NCBI GenBank assembly: GCA_038251535.1
Contig: JBBSBF010000003.1
Location: 1-58,974, forward strand
DNA length: 58,974 bases
Reading direction: 5' to 3'
From: Minisyncoccia bacterium
GTDB lineage: Bacteria > Patescibacteriota > Minisyncoccia > Phycocordibacterales > UBA9973
Below are positions 1 through 58,974 of this stretch, piece by piece; positions within the stretch are counted from its first letter, which is position 1; each line of letters opens with the position of its first letter. The position numbers and the translations under genes are program-made. The notes beneath the pieces are model-generated. The model was not told the origin of the DNA. It saw only the letters and a program-made list of their open reading frames with translations, and made no database searches.

Positions 1-30
1 AAAAAAGCCATCTCCGTAGAGTGGCTTTTA
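1..30 (-). terminator. intrinsic terminator of the NUDIX gene
   Basis: GCCA(T)CTC-CGTA-GAG(T)GGC hairpin followed by T6 on the minus strand. Confidence 0.6.
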
Positions 31-39
31 AAAATACAG

Positions 40-630
40 CTAAGGAAAAATATACTCTTTCTTTTCTGTAAGTAAAAAATTAAATAATACTGCCCTGGTT
101 CGATCTTCAGAAAAACTTCCATCCAAAAGAAGGTCATATACTTGGGTATAAGATAGCTCTACCTTTTCAATTACTTCGTCGTGTTGTAATTTTGCCTTAC
201 CTTCTTCGTATTCTGTTACTATGAAGTAATATAGATCATGTTCAACAGACGAAGAGGATTGGGAATGGTAGTACTTCCTAACAGCGGTGTCACTGTTCAC
301 AAGTAACCCAATTTCTTCTTCCAGCTCTCTTATAATAGCTTGTTCTAAAAAGTCAGAGTTGATAATAGCATCATAGCCATCTAACCACTCAATAAGAGAG
401 TCAAAAGACTTTCCACCTGTAAGCCGATAGTCCCATTCCATATTTAGATATTCTCTTTTTTCTTTCTGTAGAATAAGGCCCTTACCAGTATCTACAATTG
501 CTCTAACGCCAGGAGGACGCCGATAGTATTCCTTTCTACCATTTTGCAATACCTGACCAAGTAGGCCATTGAAAATGACACGATATTCCTTTCTAGCATC
601 GTATCCGTAATCAGTGTTATCTCTTTGCAT
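40..630 (-). CDS. NUDIX hydrolase family protein
   Basis: 196-aa ORF with a Nudix-box-like signature AIIRELEEEIGL (REx2EExGU) downstream of GGK. It has its own promoter (661-688) and hairpin terminator (1-30). Confidence 0.7.
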   Translation of the reverse strand: MQRDNTDYGYDARKEYRVIFNGLLGQVLQNGRKEYYRRPPGVRAIVDTGKGLILQKEKREYLNMEWDYRLTGGKSFDSLIEWLDGYDAIINSDFLEQAIIRELEEEIGLLVNSDTAVRKYYHSQSSSSVEHDLYYFIVTEYEEGKAKLQHDEVIEKVELSYTQVYDLLLDGSFSEDRTRAVLFNFLLTEKKEYIFP

Positions 631-660
631 AACTTATTTTTTTAATGATTTGTTTTGCCT

Positions 661-688
661 ATAATATCATTTATTTTATATTTGTCAA
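661..688 (-). promoter_or_regulatory. sigma70-type promoter TTGACA-N16-TATTAT (NUDIX gene)
   Basis: Reverse complement reads TTGACAAATATAAAATAAATGATATTAT, 30 nt upstream of the ATG at 630. Confidence 0.65.
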
Positions 689-700
689 TAATTCCGTATA

Positions 701-791
701 GGCTCAATACCTTTGCATGACATGATTAATTCTGCAAATTCCCTTATATTCCCCACTATCTCGTTCCACCTGTACACCCCTTGGGTCACAG
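701..791. repeat. intergenic repeat copy A (long form)
   Basis: ggctcaatacctttgcatgaca...aaattcccttatattccccactatctcgttccacctgtacaccccttgggtcacag. Aligns along its length with copy D. Confidence 0.8.
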
Positions 792-792
792 A

Positions 793-824
793 ATAAAAAA
801 ACACTGTCTTAAAAAAGACAGTGT
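793..824 (-). terminator. intrinsic terminator (gene 850-1302)
   Basis: 8-bp stem ACACTGTC/GACAGTGT followed by T7 on the minus strand. Confidence 0.7.
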
Positions 825-849
825 TGGTTTGGAAAAAATTAATTTCTCC

Positions 850-1302
850 TTACGATTTTACAAGCATGTTACTACGTTCCCACATTACTTTTTCCATAGA
901 GAGGTAGTCTGAAATTAAACCATCAGTAATCTGGAAAATTCCAAATTCGTGGACCTGTTTTCGGGACCCCGTAATAGCCAAACCCATATGTTCGTATTCT
1001 ATCCAGACACTACCCTGTTCCAACAAAGGATCCCAACATGTAAGTTTAATTTTAGCAGTGTACTCTTTGGTAGTAGAAAGCAAGGTTTCAAAGTATTTTT
1101 GTACCTCGTCCTTTCCTTCAATTTTTTTAGCGAAATTATCTCTTGTACCCCATTGGATACTCGGAGAAATGTTTTCCATGATGCGGTCAATTTTACGCAT
1201 TGTAATGCCTACATGAAGGTTGTCGAATAATTGGTAATGTTCCCTATAGGAAAAGTCACTAGTTTTTAAAGGACCAGAAATATGGTCAGCTACTGTTTTC
1301 AT
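850..1302 (-). CDS. hypothetical protein (possible NTF2/SnoaL-like fold)
   Basis: 150-aa ORF bracketed by a canonical promoter (1320-1347) and an intrinsic terminator (793-824). The fold guess comes only from size and alternating pattern. Confidence 0.55.
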   Translation of the reverse strand: MKTVADHISGPLKTSDFSYREHYQLFDNLHVGITMRKIDRIMENISPSIQWGTRDNFAKKIEGKDEVQKYFETLLSTTKEYTAKIKLTCWDPLLEQGSVWIEYEHMGLAITGSRKQVHEFGIFQITDGLISDYLSMEKVMWERSNMLVKS

Positions 1303-1319
1303 TTTTTATAGTTTTATAC

Positions 1320-1347
1320 ATTATACATAAATATATTATATTGTCAA
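1320..1347 (-). promoter_or_regulatory. promoter TTGACA-N16-TATAAT (gene 850-1302)
   Basis: Perfect consensus hexamers on the minus strand. Confidence 0.7.
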
Positions 1348-1364
1348 TATAAGCCGATTTTGTT

Positions 1365-1404
1365 AAACTCCCTCATATCCCCCACTATCAAGTTCCAATT
1401 TTTT
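1365..1404. repeat. intergenic repeat copy B (short form)
   Basis: aaactccctcatatcccccactatcaagttccaatttt. Shares the core with A, D and E and the tail with E. Confidence 0.75.
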
Positions 1405-1424
1405 CTTTTTTTTGGTAGAAGTAA

Positions 1425-1452
1425 ATAAAAAAAGATGGTATGATCCATCTTT
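1425..1452 (-). terminator. intrinsic terminator (gene 1468-1812)
   Basis: Stem AGATGG/CCATCT followed by T8 on the minus strand. Confidence 0.6.
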
Positions 1453-1467
1453 TAAAGAACACTGTGA

Positions 1468-1812
1468 CTACAGTTGAATAATCCTCTTTATTTCAATATT
1501 TTTTCTGTCTAATAAATTCTTCGATGATTTACCCCCTTTTACAACTCTCCATGATTGAATAACCATTTTAGACAAATCTGACTTTTCAATCACCGTGAGA
1601 TCATAGGCCATAGCGATACGGTTGAAATTTTCTTTACTTATTTTAATCGTCAAATTTTGTAGGATAAGATTCAAACAAATACATGATATAGGTCTGTTAT
1701 CCTTATCTAACATAAGTTTTTTATTAAGAAAATCTTCAACTGTAATCCCTCGGCTTATAAGGAAGTTGTGTAAAGCATTTCTTTCATTATCCATTTTAAA
1801 TATTTTCACCAT
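1468..1812 (-). CDS. hypothetical protein
   Basis: 114-aa AT-rich ORF. The predicted -10 (1811-1816) overlaps the first ATG, so the real start is probably ATG at 1794 (MDNERN...). Terminator at 1425-1452. Confidence 0.5.
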   Translation of the reverse strand: MVKIFKMDNERNALHNFLISRGITVEDFLNKKLMLDKDNRPISCICLNLILQNLTIKISKENFNRIAMAYDLTVIEKSDLSKMVIQSWRVVKGGKSSKNLLDRKNIEIKRIIQL

Positions 1813-1838
1813 CCTACCCTATTCATTAAAAAAGTCAA
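1811..1838 (-). promoter_or_regulatory. promoter TTGACT-N16-TAGGAT (gene 1468-1812)
   Basis: Hexamers read on the minus strand. The -10 overlaps the first ATG of the ORF. Confidence 0.5.
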
Positions 1839-1868
1839 GTTTTGTGCTAACCAAATGATATAAATTTA

Positions 1869-1888
1869 GCAACTTCCAATTTTACTCC
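1869..1888. repeat. intergenic repeat copy C (tail fragment only)
   Basis: gcaacttccaattttactcc resembles the tails of B and E (caagttctaattttac). Confidence 0.4.
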
Positions 1889-1910
1889 CTTAAGTCAAAG
1901 ATTTTGTAAA

Positions 1911-1944
1911 TAAAAAAGCACCATTTGTATTTCATAATGGCGCT
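1911..1944 (-). terminator. orphan intrinsic terminator
   Basis: Stem GCGCCATT/AATGGTGC followed by T6ATTT on the minus strand. No ORF lies directly upstream of it. Confidence 0.5.
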
Positions 1945-2032
1945 TTATATTTTTTAATTAAAGTTCAGAAACCGAACCATAAAAACAAGTTGTTCTGTGC
2001 GTGAGGGGTTAGCAAGAACCGTTCAGGCTAAA

Positions 2033-2058
2033 TAAAAAACCTCCCTTATGAAGGAGGC
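2033..2058 (-). terminator. intrinsic terminator (gene 2075-2947)
   Basis: Stem CCTCC-TT/AA-GGAGG followed by T6ATTT on the minus strand. Confidence 0.65.
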
Positions 2059-2074
2059 TTTAAAAATAACTTAA

Positions 2075-2947
2075 TCAGCTAACTAGTTTGATTTTTTCTA
2101 ATAAATCATAAATTTCAGTTCTTGCCTCAGAAAGCCCGGCATAATAAATGCCAGAATATCCCCCACCTACAAGACCTCCTTTTAATAGGAAATCTTCCGT
2201 CAGATTTTCAAGCTGTTTTACTTGAAAATCTGTTTTAGGAGTTTTATTTCTTCCTAATATGGTTTTCACTTCATGAGTAAGACGTTCGCCAATCTCTTTT
2301 GAATTATCCCACATGGCTTTTTCATGGAATTTTCCTGATGCAATTATAGAAAAAGCCGCATTATGTGGATATTTTTTGCTTTCACGATAATTAGACACAA
2401 GAAAATTAGAAAAATCATGATATCCTTTTGTTCTCAAAATCAGAAGAGATTGTCTTTTGTAGAGCTCGAGCATTTTACTCTCAATCATTACTGTCATCCA
2501 ACCAAAAGGATTTTCTCCAAATTTAGGTTTAAATTTGTAGACATAACCATCAGTACTTGCTTCTTTATCGAAAAGCATTGCTCGGACTACTCCCCAGTGC
2601 CTCATAAAAGCTTTTCTGTTGAAACAAGGACGATTGTCATTTGATTCATCAAAACGATCTAATTGATCAAGCTCATAAACACATCTTTCGGAGTAGAAAT
2701 TTACTAAATCAATATATCTTGATCCAAATAAATACCACCACAATTTAAAACCTGTTCGGCATTTTTCATGCGCCATACGGGCAAAGATGTATCCCTTCCA
2801 GCAATCTTCTAAAAATTGACAATCTTTGTAGCTGTTCTTGCGAAGTAGGTATTTTTTATACTGTACAAAATAGAGAACAGCAAAAACAAGAATCGCGGCG
2901 AGCGGTACGACATAGCTTCCCACAAGCCAAACTGAAATTGTTTTCAT
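2075..2947 (-). CDS. hypothetical membrane-anchored protein
   Basis: 290-aa ORF with an N-terminal hydrophobic helix (VWLVGSYVVPLAAILVFAVLYFV). Own promoter at 3013-3040 and terminator at 2033-2058. No recognisable catalytic motif. Confidence 0.6.
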   Translation of the reverse strand: MKTISVWLVGSYVVPLAAILVFAVLYFVQYKKYLLRKNSYKDCQFLEDCWKGYIFARMAHEKCRTGFKLWWYLFGSRYIDLVNFYSERCVYELDQLDRFDESNDNRPCFNRKAFMRHWGVVRAMLFDKEASTDGYVYKFKPKFGENPFGWMTVMIESKMLELYKRQSLLILRTKGYHDFSNFLVSNYRESKKYPHNAAFSIIASGKFHEKAMWDNSKEIGERLTHEVKTILGRNKTPKTDFQVKQLENLTEDFLLKGGLVGGGYSGIYYAGLSEARTEIYDLLEKIKLVS

Positions 2948-3012
2948 TATTGTATTTTTTAAGAACTTCGGATTTTTCTGCCGATACAGTTGCTAAAGTT
3001 TTTAGCTATTTA

Positions 3013-3040
3013 ATTATACATTATAACCATATAATGTCAA
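3013..3040 (-). promoter_or_regulatory. promoter TTGACA-N16-TATAAT (gene 2075-2947)
   Basis: Perfect hexamers. The -35 is embedded in the 8-bp inverted repeat CCATATAA/TTATATGG (3027-3048). Confidence 0.7.
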
Positions 3041-3052
3041 TTATATGGTTAT

Positions 3053-3214
3053 GGTTCAATACCTTTGCATCACAGCGCTATTTTCTGTAGTAATTCCTTT
3101 ATCTCCCCCCACTATCTGGTTCGAACTGTACACCCCTTTGCTCCCAATTTTTTAGTTTCGAAGAAACTGTTAAAATCGCAGTCCAGCGGAGCGATTAGCG
3201 AAGTCGGGTCACAG
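3053..3214. repeat. intergenic repeat copy D (long form, interrupted by a 65-bp insert at 3141-3205)
   Basis: ggttcaatacctttgcatcaca...taattcctttatctccccccactatctggttcgaactgtacacccctttg[insert]gggtcacag. Confidence 0.8.
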
Positions 3215-3225
3215 ATTTTGGAAAT

Positions 3226-3253
3226 AAAAAAGTACCGGTATTAATCCAGTACT
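3226..3253 (-). terminator. intrinsic terminator overlapping the stop of gene 3252-3743
   Basis: Stem AGTACTGG/CCGGTACT (one mismatch) followed by T6 on the minus strand. Confidence 0.5.
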
Positions 3254-3743
3254 ATATAAAAAACTCTCTTTCAACATGAACTGTTAAATCTTCCCCGACA
3301 TAAAACGTTGACGAAATCTGAGCTGCGGTTGGCCCATACACTTGCACATCGAAATGCGGAAATAATTCTTTGAACGGAAGAATAAAGTATTTTACAGAAT
3401 TTTTGTAAAATATTTTATTTTGAACTGTATTTATTCTTCCTCCCATGTAGTGCAAACTCAAAAGTTCTCGATATTTGGCAAGTTCTTTTATGAGATCAAA
3501 AAAATGTCCAGATACTATTTTAAGTGCACCATGGTGAAAATGAGGTCGAATATGAAATGCAGAAACGGCATAACGAGCAATAGGAAGATTGTGGTCATAT
3601 GTTTCTTTTCTTTTCCAATACAGTATCACACCAATACAACGATAGCATTCTGGAATGTACATCTCTTCAAAATCATCCTCACCATGAAAGTCTTGCGTGT
3701 AGCCTGAATACGCGGCATTCTCACCCAATGGTACTTCAATCAT
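3252..3743 (-). CDS. hypothetical protein
   Basis: 163-aa ORF with own promoter (3758-3785) and a hairpin overlapping the stop codon. No recognisable motif. Confidence 0.55.
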   Translation of the reverse strand: MIEVPLGENAAYSGYTQDFHGEDDFEEMYIPECYRCIGVILYWKRKETYDHNLPIARYAVSAFHIRPHFHHGALKIVSGHFFDLIKELAKYRELLSLHYMGGRINTVQNKIFYKNSVKYFILPFKELFPHFDVQVYGPTAAQISSTFYVGEDLTVHVEREFFI

Positions 3744-3757
3744 ATTTTTTTATTTTT

Positions 3758-3785
3758 ATACTACAAATATTTTGTTGTTTGTCAA
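3758..3785 (-). promoter_or_regulatory. promoter TTGACA-N16-TAGTAT (gene 3252-3743)
   Basis: Hexamers read on the minus strand. Confidence 0.6.
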
Positions 3786-3791
3786 TATTAC

Positions 3792-3831
3792 AAATTCCTT
3801 TATATTCCCCACTATCAAGTTCTAATTTTAC
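3792..3831. repeat. intergenic repeat copy E (short form)
   Basis: aaattcctttatattccccactatcaagttctaattttac. Confidence 0.8.
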
Positions 3832-3967
3832 TAAATTATTTAACAACTATTTCAAATACATACTGCACTACAAATGATGAGCCGTTTGAAATCCTTGTTG
3901 CATTTTCTTCATAAGTATAGTCTATCAAATATCTGCACAGTTTTACTAATGTGCAACCAGAGTTTTT

Positions 3968-3996
3968 TTGACAAAATAGTTCCAAAACTATAAAGT
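3968..3996 (+). promoter_or_regulatory. promoter TTGACA-N17-TAAAGT (gene 4019-4312)
   Basis: Hexamers read on the plus strand, 22 nt upstream of the ATG. Confidence 0.6.
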
Positions 3997-4018
3997 GAAC
4001 TAAAAAATAATAAGCTTT

Positions 4019-4312
4019 ATGAAAATTAAATTTTTGTTGATCGCAACCTGGATCTCATTTGTTCTGGCAATGATGTTCTTTTCACTCATCTTTCCTCAGT
4101 ACATCCCAATGAACCTAATCCCCTCAAACGACCTCACTAGATGGTACATGGCACTTTTTGGGTTGATCTTGGTTACCGTGGGGTTCAGTTTGTATATGTT
4201 CAAAAAAAGCATGACGAGCGATGACTCCAACGGTCCTCCCTACATAGTTTTAGGAATTCTTTTAATGGTGGTTGTTATTGTTCTTTTAGTAGTCCTTCTA
4301 TTTGTATTTTAA
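4019..4312 (+). CDS. small membrane protein (about 3 TM helices)
   Basis: 97-aa hydrophobic ORF with promoter TTGACA-N17-TAAAGT (3968-3996) and terminator at 4322-4350. Confidence 0.6.
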   Translation: MKIKFLLIATWISFVLAMMFFSLIFPQYIPMNLIPSNDLTRWYMALFGLILVTVGFSLYMFKKSMTSDDSNGPPYIVLGILLMVVVIVLLVVLLFVF

Positions 4313-4321
4313 ATGCATTGT

Positions 4322-4350
4322 GGTATCAGCTCTGATACCATTTTTATTTT
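4322..4350 (+). terminator. intrinsic terminator (gene 4019-4312)
   Basis: Stem GGTATCA/TGATACC followed by ATTTTTATTTT. Confidence 0.7.
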
Positions 4351-4376
4351 GTATACATTTGCATAAAAATAGAGTC

Positions 4377-4625
4377 TCAGTTATGAGACCCTATAGATGT
4401 CGTATCAAAATCTAATTTTTCTTCTTGTTCTGAATTTGTATTGTTGAATAAATTTATTTTTTTGCTTATCTCCTCCTTCGGTGGAACAGCGTTTTTGTTG
4501 CTGATGTACATGGTAAGGATTTGTGTTGCAAAAGAGGGGTCGTCACATTGGTTTGCCAATGCAAACAGTGCTTCATTGGACTTGTTTGAAAAAAGTTCTT
4601 CCATAAAAAATGTAAGGATGTCCAT
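4377..4625 (-). CDS. hypothetical protein
   Basis: The ORF-track entry 4377..4646 begins at GTG, upstream of the predicted -10. ATG at 4625 (MDILTFF...) lies 12 nt after TACGAT. A hairpin overlaps the stop. Confidence 0.45.
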   Translation of the reverse strand: MDILTFFMEELFSNKSNEALFALANQCDDPSFATQILTMYISNKNAVPPKEEISKKINLFNNTNSEQEEKLDFDTTSIGSHN

Positions 4626-4637
4626 ATTTTTTCCTTT

Positions 4638-4667
4638 ATCGTACACCCCTAGCTACACTATCGTCAA
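4638..4667 (-). promoter_or_regulatory. promoter TTGACG-N18-TACGAT (gene 4377-4625)
   Basis: Hexamers read on the minus strand. Spacer is 18 nt. Confidence 0.4.
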
Positions 4668-4675
4668 TATTCCCC

Positions 4676-5260
4676 CTAGTCTTTCTTTCTCATAATAAGC
4701 CAGAGCACAATCGCAATAATAACGATGATCAGAAGTCCCCGTCCGATCAGCGAGCTGATCGTCTGCCAGTTGCTCCCAAAGATATAGCCAATACTACCGT
4801 AAATCAACACTTGCGAGATTTCCCCTATGGATTCATAGAGCAAATATTTGCGGTACGACACCTTGCCGAGTCCGCTGATCAAGTTGACTGCGAGGTTGGT
4901 AAATACTTCAAACCGACTGATAAAAATGATAAACCCTGGCCGACGAACAATCCTTGCTTGTATCTTTTGATACCGGGGTGACTCGAGGGTTTTGCGAAGT
5001 CCGATACGATACAACATCTGCGTGCCGTACAAACGAGCAATCCAATACCCAGCGTTGTCTCCAAGTATATTTCCGAGTATAGAAACGATGATTACCCAGG
5101 TGATGTCGAAATACCCCTGGAATGAAAACGCAGCAGACGCCATGATCAACGTACCTGGAGGTACAGGGAAAAAGAACGCCGCAATAAAAGTAATACCAAA
5201 CAATGCCCAGTATTTATACAAAAGCAAGTACGGCAAAAGGATGGTTACGATAGTACTCAT
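4676..5260 (-). CDS. dedA: DedA/SNARE-associated (VTT domain) membrane protein
   Basis: 194-aa multi-TM protein with the DedA-type motif GNILGDNAGYWIARLYG. 4-nt overlap with the upstream ORF. Confidence 0.75.
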   Translation of the reverse strand: MSTIVTILLPYLLLYKYWALFGITFIAAFFFPVPPGTLIMASAAFSFQGYFDITWVIIVSILGNILGDNAGYWIARLYGTQMLYRIGLRKTLESPRYQKIQARIVRRPGFIIFISRFEVFTNLAVNLISGLGKVSYRKYLLYESIGEISQVLIYGSIGYIFGSNWQTISSLIGRGLLIIVIIAIVLWLIMRKKD

Positions 5261-5643
5261 GATGCTACATCATTATATTTTTCTATTGCAGCATAGACTT
5301 GTCCAATAAATATCGCTTGATCAATGTTTTTTTCCTTTGCGTATCGCCGCAACTCTGTGTTGGGATATTTCAAATCTCCTATTTGAAGCACGTCACGCAA
5401 ATACCCATTGGGAAGGTTGTACAGGATATTTACATAGTTGAACGTCATCCATGGCTCAATAGTGATATGCGTCCTGGTGACCCTCGTATGTCTGAGCTCT
5501 CCCGTTTCGCGCCCAATGTGATACTGCTCAAGGAATGTACTCGTTTCAATCATTGCGAGCGCAACGAGTACCAATATCACGACGAGTCGTAATGATGCCC
5601 TTTTTTTATACGAAGCAATAGGATCTAGATCTGGGGTAGTCAT
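5257..5643 (-). CDS. hypothetical membrane-anchored protein
   Basis: 128-aa ORF with one N-terminal TM helix, translationally coupled (ATGA overlaps) between the pterin dehydratase and dedA. Confidence 0.55.
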   Translation of the reverse strand: MTTPDLDPIASYKKRASLRLVVILVLVALAMIETSTFLEQYHIGRETGELRHTRVTRTHITIEPWMTFNYVNILYNLPNGYLRDVLQIGDLKYPNTELRRYAKEKNIDQAIFIGQVYAAIEKYNDVAS

Positions 5644-5891
5644 ACGTGAGGGATTTCATCTATAGCGGCTGCAAGTGCCGTGTCTTTGTCGGTGATCGTA
5701 TCTCCGGCATCATGGGTGGAGAGTGTGAGGGTAACTTTGTTATATATATTGTGTATATCCGGATGATGATTCATTTGTTCTGCAATAAGTGCGACGTGGT
5801 TGATAAAATCAATCGCTTCTTTAAAGGTGTCAAATGTAAATTCCTTTACAAGCGTATTGTGCTCTTCTCTCCAAATGGGTAAATTTTGCAT
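5640..5891 (-). CDS. pterin-4-alpha-carbinolamine dehydratase
   Basis: 83-aa protein with the family signature AEQMNHHPDIHNIYNKVTLTLSTHD. Confidence 0.75.
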   Translation of the reverse strand: MQNLPIWREEHNTLVKEFTFDTFKEAIDFINHVALIAEQMNHHPDIHNIYNKVTLTLSTHDAGDTITDKDTALAAAIDEIPHV

Positions 5892-5939
5892 AGGATAAGT
5901 ATAACAAAAAAAATAACCCTACGATGTAGGGCTATTGGC

Positions 5940-6542
5940 TTATGCACAAGCTGCATTGACGATTTCATTTGCTAGTAAATCACAATTTTTTTCTTCAGAA
6001 TAGTCATCAAATACAAAATCAAAATTGTCTCGATGCTTTTCAAAAAATGGTTTTTCGATTTTTTCGGAATATTTGATCCGATCTAGCATTGCCCGCTCTG
6101 TCATATTTTTTCGTTTTTCCATCCACTGAATGCGTTGCCAAACAGGCGTTAGGAGTAGTACCGTTACTACATTTTTTACGAGGGGATTATTCGTTAGTTG
6201 CTCGAAACCTTTATAGTCAACATCAAACACAACGCACTTCCCTTGGTCTTTGGCTTTTACATATCCCTCCTTAGATGTACCGTAATAGATCCCATTTGTA
6301 GGGTCAGGATTGGTGTATTCTAAGAAAAATTTGTGGCTAATGAGCGTTTCTATCTGACGAAGCCCGACAAAGTGATACTCTTTACCATTTTTCTCTATGC
6401 CTCGAGGATTTCTATTGGTGTGTGAAATGGAAGAAATAAGTGTTTCCGGTGCAAAAGAAATAATCTTTTCAGTGATCAGGAAACTTTTCCCGGCTCCACC
6501 AGAATACCCAGTTACTAAAATATCTTTTTCGATTTGTGCCAT
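5940..6542 (-). CDS. gmk: guanylate kinase
   Basis: P-loop GYSGGAGKS, then SHTNRNPRGIEKNGKEYHFV and YYGTS motifs collinear with bacterial Gmk. Confidence 0.8.
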   Translation of the reverse strand: MAQIEKDILVTGYSGGAGKSFLITEKIISFAPETLISSISHTNRNPRGIEKNGKEYHFVGLRQIETLISHKFFLEYTNPDPTNGIYYGTSKEGYVKAKDQGKCVVFDVDYKGFEQLTNNPLVKNVVTVLLLTPVWQRIQWMEKRKNMTERAMLDRIKYSEKIEKPFFEKHRDNFDFVFDDYSEEKNCDLLANEIVNAACA

Positions 6543-6590
6543 AATTATTTTTTCTACACTTTACCACAGCTTCCAGAAAACGCAATCTTT

Positions 6591-6599
6591 TGGTATAGT
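6591..6599 (+). promoter_or_regulatory. extended -10 TGGTATAGT, 6 nt before the tsaD GTG
   Basis: TGn plus TATAGT, then AGGAAA, then GTG at 6606. Confidence 0.45.
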
Positions 6600-6605
6600 A
6601 GGAAA

Positions 6606-7805
6606 GTGAAAATTTTGGCCATCGAAACAAGCTGCGACGAAACCGGCATTGCTATACTGGAGTACAGTGCTGGAAGCGATATTACCCTATTGGGCAATGT
6701 ACTTGCGTCTCAAATAGAGCTCCACGCACAATACGGTGGAGTATTCCCGACTATGGCAAAACGCGCGCACGCGGAAAAGATAGTTCCCCTTCTCACTGAA
6801 GTGCTCGATCAAGCGTACCTTTTGGACGTCGCAACAGTGGTGGTCGACCATGCTGCATCCCTCTCATTTCTCGATGAGAAGGAGCTTGCACTCAAGGACA
6901 TGCTTGCCCCTTTTCTCACGTATTATGAGAAACGAGATATTGATTATATCGCCGTCACCGTCGGCCCTGGACTTGAGCCCGCACTCTGGGTCGGTATCAA
7001 TGCAGCGAGAGCACTCTCCGTTGTATGGGATATCCCGGTAATCGCGATAAACCACATGGAGGGTCACATCGTCACCGCACTATTTGAACATCCAGAAGAG
7101 ACGGTATTTGTACAAAAAGAAATCAACTACCCACTCCTAGCGCTACTGGTTTCTGGAGGACACACTGAGCTTGTTCTATCAAGTAGCAGAGGAGAATATC
7201 AAAAAATAGGACAAACTCGTGACGACGCCGTCGGTGAAGCCTTTGACAAAGTCGCTCGCATGCTCGGACTTCCATACCCTGGCGGACCTGCAATCTCTCG
7301 TCTCGCCGCACAATGGCGTAGCTCCGCTAGGTCAGACCTAGCGGAAAAAATAAATCCATTCACTCTTCCTCGCCCAATGCTTCATTCTCCTGATTACGAT
7401 TTTTCATTTTCTGGTATAAAGACTGCGACGCTGTATGCGATCAGAGATCTCGGGCGAGCACTTACCGAGCAAGACAAAATGGCCATAGCATGCGCATTTG
7501 AAGACGCCGTCGTCGAAGTCCTTATCAAAAAGACACTCAAAGCAGCGCAAGAATACAATGCACAAACTATCATCGTCGGTGGTGGTGTCGCGAGTAATAC
7601 ATATCTCCGAGAACAATTACAAAAAGCGCTGAGGGAAATAAAAAATATAGACCTTCGAGGTCTATATTTGCTCTTTCCCGAACCGTGGCTCGCGACTGAC
7701 AACGCAGTCATGATCGGCCTAGCAGCAATGACACAAATAAGAAATGAGCAAATAAAAACCGCCGCTCCAAGTGAATTGAGGGCGGACGGTAACTTGAGTT
7801 TGTAA
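6606..7805 (+). CDS. tsaD: tRNA N6-adenosine threonylcarbamoyltransferase TsaD
   Basis: KILAIETSCDETG N-terminus, GPGLEP, SGGHTEL and VGEAFDKVAR motifs. The GTG start at 6606 matches the family N-terminus. The ORF-track start at 6534 would overlap gmk. Confidence 0.85.
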   Translation: MKILAIETSCDETGIAILEYSAGSDITLLGNVLASQIELHAQYGGVFPTMAKRAHAEKIVPLLTEVLDQAYLLDVATVVVDHAASLSFLDEKELALKDMLAPFLTYYEKRDIDYIAVTVGPGLEPALWVGINAARALSVVWDIPVIAINHMEGHIVTALFEHPEETVFVQKEINYPLLALLVSGGHTELVLSSSRGEYQKIGQTRDDAVGEAFDKVARMLGLPYPGGPAISRLAAQWRSSARSDLAEKINPFTLPRPMLHSPDYDFSFSGIKTATLYAIRDLGRALTEQDKMAIACAFEDAVVEVLIKKTLKAAQEYNAQTIIVGGGVASNTYLREQLQKALREIKNIDLRGLYLLFPEPWLATDNAVMIGLAAMTQIRNEQIKTAAPSELRADGNLSL

Positions 7806-7816
7806 TTAGATTCATT

Positions 7817-8269
7817 CTATACAGCAAGTTCAAACTTTTTGATATTTAAGAAATGTTCGAATAGATCCAGTGCCTTAGGACCCACACGGCGAAATTTTAG
7901 AAGATCTTCTTTACTATGTTCAATAAGAAAGCAGAGAGAGCGATCTCTAAAATAGTTTGTGAAAACATTACAGAATTGTGATACAACAGACTGATTTCCT
8001 TTATTGCCTGTTAGTCGAAATTCTTCTATAAATTTAATTAATTTAATTAATTTGGCCCTTTCAAGCATTGCTTTTCTCTTTTTTTCAGCTCTTTTGCTTG
8101 GAATGTTAATAAAACGAACGTCTATTCTGAAATTACTTGTATAAGCGGTTGAATAACTATATGGCTTTATATTTCTTCGTTGTTTTAATACTAATTTAAG
8201 AAAATAATCGACAGCTTCTTTTGAATCTACATTGATTTCAAGACCATTAGGAATTTCTTTTATGTTCAT
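7817..8269 (-). CDS. hypothetical protein with C-terminal helix-hairpin-helix-like segment
   Basis: 150-aa AT-rich ORF with own TTGACA-N17-TATAAT promoter (8301-8329). The C-terminal EDLLKFRRVGPKALDLFEHFL resembles the RpoA alpha-CTD HhH motif (weak). Confidence 0.5.
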   Translation of the reverse strand: MNIKEIPNGLEINVDSKEAVDYFLKLVLKQRRNIKPYSYSTAYTSNFRIDVRFINIPSKRAEKKRKAMLERAKLIKLIKFIEEFRLTGNKGNQSVVSQFCNVFTNYFRDRSLCFLIEHSKEDLLKFRRVGPKALDLFEHFLNIKKFELAV

Positions 8270-8300
8270 AATTATTTTTTTAAAGTTAAGATTTTTTTAA

Positions 8301-8329
8301 ATTATAAAAGATTTTATTGCATTTGTCAA
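8301..8329 (-). promoter_or_regulatory. promoter TTGACA-N17-TATAAT (gene 7817-8269)
   Basis: Perfect hexamers on the minus strand. Confidence 0.65.
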
Positions 8330-8354
8330 TCCCCTCCCCAAAAGGCCTTAAAAT

Positions 8355-8363
8355 TGGTATTAT
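8355..8363 (+). promoter_or_regulatory. extended -10 TGGTATTAT, 6 nt before the valS ATG
   Basis: TGn plus TATTAT, then TTTCAC, then ATG at 8370. Confidence 0.55.
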
Positions 8364-8369
8364 TTTCAC

Positions 8370-10532
8370 ATGCAAACTCCTATTCCCCATATTCCCGAAA
8401 AACTTTTGAAACCCTACAACCCGACTGACGAAGAATCTCGACTGTACAAAATTTGGGAAGAGTCTGGATATTTTAACCCAGACAACTTGAACGCATCCAA
8501 AGGTCCGTACTGCATCATCATGCCGCCCCCCAACGCCAACGGTCGGCTTCACGCAGGTCACGCGCTCGATATGACACTCAAAGATGTCGTAACTCGTTTC
8601 AAACGAATGCAAGGATACAAAGCACTCTTTCTCCCCGGGGCAGACCACGCTGGATTTGAAACACAAATCGTGTATGAAAAGAAATTAGAAAAAGAAGGTC
8701 GCTCTCGTTTTGATCTTAGCCGTGACCAACTTTACAAAGAGATTATGGATTTCACCCTTGAAAGTAAGAAAAACATGGAAGATGATGTACGTCGTCTCGG
8801 TACTTCTTGTGACTGGTCACGCGAAAAGTTCACACTCGACCCCGAAATAGTCGTCCAAGTACAGCAAACATTTAAAAAAATGTTTGACGATGCATTGATC
8901 TATCGTGGCATCCGCATTGTGAACTGGTGTAGTAGACATCAAACATCTCTCTCGGATGTAGAAACGATTTCAAAGGAACAATCTGATCCGCTCTACTATT
9001 TGCAATACGGACCATTCGTTATTGCGACTGCTCGTCCAGAAACGAAGTTTGGAGACAAATACATCGTCATGCATCCTGATGACGCTCGATATAGTGAATA
9101 TACACATGGTCAGGAGATTGTAGTTGATTGGATTAATGGTCCAATCACGGCAACAATCATCAAAGATGACGTGATCGATATGGCATTTGGCACCGGAGTT
9201 ATGACGATTACTCCTTGGCATAGCCAGATCGACTTTGATATAGCAAAGCGACACAATCTCGAGTACGAACAAATCATTGATTTCAATGGCAAGCTCCTTC
9301 CTATCGCAGCAGAGTTTGCTGGTATTCATATTAAAAAAGCCCGACCACTTATTGTCGAAAAGCTGAAAGAAAAGGGATTACTTGTAAAAATGGACGAATC
9401 ATACGTCCACGCAGTGCCAGTATGTTACAAGTGTGAGACAGTGATCGAACCACAGATACGTCCCCAATGGTTTGTGAAAATGGATGCACTGGCTACGCTT
9501 GCATTAGGACCCGCGGAGAATGGCGAGCTTACCTTTTATCCAGAAAACTACAAAAAGATTTATGAGTATTGGATGAGCAATACGATTGATTGGAATATTT
9601 CTCGACAGATCGTGTGGGGTATTCAGATCCCCGCCAAACTCTGTAGCAACTGCGATTGGGGTGTACCGGACCTCGACGATACAATCAACAAATGCCCGAC
9701 CTGTGGTGGACCAGTGGTTTCTGACACCGACACCTTTGATACCTGGTTTTCTTCGGGGCAATGGCCACTTTTGACACTAGGATTTCCTGACGGAAACGAT
9801 TTCAAAACATTTTATCCCACACAACTTATGGAGACCGGACGTGATCTCATTTTTAAATGGATTCCACGCATGGTCATCTTTGGAATGTATTTGGCCAAAC
9901 AAGTTCCCTTTCACGACATTTATCTCCACGGCATGGTCAATGATGAAAAAAATCAAAAGATGTCCAAAAGTAAGGGTAACGTCGTCAGTCCGATCGCACT
10001 CTGTGATGAGTTTGGTGCAGATGCACTTCGTTTTGCACTCGTCATTGGTACTGCACCAGGAAATGATCAGGCGCTCCTCAAGGACCAAATAAAGGGATAT
10101 AAACACTTTGCCAACAAAATCTGGAACATTGCGAGGTTTATCACAACCAACACTTCTGATATGTCCGATACTGCAATCTTGACCGAAGGCGACACCATCA
10201 TCTATGAGTCATGGCGAAGTGTTGCCAAAAAGATCACCGAGGACATCGATCACTACCGCCTTCATATCGCAGCAGAAGACATTTACCACTACATCTGGCA
10301 TACTTTTGCTGACGAGATTCTCGAAGAGAGCAAGGCGCTTCTCGCAAGTGATGACGCTACAGTGAGAGCATCACGACAGAAACTTTTGGTCGATATACTC
10401 CGTGAATGCTTGATTGTCTTACACCCATTCATGCCATTTGTCACCGAAGCATTGTGGGAAATACTTGGACAGACACTCTTTGCAAAAGGTACAACACAAT
10501 TATTGTTGATAACGCCATGGCCTATTTCATAA
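8370..10532 (+). CDS. valS: valine--tRNA ligase (short form)
   Basis: PPPNANGRLHAGHA (HIGH), PGADHAGFETQ, CP1 editing segment TARPETKFGD, and KMSKSKGN. At 720 aa it lacks the long C-terminal coiled coil. Confidence 0.9.
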   Translation: MQTPIPHIPEKLLKPYNPTDEESRLYKIWEESGYFNPDNLNASKGPYCIIMPPPNANGRLHAGHALDMTLKDVVTRFKRMQGYKALFLPGADHAGFETQIVYEKKLEKEGRSRFDLSRDQLYKEIMDFTLESKKNMEDDVRRLGTSCDWSREKFTLDPEIVVQVQQTFKKMFDDALIYRGIRIVNWCSRHQTSLSDVETISKEQSDPLYYLQYGPFVIATARPETKFGDKYIVMHPDDARYSEYTHGQEIVVDWINGPITATIIKDDVIDMAFGTGVMTITPWHSQIDFDIAKRHNLEYEQIIDFNGKLLPIAAEFAGIHIKKARPLIVEKLKEKGLLVKMDESYVHAVPVCYKCETVIEPQIRPQWFVKMDALATLALGPAENGELTFYPENYKKIYEYWMSNTIDWNISRQIVWGIQIPAKLCSNCDWGVPDLDDTINKCPTCGGPVVSDTDTFDTWFSSGQWPLLTLGFPDGNDFKTFYPTQLMETGRDLIFKWIPRMVIFGMYLAKQVPFHDIYLHGMVNDEKNQKMSKSKGNVVSPIALCDEFGADALRFALVIGTAPGNDQALLKDQIKGYKHFANKIWNIARFITTNTSDMSDTAILTEGDTIIYESWRSVAKKITEDIDHYRLHIAAEDIYHYIWHTFADEILEESKALLASDDATVRASRQKLLVDILRECLIVLHPFMPFVTEALWEILGQTLFAKGTTQLLLITPWPIS

Positions 10533-11218
10533 CATCCCCTACTTTTATTGCTATTTGTATCGGAGTAATCCCCTCCTTGATTTGGCTCGTGTTTTGGCTC
10601 CATCTTGCTCGAGATAGACGCGAACCGTTCGGATTGATCATATTGTGTTTTTTGCTCGGAGGACTCGTTGTCTTTGTTGCAACATTTTTACAAAATGGAT
10701 TGAAAGAACTTGTAACAACACCAACAGCACGCATCGCAGTCTGGGCCGGTATCGAAGAAACACTGAAGTTTGCCGTATTTTATGTGGTCGCCTACAAAAG
10801 CTCCTACGACGCCGAGGCCCTCGACCCTGCGATGTATCTCATCGCAGTCGCCCTGGGCTTTGCAGCACTTGAAAATATATTTTATGTCCTCCAACCGGCG
10901 ATAAGCTTCAATATCACTGCAGGTTTACTCACTGGAGGATTGCGCTTTTTGGGATCAACACTACTCCACACCATTGCGAGTTGTTTTATCGGCATCATCA
11001 TTACGCTGACTCCCAAAGAAATACGCGGTCTCGGCATGGTACTCGGATTGGCAGGTGCTATTTTCCTCCACAGCACATTTAATTTCTTTATCCTGAAAAA
11101 TACGACGGCAAGTTTCTTGCAAATATATGGCTATCTGTGGATCATCGCCATCATCAGCCACATCATATTGGAAAAATTCCGCCGTTATCAACCAAAGGCG
11201 CTCTTGCAAACCTCATGA
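10517..11218 (+). CDS. PrsW-family intramembrane protease-like protein
   Basis: Multi-TM protein with WLHLARDRREP, AGIEETLKF and HTIASCF/HSTFNF motifs typical of PrsW. ATG at 10517 overlaps the valS end by 16 nt. Confidence 0.6.
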   Translation: MAYFITSPTFIAICIGVIPSLIWLVFWLHLARDRREPFGLIILCFLLGGLVVFVATFLQNGLKELVTTPTARIAVWAGIEETLKFAVFYVVAYKSSYDAEALDPAMYLIAVALGFAALENIFYVLQPAISFNITAGLLTGGLRFLGSTLLHTIASCFIGIIITLTPKEIRGLGMVLGLAGAIFLHSTFNFFILKNTTASFLQIYGYLWIIAIISHIILEKFRRYQPKALLQTS

Positions 11219-11234
11219 GAATGATAAAATAGTG

Positions 11235-11240
11235 TATACT
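11235..11240 (+). promoter_or_regulatory. candidate -10 TATACT for hsp20 (about 70-nt leader)
   Basis: Only good -10 in the 92-bp spacer. No convincing -35. Confidence 0.35.
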
Positions 11241-11310
11241 GATAGTAATGAAAAAGAATTATCAGGATAATCAGGGATGGAGAACACATATGCCATCACT
11301 TTTATAGGAC

Positions 11311-11835
11311 ATGAAAAAACCGTCATTTTTTGAACGATTGGCAGGAAATTTACGCTTTGATGATAGCGATGATCAGATTGAGATCAAAGAGGAAACAAAG
11401 GGTAAGGACGAGCGCCAGACGACAGTACTAGAACGCAGAGAACTAACTATCAACAACGATGAGTCGCAACATGGCGTCGAAAAAAAGCAGCTCCCTACCG
11501 AAGAAGTCGGCGAGCTCCCTGTCGATGTCTATGAGACACCAAATGAGATCATCATTCAAACACTGATCGCAGGTGTGTTACCTGAAAATCTCTCTATCGA
11601 TATCACTAGAGATGTCGTTAGTATCTCCGGCAAGCGTGAAGAGAGCAAAGGTATTCCCAACGACGCATATCATATCCGAGAACTGTACTGGGGCGCATTT
11701 GAGCGCATAGTCTCACTCCCCGAGGAAGTAGAAATCGATACTGCCGAAGCCATCGAACGTCACGGTATGCTCATCATCAAACTCCCCAAGGTAGACAAGC
11801 GCCGCCGAGCAATGCTCAAGATCAAGTCGATATAA
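11311..11835 (+). CDS. Hsp20/alpha-crystallin family small heat-shock protein
   Basis: Alpha-crystallin domain: VDVYETPNEIIIQ...ISGKREE...FERIVSLPEEV...GMLIIKLPK. Terminator at 11838-11866. Confidence 0.85.
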   Translation: MKKPSFFERLAGNLRFDDSDDQIEIKEETKGKDERQTTVLERRELTINNDESQHGVEKKQLPTEEVGELPVDVYETPNEIIIQTLIAGVLPENLSIDITRDVVSISGKREESKGIPNDAYHIRELYWGAFERIVSLPEEVEIDTAEAIERHGMLIIKLPKVDKRRRAMLKIKSI

Positions 11836-11837
11836 AA

Positions 11838-11866
11838 ATACCATCTTTTTCAAGACGGTATTTTTA
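11838..11866 (+). terminator. intrinsic terminator (hsp20)
   Basis: Stem ATACCATC/GACGGTAT (one mismatch) followed by TTTTTAT. Confidence 0.6.
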
Positions 11867-11872
11867 TATGTG

Positions 11873-11945
11873 TGCTCAGGACCAGACTTGAACTGGTGAC
11901 ATCTCCCTCTTCAGGGGAGCGCTCTACCAACTGAGCTACCTGAGC
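11873..11945 (-). tRNA. tRNA-Phe (GAA)
   Basis: Hand-folded cloverleaf: acceptor GCTCAGG/CCTGAGC, D arm GCTC-AGTTGGTA-GAGC, anticodon arm CTCCC-CTGAAGA-GGGAG, T arm ACCAG-TTCAAGT-CTGGT. CCA is not encoded. Confidence 0.9.
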
Positions 11946-12003
11946 TTAAACGTACGAGCGTTGGTACACATTTTATACACGAAAAAGTGCCCGAAGGCAA
12001 TCT

Positions 12004-12288
12004 TTATTCATTGAGTGTTTTGAGTAAATCACTATAACTTGAGCCACTTTTATCCTTCGTACTACCAGCGCCGAGTCCATATGCTTCTCCAAGTTGCGAA
12101 AGATATGGTTTGATCAATGAGATCGAGATAATACTAATGACGATCAATACGACCCAATAAAATACCTTCATCATCGTCGCTCGTCGTTGTACTCGATACA
12201 ACTTTCGCACCATAAACGTATTTTCATCCAATTTCTTTTCGATGGCTTGTAGTCGCTGGTCTATCTGTTGATTTGTTTGGGGATCCAT
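12004..12288 (-). CDS. hypothetical small membrane protein with N-terminal coiled segment
   Basis: ATG at 12288 (MDPQTNQQ...) sits 6 nt after TGCTATACT (12295-12303). The ORF-track start at 12312 lies upstream of that -10. One TM helix (VFYWVVLIVISIISISLI). Confidence 0.5.
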   Translation of the reverse strand: MDPQTNQQIDQRLQAIEKKLDENTFMVRKLYRVQRRATMMKVFYWVVLIVISIISISLIKPYLSQLGEAYGLGAGSTKDKSGSSYSDLLKTLNE

Positions 12289-12294
12289 GTTTTT

Positions 12295-12303
12295 AGTATA
12301 GCA
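12295..12303 (-). promoter_or_regulatory. extended -10 TGCTATACT, 6 nt before the ATG at 12288
   Basis: Plus strand agtatagca. The same nonamer occurs at 24016-24024 and 26402-26410. Confidence 0.5.
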
Positions 12304-12316
12304 AATATACAACTTT

Positions 12317-12335
12317 GTGCTCTTGGTAGGAATCG
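12317..12335 (-). repeat. partial duplicate of the tRNA-Arg 3' end
   Basis: gtgctcttggtaggaatcg versus gtgctcttggcaggaatcg at 12442-12460 (18 of 19 identical, same orientation). Confidence 0.7.
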
Positions 12336-12400
12336 CCTCTTCCTTCTAGTTGAGATGCGCCATTTTTATAGTCGCTTCGCTCCTTAAAAATGGGCACCTA

Positions 12401-12420
12401 CAGTTCGATTCCTGTAGCAC
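12401..12420 (+). repeat. inverted tRNA 3'-half-like fragment
   Basis: cagttcgattcctgtagcac has a T-loop GTTCGATTCC plus an acceptor-like end in the opposite orientation. It does not fold into a full tRNA. Confidence 0.5.
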
Positions 12421-12442
12421 AAAAATCGCTTTGCTCTTTTTG

Positions 12443-12514
12443 TGCTCTTGGCAGGAATCGAACCTACAATTACCCCTTAGGACGGGGCAGTTATATCCAT
12501 TTAACTACAAGAGC
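12443..12514 (-). tRNA. tRNA-Arg (CCU)
   Basis: Hand-folded 72-nt cloverleaf: acceptor GCTCTTG/CAAGAGC, anticodon arm GCCCC-GTCCTAA-GGGGT, T arm GTAGG-TTCGATT-CCTGC. G at position 32 is unusual. Confidence 0.8.
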
Positions 12515-12596
12515 GAGGAGCGCTGGATACGTTTATTTTCCAAGTTGTCCGATCGCCGTTCTTACAAGATTTCTTACAAAAGCGACGACTTAGAGC

Positions 12597-12836
12597 TTAT
12601 GCTGCAAGTCCGAGGAGTGCCGCCATTTTTGATTCTTGGAATCCAACCAACACATCGTCGTCAACCCTAATGACTGGCACTCCGAGCTGTCCAGTAAGCT
12701 CCATCATTTCACTTCTCTTTGCGGCATCACTCGCTACGTTGTACTCAGTATAGGCAATGTTGTTCGCAGTAAGGTACTGCTTCGCCAAGTGGCAATAGTG
12801 ACAAGTTGGGGTGCTGTAAATGGTGATTTGTTTCAT
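12597..12836 (-). CDS. glutaredoxin-like protein
   Basis: 79 aa with the CHYC redox motif in TIYSTPTCHYCHLAKQYL and a GVPVI motif. Confidence 0.8.
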   Translation of the reverse strand: MKQITIYSTPTCHYCHLAKQYLTANNIAYTEYNVASDAAKRSEMMELTGQLGVPVIRVDDDVLVGFQESKMAALLGLAA

Positions 12837-12874
12837 ACCTTAAAGTATAGCACTCATGTCAAGTGGCGCAAAAG

Positions 12875-13276
12875 CTAGTTTTTTTCGCGAGAATGGATAC
12901 CAAGTCCCTGTAGTATGGCGTTCCACCACCGAGCAGTCCTAGATTGCTGAGGAGAGGTTTGATCTGCATTTTGATCCGTAACGATGATCATTTCTTCTCC
13001 TGGTTTTACGACGTTGTATTTCTCTCGCAATGCTTGCTCAGTACCTTCGGGGGTAGCGATGTACTGGTTTGTCGCAGTTAACGTACGCTGCTTTTCTTGT
13101 AAGGCTTCCTTTTCTTTCGTAAGGTTTTGTATATCGGTACGCAACGTAAAGTATTTTTGAGCAACATTTCCAACAGACACCAATAACAAAAAGCCCAGTG
13201 TGAGGGCTACGACCGCTCCGAGTACTCGCTTTGGGGAAATAGATTGACCTTTTTGGGTAAATTGCGTTTTTGCCAT
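12875..13276 (-). CDS. septum formation initiator (FtsB/DivIC-like)
   Basis: N-terminal TM helix followed by a coiled coil (LRTDIQNLTKEKEALQEKQRTL) and a YNVVKPGEEMIIV tail. ATG at 13276 is preferred over the TTG at 13306. Confidence 0.55.
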   Translation of the reverse strand: MAKTQFTQKGQSISPKRVLGAVVALTLGFLLLVSVGNVAQKYFTLRTDIQNLTKEKEALQEKQRTLTATNQYIATPEGTEQALREKYNVVKPGEEMIIVTDQNADQTSPQQSRTARWWNAILQGLGIHSREKN

Positions 13277-13404
13277 ACTTTGGTAGCATACTCTTATGCT
13301 ATTCAATCATAACAGAAAACGAGCGGGTTTGTTGCTAAAGATCTTTGGCGTACTTGTGCTAGTGAGCATGCTCCTATTTCTCATCGCCCCTCTGATCAGG
13401 TAAT

Positions 13405-15204
13405 TTATTTTTGTTTCAATACATTGATAAACACGTCGTGCGGTATGTTGACCGTCGCATGTTCGCGCATTTTTTTCTTACCTTTTTTCTGTTTATCGAG
13501 CAGTTTGTTTTTGCGACTGACATCTCCTCCGTATAAATGTCCGGTCACATCCTTTCGGAAAGCTTTCATCGTACGGCTCGCAATGATACGACCGTAAGCC
13601 TTGGCTTGTATTTTCATCACTACTTGTTGACGAGGCATTACTGTTTCGAGTCTTTCGACAAAGTCATTTGCCTCTTCTTCAACTCGTTTTTCTGAAATAA
13701 TACGAGTAAATGCCGGTTGTACTTCGTCTCCGATAATGATATCCATACGAGTCACTTCTGCATTGCGCATCGCTACTATCTCGTACGAGACAGATCCATA
13801 GCCGCTTGTTAAGCTCTTTAATTCATCAAAAAAGTTCCGCATCATTTCGCGCAGTGGCATCAAACAGATCACGGTTGATCGATCAGAGGCAAAGTTTGCA
13901 ACATCAACAACTTCTGCCTCGTGTTCGTGCAAAAACGGCATCAATGCACCAACTTGCACAAGTGGCACGATGATCGCTGCTCGTACCCACGGTTCTGACA
14001 CTGATACGACCTCACCATTTTCTGGAAAGAGGTGTGGCGAGTAGACGATGATTTGTTTATCACCTTTTACCGTCACTATATACGTCGTCGATGGCATCGT
14101 CACAATGAGCTCGAGATTAAACTCACGGCGCAATCGCTCAGTAATGATCTCAAGGTGAAGCATGCCGAGAAATCCACACCGATATCCTCGACCAAGTGCT
14201 CCCGAAACTTCTTCTTCGTATGAAAACGACGAATCTGAAAGTCTGAGTTTTCCGAGTGCTAATTTGAGTTCATCAAAGTCATCCTGGCTCTCCGGATAAA
14301 TAGACGCCCAGACCACTGATTTAGGTTGTTCATAGCCAGCAAGCTGTGGGAGAGGGTTTTTGAAACTCGTAATAGTGTCTCCGACTGCGGCAATACCCGG
14401 CTGCTTGATACCTGTGACGATGTAGCCAATAGATCCCGCAGAGAGTGTTGACGTTGGAGTTGCGTCAGGGGTAAAGACACCTACCTCAAGTACATTGAAC
14501 TTTTGTTTTGTCACAGAAAAAATCAACTCATCGCCTTTTTTCACTTGCCCACTGTACAGTCGAGTAAAGATAATAACTCCCTTGTGGTTGGAATATGAGA
14601 AATCAAATATCAGCCCTTGCGGAGACTGCGCTTCTGCAGTGGCCTCCTGATTTGGACATGGGATACGATCGATGATCGCATGCAACAGCGCTTCAACTCC
14701 ATCTCCAGTACGGCCAGAAACGGCAATGACAGTGGATGGGTCGCAGTTAAGGAGTTCGGCTATCTCAAGCGTGATGTCTTCGGGGCGTGCGAGTGCGCTA
14801 TCCACCTTGGTAATGACTGGAATGATCACTAGTCCACTCTCACGTGCCATCTCGAGCGTCGTGAGCGTCTGTGCTTGTACCCCCTGTGTTGCGTCAACAA
14901 GAAGGAGCGATCCTTCGACTGCCTTAAGAGCGCGCGATACTTCGTATGAAAAGTCGATGTGCCCAGGGGTATCAATCAGGTTCAACATATACTCCTCATC
15001 GTTATATCGATACTGCATTCGAACAGGTTGCATTTTGATCGTAATGCCCCGCTCTCGTTCGAGCTCCATCGAGTCGAGTACTTGATCGCGCATCTTGCGT
15101 GCCTCGATCGTACCCGTCACTTCAAGCATGCGATCAGCCAAAGTGGACTTGCCATGATCGATATGAGCGATAATACTAAAATTGCGGATATGTTTGGAGT
15201 CCAT
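13405..15204 (-). CDS. lepA: elongation factor 4 (LepA)
   Basis: IRNFSIIAHIDHGKSTLADR G-domain, DTPGHIDF, and the LepA-specific C-terminal domain. 599 aa. Confidence 0.95.
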   Translation of the reverse strand: MDSKHIRNFSIIAHIDHGKSTLADRMLEVTGTIEARKMRDQVLDSMELERERGITIKMQPVRMQYRYNDEEYMLNLIDTPGHIDFSYEVSRALKAVEGSLLLVDATQGVQAQTLTTLEMARESGLVIIPVITKVDSALARPEDITLEIAELLNCDPSTVIAVSGRTGDGVEALLHAIIDRIPCPNQEATAEAQSPQGLIFDFSYSNHKGVIIFTRLYSGQVKKGDELIFSVTKQKFNVLEVGVFTPDATPTSTLSAGSIGYIVTGIKQPGIAAVGDTITSFKNPLPQLAGYEQPKSVVWASIYPESQDDFDELKLALGKLRLSDSSFSYEEEVSGALGRGYRCGFLGMLHLEIITERLRREFNLELIVTMPSTTYIVTVKGDKQIIVYSPHLFPENGEVVSVSEPWVRAAIIVPLVQVGALMPFLHEHEAEVVDVANFASDRSTVICLMPLREMMRNFFDELKSLTSGYGSVSYEIVAMRNAEVTRMDIIIGDEVQPAFTRIISEKRVEEEANDFVERLETVMPRQQVVMKIQAKAYGRIIASRTMKAFRKDVTGHLYGGDVSRKNKLLDKQKKGKKKMREHATVNIPHDVFINVLKQK

Positions 15205-15285
15205 AAAAGTATGGTGACTATACCACGAAAGGATGGATTAGGAAAAAGAAAAAATCATAGCGATTTGCTATGATTTTTGAATAGA

Positions 15286-15699
15286 TTACATTTTTGTTAA
15301 TTTTTCTTTTTTTCTTAATCGAATATATTTACCATTTTCATATAATTCATCTGAAACAAAAAATAATGGGATTTCAGGTTTATATTTATTCTTTCTAGGT
15401 TCAGTTGAAGAAAGATGGTATAGCCGTGTACACGCTTGCCAACCCAATCCAATCTCATAATGTTTCTGCCCAACTTTTTCGAGAAAAAAAGTTTCACCAA
15501 TTTCAATATCTGAGAAACTTATCGGCTTACCAAAAAAAATTTTTTTGTAATACAAAAGAAATGTTAACAACTCAAATGCTATCAATCCGTACAGTGCGTG
15601 TATACACCAATTTGGCATCTTCACATTGTTAATAACTGCAACTAGTACAAATGACGCAACGAAACTAGCTATGGATTTAAAAAAATAATTATTTTTCAT
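15286..15699 (-). CDS. hypothetical membrane protein
   Basis: 137-aa AT-rich ORF with 2 TM helices. Own TTGACA-N16-TAATAT promoter (15718-15745) starting 3 nt after the murJ stop codon. Confidence 0.55.
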   Translation of the reverse strand: MKNNYFFKSIASFVASFVLVAVINNVKMPNWCIHALYGLIAFELLTFLLYYKKIFFGKPISFSDIEIGETFFLEKVGQKHYEIGLGWQACTRLYHLSSTEPRKNKYKPEIPLFFVSDELYENGKYIRLRKKEKLTKM

Positions 15700-15717
15700 G
15701 TTAATATAATTTTAAAT

Positions 15718-15745
15718 ATATTAACATATCTAAAATTAATGTCAA
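15718..15745 (-). promoter_or_regulatory. promoter TTGACA-N16-TAATAT (gene 15286-15699)
   Basis: The -35 ends 3 nt from the murJ stop codon. Confidence 0.6.
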
Positions 15746-15747
15746 GA

Positions 15748-17448
15748 TTATAGATCCGGCTGTTGTGCAACGAGCGGCCTTTGCTTCCAAAACTTACTCC
15801 GAAGTGTTTGTATAAAGAGCCCCACATCTTCATTTTTGAGTGCAGAGAGCACAATGCCGTATATGGCGATACCGACGACACCAGAAATCACTCCTTGAAA
15901 TAGTATCCCCCAAAATCTCCCCTGATCAACTCCCCCACTTACCCACAAGAGCATGCCGTATACTGCGGTTGCCGCGATAACCGAAGCTCCGATAGTATGA
16001 AAGAGCGCACGGCCAAGATCCCTCGTCTCAACCTTAGTTCCTTGGACGTGTCGATGAAAATATCTCCACAATACAAAAGCATTGACGATTTGACCCACTG
16101 AAAACGCAAACGACAAGATGACGACATTTGCCCCCGTCGTTCCATCAATGCGAAGCAAACTATCGAGAAAGTACCGAAACAGTGGCACGTACTGATGAAG
16201 CGCCAAAAACCCAACTGCTGAAATCGCAGTTACCCCGACTACTGAGGCATTTATCTTCAGCGGCGTCTTGGTATTTCCCATTGCATAAAATCCTCGCACG
16301 AGAAGCAGTACCATGCATTGTGCAGTGATCGAGATCGCAAATAGTGCCAATGACGCCGCAACAAGACGCGTATCGTTCCAGGAAAATCTCCCCGCGCCGA
16401 GCAACACTCGCACAATCTGTGCACGCAACACGATGATAAAGAGCGCCGCTGGGATAGAGAGAAAGAAAATATTTCGAGTCGCACGATGAACCAGATCAAC
16501 AAATTCCTTTATTTGTTTTTCCGCGAACAGTCTGTTCATCGTTGGGAATGCAGCCATCGCATACGAGATCCCGATGATCATCAACGGAGTCGTCTGTATC
16601 GTGTACGAAAACTGAAATATTGAAATCGATCCAGCTACCAACAAGGACGCAATAGCACCCATGATGATAAAGGTAAGATTTGATAACGATGAAGCAAGGG
16701 TACGCGGGAGGGAAACGGTGACAACTTGCCGCATCGTTGGCCAATCAACACGTTTGGTAAGGGATGGAAGCTTGTGTAGGCTTGCAAGCGTCGGCAACTG
16801 AATGATGAGGTAAAGAAAGGCCCCTAGTACAACCCCGACCACAACCCCAAGCAGGCCAAGCATCGGACGCAGTGCGACAATACCAATCAATATACCGAAG
16901 TTATAAAACACAGGAGCGATGGCAAGTGCAAAGAACTTTCCCTGCACTTGTGCAAATGAGCCCAAAAGACTCGACAGCCCCATCAAAAATGGAGACAGCA
17001 ACATAATTCGGGAATACAACACCAGTGTTCCCTGCTGTGTCGCATTGAATCCAGGTGCAATGAGATGACTCAGATACGGCATCAACAGTATGGCAATCCC
17101 ACAGACAATGATCATCCCTGTAACGTATACCGTACATATACTGTCGGAAAATTTTTTGAGACTTATGTGACTATCACCCTCGGAGCCATTTTTAATATAT
17201 CCGGTAATAAACGGAATGATAACCGTCACCGAAAACAAAACTGCAATAGAATTGTAAATAAAGTCTGGTATTCGAAATGCCGCATAGTACACATCGAGTG
17301 CAGCAGACGGTCCGACCAACGACGCCAATAGGTGGTCTCGCAACAGTCCAAAGATTTGAGAAAGTAGCGAAAAAGTACCGAGCACAAGTGCTGCCTGGTT
17401 CATCGAGGCAACATCACGATTGAGCATTTTTAGGAATTTCGATACCAT
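15748..17448 (-). CDS. murJ: lipid II flippase MurJ (MviN)
   Basis: 566-aa polytopic protein with the MurJ-type N-terminus (AALVLGTFSLLSQIFGLLRDHLLA..YYAAFRIPDF). Confidence 0.85.
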   Translation of the reverse strand: MVSKFLKMLNRDVASMNQAALVLGTFSLLSQIFGLLRDHLLASLVGPSAALDVYYAAFRIPDFIYNSIAVLFSVTVIIPFITGYIKNGSEGDSHISLKKFSDSICTVYVTGMIIVCGIAILLMPYLSHLIAPGFNATQQGTLVLYSRIMLLSPFLMGLSSLLGSFAQVQGKFFALAIAPVFYNFGILIGIVALRPMLGLLGVVVGVVLGAFLYLIIQLPTLASLHKLPSLTKRVDWPTMRQVVTVSLPRTLASSLSNLTFIIMGAIASLLVAGSISIFQFSYTIQTTPLMIIGISYAMAAFPTMNRLFAEKQIKEFVDLVHRATRNIFFLSIPAALFIIVLRAQIVRVLLGAGRFSWNDTRLVAASLALFAISITAQCMVLLLVRGFYAMGNTKTPLKINASVVGVTAISAVGFLALHQYVPLFRYFLDSLLRIDGTTGANVVILSFAFSVGQIVNAFVLWRYFHRHVQGTKVETRDLGRALFHTIGASVIAATAVYGMLLWVSGGVDQGRFWGILFQGVISGVVGIAIYGIVLSALKNEDVGLFIQTLRSKFWKQRPLVAQQPDL

Positions 17449-17457
17449 TCCGTTGTA

Positions 17458-19824
17458 CTATTTTTTCTTCGTCGAAGTTTCAGGAGTCTCAACTGGTACA
17501 ACTACTTGTCCAGATGATTCAATTTGGGCAGCTTTTTGATCTACACCAGTAATGTTAGGGAACTGCACAGCAAAGTCTTTTAATGCCTTTTGTGCCTCCG
17601 CTTTTTGTCCAAGCGCAGTGAGGCTATCGATCACTCCCAAAAATGCGTTCGGATCGTTTGGGGCTATTTGTCGAGCAGTATTGTATGCATCAAGTGCAGA
17701 TTGGTATTGCTTTTGAGCAGTATGCGCCTGTGCCAAGAGTAGAAATCCTTGCTCATTGTATGGAGATATCTTGGTGAAGTTCGTCAATTCTTCTACCGCA
17801 GCGTTCGTTTCTCCTTGAGAAAGACGGATCTGAGTTCTAAGTATATACGCGTCCAGATAGTCATTTTTTAGTTGTATTGCCTTTGCAATATAATCTTTTG
17901 CAGCAGCTGCATCGCCCTTCGTTAGCGCAAGTTGCGCTTGATTTAAGAGAAACAGTGGATTCACCGGACTTCTCGACTGACCTTCATCTGCGGCTTGTTT
18001 TGCAGCAGTTACTGCATCTGTTGCCGTGCTCGATGCTACTAATTGGTACACCTGACTGAGGGTCAACCAGTTATTTGCATTGGTCTTATCCCACGCTACT
18101 GCCGCTCTTGCACTCTGCTCCGCTTGGTTGAAGTTTGTTTGGAGTTGTGTCTTGTCGGGTGACTGTGCCTTGGCGAGAGTGGTAAACTGCTGTACAAACA
18201 ATGCCGCTCGAGTTCTCCAGTAAATATCATTTGGGGATAGGGCCAGTGCTCTATCCAGACGCGCTTGTGCGCTATCTAGAGTAGATGCAGTGATCGCGCG
18301 ATTGTATTCTATGATACTCGCAAATCGATTTCCTGAGAAGTACGACGCAGTAAACCCAGCCATTGTTGCAAGTACAAGTAATAGAATCGCAAAAAAGCTC
18401 AAACGAGGATCACGTAAATAGTTGACCGAAATTACTGATGTCTTTCCTATCAATGACGAAACTCCCAATAATAACGCAAGGTACAAGAACCCGAACACCA
18501 TCAAGACCAATCCAGGTGAAGAGAACAAGAACAGTCCGACAAAGGCCACAAACATAATAAATGAAGTAACCGCTATAAATCTACTGAACCTATCAGGAAA
18601 CTGGTAGTTGAAAAGTTTAATACCGTGAAGCAATGAGAAACCTATCACACCTAAAAGGATGAGTGTAGCCAAGATGCCGTTTGTAGTGAGCATTGTCTCG
18701 AGCATACTAAATCCACTATCAAACGTACTGTTCCAAAATTGAGTTTGATTAACACCGATTGGGTGATAGAGGTTCCATACTTCTCCAAATCTTCCTGGCC
18801 CGCTACCAAATACTGGATCATGAAGCAAGGTTGCTCTCATAACATGAGTTGCCGAAGAAAATGAAGGACGAATGTCAGTAAAATTTATTCCACCTGACCG
18901 AGCAATAGATGCGCCGATGGAGTTGCCCCCCAAAAAGAAGAACAATCCGATAAGTAACGCCAAAAACGACATGACTGGAAAAGATGCAGTTTCTGAAATC
19001 GACTGTTCTACTACTTCTGATTCTGTTATCTCACCACTATGCGGGAAAAATTTCGCAACGGAGCGCTCTACCGATGATTTGTAGACAAATACGAGTAGAG
19101 AAGAAACTATGGTAATAATCCACGCAGCTTTGAAATTCAAGAATACCAATACCGCAATACAAAGAATCATTGCTCCGAGAGACAGAATTTTGAAAAAACC
19201 CTTTGGTTTCAATACTTCATACATCAACAGTGCGAGAAGGAAGGTTAGGGTAACAAAATATGCAAAATCAACCCAACTTCCTACGAGTGTCCCCTGTCTT
19301 GCGACATGACTAAAGTATTTTGATACAAACACTACATTTTGTGAGACATAAAATATGACTTGCAACAATATGGTAGTAACTGATCCTACAAATGTGGCGA
19401 GGAAAAGTTTGACCAGTTTTTTTTGATCGCGTGTGTGCGTGGCAACAAGGAAAGTAAATAATGCAAGCACAAGCGCCATCGCAAATGAATCAATTGAAAA
19501 TCCTCTTCCCCACAATGAAACAGTACTGTTTGCAGAGAGTAGTGACGAAATAAAGACGAGCACGACCCACAGCGCAAGTCCTCCAAACACAATATGTCGA
19601 GGGATTTTTAAAGACCCGCCAACAAACTGCGCGAGTAACCAAAATGAAAAAGCTAGAAACACCCCAATATAGAGGAGCACACTTTTCACTGCAGTGACAC
19701 CACCCCACACACTACTCAAAAAGAATAGCGGCAAGAGCGCACACACTGCGAGAATAATAGTAAAAGAAATATTGTTAAATTTGGCAATAAATTTTTGATG
19801 CATATAACTCATATCATAGCGCAT
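17458..19824 (-). CDS. O-antigen ligase-like polytopic membrane protein with C-terminal TPR repeats
   Basis: 788 aa with about 12 TM helices, a Wzy_C-like loop (HDPVFGSGPGRFGEVW) and about 250 aa of TPR-like repeats. Confidence 0.6.
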   Translation of the reverse strand: MRYDMSYMHQKFIAKFNNISFTIILAVCALLPLFFLSSVWGGVTAVKSVLLYIGVFLAFSFWLLAQFVGGSLKIPRHIVFGGLALWVVLVFISSLLSANSTVSLWGRGFSIDSFAMALVLALFTFLVATHTRDQKKLVKLFLATFVGSVTTILLQVIFYVSQNVVFVSKYFSHVARQGTLVGSWVDFAYFVTLTFLLALLMYEVLKPKGFFKILSLGAMILCIAVLVFLNFKAAWIITIVSSLLVFVYKSSVERSVAKFFPHSGEITESEVVEQSISETASFPVMSFLALLIGLFFFLGGNSIGASIARSGGINFTDIRPSFSSATHVMRATLLHDPVFGSGPGRFGEVWNLYHPIGVNQTQFWNSTFDSGFSMLETMLTTNGILATLILLGVIGFSLLHGIKLFNYQFPDRFSRFIAVTSFIMFVAFVGLFLFSSPGLVLMVFGFLYLALLLGVSSLIGKTSVISVNYLRDPRLSFFAILLLVLATMAGFTASYFSGNRFASIIEYNRAITASTLDSAQARLDRALALSPNDIYWRTRAALFVQQFTTLAKAQSPDKTQLQTNFNQAEQSARAAVAWDKTNANNWLTLSQVYQLVASSTATDAVTAAKQAADEGQSRSPVNPLFLLNQAQLALTKGDAAAAKDYIAKAIQLKNDYLDAYILRTQIRLSQGETNAAVEELTNFTKISPYNEQGFLLLAQAHTAQKQYQSALDAYNTARQIAPNDPNAFLGVIDSLTALGQKAEAQKALKDFAVQFPNITGVDQKAAQIESSGQVVVPVETPETSTKKK

Positions 19825-19842
19825 AATCTAGCGATGTGGAAG

Positions 19843-22164
19843 CTAGTGGATAACTATGTTTACGATCCTTCCTGGAACAACAATCACCTTTGCAACCGTT
19901 GTGCTCTGGACCAACCCTTGCACCTTGGGCAAGGCAAGCGCCTCGGCTTCAATTTCTTCTTTTGTTGCGCTCGTTGATATCCTCAGTTCTGCTCGAAGTT
20001 TGCCATTGATCTGAATACCGATAGTTCGCATTTCATCGATGAGTTGCGATTCGTCAACTGTTGGCCATGACGAAAGATGAATGCTGTCTTTTTGACCGAG
20101 CGTGTTCCATAGTTCTTCGGTCATATGTGGAGCAAACGGTGCAAGTAACAGCAGCAAATCCGTATATTCAGTTTGTAAAATAGCGGTGGTCTTCTCCCAC
20201 TCATTAACAAGTATCATCATCGCCGCAATACATGTATTGAATTTATATGCTTCGATATCCTCGGTTATTTTTTTAATCGTTTTATGGAGTTGTGGGGTAG
20301 TTTTTCCTTCGCCAATTTTTTCTTTCAATTTCCACACACGTTCGAGAAATCTGCGTACTCCGACAACTCCATTGGGATCCCATGGGTAATTTGAACCGAT
20401 ATACGGTCCCATAAAGGCCAGGTACAAACGCAATGTGTCCGCACCCAAACGATCTACAATGTCGTCTGGGTTAATAACATTTCCTTTTGATTTACTCATT
20501 TTATTACCATCGGGACCCAAAATAAGTCCTCTATTGCGTCGAACGGTGTATGGCTCGCTATCTGTCACCAACTTCAAGTCAAACAGTGCTTTAGTCCAAA
20601 ACCGCGAATATAACACGTGCATGGTCGTATGTTCAGCGCCTCCCATATATAGATCAATCGGCATCCAGGCATCCATAGATCCCTTTGCCGCAAACGCTGT
20701 GTTATTTTTATTATCAAGATATCGATAAAAGTACCACGTCGAATCCACAAAGGCATCCATCGTCTCGACTTCAGGTACCCATCCATTACCAAAGATCTTT
20801 TCCGTTCGTTCAAAAAGTTCCTTGCTCCGAGCAAGTGGTGGTGTGCCATCTGGCGTATGATCCACATCAGTCGGTAGAAGCCATGGCAAATGCTCATCGG
20901 GTACTGGATGAGCGTTCCCTTCCGGATCATAGACGATCGGGATCGGAGTGCCCCAATATCGCTGACGTGAAATCCCCCAGTCGCGCAAGCGGTAGGTTTT
21001 AGTCATCGTTCCACCAACTTTTTTTGTAATTTCAGCACTATCAACAAGTGGTAGGTCAACAATAGGTAGCCCGTGAGTTTGTGCAAATTCATGATCTCTT
21101 TCATCATGCATCGGTACCCCCATCACTGCACCAGTACCGTAGTTTGCAAGTACGTAGTCAGCGATCCACACTGGTACTTCTTCTCCATTTGCTGGATTGA
21201 TTGCTTTGATACCTTGTAACTCCACCCCAGTTTTTTCTTTTGATTGCTGGCGTTCAAGTTCAAGCTTTTTACTTGTTTGTGTTATATACACCTCAACCTC
21301 ATTTTTGTTTTCAACTTCTGCAATCAACTCCTTGACCAATGGATGCTCTGGTGCAAGTACAACATACGTTACCCCAAACAACGTGTCCGCACGCGTTGTA
21401 AACACCGCCACTTTCCACAGGTCTGAACTGTGGGGATTTTTTAATTCAAAAGTTATTTCACTTCCTTCGCTCCGGCCGATCCAGTTTTTCTGTGCTTCTT
21501 TGATTGCGTGGGGCCATTCGAGAGCGTCGAGATCATCGACGAGTCGATCGGCGTATTTTGTAATACGCAACATCCATTGCTGCTGTTCACGTTGAACTAC
21601 CTCACTTCCACAACGCTCACATGTACCGTCAACAACTTGTTCGTTTGCAAGTATTGTCTGGTCTTTAGGGCACCAATTGACCATGGTGATATCACGATAG
21701 ACGAGATCGTGTTTTAAAAATTGGTTGAACATCCACTGTGTCCATTTGTAGTACTCAGGCGTACACGTGACAACTTCGCGAGACCAGTCAAAACTCGCAC
21801 CCATACTGCGCAACTGTATGCGCATTTTATCCATTTGTTCATATGTCCACACCTTAGGGTCGGCGCCAAGTTTGATCGCTGCGTTTTCTGCAGGCAATCC
21901 AAACGCATCAAAACCCATTGGATACAGTACGTTGTACCCTCGCATCCGTTTGTATCGAGCAAAAATATCCGGTACTGAAAATGCATACCAGTGTCCAGTG
22001 TGGAGATTACCAGATGGATAACTGAATTCAACTAGCGAATAGAAATTTTCCTTTCCTGGAACATTGTCCTTTGTTTCGTAAAGATTGCTATCCTCCCATG
22101 CTTTCTGCCACTTTTTATCTATTTTCAAATGATCATAGGATTCCATGTCTATGGATTTTTCCAC
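19843..22164 (-). CDS. leuS: leucine--tRNA ligase
   Basis: YPSGNLHTGHWY (HIGH), CP1 editing domain, KMSKSKGN. 773 aa. Alternative start at M7. Confidence 0.95.
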   Translation of the reverse strand: MEKSIDMESYDHLKIDKKWQKAWEDSNLYETKDNVPGKENFYSLVEFSYPSGNLHTGHWYAFSVPDIFARYKRMRGYNVLYPMGFDAFGLPAENAAIKLGADPKVWTYEQMDKMRIQLRSMGASFDWSREVVTCTPEYYKWTQWMFNQFLKHDLVYRDITMVNWCPKDQTILANEQVVDGTCERCGSEVVQREQQQWMLRITKYADRLVDDLDALEWPHAIKEAQKNWIGRSEGSEITFELKNPHSSDLWKVAVFTTRADTLFGVTYVVLAPEHPLVKELIAEVENKNEVEVYITQTSKKLELERQQSKEKTGVELQGIKAINPANGEEVPVWIADYVLANYGTGAVMGVPMHDERDHEFAQTHGLPIVDLPLVDSAEITKKVGGTMTKTYRLRDWGISRQRYWGTPIPIVYDPEGNAHPVPDEHLPWLLPTDVDHTPDGTPPLARSKELFERTEKIFGNGWVPEVETMDAFVDSTWYFYRYLDNKNNTAFAAKGSMDAWMPIDLYMGGAEHTTMHVLYSRFWTKALFDLKLVTDSEPYTVRRNRGLILGPDGNKMSKSKGNVINPDDIVDRLGADTLRLYLAFMGPYIGSNYPWDPNGVVGVRRFLERVWKLKEKIGEGKTTPQLHKTIKKITEDIEAYKFNTCIAAMMILVNEWEKTTAILQTEYTDLLLLLAPFAPHMTEELWNTLGQKDSIHLSSWPTVDESQLIDEMRTIGIQINGKLRAELRISTSATKEEIEAEALALPKVQGLVQSTTVAKVIVVPGRIVNIVIH

Positions 22165-22221
22165 AAAAAGAAGACAATAGCAACAAAAGCGAAACCCCCT
22201 TATGGTAGCTCACTGCAAGTA

Positions 22222-22758
22222 TTATTTCCCAAATTTCCGTACTGCAGTCCAAATGAGCGCCCCAAGTGCCGCGGCGAGAAGCAGAACTTTGACGAGATTG
22301 TCTGCCTCTGACCAGTAGCGCATTGATGCAATCAAGAGCGAGAGTACCCCTCCCCACGCGAGTGCAGCTCCGAGTACGTCTTGGACTATAAATACTCCGA
22401 GGACAAGTGAGACGATACCGAGTAGCATGAGTATGACAAAGACGTTTCGTTGGTATATCTTGTGGGCCGCATCATACTGCATGCGCTTTGAGTAGTCAGG
22501 ATCACAGTACCCCTTGCTTTGGATTTTTTCATCGGGACTTACATACGTATTTGCATTCCATTGACCACCGATATTCAAGCAGTCTTCCTGTGTTTGTATT
22601 TCTTGCACAACTTGCGGCTGTGACATCGGATACTGTGGTTCTTTGTATACAAGCGAAATAGCGTAGTTAAAGAACATATTGAGGACAATCACAATACCGA
22701 GAATAAGCGACCACTTGACTAGCCGAGAGGGAGATTTCGTTGTTTGAATTGGTTCCAT
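22222..22758 (-). CDS. hypothetical membrane protein
   Basis: 178-aa ORF with one N-terminal and three C-terminal TM helices flanking a Cys-containing soluble loop. Confidence 0.55.
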   Translation of the reverse strand: MEPIQTTKSPSRLVKWSLILGIVIVLNMFFNYAISLVYKEPQYPMSQPQVVQEIQTQEDCLNIGGQWNANTYVSPDEKIQSKGYCDPDYSKRMQYDAAHKIYQRNVFVILMLLGIVSLVLGVFIVQDVLGAALAWGGVLSLLIASMRYWSEADNLVKVLLLAAALGALIWTAVRKFGK

Positions 22759-22823
22759 ATTAGAAGTATACTATATAGAGGTCGCGTAAGAGAAGCGTTT
22801 TTATTAGTAAATAAAATCACCTC

Positions 22824-23021
22824 ATGAATACATTTACATTGAATCTCCAAGATATTATCTCGTCCCCTTTTCGTTTTTACGATGCGTTGTTTGAAACAGA
22901 CGAAGAAAAAGCGGCTGATGAGGCAAATAAAAATTTCAAAGAGGTTATCGACAACGAGGTTGATAACCGGGTTGCAAAAGATCTAAAGGAAGCTACAGAT
23001 AAAATAAAAGATGAAGAATAA
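22824..23021 (+). CDS. hypothetical acidic small protein
   Basis: 65-aa ORF followed by a 12-bp-stem terminator (23028-23057). No motif. Confidence 0.4.
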   Translation: MNTFTLNLQDIISSPFRFYDALFETDEEKAADEANKNFKEVIDNEVDNRVAKDLKEATDKIKDEE

Positions 23022-23027
23022 GCAAAT

Positions 23028-23057
23028 AATATAACCACCTCCTATGGTGGTTATATT
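23028..23057. terminator. bidirectional terminator between 22824-23021 and ddl
   Basis: Perfect 12-bp stem AATATAACCACC/GGTGGTTATATT with a 6-nt loop. Confidence 0.7.
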
Positions 23058-24009
23058 ATTTGCGTCCGATGATGGCAGTGACAAATTCTTTGAGTGAGCT
23101 TCCTACAGACTGCAGTGCTTTGACAAATGCATTGTGTTCGGTGAGATATGGTACCGTGTCGGTTTCGATATACCATATCTTGCCTTGTTTATCGATGATG
23201 AACTCTGACTGAGAGTAATCATTGGCACCCAGGTGTTGATGGATGTCTTGTGCCAATGCACTCAACTGTTCTTTCTCATCACTTCGAAAATGTCCGCCAA
23301 CTACTGCATGCTCCTGTGATGTTCGATCTGCGTTCAAAAACATTCCTGCTTTCGGTCTCTTGATTTCAACGACGGGTAGCACATATCTCTCCTTGCCACG
23401 AAAATCATTGATCACTCCCACCGCCGCTTCGTTGCCATAAATATATTGTTCGATAAGAAATGGTTGTTGGTGAGAGAGACTTTCTTCGACAAACTGTGCG
23501 AGCTCGAGTGGTGTCTGTGCAAGATACGTGTTGATCGAAGCACCCCCCACCAGTGGCTTCAACACCCACGGAGGGGCCATACGTCGATAGATACTCTGCG
23601 TGATCTTTGCGATGGATTCGTTGCCGGTCGGCATCACGAGTACTGCGTCCGGTGTTTGGATGCCAAGTGCGCGAACGTGATCTTTGGCAATGAGTTTGTT
23701 TGCAGTCATCGCAGAAGCAACGGCCCCAGATCCACGATATGGAATAGATAGATCGTCGAGCATTTTTTGGATCGTGCCATCTTCTCCAGTAGATCCATGA
23801 ATCGTGTTCCACACGACGTCGACTTGGGAGGAGGCCGTTTCGAGTGTCGTCGGAATACCTTTGATGTGAAGGATACCTTCACGATCAACAAGCATGTCGA
23901 GGATGTCGTAGCCAGCTTCGTTGAGCGCCTTCATGATCTGTGCGCCACTCTTGAGCGAGATGAAGTACTCATCCCCGGTGCCACCGCGCAATATTCCGAT
24001 TCGTTGCAT
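23056..24009 (-). CDS. ddl: D-alanine--D-alanine ligase
   Basis: ATP-grasp protein with IHGSTGEDGTIQKMLDDLSIPYRGSG and a C-terminal YIETDTVP motif. 317 aa. Confidence 0.9.
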   Translation of the reverse strand: MQRIGILRGGTGDEYFISLKSGAQIMKALNEAGYDILDMLVDREGILHIKGIPTTLETASSQVDVVWNTIHGSTGEDGTIQKMLDDLSIPYRGSGAVASAMTANKLIAKDHVRALGIQTPDAVLVMPTGNESIAKITQSIYRRMAPPWVLKPLVGGASINTYLAQTPLELAQFVEESLSHQQPFLIEQYIYGNEAAVGVINDFRGKERYVLPVVEIKRPKAGMFLNADRTSQEHAVVGGHFRSDEKEQLSALAQDIHQHLGANDYSQSEFIIDKQGKIWYIETDTVPYLTEHNAFVKALQSVGSSLKEFVTAIIGRK

Positions 24010-24015
24010 TATATT

Positions 24016-24024
24016 AGTATAGCA
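24016..24024 (-). promoter_or_regulatory. extended -10 TGCTATACT, 6 nt before the ddl ATG
   Basis: TGCTATACT, then AATATA, then ATG at 24009. Confidence 0.55.
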
Positions 24025-24035
24025 AAATAAATTTC

Positions 24036-25280
24036 TTAGAGCATTGCTTTCTTCCTTCGTGCGGTATGAAATGTCAGTGCAAAACGATGCGACTCAGCGT
24101 TTGCCAGCAATATCGCGTACTTATGGTTTTCGATTATATCCTTATCCCCTGAGATTGATTTTGCACGGTGACGATCGTCTTTGGTCACGGCGATGATCGG
24201 AATGTTGAGCTCGAGATCTTTCAAGACCTTCGTTGCCGCATTGATCTGGATGATATTGCCATCGACGACTATGGCGTTTGGATATGTCCATTCCTTATGG
24301 GAGAGACGTCGAACGAGCACTTCTCGAAGTGCTCCTGCATCGTTTGACCGATCAAACTCTCGTATGATGAATTTGCGGTAATCGCTTTTGTTGGTTGTAT
24401 CGTTCTCAATGACGGACATCACGCCCACCATTTGTTTCCCCGAAAGGTGTGCTACGTCGTATGCTTCAATACGAAAACTATCTACTCTGTTGTTTGCGAC
24501 CAGGTCACGTTTCAGGAGTGATACGTCTTTGATGTGTTCGAGTGCAAATAACTTTTGTTTCATATCGTTTGCTTCCTCAAACGCTTGCGCCTTTGCGGCA
24601 TCATTCATATCGCTCTTCAACTCATGTACCAAAGCCTTGAATTTACCTTGCAGCATGAGTTTGATCCGTCCAATGTTTTTGCGGTAGAGCTTCTTGTCTT
24701 GGATTGTAATCATCCGCGGAGACAGATCGATCTGTTGATAAAACACTTCTTTGTCGGGCATACTACTTGCTCGATCTCGAAATGGGAATATTCCTCGAAT
24801 AATCCGAAGTGCTTCTTTGAGCGATGCGCTGTGTGGATATGGACCAAATACGACGTCGTACTTGATTGGCTCTTTTTTCCTCAAAATGTGCAAAGTTCGA
24901 CTTTGCACATCTATATCCTTTTGTCTAACGAGTAGCACCCGCGGAAACAAGTCTTTGGTGATGGCGACACAGTTAAAGCTTTTGTCGTCTTTTTCATCAC
25001 GGTTGTAGTACGGCTGATACTGCTTTATGAGGTTTGCTTCGAGGATGAGTGCTTCGAGTACACTATCCGTTTCTTGCCAGGTTACGGTATCTGACTTGAA
25101 TACCATATCGACCAATCGAGCTCCACGAGTCTTGATGAGGTCAGGCGCAAAATAGCTCCTCGTACGATCACGCAAATTCGTTGCCTTGCCGATGTACAAA
25201 ATCTTGCTGTCCTTATCTCGCCAAAAATACACTCCAGGAGTTTGTGGTAATTCCAATTTGTCTAAATCTTGACGAATCAT
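24036..25280 (-). CDS. uvrC: excinuclease ABC subunit C, short form
   Basis: GIY-YIG (GVYFWRDKDSKILYIGKATNLRDR), a UVR helix (AQAFEEANDMKQKLFALEHI) and the RNase H-like endonuclease domain (IEAYDVAHLSG). It ends at about 414 aa with no (HhH)2 region. Start ATG at 25280 is 11 nt after TGGTATACT. Confidence 0.85.
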   Translation of the reverse strand: MIRQDLDKLELPQTPGVYFWRDKDSKILYIGKATNLRDRTRSYFAPDLIKTRGARLVDMVFKSDTVTWQETDSVLEALILEANLIKQYQPYYNRDEKDDKSFNCVAITKDLFPRVLLVRQKDIDVQSRTLHILRKKEPIKYDVVFGPYPHSASLKEALRIIRGIFPFRDRASSMPDKEVFYQQIDLSPRMITIQDKKLYRKNIGRIKLMLQGKFKALVHELKSDMNDAAKAQAFEEANDMKQKLFALEHIKDVSLLKRDLVANNRVDSFRIEAYDVAHLSGKQMVGVMSVIENDTTNKSDYRKFIIREFDRSNDAGALREVLVRRLSHKEWTYPNAIVVDGNIIQINAATKVLKDLELNIPIIAVTKDDRHRAKSISGDKDIIENHKYAILLANAESHRFALTFHTARRKKAML

Positions 25281-25291
25281 AAATATGGTGT

Positions 25292-25300
25292 AGTATACCA
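25292..25300 (-). promoter_or_regulatory. extended -10 TGGTATACT, 11 nt before the uvrC ATG
   Basis: Read on the minus strand upstream of 25280. Confidence 0.5.
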
Positions 25301-25313
25301 GAAAACTTAAAAT

Positions 25314-25688
25314 ATGAAAAATAATATTAAGAGAGATTTTTCTGGAATACTCTACAGACTTCGCGCCAATGGAGTAGGTTTCATAGAATGTTTCTATCAT
25401 ACCAATATAGAAACTGATGAATTATTCTCTGAAAATGGGAACAGTACCGAATTTGACGAAATCTGGGAAATTCACTTCTCAGACGGCGTAAACTATTTGG
25501 GAACACTAGAGGTACATTGGGCTCCAAATCTCAATTTCGCAATTAGTGGTGAAGATTCAAAATGTTTAAATTTTTACCTTATTGAATATAGTAGTGAACA
25601 AACAGATGGAGAAACGATCGAGTTTTTTTTCAGCAAAAAGAAGCTTCTCACAACCAGGGGTAAGTGTATTATTGAAATGCTAAGTTAA
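25314..25688 (+). CDS. hypothetical protein
   Basis: 124-aa AT-rich ORF divergent from uvrC, with a 9-bp-stem terminator at 25700-25733. Confidence 0.45.
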   Translation: MKNNIKRDFSGILYRLRANGVGFIECFYHTNIETDELFSENGNSTEFDEIWEIHFSDGVNYLGTLEVHWAPNLNFAISGEDSKCLNFYLIEYSSEQTDGETIEFFFSKKKLLTTRGKCIIEMLS

Positions 25689-25699
25689 TCTTGTAGGTA

Positions 25700-25733
25700 A
25701 ATCACTCAGAATCTCTTATTGAGTGATTTTTTA
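25700..25733 (+). terminator. intrinsic terminator (gene 25314-25688)
   Basis: 9-bp stem AATCACTCA/TGAGTGATT followed by a T run. Confidence 0.6.
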
Positions 25734-26390
25734 TTTCCTTAACATCTGCACCAATGGATCTTCCTCCTGCTTATACCCTCTCGCCTTGCCTTCTTTGCGG
25801 CCGTATTCTTTGATGGCGTAGCCGGCGCGCTTCCAATCTTTCTTCGGGATGATCTGAAGCAAATCTTGCTCAATCTTGCTCGGATCAGTCGCATTTGTCA
25901 GACCAAACCGCTTCACAAATCTGATCACATGCGTATCAACTGGAATGCCGATGTTGGCGTATTTGGGATATGCGTTGGAGATGACTGCGATCGAACCTTT
26001 GCGTCCGATGCCTGGCAGCTTTTGTAATTCTTCAGGTATGTGCGGTACGACACTATTAAATTCTTTGACCAACACCCCTGCTGCTGCTTTGATATACCGT
26101 GCTTTGACATGATAAAAACCTAAACTACTAATGTGTGTTTCTATTTTGGCGAGCTCTGCCTTTGAAAGCTTTTCAGGGGTCGGAAATGCCTTGAATAAGC
26201 CAGGGGTGACCTTGTTGACTGCAATATCCGTGGTCTGTGCCGAAAGCGTCACCGCGACCGTGAGCTGCCATGGATTGGCGAAATCCAAGAACGTCTCTTC
26301 ACGGCGATATTGCTTCAGTAATATAGGACCGATCATAGTCCATATTTTTTGAGACTTTGTGAATGATTTTTCTATACCTTGACTATTCAT
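25731..26390 (-). CDS. nth: endonuclease III-like HhH-GPD glycosylase (no Fe-S cysteines)
   Basis: HhH-GPD core LQKLPGIGRKGSIAVISNAY and VDTHVIRFVKRFGL (catalytic Lys and Asp present). The protein contains no cysteine at all. Confidence 0.8.
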   Translation of the reverse strand: MNSQGIEKSFTKSQKIWTMIGPILLKQYRREETFLDFANPWQLTVAVTLSAQTTDIAVNKVTPGLFKAFPTPEKLSKAELAKIETHISSLGFYHVKARYIKAAAGVLVKEFNSVVPHIPEELQKLPGIGRKGSIAVISNAYPKYANIGIPVDTHVIRFVKRFGLTNATDPSKIEQDLLQIIPKKDWKRAGYAIKEYGRKEGKARGYKQEEDPLVQMLRK

Positions 26391-26406
26391 GAATCAAATG
26401 TAGTAT
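26379..26406 (+). promoter_or_regulatory. promoter TTGACT-N16-TAGTAT (micro-ORF 26423)
   Basis: The -35 lies inside the nth 5' coding end. The -10 overlaps the divergent nth -10. Confidence 0.45.
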
Positions 26407-26410
26407 AGCA
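26402..26410 (-). promoter_or_regulatory. extended -10 TGCTATACT, 11 nt before the nth ATG
   Basis: Read on the minus strand upstream of 26390. Confidence 0.5.
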
Positions 26411-26422
26411 AAAAAGTCTCGT

Positions 26423-26599
26423 ATGAAAAAACATATCGATCCTGCATTACTCTTGTCATTTTTTATTGCGATACCTACTACGGATGCTCTTTGTAGTGTT
26501 GTAATTGCAACAATCAACTGTTTGACTTACTTTGTTTTACTTATATCAATCACTGGTTTTCTGTATAGCTCTTGTTTTTGTAAGTACCGGATGAAATAA
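26423..26599 (+). CDS. candidate 58-aa hydrophobic micro-protein
   Basis: Not in the ORF track (<60 aa). Sequence MKKHIDPALLLSFFIAIPTTDALCSVVIATINCLTYFVLLISITGFLYSSCFCKYRMK. Flanked by TTGACT-N16-TAGTAT (26379-26406) and a terminator (26616-26643). Confidence 0.4.
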   Translation: MKKHIDPALLLSFFIAIPTTDALCSVVIATINCLTYFVLLISITGFLYSSCFCKYRMK

Positions 26600-26615
26600 A
26601 AAATATATAGATCAA

Positions 26616-26643
26616 ACTAGTGCCTCAAAACACTGGTTTTTTG
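26616..26643 (+). terminator. intrinsic terminator (micro-ORF 26423)
   Basis: Stem ACTAGTG/CACTGGT followed by T6. Confidence 0.55.
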
Positions 26644-26657
26644 TTCTTCACAAGTCC

Positions 26658-26685
26658 TTGACAATATTCTTTAAATATGTAATAT
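26658..26685 (+). promoter_or_regulatory. promoter TTGACA-N16-TAATAT (gene 26712-27737)
   Basis: Consensus hexamers on the plus strand. Confidence 0.65.
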
Positions 26686-26711
26686 CTAGAAAAACTTAAA
26701 AACAAAAAAAT

Positions 26712-27737
26712 ATGAAAAAAGTTATCTTTGTAAATCATATCGATGAAGTCACCTTCTATTTTTTGCAAAAAAGTGTTGGAGAATCAAATATTTTATCAAT
26801 AGAAGGGTCACTTCTCAGTGATCAGGAGTTGGCACAAATAGCCGAACTTTTTCCCAATAAAAAAGAGGACCGTATGTACAACCAAACCGAACGTAAGTTT
26901 GGGGACATATTGCGGGATAAAAGTCTGGAGATTGTTGTCGTTAATACAAAGACAATAAATCCGGCATACCTTGATACAGTATTCAAAAGGTTGGCATACG
27001 AAGTTCATGCACTTGATTGTCAGACGTCCTTTGTTTGTATTCAAGGCGACATATCGCTCAAAAAGCCTACAAAAAACTCGATACCAAAACCTTCGGACGA
27101 AGAGTTAGCTAAGCTGGCAAAAGAAGACGCCGTCAAACCTGTAGAAAAAAAGTATACTTACTTTGTCTCTGCAGATAATGATGATCGTGTCATAGAGTTC
27201 TGCTCTATCTTAGAAAAAGGGGAAGACTTGTTAGTGTCTTTTGCAAATGAAAAAGTGAGCGACACTACTGCACTCCATGCACTCAATGATGCTTCAATAA
27301 AATTATTTACATTTAACGTTAATAATTTTGAACAAGAAGATAAAGTTTATTATGCAAGGAATGCTAATGCCGCAGAAACACAAATTATTAAAATTTTGAT
27401 TTCATCAGATTTATTAGGTAAGGATATTGAGACTAGCGAGACAGAAAACTCGACTAATGATCTATCTTCAAAAGCTAAGGACGGTGACTCAGATCTTCCT
27501 AATGATAATGTAGATAACAACGCTTCATCAAAAGGAATCGCGCCTAGTGCACATAAAACCAAAAAATTTTTAAAGTGGTTAAGAAAATTTTGGTCAAAAT
27601 TTGTACAAAAAGATATAACAACTAAGGAGGCTGAACAGAACGTCAAACAGAAAAAAGTTAGTTTTGCTGCTTCAATAGATTTAAAAAGGAGAAGGAAATT
27701 AAAGACAAGCGACCTTTTTATGCCGGAAGAAGCATAG
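26712..27737 (+). CDS. hypothetical protein (orphan, Lys-rich C-terminus)
   Basis: 341-aa ORF with canonical promoter TTGACA-N16-TAATAT (26658-26685) and terminator (27761-27785). No recognisable domain. C-terminal amphipathic KKFLKWLRKFWSKFV segment. Confidence 0.6.
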   Translation: MKKVIFVNHIDEVTFYFLQKSVGESNILSIEGSLLSDQELAQIAELFPNKKEDRMYNQTERKFGDILRDKSLEIVVVNTKTINPAYLDTVFKRLAYEVHALDCQTSFVCIQGDISLKKPTKNSIPKPSDEELAKLAKEDAVKPVEKKYTYFVSADNDDRVIEFCSILEKGEDLLVSFANEKVSDTTALHALNDASIKLFTFNVNNFEQEDKVYYARNANAAETQIIKILISSDLLGKDIETSETENSTNDLSSKAKDGDSDLPNDNVDNNASSKGIAPSAHKTKKFLKWLRKFWSKFVQKDITTKEAEQNVKQKKVSFAASIDLKRRRKLKTSDLFMPEEA

Positions 27738-27760
27738 AATAAATTATGTTAGTACCAATC

Positions 27761-27785
27761 AAACCGCAATAAGCGGTTTTTTTAT
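27761..27785. terminator. terminator between convergent 26712-27737 and uvrA
   Basis: Stem AAACCGC/GCGGTTT followed by a T run on the plus strand. Confidence 0.65.
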
Positions 27786-27805
27786 TGCAAATTTTCAAGC
27801 AGATT

Positions 27806-30451
27806 TTACAGAATTTTCTTGAGATATTGTCCCGTAAAAGACTTTTTGTTGTTTGCGACATCTTCGGGTGTACCTTTGGCGACGATATTGCCTCCTGCAA
27901 CGCCGCCTTCGGGACCAAAGTCGATGAGATAGTCAGCGCATTTGATCAGGTCAAGGTTGTGTTCGATTACGACTACAGTGTTGCCCTTGGCAACGAGACG
28001 GTTCAACACTCCGATGAGATTTTTCACATCATCGTAGTGCAGTCCAACTGTTGGTTCGTCCAACAGATAAATCGTCTTTTCGAGATACGGACGATAGAGC
28101 TCACTCGCGATTTTGACTCTCTGGGCTTCCCCGCCCGAGAGTGTCGTTGCGCTTTGACCAAGTTTGACATAGGCGAGTCCGACATCTTTGAGTGTCTTGA
28201 GTCGGTCGTATATTGCAGGAATTTCTTCGAAAAATCCGATTGCTTCTTCGACTGAGAGTTGGAGTACATCATAAATACTCTTGCGTTTGTATTTGACGGT
28301 GAGTGTTTCTTTGTCAAAGCGCTTGCCGTTACAGACATCACATGTCACGTATACGGTCGGCAAAAAGTGCATCTCGACTGCGATCTCGCCATTTCCTTCA
28401 CAGGCTTCACAACGACCACCTTTGACGTTAAATGAAAATCGGTTGAGTTTCCACCCACGGAGTCGTGCTTCTTCGGTCGCTGCAAATATCTCACGAATGT
28501 GCGTAAATGCGCCAGTATAGGTTGCGATGTTTGATCTCGGCGTACGACCGATCGGAGATTGGTCGATCATGATGACGCGTGCGAGATGTTCGCTCCCGGT
28601 AAATGATGCGCAGTTGTAGACCTGCGCACTACGTAGTTTCCGTTCAAAACGAGCCTGGAGGTTTTTGTACAATATATCGTAGAGAAACGTACTCTTGCCA
28701 CTCCCCGACACGCCAGTAATCGCCACCATTTTACCGAGTGGAACTTCGATGTTTTGATTGTGAATGTTGTGTAAGTTTGCTCCAACTATCTTGAGCATTC
28801 CCTTGTCAGCATCGCGTCGTTTGTCAGGGATTTCTATTTCTTCTTCTTTGCGCAAGTATGCGAGCGTTCGTGAGCCAGAGTCATTTTTCTTTGCATTCAA
28901 AAGTGTGGCGAGATCCCCCGCTACTACAACATTGCCACCATGAATACCCGCACCCGGTCCGATGTCGACAATATAGTCCGCCGCAAATATCGTATCTTCA
29001 TCGTGCTCGACGACGATGATGGTGTTGCCGATATCGCGCAAGTCTTCGAGCGTCTTGATCAACCGCTCATTATCTCGCTGGTGTAGACCAATGGTTGGCT
29101 CATCGAGCACATAGAGTGCGCCAACGAGACGAGATCCGAGCTGACTCGCGAGTCGTATCCGTTGTGCTTCCCCACCTGAGAGTGTATTGGCAGTACGCGA
29201 GAGCGCGAGATATTCGAGCCCCACATTGAGGAGAAACGTAAGTCGGTCTTCGACTTCTTTGAGAATAGGTTTGCCAATTTCGCGATCTTTGGCAGAGAGC
29301 TTGAGGGAACCAAAGAATTCAAATGCTTCTTCGACTGACATTGATGTAAGCTCGACGACATTGGTTCGACTCTTGGGTGTCTCGAGAAATACGTTCAATG
29401 CTTCGGGTCGCAATCGCTTGCCTTCGCAAACCGGACATGGATCAGTGCCGCCAAAAAACTTGGTACCTATACCATTACACTCCGGACATGCACCATAGGG
29501 CGAATTGAACGAAAACAGTCGTGGCTCTATTTCGGGAAATGAGTAGCCATCGTTGGGACACGAAAACTTTGCTGACAAGAGGAATTCTTGGAGTGGTTCA
29601 GTCTCCATCTCAAAATCCGCCGAGGTACCAATGACGATCTGCACTAGCCCATCTGCCTCCAGTAACGCGCGCTCAACTGCTTCAAAAAGACGGAGCTCAG
29701 CATCGCGTGGATTGTCTTTGAACTCATGCACTGCGAGTTCGTCGACCAATACCTCGATCGTGTGTTTGTCATTTTTCTTTAGTTCGATGCGCTCGCGTAA
29801 TTGTTTGGTCACTCCATCGACTCGGATCGTACTAAATCCTTTGCCGAGTAAATCGTAGAGCAACTGATAGTACTCGCCTTTGCGTCCCCGAACGATCGGC
29901 GCGTAGATTTGAATGCGAGTATCGTTAAACTCGACTCCCATGATTTTTTTATTCTTTGTGTCTCCTTTGTTTTTGGCGACATCTTTGATCTTTGCAAGGA
30001 TAAACGTGTTGATTTCCTCCGGGCTAAGTTTGGTGATGAGTGTGCCACAGATTGGACAGTATGCTTTGCCTATACGCGCATACAGTACTCGCAGATAATC
30101 ATAAATCTCAGTGATCGTCGCGACAGTGGAGCGAGGATTGTTGGAGCGTGACTTTTGGTCGATCGATATTGCGGGCGACAGACCAGTGATCTCGTCAACG
30201 TCAGGCTTTGGCATCTGGTTCAAAAATTGTCGTGCATAACTCGAGAGACTTTCGACATATCGACGTTGTCCTTCGGCAAATATCGTATCAAACGCAAGCG
30301 AGGATTTGCCGCTCCCTGAGAGGCCTGTGATCGCAGTCATTGTTCCGCGTGGGATCTCAACAGAGACATTTTTGAGATTGTGGGTCCGTGCACCACGGAC
30401 GACGATGCACCCCTCATCTTTTTTTGTAGTATGTTCGGATTTTTTAGTCAT
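27806..30451 (-). CDS. uvrA: excinuclease ABC subunit A
   Basis: Two ABC ATPase modules (GLSGSGKSS, GVSGSGKST, LSGGEAQR twice) and zinc-finger cysteines. ATG at 30451 (MTKKSEH...) is preferred. Confidence 0.95.
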   Translation of the reverse strand: MTKKSEHTTKKDEGCIVVRGARTHNLKNVSVEIPRGTMTAITGLSGSGKSSLAFDTIFAEGQRRYVESLSSYARQFLNQMPKPDVDEITGLSPAISIDQKSRSNNPRSTVATITEIYDYLRVLYARIGKAYCPICGTLITKLSPEEINTFILAKIKDVAKNKGDTKNKKIMGVEFNDTRIQIYAPIVRGRKGEYYQLLYDLLGKGFSTIRVDGVTKQLRERIELKKNDKHTIEVLVDELAVHEFKDNPRDAELRLFEAVERALLEADGLVQIVIGTSADFEMETEPLQEFLLSAKFSCPNDGYSFPEIEPRLFSFNSPYGACPECNGIGTKFFGGTDPCPVCEGKRLRPEALNVFLETPKSRTNVVELTSMSVEEAFEFFGSLKLSAKDREIGKPILKEVEDRLTFLLNVGLEYLALSRTANTLSGGEAQRIRLASQLGSRLVGALYVLDEPTIGLHQRDNERLIKTLEDLRDIGNTIIVVEHDEDTIFAADYIVDIGPGAGIHGGNVVVAGDLATLLNAKKNDSGSRTLAYLRKEEEIEIPDKRRDADKGMLKIVGANLHNIHNQNIEVPLGKMVAITGVSGSGKSTFLYDILYKNLQARFERKLRSAQVYNCASFTGSEHLARVIMIDQSPIGRTPRSNIATYTGAFTHIREIFAATEEARLRGWKLNRFSFNVKGGRCEACEGNGEIAVEMHFLPTVYVTCDVCNGKRFDKETLTVKYKRKSIYDVLQLSVEEAIGFFEEIPAIYDRLKTLKDVGLAYVKLGQSATTLSGGEAQRVKIASELYRPYLEKTIYLLDEPTVGLHYDDVKNLIGVLNRLVAKGNTVVVIEHNLDLIKCADYLIDFGPEGGVAGGNIVAKGTPEDVANNKKSFTGQYLKKIL

Positions 30452-30474
30452 TGTTTTTGTTTTTACGCATAAAT

Positions 30475-30498
30475 CCCCTCGCTCGTGGCGTAGAGGGG
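30475..30498. repeat. GC-rich hairpin in the uvrA leader (possible family member)
   Basis: CCCCTC-gctcgtggcgta-GAGGGG. The minus-strand loop TACGCCACGAGC resembles TTCGCCAAAGCTAC. Confidence 0.45.
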
Positions 30499-30515
30499 TA
30501 CTATAGGGCGCACCC

Positions 30516-30521
30516 ATTATA
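30516..30521 (-). promoter_or_regulatory. candidate -10 TATAAT for uvrA (about 58-nt leader)
   Basis: Minus-strand TATAAT. A second candidate, TATAGT, lies at 30500-30505. Confidence 0.4.
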
Positions 30522-30533
30522 GCATGGGTCGCA

Positions 30534-30562
30534 TTGTTTTACACCGCCAGGGACGATATACT
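30534..30562 (+). promoter_or_regulatory. promoter TTGTTT-N17-TATACT, 6 nt before the ATG at 30569
   Basis: Read on the plus strand. Confidence 0.5.
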
Positions 30563-30568
30563 AGAGTG

Positions 30569-31018
30569 ATGGAAATCGTTCGCATAGATCATGCACTCAT
30601 TCACTTTTTTAGGAAGATTTCTATACCCACTGCACGCATCGCACTCTTTGTCGTGTTTTTTTGGTTTGGAATTTTGAAAATCATCGGACTATCCCCTGCT
30701 GGATCCCTCGTCCACAACCTTTTTGATCAAACACTTTCGGGTTTCTTGCCATTCAACGGATTTTATATTTTCTTTTCTTTTCTTGAATGTGCAATAGGTA
30801 TACTCTTCCTCATCCCAGGTGCCGAACGCATCGTCATGCCACTCCTCTTATTTCACATGGGTACAACATTTCTCCCTCTGATTTTCCTTCCACATGAGAC
30901 TTTTAGCGCGCCCTTTGTCCCCACGCTCGAAGGCCAGTACATCATCAAAAATCTCGCTCTTATCGCCACTGGCATCGGTATCGCCACGCACTTGCATCCA
31001 CTATCTCACAAATCCTAA
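30569..31018 (+). CDS. hypothetical membrane protein (4 TM)
   Basis: ATG at 30569 sits exactly 6 nt after TTGTTT-N17-TATACT (30534-30562). Hydrophobic 149-aa product. Confidence 0.55.
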   Translation: MEIVRIDHALIHFFRKISIPTARIALFVVFFWFGILKIIGLSPAGSLVHNLFDQTLSGFLPFNGFYIFFSFLECAIGILFLIPGAERIVMPLLLFHMGTTFLPLIFLPHETFSAPFVPTLEGQYIIKNLALIATGIGIATHLHPLSHKS

Positions 31019-31054
31019 ATTAAGTGTTCACATCCTAAGCAATACATTACGAGT

Positions 31055-31085
31055 AAGCCTGCACATGTGCGGGCTTTGCAATTTG
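31055..31085 (+). terminator. hairpin terminator (gene 30569-31018)
   Basis: 9-bp stem AAGCCTGCA/TGCGGGCTT with loop CATG and a weak T tract. Confidence 0.45.
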
Positions 31086-31139
31086 TTATATCAGTAATAC
31101 TGTTATTTATTCATCCAAGTTATCGTCAACTGGAATACT

Positions 31140-31184
31140 GTCGCAAAGGCGACCCATGCGACCTGCCTGCCGGTAGGCTGGGGT
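31140..31184. repeat. twin GC-rich hairpins 3' of tspO
   Basis: GTCGC-aaag-GCGAC and CCTGCC-tgcc-GGTAGG, with no T tract. Confidence 0.45.
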
Positions 31185-31194
31185 ATGGGATAGT

Positions 31195-31593
31195 TCATCT
31201 GTTTAAATAAGTTATAGTTAATTGTAATACACTAGCGAAACCTACCCAAATTAAGTAGGGAATATTTGCCAGTGCGATCCATTTGAAATATGGATAGATA
31301 GTGATGAGTGCCCACACCAGTGTGATCAATACCAAGATGATATCGATTGCTGCGAGGAGGTTGTTTTTGAGTCCAAATTGGAAGTACGTAAATGCGAAGT
31401 TCAATACGAGGTTGAGGACAAACGGGAGCGCAACTATCGCCGGCAACTCACCTTTGTACACTTTGTAAAACACCGTACCGTACGTAATGGCAATGATCGT
31501 GTAGAGTACTGTCCACACTGGCCCAAAGAGCCAGGATGGTGGCGCCCACGAAGGTTTGAGCAGTGTACTGTACCAGTTGGAGGATTTGTTCAT
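31195..31593 (-). CDS. tspO: TspO/MBR family tryptophan-rich sensory protein
   Basis: WYSTLLKPSWAPPSWLFGPVWTVLYTIIAI signature and 5 TM helices. 132 aa. Confidence 0.8.
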   Translation of the reverse strand: MNKSSNWYSTLLKPSWAPPSWLFGPVWTVLYTIIAITYGTVFYKVYKGELPAIVALPFVLNLVLNFAFTYFQFGLKNNLLAAIDIILVLITLVWALITIYPYFKWIALANIPYLIWVGFASVLQLTITYLNR

Positions 31594-31611
31594 ATATCGA
31601 GTATATACTAC

Positions 31612-33705
31612 CTACGGATTTATATATGTTTTCTCCCTCAAGACCCCAATCTCATCGCGAAGTATAGCTGCAGTTTCGAAGTCGAGGAGTTTGACGGCTT
31701 CTTTCATTTCAGCTTCTTTTATCTTGATCAATTTCTCGATGGGGTTTCCTTTCCGCCGCCCTGTACCAGTTCGGCCAAGCTTCTGATCCTTTTCGATCTG
31801 GGCAAAGAGTGCCATATCGAGCGCGAGCTCCGCGTTGACTGCCTTGCTATGATCACTCTCCATACCTTCGGTGATATCCCTGATGACTTTGGAAATCGTC
31901 GTTGGGGTAATGCCGTGCTTTTTGTTGTACGCGAGTTGTACATCGCGACGACGAGTCGTTTCCCCTATCGCGCGTTCCATAGAGCCCGTAACAGAATCTG
32001 CATAGAGAATGACGCGACCATTGGCGTTGCGTGCGGCACGGCCAATCGTCTGAATGAGCGAGACTTCACTACGGAGGAATCCTTCTTTGTCTGCATCCAA
32101 AATCCCGATAAGTGACACTTCGGGCATGTCGAGTCCTTCTCGAAGCAAGTTCACTCCGACCAAAATATCAAACTCTCCTTTGCGAAACTTGGTAATAATC
32201 TGGATACGTTCGATCGTCTTGATATCACTATGAAGGTATTCTGATTTGATTTTCTTTTCTTTGAGATAGCTACTGAGGTCTTCGGCCATGCGTTTGGTGA
32301 GTGTCGTTGCAAGGACGCGCCCTCCACTCGCTATTTCCTTTTGTGCCTCTTTTATAAAATCTTGCACCTGTCCTGTGTAGTCGCCTCCGTCACGGTCTTC
32401 GAGTATGGGGCGCACCTCAACCAATGGATCGACAAGTCCCGTCGGTCTGATGATCTGTTCGACGATTTGCTCTGAGTGTTCATGCTCGTATTTGCCCGGC
32501 GTCGCCGAGACAAATACTGTCTGCCCGATTCGCTCTTTGAATTCTTCGAACTTCAGCGGCCTGTTATCTTTGGCAGAGGGCAATCTGAATCCAAATTCGA
32601 CGAGCGTTGACTTGCGCGATGCGTCCCCCGCGTACATGCCGCCGAGTTGCGGCACCGTCACATGACTCTCATCGATAAACAACATAAAATCTGCGCTCTT
32701 GTTTCCTTTGGCATCGGTCTTGTGGGGGAAATACGAGAGCAACGTTTCTGGTGGCTCACCGACGGCTTTGCCGGACATGTGACGAGAGTAGTTTTCGATA
32801 CCCGAGCAGTATCCCATCTCGCGGATCATGGCGAGATCATATGTCGTACGGCGTTTGATGCGTTCTGCTTCGAGAAGCTTGCCTTCGTCAGCAAAATGCT
32901 TGAGCTGCTCGTCGAGCTCGTGTTTGATATCTGCTACCGCGCGATCCTTTTCGTCGCTGTTGGTCATGAAGTGTTTCGCCGGGAAGATATAGACGAAGTC
33001 TTCTTCACTGAGAATCTTTGAGGAAACTGGATCAATCTTCAAAATACTATTGACTATATTGCCAGTGAAATCAATCTGATACATGATCGTTTCCGACACT
33101 GGCATGATATCGACTTTGTTGCCAAGCGCACGAAACTGCCCACTCTCGAGATCGGCATTGGTACGACTATAATGAATCGAAATCAGTCGCTCCATCGCAG
33201 CCGTACGAGAGAGCGTCATGCCTTTTTCTATTTTGAAATTGGTTTTTTCGTATTCGACGGGACTTCCGAGACCATAGATACACGACACTGATGCAACAAT
33301 GATGACGTCTTTGCGGGTGAGTAATGCTTGAGTCGTCGCATGACGCAGTCGATCGATCTCCTTGTTGATCTGTGCATCCTTTTCGATGAACGTATCGGTG
33401 ATCGGCATGTATGCCTCGGGCTGGTAGTAGTCGTAGTACGAGACGAAGTAGTGCACGACGTTGTCGGGGAAATAACTCTTGAACTCTTGGGCGAGCTGGG
33501 CTGCGAGGGTTTTGTTGTGGGCGATCACGAGGGTCGGCTTTTGGACTTCGGCAATGATATTGGCCATCGTGAAAGTCTTGCCCGTCGCTGTGGCACCCAG
33601 AAGTGTCTGCATTTGCATGCCGCTCTTGAGTCCTTTCACGAGCTTTGCGATCGCCTTTGGTTGATCCCCTGCAGGCTGGTAATGGTCGGAGAGTTTGAAT
33701 TGCAT
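31612..33705 (-). CDS. uvrB: excinuclease ABC subunit B
   Basis: GATATGKTFTMANII Walker A, DESH box, helicase motifs and a C-terminal UVR helix (FETAAILRDEI). 697 aa. Confidence 0.95.
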   Translation of the reverse strand: MQFKLSDHYQPAGDQPKAIAKLVKGLKSGMQMQTLLGATATGKTFTMANIIAEVQKPTLVIAHNKTLAAQLAQEFKSYFPDNVVHYFVSYYDYYQPEAYMPITDTFIEKDAQINKEIDRLRHATTQALLTRKDVIIVASVSCIYGLGSPVEYEKTNFKIEKGMTLSRTAAMERLISIHYSRTNADLESGQFRALGNKVDIMPVSETIMYQIDFTGNIVNSILKIDPVSSKILSEEDFVYIFPAKHFMTNSDEKDRAVADIKHELDEQLKHFADEGKLLEAERIKRRTTYDLAMIREMGYCSGIENYSRHMSGKAVGEPPETLLSYFPHKTDAKGNKSADFMLFIDESHVTVPQLGGMYAGDASRKSTLVEFGFRLPSAKDNRPLKFEEFKERIGQTVFVSATPGKYEHEHSEQIVEQIIRPTGLVDPLVEVRPILEDRDGGDYTGQVQDFIKEAQKEIASGGRVLATTLTKRMAEDLSSYLKEKKIKSEYLHSDIKTIERIQIITKFRKGEFDILVGVNLLREGLDMPEVSLIGILDADKEGFLRSEVSLIQTIGRAARNANGRVILYADSVTGSMERAIGETTRRRDVQLAYNKKHGITPTTISKVIRDITEGMESDHSKAVNAELALDMALFAQIEKDQKLGRTGTGRRKGNPIEKLIKIKEAEMKEAVKLLDFETAAILRDEIGVLREKTYINP

Positions 33706-33711
33706 GCTTGT

Positions 33712-33740
33712 ATTATATAGAAATGAGGGATTGTTGACAA
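33712..33740 (-). promoter_or_regulatory. promoter TTGTCA-N17-TATAAT, 6 nt before the uvrB ATG
   Basis: Minus strand TTGTCAACAATCCCTCATTTCTATATAAT, then ACAAGC, then ATG at 33705. Confidence 0.6.
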
Positions 33741-33762
33741 ATCTTATAATAAGATATATAGT
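33734..33762 (+). promoter_or_regulatory. promoter TTGACA-N17-TATAGT (micro-ORF 33781)
   Basis: Shares the palindrome TTGTTGACAA with the divergent uvrB -35. Confidence 0.55.
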
Positions 33763-33780
33763 TTTAAAAAACTAATTATT

Positions 33781-33912
33781 ATGAAACTTTCATTTTTGTT
33801 AGAAAAATCTTTAACAATGATTTTAAATTCCATACCCTATATTGTCGCAATAATGTTTGCATACTTTTTTGCATCATTTTTACATCATATAAATATTCAG
33901 TATGTAGCATAA
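33781..33912 (+). CDS. candidate 43-aa hydrophobic micro-protein
   Basis: MKLSFLLEKSLTMILNSIPYIVAIMFAYFFASFLHHINIQYVA, preceded by TTGACA-N17-TATAGT (33734-33762) and followed by a 9-bp-stem terminator (33924-33958). Confidence 0.4.
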   Translation: MKLSFLLEKSLTMILNSIPYIVAIMFAYFFASFLHHINIQYVA

Positions 33913-33923
33913 AATACAGTTAA

Positions 33924-33958
33924 AATACCTCATATATATTTGTGAGGTATTTTTATTT
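33924..33958. terminator. bidirectional terminator shared by two convergent micro-ORFs and the tgt operon
   Basis: 9-bp stem AATACCTCA/TGAGGTATT with T runs on both sides. Confidence 0.65.
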
Positions 33959-33983
33959 TCCATATTATTTCTCCAAATACTTT

Positions 33984-34115
33984 TTATTGCTCGAGCATCA
34001 CTCCATACTGTTCATCTATTCCCCCATACGCTTTGGCAACTATTGCATACGTGCAGACTGCCCCGATAAGGGTGATGATAAATATATAGGTAAATGATTT
34101 GCGGAGTAAAAACAT
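33984..34115 (-). CDS. candidate 43-aa hydrophobic micro-protein
   Basis: MFLLRKSFTYIFIITLIGAVCTYAIVAKAYGGIDEQYGVMLEQ. It starts 19 nt after the tgt stop and shares the 33924-33958 terminator. Confidence 0.3.
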   Translation of the reverse strand: MFLLRKSFTYIFIITLIGAVCTYAIVAKAYGGIDEQYGVMLEQ

Positions 34116-34134
34116 AGTTTCAGTATACTACATA

Positions 34135-35370
34135 CTAGCGAGAGTACTTTTCTAAAAACTCTTTTTTGTATTCAAAAAATGTATCGTCGAGAATCGATGC
34201 TCGGATCTTTTCTACCAGTCGCAACAGGAAATGTACGTTGTGAATACTCGCCAATGTCCCTGCCGTGATCTCGTCTCCCCTGAAAAGATGCGCGAGATAG
34301 GCGCGTGTGTGATGCGTGCAAGTGTAGCAGGTGCACCCGTCCTCGATCGGCGCGAAGTCTGCGACAAATTTCGCGTTTTTGATGTGGATTTTTCCGTCAT
34401 GCGTATACAACGTTCCGTGTCGCCCAATGCGCGTCGGAAGCACGCAATCAAAGAGATCACACCCAGCTTGTACTCCCTCAAAGAGATCAATCGGTTCTCC
34501 GATGCCAAGGAGATGTCGAGGCTTCTCTTCTGGAAGCAATGCATTGACCCATCCAACTGCAGTACCAATGTCGTCTTTGGTAAATGATCCTCCGATGCCA
34601 TAGCCGTCAAAGTCCAGACTTCCCAAATCCCTTGCCGCTTGCTCTCGCAAATCTTGAAATCTTCCGCCTTGGACGACACCAAACAACGCCCGCCGAAATT
34701 CCTGCGGAATTTTTTCGGGTAAACCTGCTTCTGATTCTGCATTTAATTTGTTCCAATGTACCAGACAACGCTTGGCCCATTCATACGTACGTGCGAGCGA
34801 CTTTGCTTGGTAGTCATACGGCGCTGTCGGGCTTGTGCATTCGTCAAATGCAAATATCATATCTGCGCCCAGTTTCCATTGCGCGAGCATCGAGCTCTCG
34901 GGTGTAAAGAGATGCTTCGAACCATCTAAATGTGATTTAAACAACACGCCTTCATCGGTCACTTTTGCCAATGGGTTTGATTTATTTGAATATAGACCTT
35001 CGAGGTCTATATTTTGCATAGGAGCTTTACCTGTCGCGACTTTGCTTACTTGTTGTCCAAACGCAGCCCCGAGAGAAAACGCTTGAAATCCTCCACTGTC
35101 GGTCATGGTGGGTCCATGCCAATCCATAAATGGTCCAAACCCTCCTGCCTGCTCAACGATATCTGTACCTGGCTGCAAATATAAATGGTACGTATTGGCA
35201 AGAACCACTTGGGCATTGAGACTGCGCAATTGCTCGGAGGTCAATGATTTGACCGTCGCCTTGGTCCCAACGACAACAAACGCAGGGGTTTGAATCGTGC
35301 CATTTGCTGTCTCAATAGTCCCCGCGCGAGCAAGTGTGCCAGCTAATTTCTTTTCAATAGAAAATTTCAT
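34135..35370 (-). CDS. tgt: queuine tRNA-ribosyltransferase
   Basis: TIM-barrel TGT motifs (DSGGFQ, AFDECT) and the zinc site CTCYTCTHHTRAYLAHL. 411 aa. Confidence 0.9.
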   Translation of the reverse strand: MKFSIEKKLAGTLARAGTIETANGTIQTPAFVVVGTKATVKSLTSEQLRSLNAQVVLANTYHLYLQPGTDIVEQAGGFGPFMDWHGPTMTDSGGFQAFSLGAAFGQQVSKVATGKAPMQNIDLEGLYSNKSNPLAKVTDEGVLFKSHLDGSKHLFTPESSMLAQWKLGADMIFAFDECTSPTAPYDYQAKSLARTYEWAKRCLVHWNKLNAESEAGLPEKIPQEFRRALFGVVQGGRFQDLREQAARDLGSLDFDGYGIGGSFTKDDIGTAVGWVNALLPEEKPRHLLGIGEPIDLFEGVQAGCDLFDCVLPTRIGRHGTLYTHDGKIHIKNAKFVADFAPIEDGCTCYTCTHHTRAYLAHLFRGDEITAGTLASIHNVHFLLRLVEKIRASILDDTFFEYKKEFLEKYSR

Positions 35371-35382
35371 GAGAATAATATA

Positions 35383-36012
35383 CTAATTCTTATAGAAAAC
35401 GAAAAACATCGCTACTAAGATTAAAGCGTTCCACACAGTAAACCAAAATGAGTATTTAATAATTTTATTATCTTTGATTGGAGGAATATACACTTCATCA
35501 CGAGTTAATGAATTGGATTGCAAAAAATTGTCCACTTTATTGGTAAAATTTCTTATTTCTGTGTGAAGACTCTTTTTTATTCCTATTTTAATTAACATTG
35601 TTAAACAAAACAACACTATAAAAATACCTACCGAAACAAAGGTAGCTTTATTTTTACACAACAAAAAACTAGAAATAATTATCAAAGCTAAAAATATCCC
35701 GCCAAATAAAATACATATATCCAATACCATCAAACGCCAAGATATTTTATAATTCCATACATACGGACTTCTGTGGATATACCACGCTTCATTTGCAAGA
35801 ATTGCACCGAGTGGATTGAAACCACGATTGATTACAAAATATTGATTATATATTTCTATAAGTTTTGGATAACTTTTTCTAGTTGTAATTTCTTTTTTTA
35901 TTTGTTTTTTCATTCCCTTGACCGCACCAGTCCCTAGAAAAACGAAAACAAACAACACAAAGCTGACGAGACCGTAATGATTAAAATTTAAAAGTGTTTC
36001 AGTAATATTCAT
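35383..36012 (-). CDS. hypothetical membrane protein
   Basis: 209-aa very AT-rich ORF with about 4 TM helices, occupying the position after mreC. Confidence 0.55.
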   Translation of the reverse strand: MNITETLLNFNHYGLVSFVLFVFVFLGTGAVKGMKKQIKKEITTRKSYPKLIEIYNQYFVINRGFNPLGAILANEAWYIHRSPYVWNYKISWRLMVLDICILFGGIFLALIIISSFLLCKNKATFVSVGIFIVLFCLTMLIKIGIKKSLHTEIRNFTNKVDNFLQSNSLTRDEVYIPPIKDNKIIKYSFWFTVWNALILVAMFFVFYKN

Positions 36013-36018
36013 ATATTT

Positions 36019-36780
36019 TTACCTCACAATCACCCACTTCAGTGCCTGGAGGTTGATCGGAGTTTTGGCAATCATTCGCTGAAACGGATCTCGTGGATCG
36101 GTGACGATGCGTTCGATCTCAGCAAGCACTGCCGTATCTGTTGATTGATAGGCGATCAACCCACCCACCTGAAACTGCAATGTTCGAGGAATGCGCACTT
36201 CGTATTCTCCACTACCTCTCCCGATGAGCGTCACGGCGACATCAGTACCCGAAGCGGTGCCAGACGTACTTCTACCGGGTGTACTAAAAAGCGCCACCGT
36301 CGCATGACTATCAGAAACCGTATCGATACTTCCGAGCGCGATGTTATCAAATCCGTACACAGTCTGACCAACTCTCACTCCTTCAGCAAAACCCCCATCG
36401 ATCACAAAGGTATCGTAGATGCTGCGGTTTGGTACCGTGAGCACATGTGCGAGTACGCCATCTTTGTGTACCGTCCGTCCGAGCTCCGCTTTCAGTTCAG
36501 TGTTTTCTGCTTTTAATAACGTTGCAGTTGTTATTTGTGCATCATAACTCTCAAGTGTTGTTTGTAGTTCGGTTATTTTTTGTACCAATGTTCTCTTTGA
36601 TAACAGTGTACTGTAAACAGTTGTCGCAGACGCAAGTGGAATGTTGCTCGATACTTTGTTCATGATCAGTCGAACGATGAGTCCTGCAATACCGAGTACC
36701 ACGATAGCGATACCGATAGAGACAAACACTTTTGAAATGTTTCTTTTCTTGTTAAATTGTTTTTTGTTAAATGATGACAT
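36019..36780 (-). CDS. mreC: rod shape-determining protein MreC
   Basis: N-terminal TM helix, coiled coil (LKAENTELKAELGR) and a beta-rich C-terminal domain. Overlaps the mreB stop by 14 nt. Confidence 0.7.
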   Translation of the reverse strand: MSSFNKKQFNKKRNISKVFVSIGIAIVVLGIAGLIVRLIMNKVSSNIPLASATTVYSTLLSKRTLVQKITELQTTLESYDAQITTATLLKAENTELKAELGRTVHKDGVLAHVLTVPNRSIYDTFVIDGGFAEGVRVGQTVYGFDNIALGSIDTVSDSHATVALFSTPGRSTSGTASGTDVAVTLIGRGSGEYEVRIPRTLQFQVGGLIAYQSTDTAVLAEIERIVTDPRDPFQRMIAKTPINLQALKWVIVR

Positions 36781-37810
36781 GTTCGTCCAATGGCAATATT
36801 ACGCTTTTATACTTCTCAAAATCTTCCAGTATGATGCCAGTTCCTCGAGCGACAGCTGAGAGAGGATCTTCGGCAACATGTACGGGGATCGAAAGCTCAC
36901 TCTCCAAAAGTTGCGAAAGACCGGGCAATAATGCTCCCCCTCCACTCAATATAATACCGCTCTCGAGCACATCGGACATCATTTCGGGCGGAGAAGTCTC
37001 GAGTACTTCTCGGATCCCTGTCACCAGAAATCCAACCGGTCGATTCAACGCCTCACGGATATCTCCATCAGTGATCATGAGCGCTCGAGGTAGTCCAGTG
37101 ACCAGATCACGTCCTCGTACTTCTATCTCTTGGTAGTCAGTTTCAACTGCACTGCCGAGCTCGAGTTTGACTGCTTCAGCGGTTGATTCTCCAACAAGGA
37201 GCTTAAATTCATCCCTCAAATACTCGATGACTCTCTCGTTGAAATGATCCCCCGCTATGCGCAGATTGAGCGATCGGACAACACCACCGAGCGCAATGAG
37301 TGCGATATCCGTTGTTCCCCCGCCGATATCGACGATGAATGTCGCCGTTGGTTCAAGGACCGGGAGCCGTATCCCGATCGCAGCAGCCATCGCTTCTTCT
37401 ACGAGGTGTACTTCTCTCGCTCCTGCATCTCGAGCAGCGTCATACACTGCACGCAACTCGACGTTTGTAATACCAGATGGTACGCCGATCACCACACGCG
37501 GACGAAAAAACTTGCTTGATATCTTTTCTGCTTTTCGTATAAAATACGCGAGCATTTCTTCGGTGATATCATAGTCCGATACCACTCCTTCGATCAGTGG
37601 ACGGATGATGGTAATGTGTGCGGGAGTTTTGCCCCACATACTTTTTGCTTCATGACCGATCGCGACGATTTGTCCTGTCTTTTGATTGACTGCCACAATC
37701 GACGGTTCGTTGATGATGATGCCGTGCCCTGAAAGATAGACGAGCGTGTTGGCAGTACCGAGATCGATACCGATGTCATTTGAAAAACGCTGATACAGAG
37801 ATTTAGCCAT
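36767..37810 (-). CDS. mreB: rod shape-determining protein MreB
   Basis: Actin-fold motifs IGIDLGTANTLVY and DIGGGTTDIA. 347 aa. Confidence 0.95.
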   Translation of the reverse strand: MAKSLYQRFSNDIGIDLGTANTLVYLSGHGIIINEPSIVAVNQKTGQIVAIGHEAKSMWGKTPAHITIIRPLIEGVVSDYDITEEMLAYFIRKAEKISSKFFRPRVVIGVPSGITNVELRAVYDAARDAGAREVHLVEEAMAAAIGIRLPVLEPTATFIVDIGGGTTDIALIALGGVVRSLNLRIAGDHFNERVIEYLRDEFKLLVGESTAEAVKLELGSAVETDYQEIEVRGRDLVTGLPRALMITDGDIREALNRPVGFLVTGIREVLETSPPEMMSDVLESGIILSGGGALLPGLSQLLESELSIPVHVAEDPLSAVARGTGIILEDFEKYKSVILPLDEHVII

Positions 37811-39059
37811 TGGTGACGATCGATAGGAGTTCTAGAGTGGTAACGACTCGACTGTCGTTACTGGTACGCTCTTTGATTTCTACACCATTTTTTTCTAGAC
37901 TCCGATCCGATACTACTACCCGCAACGGCATACCGAGTAAATCTGCATCGGCAAATTTTTCTCCCGGAGCAACGCCAGACCTATCGTCAAATAGTACTTC
38001 AATGTTTTTTTCTAAAAGTTGTTGATACACCTCTTCGGCAGCAATGTGCGTTGCAGTGTTCGTACCAAGGACGAGTAAATGTACCTGAAACGGAGCAATC
38101 GACGCCGGCCAAACAATACCGCGATCATCAGAAAGCACTTCAACAACTGTTCCCATCAAGCGAGTAATTCCAATACCATATGAACCCATAAATACTGGAA
38201 TATCGTTTCCTTCTTCGTTTTTGTACGTAAGGTCGAATGGTTCGGAAAATTTGGAACCGAGCGAAAAGATATTTCCTGTTTCAATAGATTTCTTTTCTAT
38301 CAATGTCTCTTTATTTAAACCGAGCTCCACAAGTACTTCATCGGTATAAACTTCTTTGTTTACTGCGATACCAAATGCTTCATCGATATAGATCACATCT
38401 TCTCCATTTTCAGATATAGTCTGGAATTCGTGAGAATATTTTGCAAACGTTCCACCTGAAGCAAAGGTCATATAGGTACATGCACCAATTCCAGTTCGGT
38501 GAAATATGTTTCGATATGCATCTTTTGCTTTTTCATAAAATACATCGTGTTCGGTCTGATCTTTTGAAAAAGAATACAATGCTTTCCAGTAAAATTCTCG
38601 TCCTCGTAAAATGCCCGATTTGCTCCTTGCTTCATTTCTAAAAATTATTTTGAAATCATATGCATAAAATGGAAGATCTTTATATGAATTTACAAAATTT
38701 TTTGCAATATTTGAATACGCTTCTTCATTCGTAAATGAAAGACCAAGTTCTGAACCATTCTTGAGTGTCGTCTTGAACCAATTATCGACTACATCATCAT
38801 CCCAGCGATTGGTCTTTTCCCATACTTCCTTACTCTGGAGTTCAGAAGTTTGCATTTGAATGCCTCCGATAGCATTCATTTCTTCTCGGATGATATTTGT
38901 TATCTTTTCCACAACTCGTAGCCCAAGTGGCAGTAGGCTATATACACCTGCCATTTCTTTATGTATAAATCCAGCCCTAATCAAAAGTTGCGCATTTTTT
39001 GCCACCTCATCTGAGGGCGCTTCTTTGCGCGTTTTCGTAAACAGCTGACTTTGTCGCAT
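37803..39059 (-). CDS. proS: proline--tRNA ligase, short bacterial type
   Basis: N-terminus MRQSQLFTKTRKEAPSDEVAKNAQLLIRAGFI, class II motifs and an anticodon-binding domain. 418 aa leaves no room for a full INS editing domain. Confidence 0.85.
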   Translation of the reverse strand: MRQSQLFTKTRKEAPSDEVAKNAQLLIRAGFIHKEMAGVYSLLPLGLRVVEKITNIIREEMNAIGGIQMQTSELQSKEVWEKTNRWDDDVVDNWFKTTLKNGSELGLSFTNEEAYSNIAKNFVNSYKDLPFYAYDFKIIFRNEARSKSGILRGREFYWKALYSFSKDQTEHDVFYEKAKDAYRNIFHRTGIGACTYMTFASGGTFAKYSHEFQTISENGEDVIYIDEAFGIAVNKEVYTDEVLVELGLNKETLIEKKSIETGNIFSLGSKFSEPFDLTYKNEEGNDIPVFMGSYGIGITRLMGTVVEVLSDDRGIVWPASIAPFQVHLLVLGTNTATHIAAEEVYQQLLEKNIEVLFDDRSGVAPGEKFADADLLGMPLRVVVSDRSLEKNGVEIKERTSNDSRVVTTLELLSIVTNG

Positions 39060-39072
39060 ATGGCTTTATAAT
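39045..39072 (+). promoter_or_regulatory. candidate rpsB promoter CTGACT-N16-TATAAT (about 190-nt leader)
   Basis: The -35 lies inside the proS 5' codons. The -10 overlaps the divergent proS -10. Confidence 0.45.
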
Positions 39073-39076
39073 GCCA
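39068..39076 (-). promoter_or_regulatory. extended -10 TGGCATTAT, 8 nt before the proS ATG
   Basis: Read on the minus strand upstream of 39059. Confidence 0.45.
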
Positions 39077-39155
39077 CATTTTAAGTAATATAAAAAGCCA
39101 CGGATAAGGATTATTGTTAAAAACTGTTTTATATGTTATTGTTTTGACTCCAGAT

Positions 39156-39181
39156 CCCTGCTTCGCCAAAGCTACGCAGGG
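39156..39181. repeat. GC-rich hairpin element, copy 1
   Basis: CCCTGC-ttcgccaaagctac-GCAGGG. Confidence 0.6.
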
Positions 39182-39209
39182 CGCAGGAAATTATTCAGAT
39201 TAGTAAGGT

Positions 39210-39237
39210 CCCTTCGACAAGCTCAGGGCAAGTCCCT
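39210..39237. repeat. GC-rich hairpin element, copy 2 (alternative pairings)
   Basis: CCCT-tcgacaagctc-AGGG-caagt-CCCT. Confidence 0.5.
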
Positions 39238-39265
39238 CCAGCATAGGTTCCTCGTGCAGATTGTT

Positions 39266-39946
39266 ATGAAAAAAGAAATTAACTCTACAGACCTCATGGA
39301 GGCCGGTGTTCACTACGGTTATACCCGTACCCGCCGTCACCCAACCATCACTCCATTTCTCTATGGATCAAAAGATGGTACCGATATCATCGATATCGAC
39401 AAAACAATGTCACAACTTGAAAAAGCGACCATCTTCCTCGCAGAGCTCGGTGCTGCAGGCAAGGTCGCACTCTTTGTCGGCGTCAAGCCAGAAGCTCGTG
39501 GTGCCATCGTCGAAACAGCATCGTCGCTGCATCAACCATACGTCACTGAGCGTTGGATCGGTGGAATCCTTACTAACTTTTCAGAGATTAAGCGTCGTAT
39601 TGAAAAATTGGAAAAGATGAAAGAAGAGCGCGTTAGTGGTGAATACGCAAAATACACCAAAAAAGAGCAACTCATGCTCAACCGCGAAATGGAACGTTTG
39701 AACAAGTTTTTCAATGGATTGATCGGCATGACAAAGATGCCAGATGTTGTCATCGTCATTGATTCAAAAAAGGAACACATCGCTATTAAAGAAGCTCGCA
39801 AAATGAACATCCCCGTCATCGCAATCGGTAATACTGACTGCAGTATCCGTGCGATCGACTACCCTATCACTGCAAATGATAGTTCGGTTTCGAGTATTAC
39901 TACAATCCTTGGTATACTAAAGGCTGCGTTCGAAGGAAACAAATAA
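39266..39946 (+). CDS. rpsB: 30S ribosomal protein S2
   Basis: LMEAGVHYGYTRTRRHP N-terminus. ATG at 39266 is preferred over the GTG at 39254. Confidence 0.95.
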   Translation: MKKEINSTDLMEAGVHYGYTRTRRHPTITPFLYGSKDGTDIIDIDKTMSQLEKATIFLAELGAAGKVALFVGVKPEARGAIVETASSLHQPYVTERWIGGILTNFSEIKRRIEKLEKMKEERVSGEYAKYTKKEQLMLNREMERLNKFFNGLIGMTKMPDVVIVIDSKKEHIAIKEARKMNIPVIAIGNTDCSIRAIDYPITANDSSVSSITTILGILKAAFEGNK

Positions 39947-40107
39947 GGAAGTAATTAGAGTTGTAAAATTTATAAAGTAAGGCGATCAAAAAATATTCCA
40001 TGAGAAATGCATTGCGCAGGGCGACTGGCCCGAGCATAGCAAAAAGCTAGCAAGCTTTTATGCGCGCATTTCGAAAGGAATATTTGAGAGAGCAACTATC
40101 ATACCAA

Positions 40108-40893
40108 ATGTCAACAATCACCACTGAACAAGTTAAAGCATTGAGAGACGCAACGAGTGTCTCTGTTATGCAATGTCGCAAAGCACTCGAAGAAGCAGAG
40201 GGCGACATGGAAAAAGCGATGATCATCCTTCGTAAAAAGGGTTCTGAAATTGCAAGCAAAAAATCAGAACGTGACGCATCTGATGGACTCATCATTGTCC
40301 GTACTGACGGAAAACGTGCTCTGACTCTGATACTCAACTGTGAGACAGACTTCGTCGCAAAAAACGACGACTTTATAACGCTTGCAAATACTCTCGCAGA
40401 TATCGCCTGGAAAGATGGAGAGGAAGCAGCTCGTACACAAGCTCCAGCACTCATCAACGATGTCGTGTTAAAAATCGGTGAAAATATCAAACTCGGTACG
40501 ATAGAAGAGGTGGCTGGAGATGTCGTTGGTGCGTATACACACCACACCGGAAAAACTGCGACAGTTGTCGTTCTCAAAGGTGGCACCCCAGAAGTAGCAA
40601 AAGATATCGCCATGCACGCAGCTGCAATGAAACCACGGTATCTCAATGCACATGAAATATCTGATGCAGACCGCACTGGTGTCATCAGCGTACTCCAAGC
40701 TGAGGTCGATGCAACTGACAAGCCTGCTGAGATGAAAGAAAAGATTATGGAAGGCAAAATCGCAAGTTACTTCAAAGAACAAACGCTTCTTGATCAGCCA
40801 TTTTTCAAAGCTCCTGAAAAGACTATTGGGGCATATGCTCTCGAAAAAGGCGCGACAGTGGAACGATTTGTACTTTATACGATATCTACATGA
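40108..40893 (+). CDS. tsf: elongation factor Ts
   Basis: UBA-like N-terminus VKALRDATSVSVMQCRKALEEAEGDMEKAMIILRKKG and ETDFVAKNDDF. Start ATG at 40108. Confidence 0.95.
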   Translation: MSTITTEQVKALRDATSVSVMQCRKALEEAEGDMEKAMIILRKKGSEIASKKSERDASDGLIIVRTDGKRALTLILNCETDFVAKNDDFITLANTLADIAWKDGEEAARTQAPALINDVVLKIGENIKLGTIEEVAGDVVGAYTHHTGKTATVVVLKGGTPEVAKDIAMHAAAMKPRYLNAHEISDADRTGVISVLQAEVDATDKPAEMKEKIMEGKIASYFKEQTLLDQPFFKAPEKTIGAYALEKGATVERFVLYTIST

Positions 40894-41276
40894 TTGTAGG
40901 GCTTAGTATCACACTTGTTGTGTTAGTAATCGGCACGTGGTTATACATGGTATATATCTCGTGGAAAGCCTCAGAGGCGATTTCACCAGCAGTCGCGACG
41001 TATGGACCTTTGTTGGCACGGTTGAACCAAGCGCTCCGTCTTACACGACGGGGATGGTACGGAGCATCTTTGCAAGGCAGAAAGACGCTTGCGTGGTTTA
41101 GTCAAAAGGCACAGACCACCTTTATCAAAATATTTCCTACTGCCAAATCCGCGTTTACTAAACGAGATATGATGACGGGGCTTACCCATGGACCATCTTC
41201 TTATTTTTTGAAAACGATTTCACAGCCTCGAAAAAAGGCCTCGAAACGTTTGCCCCGAATAAAAAAGGTGGTATAG
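40890..41276 (+). CDS. hypothetical membrane-anchored basic protein
   Basis: 128-aa ORF with an ATGA overlap with tsf and one N-terminal TM helix. Confidence 0.5.
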   Translation: MIVGLSITLVVLVIGTWLYMVYISWKASEAISPAVATYGPLLARLNQALRLTRRGWYGASLQGRKTLAWFSQKAQTTFIKIFPTAKSAFTKRDMMTGLTHGPSSYFLKTISQPRKKASKRLPRIKKVV

Positions 41277-41295
41277 TGAAAAGTCCTAAATTATT

Positions 41296-41371
41296 GCCGC
41301 TTTAGCTCAGTTGGTAGAGCAACGCTTTTGTAAAGCGAAGGTCGTCAGTTCAAGTCTGACAAGCGGCTCCA
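41296..41371 (+). tRNA. tRNA-Thr (UGU)
   Basis: Hand-folded 76-nt cloverleaf: acceptor GCCGCTT/AAGCGGC, anticodon loop TTTGTAA, T arm GTCAG-TTCAAGT-CTGAC, encoded CCA. Confidence 0.9.
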
Positions 41372-41377
41372 TTTCAC

Positions 41378-42565
41378 TCACTCGTCTTTTGGTGTAAATA
41401 TTTCTTTGCTATAGATGTTGCGCGGGTCCCACAACACCCATGAATCAATTCCGAGATCATGTGCGGCCTGTATTTGCGCTTCCACCATCTCTGGGGTGTA
41501 GTGAACACCAACTAAATCAAAATCTTGTAACCATGGGCGAAGTTTTTCTTTTGGAATATTGACAGCGGCAAGTTTTGCAATCCCATCACTGAGGGATGTG
41601 TGGATGACTTTGTACGGTTCTTTTGCAGGAACAGGGATACCATAACTACCGTTATAAAAATGCGATGGATATACCATGGGCGCAAGTGCATCGACCCATG
41701 GCGCAATGAGTGTCGCCTTTTGCCCAATACCGACATCGTCAGCTGCACTCATGGTGAGTCCAAACACATCAGCTGACACTGGGATACCTTCTTGTCGAAA
41801 TGTCGTACCCATCGCTCGGAAAAAATCTTGCATAGTGTCTGCTTTGTTCTTTTTGAATTCAGTCAAATCAATGTATTTCAATGCTCCATCGGATGGAAAT
41901 CGAACATAATCAAGATTAATTTCATCAAATCCTTGATTGTATGCATCTCGAGCGATATCGTTGATATACGATTGTACGGCTTCACTGTCTGGTCGCAACC
42001 ATGCAGTGTATTTGTAATCATTCCACGGCTTTCCCGTTCGACTGTCGAGGAGTGCATCTTTGGGGTGAAGTGGCGCATAAAAAGGGTCTTGGAACACAGC
42101 TATTCTCCCGATAACATAGACACCCTTTTCGTGGAACTGCTGTATCACACTATCTACGTGCGCGATTCGCCTTGTTCCAACATGCATTGCAGCCAGATGT
42201 GGGTCAAGTGGCTCATACGATAGCTTACCCGTTGCATCTTTGATATCTATCACAACTGCGTTTAGGATACTGTGATCAAATAATCCCAATATATGGTTTA
42301 AACCTTTTGTAGTACCGGCAGTCCAACCAGTACTATAAATACCGTGCAGTGGATCTGGGGTTGTTATGTGGAATGGGATCGCGGGCAAGTCAGTGGGTAC
42401 TGCTGATTCGTCAGGTGCAACAACATCGATAGATGTTGTTGCGGGAGCAACTACATTCTCTCCCGTTTCGGGTCCTGTCGTCTCGACGATCAAAAAAACA
42501 CTCACGATCAAAACCGCCGCCATAAAAGTTAGTGCCCCAGTCGGTTTTTTTTGTGGAGAATCCAT
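41378..42565 (-). CDS. secreted putative glycoside hydrolase (TIM-barrel, DUF4015-like)
   Basis: Signal/anchor helix, then GIYSTGWTAG...LNAVVIDIKDATG...GFDEINLDYVRFPSDG, typical of the GHL/DUF4015 family. ATG at 42565 is preferred because the upstream TTG lies inside the 42601-42634 palindrome. Confidence 0.6.
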   Translation of the reverse strand: MDSPQKKPTGALTFMAAVLIVSVFLIVETTGPETGENVVAPATTSIDVVAPDESAVPTDLPAIPFHITTPDPLHGIYSTGWTAGTTKGLNHILGLFDHSILNAVVIDIKDATGKLSYEPLDPHLAAMHVGTRRIAHVDSVIQQFHEKGVYVIGRIAVFQDPFYAPLHPKDALLDSRTGKPWNDYKYTAWLRPDSEAVQSYINDIARDAYNQGFDEINLDYVRFPSDGALKYIDLTEFKKNKADTMQDFFRAMGTTFRQEGIPVSADVFGLTMSAADDVGIGQKATLIAPWVDALAPMVYPSHFYNGSYGIPVPAKEPYKVIHTSLSDGIAKLAAVNIPKEKLRPWLQDFDLVGVHYTPEMVEAQIQAAHDLGIDSWVLWDPRNIYSKEIFTPKDE

Positions 42566-42600
42566 CTGTATCGTAAGTATGACATTGAAATAGTCTCGTA

Positions 42601-42634
42601 GCAAAAACAGGCCGCATATGCGGCCTGTTTTTGC
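42601..42634. terminator. perfect 34-nt palindrome, bidirectional terminator
   Basis: GCAAAAACAGGCCGCAT|ATGCGGCCTGTTTTTGC, with A5/T5 flanks inside the arms. Confidence 0.7.
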
Positions 42635-42640
42635 TTTTTA

Positions 42641-42832
42641 TTATTTCATCATCGCTTCACCCTTCTCTTTTGAGAGGAATGCAAAGGTATTTCCTCCACA
42701 CACTTCACATTTCCCTCTTGCCATAAAACGTCCTTTTTCATTTTTAGTTACTACAGGATCTTTCATTACTCGCATTGTCGGCTTGTTGTTATCTCCCCGA
42801 CATTTCATACAAAGCGCTTTCAAATCGTCCAT
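42641..42832 (-). CDS. small zinc-ribbon protein
   Basis: 63 aa with a CMKC...CEVC four-cysteine ribbon. Confidence 0.6.
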   Translation of the reverse strand: MDDLKALCMKCRGDNNKPTMRVMKDPVVTKNEKGRFMARGKCEVCGGNTFAFLSKEKGEAMMK

Positions 42833-42981
42833 ATTTTAAATTAAATTATTGTTAAATGAGTTGCACTCTGATTATACCACACTTTACTGACATGTACTAT
42901 AATTAGTCTCTATAAACTAGATCAATTTCTTTAATTTGTTGACCTATATCCTACTCTATGCACATCCTAACGCAATAGTGA

Positions 42982-43185
42982 CTAATTTTGTCCATTGACG
43001 TGTTTGTCTTTTTCAAATAACTTATCAACTTCGTCCGAAGAAAGTTTGTTCAAGATAGAGTCGGGGTTGATAATGTTGCTTGATGGCGTTTCTTCTACCT
43101 TGCTCACCTGCTCCAAATTTTTCTCCTCATTTGGTGGGTTAAACAAATCTAACTGAATGGCGGCTTTTTTTTCTGGTTGTTCCAT
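42982..43185 (-). CDS. hypothetical acidic small protein
   Basis: 67-aa ORF. ATG is 7 nt after TGGTATACT (43193-43201). Confidence 0.45.
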   Translation of the reverse strand: MEQPEKKAAIQLDLFNPPNEEKNLEQVSKVEETPSSNIINPDSILNKLSSDEVDKLFEKDKHVNGQN

Positions 43186-43192
43186 ACATGGT

Positions 43193-43201
43193 AGTATACC
43201 A
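43193..43201 (-). promoter_or_regulatory. extended -10 TGGTATACT, 7 nt before the ATG at 43185
   Basis: Read on the minus strand. Confidence 0.45.
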
Positions 43202-43305
43202 AATCTCTTTCTCTGAGCTACCGAGAAACGTAAATGTTTTTACGTTTAAACCTTTTATTCGGTATCACTCAAAATGAAGAGGTATTTTCAAAAATATGCG
43301 GCGAG

Positions 43306-43947
43306 TTATTTCGTGGTCGTACTCGTCGGGATCAAGGATGTGAGTTGGTCGAGGGATTGAAATCCATTGTACGTCACTCCGTTAAAGACGATCGCCGGGA
43401 GTGCATCTCCGACGTTGTAGATCGAGCGCAACGCCTTGATCGTCGAGAGGTCGAGGTTGTAGTCAAACGCATAGACTCGCACTTTGGGATTTTGTTCCCG
43501 AAGGGCATCGAGGACATAGCCTTGCTTGACGCAGTCAGGACACGCGACCTTGGTCCCATAAAAATAAAAAATACTAATCGGCGTTTGATGACAGCGCTCT
43601 GCGACACGTTTGGTCAAAAGGAAATCTCGAATCTCGATCAACGTATATTGTTTTTTCAACGTATCTATTTCTACTTCGGAGCCGACGTTGTCTTCGCTGT
43701 AGGTTATCTTTTCAGCCAAGGTCTGCAGATCATCTGAAAAGACCGATGCGGCGCTGTTGTCACACGTCGTGTCTTTGAGTAGATCAAACTGTGTCTCGGA
43801 GGTGAGTATGTCGAGCGACATTTGATTTTGGGCTGCTTGAAGAACGGCAAACTTGTGTTTGTTTATCGAGTAGCTTATCAACCACGAGCTCACAAAAAGT
43901 GCCGCAGTGATGAGAAAAGCCAGAATGTATTTGCTATGTTCTTTCAT
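43306..43947 (-). CDS. membrane-anchored thioredoxin-fold protein
   Basis: N-terminal TM helix and a CPDC motif in FYFYGTKVACPDCVKQGY. Directly downstream of the GT2 gene. Confidence 0.45.
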   Translation of the reverse strand: MKEHSKYILAFLITAALFVSSWLISYSINKHKFAVLQAAQNQMSLDILTSETQFDLLKDTTCDNSAASVFSDDLQTLAEKITYSEDNVGSEVEIDTLKKQYTLIEIRDFLLTKRVAERCHQTPISIFYFYGTKVACPDCVKQGYVLDALREQNPKVRVYAFDYNLDLSTIKALRSIYNVGDALPAIVFNGVTYNGFQSLDQLTSLIPTSTTTK

Positions 43948-43951
43948 GTGT

Positions 43952-45193
43952 TTATCTCCAGTGTGGTTTGCGGGAAGTCAATGCAGCCCACAGTGCCTTC
44001 ATCAACCAAAACGGTGCGATGATACTGTACACCACTATATACGATATGACATGGATACTCAATTTTTGTTTGACGAGTTTTCCGCCGATCGCCGTCGAAA
44101 CGATCAGTACGGCATAGAGTACTGCAGTTATCAGTACGATGGCCTGGGTGTTGATATAAAACCATTCGAAGTTGAACGAAAATGTACTACTATGAAGTCC
44201 GACGATTCGCCATCTGGCAATATGTGCCACGAGCCAGACTCCTGCGTTATAGAAAATAGTAAAAAAGATATAGACAGTTGCCGTGATCGATACGACACCA
44301 CTCGGAAGCGTAAAGAATGAAAAGTTGCCGTACGATTTGTGAAATATCATTGATTTATAGTCAACCGTGTTTTGGATAAATCCATAAATCCATCGAACAC
44401 GTTGTTTAAATAGTTTCGGAATCGTATCGGGCGCAATGGTGTACACCTGTGCCGTATGACAGTGCCCGATGATCAAATGCCCTTGTTGCATCCGGTACGC
44501 GATCTCCATGTCTTCGGTGTTGTGCGCCTTTCGAAATCCTCCAAGCTTCTCAAACACACTTCGACGAAATACTGAGAACGGTCCTGGGGTTACGTGGATT
44601 GCGCCAAGGTATGCGAGCATTTTTTTTATATAAATACCCATATTGTACTCAACTTTTTGGATCTTTTGAATCATTGTCTTGGGATGATGGATGATGATAG
44701 ACGGCGCAATCGCATAAAACTGCGGGTTGCGTTGAAACATATCGATCATGCGTTTCAGTGCGTCTGGTGCAACAAACGAATCTGCATCGAGACAGCTGAT
44801 GAACTCCGTCGTCGTGTGCTCGATGCCATAGTTGACGGCAGTGTGTTTGCCGCCATTTTCTTTGTGAAGAATACTAATCTGTGGATGATCCTGATACTTC
44901 AAAATCTCACTCCACGTGTTGTCTGTACTCCCGTCATCGACGACGATGATCTGGAGTTTGTCCTTTGGGTACTCAAGCGCAAGTAGACTCTCTATGGTAC
45001 CGTGAACGGTCTTTTCTTCATTCCAGCAGGGTACGATAACTGCGACCCTCGGATAGACAACGAGCGTCCCTACGACGATGGCACTTTCTCGTGCGAGCAA
45101 TTTGCGTCGTTCGAGGTACGTAACGAACAAAAAAATTTGCACATACAGTGCCAAAAAGGTGATGGCATAGGTCGCCATCTCGGCAATATTCAT
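43952..45193 (-). CDS. family 2 processive beta-glycosyltransferase (PgaC/NodC/cellulose-synthase-like)
   Basis: VVDDGSTD, CLDADSF (DxD) and KQRVRWIYG (QxxRW) motifs, with N- and C-terminal TM helices. Confidence 0.8.
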   Translation of the reverse strand: MNIAEMATYAITFLALYVQIFLFVTYLERRKLLARESAIVVGTLVVYPRVAVIVPCWNEEKTVHGTIESLLALEYPKDKLQIIVVDDGSTDNTWSEILKYQDHPQISILHKENGGKHTAVNYGIEHTTTEFISCLDADSFVAPDALKRMIDMFQRNPQFYAIAPSIIIHHPKTMIQKIQKVEYNMGIYIKKMLAYLGAIHVTPGPFSVFRRSVFEKLGGFRKAHNTEDMEIAYRMQQGHLIIGHCHTAQVYTIAPDTIPKLFKQRVRWIYGFIQNTVDYKSMIFHKSYGNFSFFTLPSGVVSITATVYIFFTIFYNAGVWLVAHIARWRIVGLHSSTFSFNFEWFYINTQAIVLITAVLYAVLIVSTAIGGKLVKQKLSIHVISYIVVYSIIAPFWLMKALWAALTSRKPHWR

Positions 45194-45244
45194 CGCTATA
45201 CAGTAGCATTTTGCGCTCCTTTTTTCAATATCTATTGTTTGCTG

Positions 45245-45250
45245 TATACT
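45245..45250 (+). promoter_or_regulatory. -10 TATACT, 6 nt before the dsbA-like ATG
   Basis: TATACT, then TATACA, then ATG at 45257. Confidence 0.45.
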
Positions 45251-45256
45251 TATACA

Positions 45257-46018
45257 ATGGAACCACAAACAACAAACAATACCCCGACGAGTACGCCAAA
45301 CGAGGCGCCGAAAAAAGTCCCTATTAGCATCCCTGCAGCCATTCTCACCGGCGCAGTCATCATCGCGCTCGCGCTCATATTTGTCTTTGGATCAAAGAAT
45401 GGCGCTACCCCAACAACCCAACCGACAGGCCAACAACCAGCTCCTATTACCAAAGTAGATGCGGCTATTGCGACGATCCGTCCCAACGATCACGTCCGAG
45501 GAGATATATCAAAGGCAGAAGTAGCGATGATCGAATACTCCGATAGTGATTGTCCGTACTGCATCCGTTTCCATCCAACACTCGACCAGATCTACACTGA
45601 ATACAACGGCAAGGTTGCATGGGTCTACCGTTACTACCCACTCACTTCTCTCCACCCAAATGCAGCAACTGAAGCAGTCGCGCTCGAATGCGTCGCACAA
45701 CTTGGAGGCAACGATGCATTTAACAAATACCTCGATACGATCATCAACGTGACGTTAAACCCTGACCCAAAAAGTAACGAACAGCTCACGACATTTGCAA
45801 CGGCGGAAGGTATCGATGGAACCCTCTTTAACAAATGTATTGCCGGAACTTCAGCAAGTGACCGCGTCAAAGCCGATACCGATGAAGCTCAACAGATCGG
45901 TGCGCAAGGAACTCCATTTACGATCGCCGTCAACTTGAAGACTGGCAAACAAGTCATCATTCCTGGCGCGTATCCGTATGAGGATGTAAAGAAAGATATT
46001 GATTCACTTTTGAAATAA
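45257..46018 (+). CDS. DsbA-like thiol:disulfide oxidoreductase, membrane anchored
   Basis: TM helix, then IEYSDSDCPYCIRFHP (CPYC) and the GTPFTIAV cis-Pro region. ATG at 45257 is 6 nt after TATACT. Confidence 0.75.
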   Translation: MEPQTTNNTPTSTPNEAPKKVPISIPAAILTGAVIIALALIFVFGSKNGATPTTQPTGQQPAPITKVDAAIATIRPNDHVRGDISKAEVAMIEYSDSDCPYCIRFHPTLDQIYTEYNGKVAWVYRYYPLTSLHPNAATEAVALECVAQLGGNDAFNKYLDTIINVTLNPDPKSNEQLTTFATAEGIDGTLFNKCIAGTSASDRVKADTDEAQQIGAQGTPFTIAVNLKTGKQVIIPGAYPYEDVKKDIDSLLK

Positions 46019-46068
46019 AATCTTGGAAATTGTAAATAATAAAAGCCCCGTTATGCAGGGCTTTTTAC

Positions 46069-46395
46069 TCAGAAGAAATATTTGTAGACGAACAACATAA
46101 AAATGACAGTATGTATTACCAACGTTAAACCATTTATAAATTTATTTCCTGAGTTAATAATATGTTTGATACCAATAATACTAGCACCCATAGCTATTAG
46201 AAGTCCTGCTAAAACGCACCATATTGATATTGTAACGCCTATAAATGTTTCCTGAAAGAATGTATTTTTTATTAAACCAAAGCTTATTATAACTGTTGAA
46301 ACAACCCGAAGTCCAAATATTAGTATTAAAACTGTATTATTTTCTTCTTTTACTTCAAAATTTTGTAAATATTCCATTATTTTATTTTTTATCAT
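46069..46395 (-). CDS. hypothetical small membrane protein
   Basis: AT-rich ORF with 3 TM helices. The predicted -10 (46394-46399) overlaps the first ATG, so the start is probably ATG at 46377 (MEYLQNF...). Confidence 0.5.
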   Translation of the reverse strand: MIKNKIMEYLQNFEVKEENNTVLILIFGLRVVSTVIISFGLIKNTFFQETFIGVTISIWCVLAGLLIAMGASIIGIKHIINSGNKFINGLTLVIHTVIFMLFVYKYFF

Positions 46396-46421
46396 TTTAT
46401 CATATATTATTTATTTGTCAA
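46394..46421 (-). promoter_or_regulatory. promoter TTGACA-N16-TAAAAT (gene 46069-46395)
   Basis: Read on the minus strand just downstream of the rpoD terminator. Confidence 0.55.
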
Positions 46422-46423
46422 AT

Positions 46424-46450
46424 ATAAAAAGCCCTTATTTATAAAGGCTT
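46424..46450 (-). terminator. intrinsic terminator (rpoD)
   Basis: Stem AAGCC..TTA/TAA..GGCTT followed by TTTTTATATT on the minus strand. Confidence 0.6.
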
Positions 46451-46466
46451 TTTATCGGTTATTTCT

Positions 46467-46499
46467 TAATCCTCCATCGCTAAAGCTACGGCGGGATTA
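46467..46499. repeat. GC-rich hairpin element, copy 3 (overlaps the rpoD stop codon)
   Basis: TAATCC-tccatcgctaaagctacggc-GGATTA. The loop core tcgctaaagctac matches tcgccaaagctac of copy 1. Confidence 0.6.
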
Positions 46500-47831
46500 G
46501 TCAAAATAATTTCTCAGTCGTTGTATCCGATCATTTTGTCGGAGTTTTTCATGGACTTTGGCTTCGATCTGTCTGATACGCTCTCGAGTGACACCAAACT
46601 CCTTCCCTACTTCTTCGAGTGTGTGCTGTACTCCATCGATGAGTCCGTAACGCATTTCCAAAATACGTTTTTCTTTAGGAGAAATTTCTTCGAGGACGTC
46701 ACGGATGGCGTCTTGGAGGATGCGGCGTGATGCTTCTTGATCGGGTCGCAATATTTTGTCATCGGGGATAAATTCTCCAAACGTGCTCTTGTCATCATCA
46801 TCTCCGATCGGTTGCTCGAGTGAGCGAGTTTCTTGGTTGATCTGTTCGATCACATGAACCTTCTCTACTTCGATACCCATTTCATTTGCTACTTCTTCCG
46901 CGAGTGGATCACGTCCGAGGTCTTGTCCCAACCGTCTGACGACTTGTTTGTACTTTGAAATAGTCTCAACCATGTGCACAGGAATACGGATCGTGCGGGA
47001 TTGATCGGCGAGTGCACGAGTGATCGACTGTCTGATCCACCACGTTGCATACGTCGAAAACTTAAATCCTTTTGTATAGTCAAACTTTTCGACTGCCTTA
47101 AAGAGTCCGATGTTCCCTTCCTGGATCAAGTCGAGGAGCGTCAGGTCAGCGGTGCGGTTGGCGTATTTTTTCGCAATCGATACGACGAGACGAAGGTTGG
47201 AACGAGCCAGCAAATTTTTTGCCTCCAGGTCGCCTTGTTCGATACGTTTGGCGAGTTCGCGTTCTTGCGCTGCGACTATCAGTGGATACTGTCCGATATC
47301 CTTGAGGTACATCTGCACTGAACTGAAGCTATGACTTTCCTTGACGTATTTGCTCAAGTCTTCGTTGTTGTCCATGTCCAGAAGATTTCCCCCTTCGAGG
47401 ACGTCGATACCTGCAGTGCCAAACTTTTCATACAACTCATCCAAAAACAAAATGTTATTTTCGATATCCGGAAACATTTTGAGTATTTCATCGTAGGTAA
47501 TAAATCCTCTTTTCTTTCCTTTTACGATAAGCTCTTGCGCCTTTGTTTCGAGGTCATGCAACTTTTTCTCCAGGTTTACTTCCTTTCGCTTGCTCTGTCC
47601 TTCGTGTCTGATCGTGATAGGACGAGGTTTTGATTTTGGAACTGCTTTCTTTGGTGCGGCTTTTTTTACCGGTTTTGAAACTTTTTTCTTTGCTACTTTT
47701 TTTGAAGGTGTCCCAGTACGAGGACGACTTGGAGAAGTTACTTTTTTTGGTCGGCTCTTTGGAGCAGATTTTTTAGAAGTAGTATGTGATTTTTTGACGC
47801 TTTTTTTTGCGATCTTTTTTTTAGTAGGCAT
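46497..47831 (-). CDS. rpoD: RNA polymerase sigma-70 primary sigma factor
   Basis: Region 2 ([40 protein letters not shown]) and regions 3 and 4 ([20 protein letters not shown]). The N-terminal roughly 85 aa are Lys/Pro/Ser-rich. Confidence 0.95.
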
Positions 47832-47848
47832 AGGTAAACAATAGGTAT

Positions 47849-47876
47849 AAATTACTTGAAATGAGCGAAAAGTCAA
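47849..47876 (-). promoter_or_regulatory. promoter TTGACT-N16-TAATTT (rpoD)
   Basis: Lies in the 52-nt dnaG-rpoD spacer, 17 nt upstream of the ATG at 47831. Confidence 0.5.
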
Positions 47877-47883
47877 CAGCCAC

Positions 47884-49638
47884 TCACGTATCTGTGTGGC
47901 GACGTTGATTGAGTTGTTGGAGTTTTGACATAAGTGTCTCGATCATAGCTTCGTTGTTGGCCTGCTCTGCTCGTTTGAGTTCTCGAGCATAGTCCATCTG
48001 TAGACTACCATAAAATTGCTCAACAAGGTGCTTTGCGAGTTCAGCAACTACCATATCTCGATCTTCAGAGCTCAGATATCCATAATCTCGCTCAATGAGC
48101 GCCGTAAGTTCTGGCTTTTTTTCATCAGAGATTGCTTCGATTGTAAACAAAGTTCCATCAAATGAAAGTTCTTTTATGGCGAGTTTGTGAGTTTCTGTTG
48201 CCTCTGTCGGAAACTGTGTAATGAGTGTTTGAAAACGCTCGGCAATAGTGACGGTATCAGCTCGAGAAGTATCGCTACGCTCTACGTGTTTCGTATCGGT
48301 CTTTGTAGATGTAAACAACGCGAGCTCTCGAATGATATCAGGGGCACTAAGTTCAAGTTCTGTTGCGATGGATTCGATGTATTTGCCTTGTTCGATCGGA
48401 GATTGTACCTCGATCAAAAATGGAAATATTCGCTCTTTTATTTGTTGTACTAACAGATGCGCGGACACACCCTTGCTATCGATCGACTTTAGTTGATGCA
48501 ACAAGAAATGATTACTCTGCTGGAGCAACTCTTTCCATGCCTGGGCACCATGTTGCCCAAGAAAATCTGCCGGATCAATCCCAGAAGGAACGGGGACTAC
48601 TTTTGGATTCATACCGAGACGCAACGAAACAAGGGCTGCGTGATGTAGCGCCTTTTGTCCTGCAGCATCTCCATCAAATGCCAAAAATATATTTGGTGTC
48701 AGTCGAGATAGTACTGTTAGGTTTGCCATTGGATCAGCTACTGATGCATCTGACACCGCTGTCCCACTCGTCGCGATAGTGTTTCTAAATCCATATTGAT
48801 GTGACAATACTGTGTCAAATTGCCCTTCAACCATGATTGCAAATTGCTTTTGCCTGATAACATTTTTTGCCTTATCAAAGCCAAACAACATGCGCGACTT
48901 TTGAAACAACTCTGTTTCAGGACTGTTGAGGTATTTTGGGCTCGCCTGTCCTCGGTCTGTCGAAGGATCATTGGGGAATATTCTTCCAGAAAATCCGATG
49001 ACACGCCCACTCGAATCAGTTAGCGGAAATATGATTCGTTTTCGAAAACGATCATAGTATCCCCCGCCTGCTCCCGAACCTTCGTGAGGGCGGGCAGGCT
49101 TTTCAGTTTTTTTGATCAATCCAGCGCGTTCTGCAACAGCGAGCTCTTTGTCATCCTGAAGACTCGAACTAACAAAACGCCATTCGTCAGGTGCGTATCC
49201 AATGCGAAATGATTCGATCGTTTCAGGGAGAACGCCACGACCCTCGAGGTATGCCAAAGCGGCGGGATTTCTTTTCAGTTGATGTTGATATCGAGTGGTG
49301 GTGAGTTCCAATATATCAAAGAGCGCATCCGTGCTTTCTCTCTTTATAGAGCTCGTATTGGTAAGTGGCACCCCCGCTTTTTCTGCGAGTATTTTAAGTG
49401 CGCCCTTTCGATCGATACCTTCAAACTGCTCTACGAAAGTAAAGATATCTCCTTTAGCCCCACAACCAAAACAGTAGTACAGTCCCCTCTCTGAAGAAAC
49501 CGAAAAGGAGGCCGTCCGTTCGTTATGAAAGGGGCATCTTGCCTTTAACTGCGTTCCAGAGGGTGTAAGCGTGATATAAGCGGACAGAACTTCGGAGATT
49601 GGCAAACGATCTTTGATTGCGTCGAAGACCGATTGCAT
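47884..49638 (-). CDS. dnaG: DNA primase
   Basis: Zinc finger [13 protein letters not shown]...CFGCGAKGD and a TOPRIM domain (IMVEGQFD...AFDGDAAG). 584 aa. Confidence 0.95.
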
Positions 49639-49641
49639 AGG

Positions 49642-52600
49642 TTAATCTTGTTCTCGATTAGCGTCAGTATTGACAGAGAGAGCGCGACGATTTTTGAATC
49701 CTGTACCTGCTGGTATCAATCTACCAACCGTAACGTTTTCCTTCAATCCTCGGAGGTTATCAACTCCACCTTTCACTGCATTTGCGATAAGCACTCGGTT
49801 TGTGTTTTGGAATGATGCAGCGGAAATCCAACTCTTTGCGTTCAACGCAGTCTGCGTAATACCCAATATAATCAAGTCTCCTTTTGCTTCACGCAACCCT
49901 TGGGATTTCATGCTGCCGTTTTCTTCGAGTAGCTCAGTTACCTCAACAACTTCACCTGGAGAAAATGAGGTGTCTCCTGCGTCCTTGATTTTGCGTCGTG
50001 AGAACATTTGTCGAATGATTATTTCCAAATGCTTTCGAGCAATCGATGCACCTTGCAGTTCGTACACCTTACTGATTTCTCGGATGATGTAGTCTTCTGC
50101 GGCTTCTTTTCCTCCATACGTATAGACGTCACTGATGTTCGCAGATCCGTCGGTAAGCAACTCTCCCTTTACGACATTTTGACCTACCTTAACGATCGGT
50201 ACTCGTCGTGCGTTGACTACGTAATCAACTGATTCTTTTACGGTGTCAGATTTTTCAGATAGGACACTGATGATCTTTTCACCATCGTTATCTTTGATTT
50301 CAGAGACTGTACCAGAGTACTTTGCGACGACTGCAGGGTTTTTGATTGTTCGACATTCAAAGATTTCTTCGACACGAGGAAGTCCGGCAGTAATGTCGAT
50401 ACCAGCAAGTCCTCCCGCGTGGAAGGTACGCAAGGTCAACTGTGTACCCGGCTCGCCGATCGCTTGTGCAGCGACGATACCGACTGACTCACCTTTATCT
50501 ACCATATGATTTCGACCGAGATCGAGTCCGTAACATTGTCGACAAATACCGTAGACAGTCTTGCAGTTCATTGGTGTTCGGACAAATACTTCGGTCGCAC
50601 CCTTCTCTTCTATCATTGCTGCTTCATCTCGAGTAACCATGTGTCCACGCTTGAACAACTTTGTTCCATCAGGAAGTATTATTTCTTTGGCGAGCACTCT
50701 TCCTCGAATGTTTTTTGAGATTGGTATTTCGAATCCAGAGATAATCTCTTTTGCAACACGCTTCGATGACTTTGTGCCACAATCATCCTCAGTAATAATC
50801 ACGTCTTGTGCGACATCCACGAGACGGCGAGTGAGGTATCCAGCGCGCGCAGTGTTGAGTGCGGTGTCGGCGAGACCTTTACGACTACCGTGGGTAGTGA
50901 TGAAATACTCAAGTGGAGAGAGTCCTTCTTTGAACGAAGGAATAATCGGAAAGTCGATCGTGCGTCCAGTCGTGTTTTGAATCATACCTTTCATTCCGGC
51001 CATCTGTGTCACCTGTGACATACTTCCTCGAGCACCAGAGGTAACGAGATCGTACGTAGAACCATGCTTTTGGAGTGTTGCGGGCATCAACTTTTCGATC
51101 TCATCCTTTGCTTTGTTCCAGATTGAAATAATTTTCTGGTAACGCTCGTCTTCTGAAAGCAATCCTTCTTCGAATTGTACTTTTACTTCTTGTTCGAGCG
51201 CGCGGTATTTCTTGATAATGTCTTTTTTGCCTTCAGGTACAATGACATTATCGATAGCCCATGTCGTTCCTGATTTTGTCGCATACTTATATCCAAAGTT
51301 CTTTATCCGATCAAGGATTGCTGCGATTGGATCAACGCCGTATTTACTAATCAAGTTATCGATGACAACGATCATTTTTTTAGAAGTCATTTCCTCGTTC
51401 ATATAAGGGAAATCATTTGGAAGGATTGCATTGAAGAGCAATCGTCCGATCGTCGTTTCAAACGGCTTCTTGTCAAAAATCGCGTACTTTTCATTTTCTG
51501 TACCAAGTACATGGATAGTAGCTCGGTAGGAAACAACGCCAAGATCACTCGCCATAATCGCTTCGTTTGGACTAGAGAAATATTTCCCTTCTCCTATTTG
51601 TCCTTCTACAGAAGACGTCATCCAGTAACAACCCAAGACGATGTCCAACAGTTTAGACGATACGATCGAGTCACCATTTTGCGGTTTCAAGAGGTTTTTG
51701 TCTGCTGAGATGAGCGTTGCTGCTTCGGTTTGCGAAGTTTCAGAAAGTGGTAGATATACACCCATTTGGTCTCCGTCGAAGTCCGCGTTAAACGCAGGAC
51801 AAACGAGTGGATGAACCTGGATCGCATTTCCTTCGATCAAGACTGGCATAAACGCCTGAATACCGAGTCGGTGCAACGTTGGTGCACGGTTTAGAAGCAC
51901 GTACTTACCTTCAATCACCTCTTCGAGTATTGCCCAGACTTCTGGTATCCCGTCTTCGATGAGTTTGTTTGCGCCACGAATGTTGTATGCCAACTCTCGT
52001 GCGATGATTTTTGAAATAACAAACGGACGGAAAAGTTCAAGCGCCATATGTTTCGGCAATCCACATTGGTTAAGTTTCAACGTAGGACCAACGACGATCA
52101 CACTTCGTGCAGAGTAGTCAACGCGCTTTCCCAAAAGGTTTTGACGGAACAACCCTTGTTTTGATTTCAAGTTGTCTGAGAGGGATTTGAGCGCGCGGCG
52201 TTGTGCTTGACTCATTGCAGGACTATCTTGACCTGCGATTGAGTTATCGATCAATGCGTCAACTGCTTCTTGAAGAATACGCTTTTCGTTACGCAAAATA
52301 ACATCGGGGGCTCCAATTTCTTTCAACTTTTTGAGTCGGTTGTTGCGGTTGATGACACGTCGATAAAGATCATTGACGTCACTGGTTGCATGACGACCTC
52401 CTTCGAGTGCGACCATTGGTCGAATCGCTGGTGGGATCACTGGTATCACCGAGAGGAACATCCATTCAGGACGAATGCCTGCGTAGATCATACTTCGGAT
52501 GAGTGCGAGTCGCTTTTGCAATTTTTCACGCTCTGCAGCACCTGCCTTTTCGAGTAGTTTCAATGTCTGAGTTTTCAACTTTTCGAGATCAATGTCTTTA

Positions 52601-53265
52601 AACATCTGATAGATCGACTCTGCTCCGATGTTTGCCTCAAACGATGAGCCGTACTTAAGACTGAAGTGGTGATACGATAATTCGTTCAACACCTTACCCA
52701 CTCTGATTTCAGCGATTTCTTTTTTTGTATTTGCCAAAAGTGTTCGCAACTTTTCTCGAGTCTCTTCATCAACGGCGTTCTTTAACTTGTTTTTAAATTC
52801 TATTTCAAGATCGGCGATAACACGAGCTCGTTCGTCTTCGTGTACCATAGTAATAATGTATCCTGCAAAGTAGACGACTTTCTCGAGATCGGTAAGAGAC
52901 ACATTGAGTAAGATCGACATACGAGATGGCACTCCACGCAAAAACCAAATGTGTGCGACAGGACTCGCAAGCTCGATGTGTCCCATACGTTCACGTCGAA
53001 CGATAGACTGTGTGATCTCTACACCACATTTTTCACAAATGATACCAGCGTATCTAATGCGCTTGTACTTACCACAGTAACATTCGTAATCTTTTTCTGG
53101 TCCAAAAATCCGCTCATCAAAAAGCCCTCCACGTTCACTGCGGCTTGTTCGATAGTTAATCGTCTCTGGTTTCGTCACCTCTCCATATGACCATTCGCGA
53201 ATGCGATCGGGGCTGGCGAGTTTGAGTACGATTTGATCAAAGTTTGTTGTGTCTAGTGTTTTCAT
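49642..53265 (-). CDS. rpoC: DNA-directed RNA polymerase subunit beta'
   Basis: Zinc-binding CYCGKYKRIRYAGIICEKCGV and the catalytic NADFDGDQM motif. 1207 aa. Confidence 0.97.
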   Translation of the reverse strand: MKTLDTTNFDQIVLKLASPDRIREWSYGEVTKPETINYRTSRSERGGLFDERIFGPEKDYECYCGKYKRIRYAGIICEKCGVEITQSIVRRERMGHIELASPVAHIWFLRGVPSRMSILLNVSLTDLEKVVYFAGYIITMVHEDERARVIADLEIEFKNKLKNAVDEETREKLRTLLANTKKEIAEIRVGKVLNELSYHHFSLKYGSSFEANIGAESIYQMFKDIDLEKLKTQTLKLLEKAGAAEREKLQKRLALIRSMIYAGIRPEWMFLSVIPVIPPAIRPMVALEGGRHATSDVNDLYRRVINRNNRLKKLKEIGAPDVILRNEKRILQEAVDALIDNSIAGQDSPAMSQAQRRALKSLSDNLKSKQGLFRQNLLGKRVDYSARSVIVVGPTLKLNQCGLPKHMALELFRPFVISKIIARELAYNIRGANKLIEDGIPEVWAILEEVIEGKYVLLNRAPTLHRLGIQAFMPVLIEGNAIQVHPLVCPAFNADFDGDQMGVYLPLSETSQTEAATLISADKNLLKPQNGDSIVSSKLLDIVLGCYWMTSSVEGQIGEGKYFSSPNEAIMASDLGVVSYRATIHVLGTENEKYAIFDKKPFETTIGRLLFNAILPNDFPYMNEEMTSKKMIVVIDNLISKYGVDPIAAILDRIKNFGYKYATKSGTTWAIDNVIVPEGKKDIIKKYRALEQEVKVQFEEGLLSEDERYQKIISIWNKAKDEIEKLMPATLQKHGSTYDLVTSGARGSMSQVTQMAGMKGMIQNTTGRTIDFPIIPSFKEGLSPLEYFITTHGSRKGLADTALNTARAGYLTRRLVDVAQDVIITEDDCGTKSSKRVAKEIISGFEIPISKNIRGRVLAKEIILPDGTKLFKRGHMVTRDEAAMIEEKGATEVFVRTPMNCKTVYGICRQCYGLDLGRNHMVDKGESVGIVAAQAIGEPGTQLTLRTFHAGGLAGIDITAGLPRVEEIFECRTIKNPAVVAKYSGTVSEIKDNDGEKIISVLSEKSDTVKESVDYVVNARRVPIVKVGQNVVKGELLTDGSANISDVYTYGGKEAAEDYIIREISKVYELQGASIARKHLEIIIRQMFSRRKIKDAGDTSFSPGEVVEVTELLEENGSMKSQGLREAKGDLIILGITQTALNAKSWISAASFQNTNRVLIANAVKGGVDNLRGLKENVTVGRLIPAGTGFKNRRALSVNTDANREQD

Positions 53266-53279
53266 AGTGGTTGTATAGA

Positions 53280-56200
53280 TTAAGCTTCTTGATCAGCTGC
53301 TGGTAATGATTTTGAATGCGAATCAACCCTCGTGAGCTCCACATCGAGTGCGAGACCGCGGAGATAGTTCAACATCACCATAAACGATGCTGGAGTATTT
53401 GGTTCACGTATTGGTTCGCCTTTAATGATCGAGTCAAACGTTGCTGCACGTCCTCGGATGTCGTCAGACTTAATCGTCAACATCTCACGCAAAATATGTG
53501 AGGCACCGTATCCTTCGAGCGCCCAGACCTCCATTTCTCCAAATCGCTGTCCACCTCCTTGTGCCTTTCCACCAAGCGGTTGCTGGGTGATGAGCGAATA
53601 TGGACCGATACTACGCATGTGAATCTTGTCTTCTACCATGTGGTGCAATTTCAATATGTACATATACCCAACGGCGATGTCTTGTTCATATTTTTCTCCC
53701 GTTCGTCCATCAAAAAGAGGCACAGTCCCAGTTTCAGGAAATCCTGCTGCCTTTAGTTCTTGTTTTATTTCAGTATCAGTTGCTCCGGAAAATGGAGGAA
53801 CGATCGCTTGATAGCCAAGCTCGTGTGCGGCCATACCCAAATGAAGTTCAAGGATCTGCCCGAGGTTCATACGAGAAGGCACACCGAGAGGAGTCAACAC
53901 AACATCAACGGGAGTACCATCTGCCATGTACGGCATGTCTTCTTCGGGAAGCACAACAGAAATAACTCCCTTGTTTCCATGTCGTCCTGCGAGCTTATCT
54001 CCAACAGAAATGTTTCGAAGTTGTGCAATCTCAATAATAATTTTCTTTATCACACCTGATTCGAGCGAATGTCCTTGTTCGCGTGAGAAGACCTTTACCC
54101 GGATAACTCGTCCGCGCTTTCCGTGATCCATCTTTAGTGACGTGTCTTTGACGTCACGTGCCTTTTCAGCAAAGATCGAACGCAAGAGTCGCTCTTCGGG
54201 GGTAAGCTCTGTCTCGCCCTTTGGAGTGATTTTACCAACGAGAATATCTCCTTCTTTGACCTCAGCGCCAACGCGGATGATACCTTCTTCGTCGAGATCT
54301 TTGAGTCGAGCTTCTCCAACGTTTGGAATATCACGAGTCGTAATCTCGGGGCCAAGTTTTGTGTCACGAACTACAGAAATAAACTCTGCGATATACATCG
54401 AAGTAAATTTTGAATCCTTGATCAATCGTTCAGAGAGAATAATCGCGTCTTCAAAGTTTGCACCGTTCCATGACATAAATGCAACGCGCATGTTTTGACC
54501 AATCGCAATCTGTCCGTTGTCAGTCGTTGACATGTCGGCGAGCAGATCATTCTTTTTTATCTTTTGACCAACTGATACGACAGGACGTTGGTGGAAGGCG
54601 TTGAAACTGTTTGTACGCTGAAAATTGACGAGTTTGTACGTACGGTCTTTGTTCGTCTTGTCACTCTTGATGACTATTTTAGTTGCGTCCACTGCAGTGA
54701 TTACTCCTGCCTCTTCAGCAATGATCAGTCTACCTGAGTATGGTGCAGCGAGACCTTCCATACCTGTCGCAACCAATGGTGCTTCGGGACGGATCACTGG
54801 AACTGCTTGTTTTTGCATGTTACTACCCATCAATGCACGGTTTGCATCGTTGTGTTCGAGGAACGGAACCATACTCGTCGCTACAGAAAATGCCTGGTTT
54901 GGCGCAACGTCAATAAAATCAACTTCGGCCTTTGGAACGATACCAGGACTTGTTTTGATACGAGCTTCAACGTTTTCAGGTAGAGTTCCTTTTTCATCGA
55001 GTCGCATACCCGCATGCGCGATGGTGTACTTTTCTTCTTCGGCAGCATTTAGATAGACAACCTCGTTGGTGATTTTGCCATGCTTTACTTTGACATACGG
55101 TGTCTCGATGATACCAAATTCATTGATGTGTGCGTATATAGCGAGACGCAATATAAGTCCAATGTTTGGTCCTTCTGGAGTATGAATCGGACAAACACGA
55201 CCGTAGTGACTCGTGTGTACATCACGTACTTCAAGTGTTGCACGTTCTCGTGTCAATCCTCCAGGACCAAGCGCACTGACCGTACGCAACTCTTCGATCT
55301 CAGCCAAGACATTGTCTTGTTGCATGAACTGCGAGAGCTGGTTGGTCGTAAAGAACTCTTTGATACGAGCTTGCAATGGACGTTGGTTGACCACCTGTAT
55401 CGGGAGTGCATTTGCCGCGTCGATAGTCGACATACGGTCTTGGACATTACGTTTGATCTGAGTAAATCCCATGTAGATTTTTGCTTGGAGCATTTCACCA
55501 ACAAACCGCACTCGTCGTGAGCTTAGGTTGTCGATATCATCCGCATGACTTCCTGGAGTCGTGTTGAGCGCAATGATGTTTTCCACGATAACGGCGAGAT
55601 CTGCAGCAGAAAGTGTCTTTCTGTTCATTTCAGCATCGCTCATGTCGAGCTCAAATCGCTTGTTAAATCGAAATCGTCCAACCGCAGAAAGGTCATACCG
55701 TTCTTCTCCAAACAATGTTTTGACGAAATCTCTGGCGTTGTCAGCATTTGCCAGATCTCCATCACGCAATTTACGATATATCTCAACGTATGCATCTGAC
55801 TGCGTCTTTACGAGATCTTTTTCAATCGCTGCTTCGACGATGGCACGTGAAGTGTCGTTGGTGAACTGTTTCTTAATCAACTCATCAGTGGTGAGTCCGA
55901 GTGCACGTAAGAGCGTGATGACAGAAAACTTACGTTTTTTGTCGATACGAACAAATACTTCTCCCGATGGATCACTTTCGATCTCGATCCATACTCCACG
56001 GTTTGGGATGATCTTTGCACCAAAAAACCGCTTGCCTTTAATTTCAAGCTCAGTAAAGAATACACCACTCGAACGAGAGAGCTGTGGAATGATAGATCGC
56101 TCAACACCGTTGATGATAAAGGTGCCGTGATCAGTCATGACTGGTATATCAGAGAGAAATATTTCTTGCTCTTTTTCACTGCCTGTCTGTTTGTTGGTTA

Positions 56201-56513
56201 GTTTGATACGCGCTTTGAGTTGTGTTTCCAGTGAAAGTTTGTTTTCTTTTGCGTAGTGCTCGTCGTGCGTTGGAGGAACGAGATGAAAGGAAACGAGGTC
56301 GAGTTGAAATTTCTTCCCAGAATAGTCTTGGATTGGAGTAAATTCTTTGAAAACTTCCTTGATCCCCTTTTCGATCAATGTGTTGAACGAGTCGATTTGA
56401 TGTTGAATAAGGTTTGGAAATTCAACGAGTGGTTCCTTGTACTTTGAAAAATATTTTTTTGGACGTGCTCCGGTGGTGACGAGGGCACCTGAAGGGGTTG
56501 TAGTTTTACTCAT
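53280..56513 (-). CDS. rpoB: DNA-directed RNA polymerase subunit beta
   Basis: Conserved beta-subunit blocks (GRHGNKGVIS, MEVWALEGYGA). 1077 aa. Confidence 0.97.
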   Translation of the reverse strand: MSKTTTPSGALVTTGARPKKYFSKYKEPLVEFPNLIQHQIDSFNTLIEKGIKEVFKEFTPIQDYSGKKFQLDLVSFHLVPPTHDEHYAKENKLSLETQLKARIKLTNKQTGSEKEQEIFLSDIPVMTDHGTFIINGVERSIIPQLSRSSGVFFTELEIKGKRFFGAKIIPNRGVWIEIESDPSGEVFVRIDKKRKFSVITLLRALGLTTDELIKKQFTNDTSRAIVEAAIEKDLVKTQSDAYVEIYRKLRDGDLANADNARDFVKTLFGEERYDLSAVGRFRFNKRFELDMSDAEMNRKTLSAADLAVIVENIIALNTTPGSHADDIDNLSSRRVRFVGEMLQAKIYMGFTQIKRNVQDRMSTIDAANALPIQVVNQRPLQARIKEFFTTNQLSQFMQQDNVLAEIEELRTVSALGPGGLTRERATLEVRDVHTSHYGRVCPIHTPEGPNIGLILRLAIYAHINEFGIIETPYVKVKHGKITNEVVYLNAAEEEKYTIAHAGMRLDEKGTLPENVEARIKTSPGIVPKAEVDFIDVAPNQAFSVATSMVPFLEHNDANRALMGSNMQKQAVPVIRPEAPLVATGMEGLAAPYSGRLIIAEEAGVITAVDATKIVIKSDKTNKDRTYKLVNFQRTNSFNAFHQRPVVSVGQKIKKNDLLADMSTTDNGQIAIGQNMRVAFMSWNGANFEDAIILSERLIKDSKFTSMYIAEFISVVRDTKLGPEITTRDIPNVGEARLKDLDEEGIIRVGAEVKEGDILVGKITPKGETELTPEERLLRSIFAEKARDVKDTSLKMDHGKRGRVIRVKVFSREQGHSLESGVIKKIIIEIAQLRNISVGDKLAGRHGNKGVISVVLPEEDMPYMADGTPVDVVLTPLGVPSRMNLGQILELHLGMAAHELGYQAIVPPFSGATDTEIKQELKAAGFPETGTVPLFDGRTGEKYEQDIAVGYMYILKLHHMVEDKIHMRSIGPYSLITQQPLGGKAQGGGQRFGEMEVWALEGYGASHILREMLTIKSDDIRGRAATFDSIIKGEPIREPNTPASFMVMLNYLRGLALDVELTRVDSHSKSLPAADQEA

Positions 56514-56625
56514 AATTTTTTATATAAACGCAAAAATGCCGGCCCGGGTAAAGGGTGGCTGATTAAATCTCGTAATAAATAAAACAGGAGAAGGAATAAC
56601 TCTGCCGGAAAACTGTAGGAATCTC

Positions 56626-56654
56626 AGTCTACTCGATGTGGCATAAATTGTCAA
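56626..56654 (-). promoter_or_regulatory. promoter TTGACA-N17-TAGACT (rpoB, about 105-nt leader)
   Basis: Read on the minus strand downstream of the 56698-56722 terminator. Confidence 0.55.
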
Positions 56655-56697
56655 CCTTTCGCCATACTCAAGGTAAACGCTTTGGAAAGCCAGCAAC

Positions 56698-56722
56698 AAA
56701 AAAGCCCCTCGTTTCCGAGGGG
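56698..56722 (-). terminator. intrinsic terminator (gene 56765-56983)
   Basis: 7-bp stem CCCCTCG/CGAGGGG followed by T6 on the minus strand. Confidence 0.7.
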
Positions 56723-56764
56723 ACATTTATACTAAATATACTAAACAATTAATCCTAAAAGATT

Positions 56765-56983
56765 TTATAGAAGTTCTAGATCTTTTAATGTGAAACCGCC
56801 TGGAAATGTTGAACTAGAATCAACTAGATTACCTTCGTTCGTGATTTCTGAAGTACCTAATTCTTGCTCATTTCCTGTAGTTGGTTTAGTTTGTCTCCTA
56901 TGCTTCTTTTCATCTTTTGACTTCTTTGAGCGAAGTCTTTTTTCGGTCCTTGTTATATTTAAAGTTTTTCTCATTACTGACAA
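56765..56983 (-). CDS. hypothetical basic small protein
   Basis: 72-aa Lys/Arg-rich ORF between trmD and the rpoB promoter. Followed by a 7-bp GC-stem terminator (56698-56722). Not similar to L19. Confidence 0.45.
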   Translation of the reverse strand: MSVMRKTLNITRTEKRLRSKKSKDEKKHRRQTKPTTGNEQELGTSEITNEGNLVDSSSTFPGGFTLKDLELL

Positions 56984-57034
56984 ATTTATGTTTAAAATAT
57001 ATTAGCACGTATATAAATATATGTCAATAGCTCC

Positions 57035-57703
57035 TTATTTCTTCTGTTTTTGACGCCATTCTTCGATCTTTTTGTGATCACCTTCGGTCAATACTTTGGG
57101 GACTTTGTATTTTTTAGCCTTATATATAATGGTTTCCGGTCGAGTATATACTCGAGGGCTTGCAATACGGCTTTCTTCGACTGATTCACCTTTGCCCAGT
57201 ACTCCAGAGATTTGTCGAGCGATCGCATCGGTCATGATGAGTGCTGGGAGCTCCCCACCAGTGACCGTATAGTCTCCTACTGAATACTCGTCTGCTTTGA
57301 GGATTTTGCGCACTCGATCATCCACTCCTTCGTATCTCCCACATATAAAGACGATATCTGAATACTGTTTTGCAAACTTTGCAGCTACTACGTTTGTAAA
57401 CATTTTGCCCGATGGAGAAAGCATGATTACCTTTACATTCTTTTTTTTGTGCAAAGTTCGACTTTGCACACGCGGAAGATTTAGGTGAGCATATGCCCGT
57501 AAGATAGGTTCTGCTGTCATCACCATTCCAGGTCCTCCCCCATATGGACGTTCATCGGTTTTGTGATGCCTATCTTTGCTAAACACACGAATATTTTTGA
57601 CATCAAAACTCACGAGCTTTTTTTCAGCCGCACGCTTCAATATAGACTCCTGTACGTAGCCTTCGATCATTTCGGGAAATATGGTGAGGAAGTGGAATTT
57701 CAT
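57035..57703 (-). CDS. trmD: tRNA (guanine37-N1)-methyltransferase
   Basis: FHFLTIFPEM N-terminus, DERPYGGGPGMVM and VTGGELPALIMTDA motifs. 222 aa. Confidence 0.93.
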   Translation of the reverse strand: MKFHFLTIFPEMIEGYVQESILKRAAEKKLVSFDVKNIRVFSKDRHHKTDERPYGGGPGMVMTAEPILRAYAHLNLPRVQSRTLHKKKNVKVIMLSPSGKMFTNVVAAKFAKQYSDIVFICGRYEGVDDRVRKILKADEYSVGDYTVTGGELPALIMTDAIARQISGVLGKGESVEESRIASPRVYTRPETIIYKAKKYKVPKVLTEGDHKKIEEWRQKQKK

Positions 57704-58015
57704 TTACAAATCCTTCAAATCAGCCATTGCGTCATCAAGGTTGGCAACGTCTGGTTGCTTTTGATAGCCTTCGGGCTCGTTGATTTTGAGGTTTACCCGT
57801 GCATTATTTTTCATCCCGACGACACGGAGTAAGGTGCGGATTGCCTTTGCAGTGTTACCACTTCTCCCTATGATCTTACCCATATCAGCCTGGTTTACCG
57901 AAAGCGTTAACAACACACCCATCTCATCAACACTACGATCGATACCAACATCCTCTGGTTTTTCTACCAATGCTTTCACTACTATTTCTAGAAATTCTTT
58001 GTCAGACATATTCAT
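57704..58015 (-). CDS. KH-domain RNA-binding protein (YlqC/UPF0109 family)
   Basis: MGKIIGRSGNTAKAIRTLLRVV (GxxG KH core). Abuts the trmD start. About 25 aa of acidic C-terminal extension. Confidence 0.8.
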   Translation of the reverse strand: MNMSDKEFLEIVVKALVEKPEDVGIDRSVDEMGVLLTLSVNQADMGKIIGRSGNTAKAIRTLLRVVGMKNNARVNLKINEPEGYQKQPDVANLDDAMADLKDL

Positions 58016-58048
58016 ACTATTCAGAAATTTACCTAATATTACCTACCC

Positions 58049-58570
58049 TTATCGAACAGTCGGGTCTCCTCCTGTCTCGTCTATTGTTATCGTGTTGATT
58101 GATTCGTTGGTCTTTGGACCTGAGATAGTCCCATCTCCGCCCAGGATTGCCTGATCTTCTTGAAATTTCTTGAGCGCAAGTTTCGTTTGAGTCAAAAAGT
58201 TACCTGTTGGATTTGCCGTGAGATACCCTTTGGCAATCAAAAATATCTGTAGTCGCTTAACATCTGCATTCGCACTCTCGCCATATCTCACTGATCGCAC
58301 CATCACTGGCTTCCCTTTTTGAGAATCACGCAAATCGCGAAGTATGAGTATTTTGTTTCCTTGCGAAAGGATGACCGTTGGGTTTTGTTGCTCTGTACTT
58401 ACGAGTGTGCCCGAACCGGTTTGAGCTGATGCGCCCAAGACAGCCTGACTATCGACGGCAAAATAGCCTATTTCGTTGACAACCTGATCGAGATCCATTG
58501 CAAACGTCGTATGAACTGAGATAGTACCAAAAAGAGCGATAGTGCCGAGCATCAAGAGTAGATTTCTCAT
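58049..58570 (-). CDS. secreted protein with peptidoglycan-binding domain
   Basis: Signal peptide MRNLLLMLGTIALFGTISVHTTFA and a PG_binding_1-like repeat VKRLQIFLIAKGYLTANPTGNFLTQTKLALKKFQ. Confidence 0.65.
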   Translation of the reverse strand: MRNLLLMLGTIALFGTISVHTTFAMDLDQVVNEIGYFAVDSQAVLGASAQTGSGTLVSTEQQNPTVILSQGNKILILRDLRDSQKGKPVMVRSVRYGESANADVKRLQIFLIAKGYLTANPTGNFLTQTKLALKKFQEDQAILGGDGTISGPKTNESINTITIDETGGDPTVR

Positions 58571-58640
58571 AATATATCCTCAAATAACACATTTAGTAAT
58601 GCATATATTCTACACTATATAGAGCATTTATTCAATGAAG

Positions 58641-58943
58641 CTATTTTTTGAGTAATTTTCGTTTGACAGTTGGAGATTTCTTTGACAAGACATTTTTCTT
58701 TTTGCCTTCGATGATACCCTGTCGTACAAGCATATTGTGAGCAGTAGGAGAAACTTGAGCCCCGTTTTTGATCCAGTGCAAGATACGATCTGCGTTAAAC
58801 TGCACAACATCACTCTTTACGGTGTGGGAGCCGAGTATTTCGAGAAATTTGCCGCTCTGTGCAGCATTTTTGCTGTCAGTCACCACCAAACGAAATGCTG
58901 GCTCATTTTTGCGACCGATACGTTGTAGTCTTACTTTTAACAT
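58641..58943 (-). CDS. rpsP: 30S ribosomal protein S16
   Basis: MLKVRLQRIGRKNEPAFRLVV N-terminus. 100 aa. Confidence 0.93.
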   Translation of the reverse strand: MLKVRLQRIGRKNEPAFRLVVTDSKNAAQSGKFLEILGSHTVKSDVVQFNADRILHWIKNGAQVSPTAHNMLVRQGIIEGKKKNVLSKKSPTVKRKLLKK

Positions 58944-58974
58944 GAGATTGGATAATAGCAGACAAGGTAATCGC

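Follow-up and report, generated by a model that had tools for sequence, protein, structure and literature searches.

Among the closest described parallels to the locus studied here are the ssrA islands of Dehalococcoides, which involve a serine recombinase and in which a further conserved motif accompanies the direct repeat (McMurdie et al., 2011; PMC3146451), and cis-mobilizable elements of the ICESt1/ICESt3 type. The latter lack int and xis, keep their att sites and accrete one after another where a target gene has its 3' end, and the internal junctions of such accretions are att sites with element arms (PMC5704250).

We identified a comparable layout at one end of a 59-kb window (the whole stretch of DNA analysed) from the Paceibacterota-type (CPR) chromosome of an uncultured Paceibacteria-like bacterium. 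Five array genes (g1 to g5) each have a near-consensus TTGACA-N16-TATAAT promoter (12/12, 12/12, 11/12, 10/12 and 9/12 matches), and a hairpin-plus-T terminator is present in four of the five spacers (Table 1). The spacers hold repeat modules A to E. The repeat is real: its five elements lie where the original prediction placed them, A and D have both a head and a tail (by repeat grouping), and the core-to-minus-35 distances are, as it stated, 6, 17, 47 and 50 nt. Its placement of every copy between a terminator and the next -35 box applies to the four spacers with a terminator, whereas E has none upstream and faces a divergent promoter region.

Table 1. Features of the cassette array and its repeat modules, in window coordinates.
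Feature	Position	Strand	Description
g1	40-630	-	196-aa NUDIX-domain protein; terminator 1-30
g1 promoter	661-688	-	TTGACA-N16-TATTAT with TG; 11/12 matches
g2	850-1302	-	150 aa, SnoaL-like (under Pfam cut-off); terminator 800-825; promoter 1320-1347
g3	1468-1812	-	114 aa, no family matched; terminator 1430-1453; promoter 1811-1838
Orphan terminator and gene-less DNA	1918-2035	-	Second hairpin 1918-1943, then ~90 nt before g4 terminator
g4	2075-2947	-	290 aa, family unassigned; terminator 2036-2061
g4 promoter and 5' leader	2948-3040	-	Promoter 3013-3040, 12/12; leader 2954-3006 strongly conserved
g5	3252-3743	-	163-aa true orphan; terminator 3231-3253; promoter 3758-3785
Module A head	701-722	+	GGCTCAATACCTTTGCATGACA; repeat family shared with D
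Module A core	736-768	+	Repeat grouping and degenerate-pattern scan
Module A tail	769-791	+	CCTGT linker, then tRNA-Glu 3'-end relic ACACCCCTTGGGTCACA (774-790)
Module B core	1365-1397	+	Pattern scan; 85% identity to A
Module B decayed tail and flank	1398-1426	+	ATTTTTTCTTTTTTTTGGTAGAAGTAAATAAAAAAAG; aligned by eye to A, C and D
Module C core remnant	1862-1893	+	Both core ends kept, 16-nt internal deletion (spacer alignment)
Module C degenerate tRNA relic and flank	1894-1918	+	GTCAAAG, then ATTTTGTAAATAAAAAAG
Module D head	3053-3074	+	Repeat family shared with A
Module D core	3091-3125	+	1-nt insertion; ends in GGTTCGAA; 74-79% identity to other cores
Module D tail, left part	3126-3139	+	CTGTACACCCCTTT; 13/13 against A 770-782 (by eye)
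Module D insertion	3140-3205	+	66 nt, two small hairpin modules; exactly at the tRNA-homology breakpoint
Module D tail, right part	3206-3232	+	GGGTCACAG and flank ATTTTGGAAATAAAAAAG; copied from tRNA-Glu 3' end and downstream flank
Module E core	3792-3824	+	Pattern scan; 88% identity to A
Module E extension	3825-3847	+	ATTTTACT...; no recognisable tRNA relic
Low-GC accessory variable stretch	1-4675	none	From DedA stop codon (synteny end) to contig end

Alignment to relatives shows that the module tail duplicates the 3' end of tRNA-Glu together with the flank downstream of it. The relic in A is identical to the tRNA-Glu 3' end of the related locus L102 in 15 of 18 aligned columns, and the D tail gives the same 15/18 once its insert is removed; significance in alignments of the module to tRNA-Glu is confined to this 3' end. 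The A and D tails match at 22 of 24 aligned positions (92% identity). The right part of the D tail matches L120 12138-12164 (TTTTTTATTTCCCAAATTTGTGACCC), a junction contiguous with a real tRNA-Glu gene, at 25 of 27 positions, and the L102 and L122 junctions at 92-96%. The C relic and flank are 90% identical to D 3208-3236 and, over 24 nt, 96% identical to the L102 junction.

These comparisons change the outline of the modules. The tail had been ended too early, as homology extends into the T-run in D (3206-3232) and C (1894-1922). It is present in D but is split there by the insertion and so is no undivided block. Module C had been taken for a tail only; it retains both ends of the core ahead of its degenerate tail, and its remnant carries a AATTTTACT extension also present in E. 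The D insertion matches L112 3380-3412, near the L112 tRNA-Glu, at 27/27 positions and at 97% over 34 nt, and L112 contains four copies of a Y-like module. Homology to the tRNA breaks directly after TGTGACCC in six junctions, the same point at which D carries its insert. A terminator-flank-TGTGACCC motif stands between differing genes twice in L102 and twice in L122, and gene content in relatives switches exactly at the tRNA-end motif. A recombination boundary for cassette shuffling is the best supported of the three roles first proposed for the repeat; it fits the tail but not the core.

The array lies in a DedA/tRNA-Glu insertion hotspot. Gene order from MurJ to DedA is common to the window and its syntenic relatives L120 and L122, which diverge directly past DedA, and their DNA and protein homology to the window ends at ~4716. 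GC is 0.33-0.34 in the accessory stretch versus 0.40-0.48 in the rest of the window, and the low GC, which covers 1-4000, favours insertion of the array. The equivalent variable stretch in L120, the closest syntenic relative, runs up to a tRNA-Glu gene that has its 3' end towards the variable genes, which in turn point at it. Left of DedA, blastn leaves one similarity only, between window 3206-3232 and the L120 tRNA-Glu junction. We infer that a tRNA-Glu gene lies on the + strand just beyond position 1, off the contig.

We consider it somewhat probable, at roughly 55%, that the repeats mark paralogous junctions in a cassette array that grew by serial insertion next to tRNA-Glu. Small promoter-gene-terminator units would have inserted repeatedly beside the tRNA gene, and each insertion would have duplicated the tRNA end, giving an att-type direct repeat of the kind known from tRNA- and tmRNA-targeted islands that are tandem or accreted. 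Read on the + strand, a full junction (A, D) would comprise an element-side arm (head and 33-nt core) and a short linker, followed by a relic of the final ~17 tRNA-Glu nucleotides, ~18 nt of downstream flank and the terminator of the next gene. The core would be a non-tRNA arm abutting each cassette promoter, and B, C and E would be older or rearranged copies whose tRNA relic drifted to AT. Cassette presence/absence breakpoints would be expected at GGGTCACA, and the gene-less DNA at 1918-2035 may be the remnant of a lost cassette. We infer site-specific recombination as the insertion mechanism; an identical arrangement could also arise if the spacers recombined by homology, which counts against this reading.

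The array shares with ssrA islands a low-GC, synteny-breaking stretch that follows a gene for a small stable RNA, direct repeats of the 3' end of that gene as borders between successive units, a conserved non-tRNA motif directly adjoining each repeat, some units without integration genes, and large serine recombinases in related loci (here near g4 homologues in L104 and L097). Unlike those islands, its units are single genes, each with a consensus promoter and a terminator, and the 0.6-1.3 kb they span, much below typical integrative elements, counts against array insertion. The 59-kb window also differs in having no integrase or integration module, and its target tRNA gene falls outside the contig. 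Both points weigh against the insertion reading: a Pfam/NCBIfam scan found no recombinase among window ORFs of at least 150 aa (nearly all ORFs), and the contig ends 39 nt past the g1 stop codon. The conserved block (33 nt plus a 22-nt head) is longer than in ssrA islands, is found in one genome only and outlasts the repeat. As with cis-mobilizable accretion, the array can be read as tandem junctions with element arms that abut the 3' end of their target. ICESt1/ICESt3-type elements exceed its units in size by an order of magnitude, two of its five junctions have no usable crossover sequence, no helper element was identified, and excision or mobilisation of its units is hypothetical.

The g4 unit runs from promoter to terminator. 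Homologues with 55-78% identity occur in 11 other Paceibacterota-type clusters and nine different contexts, and homology begins between 3016 and 3046, at the -35 box, and ends near the stop codon, which marks g4 as a self-contained unit. Three homologues (L102, L104 and L112) lie 1-5 kb from tRNA-Glu. Elsewhere, g4 homologues have an unrelated arm (module Z) or no arm; by this comparison the arm goes with the host and does not follow the cargo, which counts against array insertion. Phage morons are promoter-gene-terminator units placed between genes of lambdoid phages. Like morons, g4 is an autonomous promoter-leader-gene-terminator module found in many neighbourhoods, with GC below its surroundings. 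Unlike morons, the units form an array next to a tRNA, have repeated junctions and do not lie in a phage; the phage collections searched gave zero matches.

The core behaves differently from the tail. It recurs in four spacers with 74-88% pairwise identity in all pairs, none expected by chance, and the fifth spacer (C) holds a deleted copy. A 28-nt degenerate pattern with at most three mismatches found A, B and E (0.00 expected, 100 shuffles); a 20-nt pattern added D and one chance match within a coding gene at 57323, and a repeat search of the window grouped the four copies into one family. Bar that match, the core is limited to intergenic array copies, and a core or remnant lies upstream of all five cassette promoters. 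Scans of viral, GTDB-genome and JGI-metagenome collections with the core pattern gave chance matches only. By these scans core and head are private to one genome, so that their travel with elements cannot be demonstrated, a further point against array insertion. The A and D heads are 78% identical over the 40-nt pair 683-722/3035-3074 (head alone ~20/22 by eye).

The tails of A and D share 92% identity, those of A/D and B/E only 42-46%, and tail GC declines from 0.61 to 0.13. The B tail (42-46% identity to A/D; GC 0.21) has changed CCCC to TTTT and GGGTCACAG to GGTAGAAG; the E extension has 42% identity and a GC of 0.13. Both modules keep the core, which therefore tracks the promoters (5/5) better than the att relic (3/5); this, too, counts against array insertion. 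Conservation of the core where the crossover relic has decayed suggests that it probably still binds a protein. Candidates are an Xis-type or arm-site-type accessory protein of recombination and a factor acting on the adjoining promoters.

The latter candidate leads to a doubtful but serious alternative, that the core is a shared operator or activator site through which one transcription factor co-regulates the five cassette promoters, the tRNA relic being incidental history. This proposal is compatible with a hotspot origin and differs solely in the present role of the core. The original prediction had raised it, and differential core conservation favours some in-situ protein-binding role. 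No regulator was identifiable: none of the array proteins yielded a DNA-binding domain, and the structure model of the 114-aa g3 protein (pLDDT 39) is unusable. An operator would account for a core that, whole or as a remnant, accompanies every promoter, is absent from the rest of the 59 kb and stays 74-88% identical beside a decayed tail. The gene strand carries GGGRAT/GGRATT direct repeats ~10-11 nt apart, a layout common for tandem-binding regulators, and the GATAG-to-minus-35 distances (31, 42, 72 and 76 nt) are roughly in helical phase in three of four cases, a weak argument with four copies only. The spacing of core to -35 box nevertheless varies from 6 to 50 nt, C has lost half of the site, and the promoters are near-consensus already.

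The core may alternatively be an arm-type site. Lambda-type attP sites have arm-type integrase and Xis binding sites on the element side of att. Similarly, the gene strand of the A core (GGAAC..GATAGTGGGGAATATAAGGGAATTT) has GGGAAT-type direct repeats ~10 nt apart, about one helical turn, tens of nt from the crossover and on the element side. Unlike lambda-type attP, the array has no identified cognate tyrosine integrase or Xis. Serine recombinases are the only recombinase kind found in related loci, and they are not known to use arm sites.

All five spacers align end to end and are therefore paralogous, which makes an earlier proposal of serial spacer duplication partly right. If that were the whole explanation, a single ancestral spacer would have undergone local duplication, or been spread when circular or linear DNA carrying it recombined by homology, and the core would be a functionless relic whose conservation is only apparent, from recent gene conversion or chance. 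Confinement of the module to one genome, an arm that follows the host and not the cargo gene, and relatives whose repeated spacers are unrelated to these (a repeat of 66 nt in L105; others in L117) agree with such a history. We regard it as improbable, as it leaves block-wise conservation unexplained: A and B/E share 85-88% identity over the core beside 42% over the adjoining tail, 13-17 nt between head and core are unalignable between A and D, and the core C-run survives in a 33% GC background where that of the tail has decayed. It would be unusual for conversion tracts to be confined to 33 nt in all four copies.

A structured RNA, a pseudo-tRNA or a REP/MITE-type mobile repeat, transcribed or transposing as a unit, is very improbable. 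The module could be, for example, a degenerate tRNA-Glu copy with head and tail as acceptor stem: the first 7 nt of the head (GGCTCAA or GGTTCAA) can pair with the tail TTGGGTC, in A the 7 nt preceding the discriminator base, a change at position 6:67 against the tRNA-Glu of relatives preserves the pair, and the core has a T-loop-like GTTCNA (GGTTCGAA in D). A 9-bp hairpin, CTGTGACCC/GGGGTGTACAG, is also kept in A and encloses the insert in D. However, alignment to tRNA-Glu loses significance outside the 3' end, default ARAGORN finds nothing in the array and its relaxed matches lie mostly in coding DNA. No Rfam family matches at E<=1 on either strand, folding z-scores are -0.9 to +1.2 (both strands), and there is no promoter for an independent transcript. 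Nor are there terminal inverted repeats, target duplications or copies beyond the 4-kb array.

The array also resembles integron arrays in being one-directional, in its small, unrelated and mostly orphan genes (g5 has zero homologues among 5.8 billion clusters), in its recurring non-coding separator and in relatives that differ in gene content at separator elements. Unlike integrons, its junctions have no attC architecture (R''/L''-L'/R' imperfect palindrome, GTTRRRY boundary, excess folding energy), a strong promoter and a terminator come with each cassette, intI is absent and the recombination signal is tRNA-derived. That origin of the tail, together with the hotspot context and the genome-private core, goes beyond the original prediction. 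Duplicated tRNA ends, which agree with serial insertion, also occur in the relatives: L112 has an exact 20-nt duplicate of its own tRNA-Glu 3' end, and L120 a 19-nt duplicate of its own tRNA-Val 3' end.

We identified four copies of the repeat core (modules A, B, D and E) by repeat search in the spacers of the five cassette genes, g1 to g5, and the repeat first noticed in the sequence is therefore real. A 28-nt degenerate core pattern with at most three mismatches found A, B and E, where 0.00 matches are expected by chance, and a 20-nt pattern also recovers D, whose core has a 1-nt insertion. Elsewhere in the 59-kb window the core is absent, bar one chance hit inside a coding gene. Module C, described in the original prediction as a tail only, was misjudged: a five-way alignment shows that it descends from the same spacer as the other modules, keeping both core ends but having lost 16 nt between them and continuing into a degenerate tail. 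Along the plus strand, the order in a full junction is head, core (33 nt), linker, tRNA relic, tRNA flank and the terminator of the next gene. In D, a 66-nt insertion (3140-3205) splits the tail.

The array lies at one end of a conserved chromosomal region. The window carries rpoB, rpoC, leuS, valS, uvrA, uvrB, lepA, rpoD, dnaG and mreB, and the source-named homologues of g4 and DedA are labelled Candidatus Paceibacterota or Pacebacteria; the window is thus part of a CPR chromosome. GC content is 33-34% over positions 1-4000 vs 40-48% elsewhere (about 0.44). Two syntenic relatives, L120 and L122 (DedA 74% and 69% identical to that of the window), share with it the order MurJ, LepA, tRNA-Arg, tRNA-Phe, HSP20, PrsW, ValS, TsaD, (Gmk), PCD, a 124-aa gene and DedA, and their similarity to the window ends at the DedA stop codon. 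The array therefore shows both the synteny break and the atypical composition by which genomic islands are recognized.

Each gene of the array has its own near-consensus promoter (TTGACA-N16-TATAAT; 12/12, 12/12, 11/12, 10/12 and 9/12 matches), and four of the five spacers contain a hairpin-plus-T terminator. Searches of the array proteins against Pfam, PHROGs, PADLOC and PDB returned nothing besides the g1 and g2 matches listed in the table, that of g2 being weak. A protein cluster search found no g5 homologues, and the AlphaFold model of g3 (pLDDT 39) was unusable. The g2 and g4 promoters (1320-1347 and 3013-3040), which match the sigma-70 type with a perfection unusual for accessory genes, share an extended form with TG before TTGACA-N16-TATAAT (..ATGTATAAT..). 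The g4 homologues of four relatives (L097, L101, L102 and L104) have retained the extended form as well.

Coordinates of array genes and of related features in the window and in relatives' loci
Feature	Locus	Positions	Strand	Remark
g1	window	40-630	minus	NUDIX domain
g2	window	850-1302	minus	weakly SnoaL-like
g3	window	1468-1812	minus	114 aa
g4	window	2075-2947	minus	290 aa
g5	window	3252-3743	minus	163 aa
g4 leader	window	2954-3006	minus	
g4 leader	L102	1275-1327		
g4 leader	L104	460-502		
g4 leader	L097	7950-7985		
g4 leader	L101	7951-7994		
g4 leader	L108	6809-6851		
g4 leader	L112	790-825		
Module Z	L102	1053-1245		
Module Z	L104	215-420		same as L105 1915-2120
Module Z	L122	12295-12430		
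Mobile-element genes	L122	12485-20597		near hotspot or g4 homologue
Mobile-element genes	L104	1517-2839		near hotspot or g4 homologue
Mobile-element genes	L097	9792-16343		near hotspot or g4 homologue

Several observations connect the module tail to tRNA-Glu. The only tRNA genes in the window are tRNA-Phe, tRNA-Arg and tRNA-Thr, and the contig ends 39 nt past g1; in syntenic L120, a tRNA-Glu sits at the expected position. There, DedA is followed by three unrelated small genes, and the last terminator abuts tRNA-Glu(ttc) (...TTTTTTATTTCCCAAATTTGTGACCC / TACGGGG...). Window positions 3206-3232 are the reverse complement of the 3' end and flank of this tRNA (25/27), and by blastn this region is the sole match left of DedA (90% over 30 nt). 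The relics in A (774-790) and in D, read without its insert, each agree with the L102 tRNA-Glu at 15 of its final 18 nt, and degenerate tRNA-end copies are present in C and B. On these alignments the tail is a tRNA-Glu relic, and the element boundaries carry the direct repeat of the target tRNA 3' end that is characteristic of tRNA-associated islands. In three relatives (L104, L112 and L102, the last with its tRNA truncated by the contig end), tRNA-Glu lies 1-5 kb from g4-bearing arrays, its 3' end toward the genes.

A recombination boundary was among the roles first proposed for the repeat, and the gene content of relatives does differ at the junction motif: L102 and L122 each have two places where terminator-flank-TGTGACCC parts different genes. 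At these junctions tRNA homology stops just past TGTGACCC, precisely the point at which the 66-nt insertion in D occurs. Exact tRNA-end duplicates, 110-187 nt from the gene, were also observed for tRNA-Glu in L112 (20 nt; 3509-3528 and 3696-3715) and for tRNA-Val in L120 (19 nt; 13003-13021 and 13113-13131). These resemble the att-type scars that small insertions, or insertions since deleted, would leave, and tRNA-end duplication is thus recurrent in this clade.

The cassette genes act as stand-alone units. For g4, homologues are present in 11 other clusters at 55-78% identity. We compared nine independent g4 contexts, all of them different. The start of DNA homology always falls between 3016 and 3046, at the -35 box (3035-3040) or slightly within it, and the end at 2080-2094, near the stop codon; in each context a terminator hairpin of different sequence follows at the equivalent position. 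The unit thus comprises promoter, leader, gene and terminator, and the repeated module upstream of it in the window lies outside it.

The g4 5' leader (TTAGCAACTGTATCGGCAGRAAAATCCGAAGTTCTTAAAAAAT) is 93-98% identical across homologues, whereas the coding DNA is just 70-78% identical. It is preceded by a GCTAA...TTAGC hairpin in which one pair changes on both sides together in L101 and L098; the leader itself is absent from L098. It looks like a cis-regulatory leader of an unrecognized type.

The core and the tail of the module have diverged differently. All pairs of cores are 74-88% identical. Tails of A and D are 92% identical, but either is only 42-46% identical to those of B or E, and tail GC falls from 0.61 to 0.13. 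A C-run is retained in all four cores but has decayed in the tail. The core is thus kept up regardless of what happens to the crossover relic. Given this uneven decay, it is improbable that the repeat is explained by neutral duplication or by concerted evolution of the spacers. The core is also the piece of the module found with every promoter, and on the gene strand it contains GGGRAT/GGRATT direct repeats spaced about one helical turn apart. Together with its independent conservation, these features suggest that the core is a protein-binding site, which may act as an arm- or Xis-type site in recombination or as an operator or activator site in transcription. A purely transcriptional role as a shared operator, which is compatible with the same origin, is conceivable but rather unlikely. 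Ahead of each of the five promoters the site is present, at 6-50 nt from the -35 box, and no DNA-binding domain was detectable in the neighbouring proteins.

Core exact-pattern scans gave 88 hits in IMG/VR, 2 in GTDB genomes (one genome per species) and 6 in JGI metagenomes, collections from which the source genome is absent; its proteins were found on this one contig only. All were single chance matches, none extending, and those inspected among the GTDB and JGI hits fell in DNA that looks coding. By these scans the core is private to this genome. Scans of viral contigs for the head and the junction motif gave 0 hits, and neither the island DNA nor the g4 protein matched phage collections. 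In three other genomes, a conserved element of 130-200 nt, module Z, lies between the tRNA-Glu relic and the next cassette promoter. Its sequence includes TTCTCGWGATAGAACC, CCTTCTCGTGCG and a pair of AAGTGACA repeats, with copy-vs-copy local-alignment z-scores of 22-44. The window arm has no sequence similarity to module Z, though the two are positional counterparts.

Other element classes were tested against the modules. Folding all modules on both strands gave no gain over shuffled sequence (z -0.9 to +1.2). attC sites were rejected on this result and because the boundaries have no conserved GTTRRRY/RYYYAAC and no palindrome; an integron array was rejected because the window has no tyrosine recombinase and every cassette has its own promoter. 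An origin as RNA, pseudo-tRNA or MITE is highly unlikely. A cis-regulatory RNA, riboswitch or tRNA-like RNA is contradicted by the position of the module, upstream of the promoter and downstream of the terminator, and by the lack of excess stability or an Rfam match; at gathering thresholds and at E<=1, Rfam returned nothing relevant, and two sub-threshold hits were unrelated to the modules. Similarity to tRNA is significant in shuffled local alignment at the 3' end alone, which argues against a pseudo-tRNA. Relaxed ARAGORN gave 4-25 hits over the island, many in coding DNA, and its weak 'tRNA-Glu' in D, on the wrong strand, was judged a false positive. REP or MITE elements were rejected because copies within the 59-kb window are confined to the 4-kb array, with none in the three public collections, and have no TIR or TSD. 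A small ORF in the core was likewise rejected, as copies differ in frame and D is frameshifted.

It is well established that tandem islands can carry tRNA-end repeats. When a tandem array forms by insertion at a tRNA 3' end, an element-side arm is expected beside the repeated tRNA segment at its internal junctions, and core plus head would be that arm here. The ssrA islands of Dehalococcoides have the same junction layout and are acted on by a serine recombinase of ~540 aa; some of their units have no integration genes, and these have been taken to be cis-mobilizable elements (PMC3146451). The accretion model has been reviewed (PMC5704250). This likeness, with the large serine recombinases that adjoin g4 homologues in L104 and L097, leads us to read core and head as an arm. 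We thus favor, at a probability of about 0.55, the interpretation that the spacers are junctions of a tRNA-Glu-linked insertion array whose core is a retained protein-binding arm. Against it count the lack of a recombinase in the window, a tRNA gene that lies off the contig, the very small units, and an arm that tracks the host genome and not the cargo gene; homologous recombination between spacers could also produce the same picture. The site-specific recombinase typical of tRNA islands was sought in window ORFs of >=150 aa (nearly all scanned) and in the array proteins, with no recombinase domain found; large serine recombinases were found only in L104 and L097. L097 also encodes a reverse transcriptase and an AAA_25 protein, and a terminase-like gene is present in L122, as is an N6/N4 methyltransferase.

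The genomes of CPR bacteria are tiny, and how these bacteria gain genes is poorly understood; to our knowledge, integrons and classical islands have hardly been described in this phylum. The tRNA-Glu hotspot is recurrent, occurring at this locus and in at least four related genomes. Unusual here are the one-gene promoter-and-terminator cassette format, the recurrence of the same hotspot in several CPR genomes, and a genome-private arm that would have outlasted the att relic. Orphan genes appear to arrive singly and ready to express, with tRNA-derived joints between them. It is doubtful, though conceivable, that this locus is an integron-like capture platform at tRNA-Glu in CPR/Paceibacterota, in which a recombinase acting in trans would move single-gene cassettes with promoter and terminator. 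The crossover would then be the tRNA-derived GGGTCACA plus a lineage-specific arm (the 33-nt core here, module Z in other genomes), and the arm would double as a control site of the cassette promoter. If the joints are active recombination sites, they would form a compact gene-capture system, and the core would be a handle toward the recombinase or regulator. If they are only scars, the array is an ordinary tandem-island remnant, still useful for delimiting accessory DNA in CPR metagenome-assembled genomes.

The 66-nt insert in D consists of two small hairpin modules, one with TTTTAACAGTTTCTTCGAAACTAAAAA and the other a CTTCGC...GC..G hairpin. Both recur, rearranged, beside tRNA-Glu and tRNA-Val in L112 (3375-3450, 3767-3792 and 4121-4192), where the CTTCGC type has four copies, which suggests a REP-like family of elements in this clade. 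Spacer C has tandem terminators, that of g4 (2036-2061) and an orphan hairpin (1918-1943) adjoining the tRNA flank and relic. The ~90 nt of gene-less DNA between them, which together with the orphan hairpin spans 1918-2035, has TTCTGAACTTT in common with a 66-nt L105 repeat (883-948 and 1861-1926) and is probably what remains of a lost cassette. Finally, both arms of the terminator hairpin of the 89-aa gene (window 4369-4394; ATAGGGTCTCA...TGAGACTCTAT) are similar to the tRNA-Glu 3' end (TAGGGTCACA), each at ~9/11 positions, and an inverted tRNA-end copy flanks a hairpin adjoining the tRNA in L102 and L112. The arms may be a further tRNA relic or a chance resemblance.
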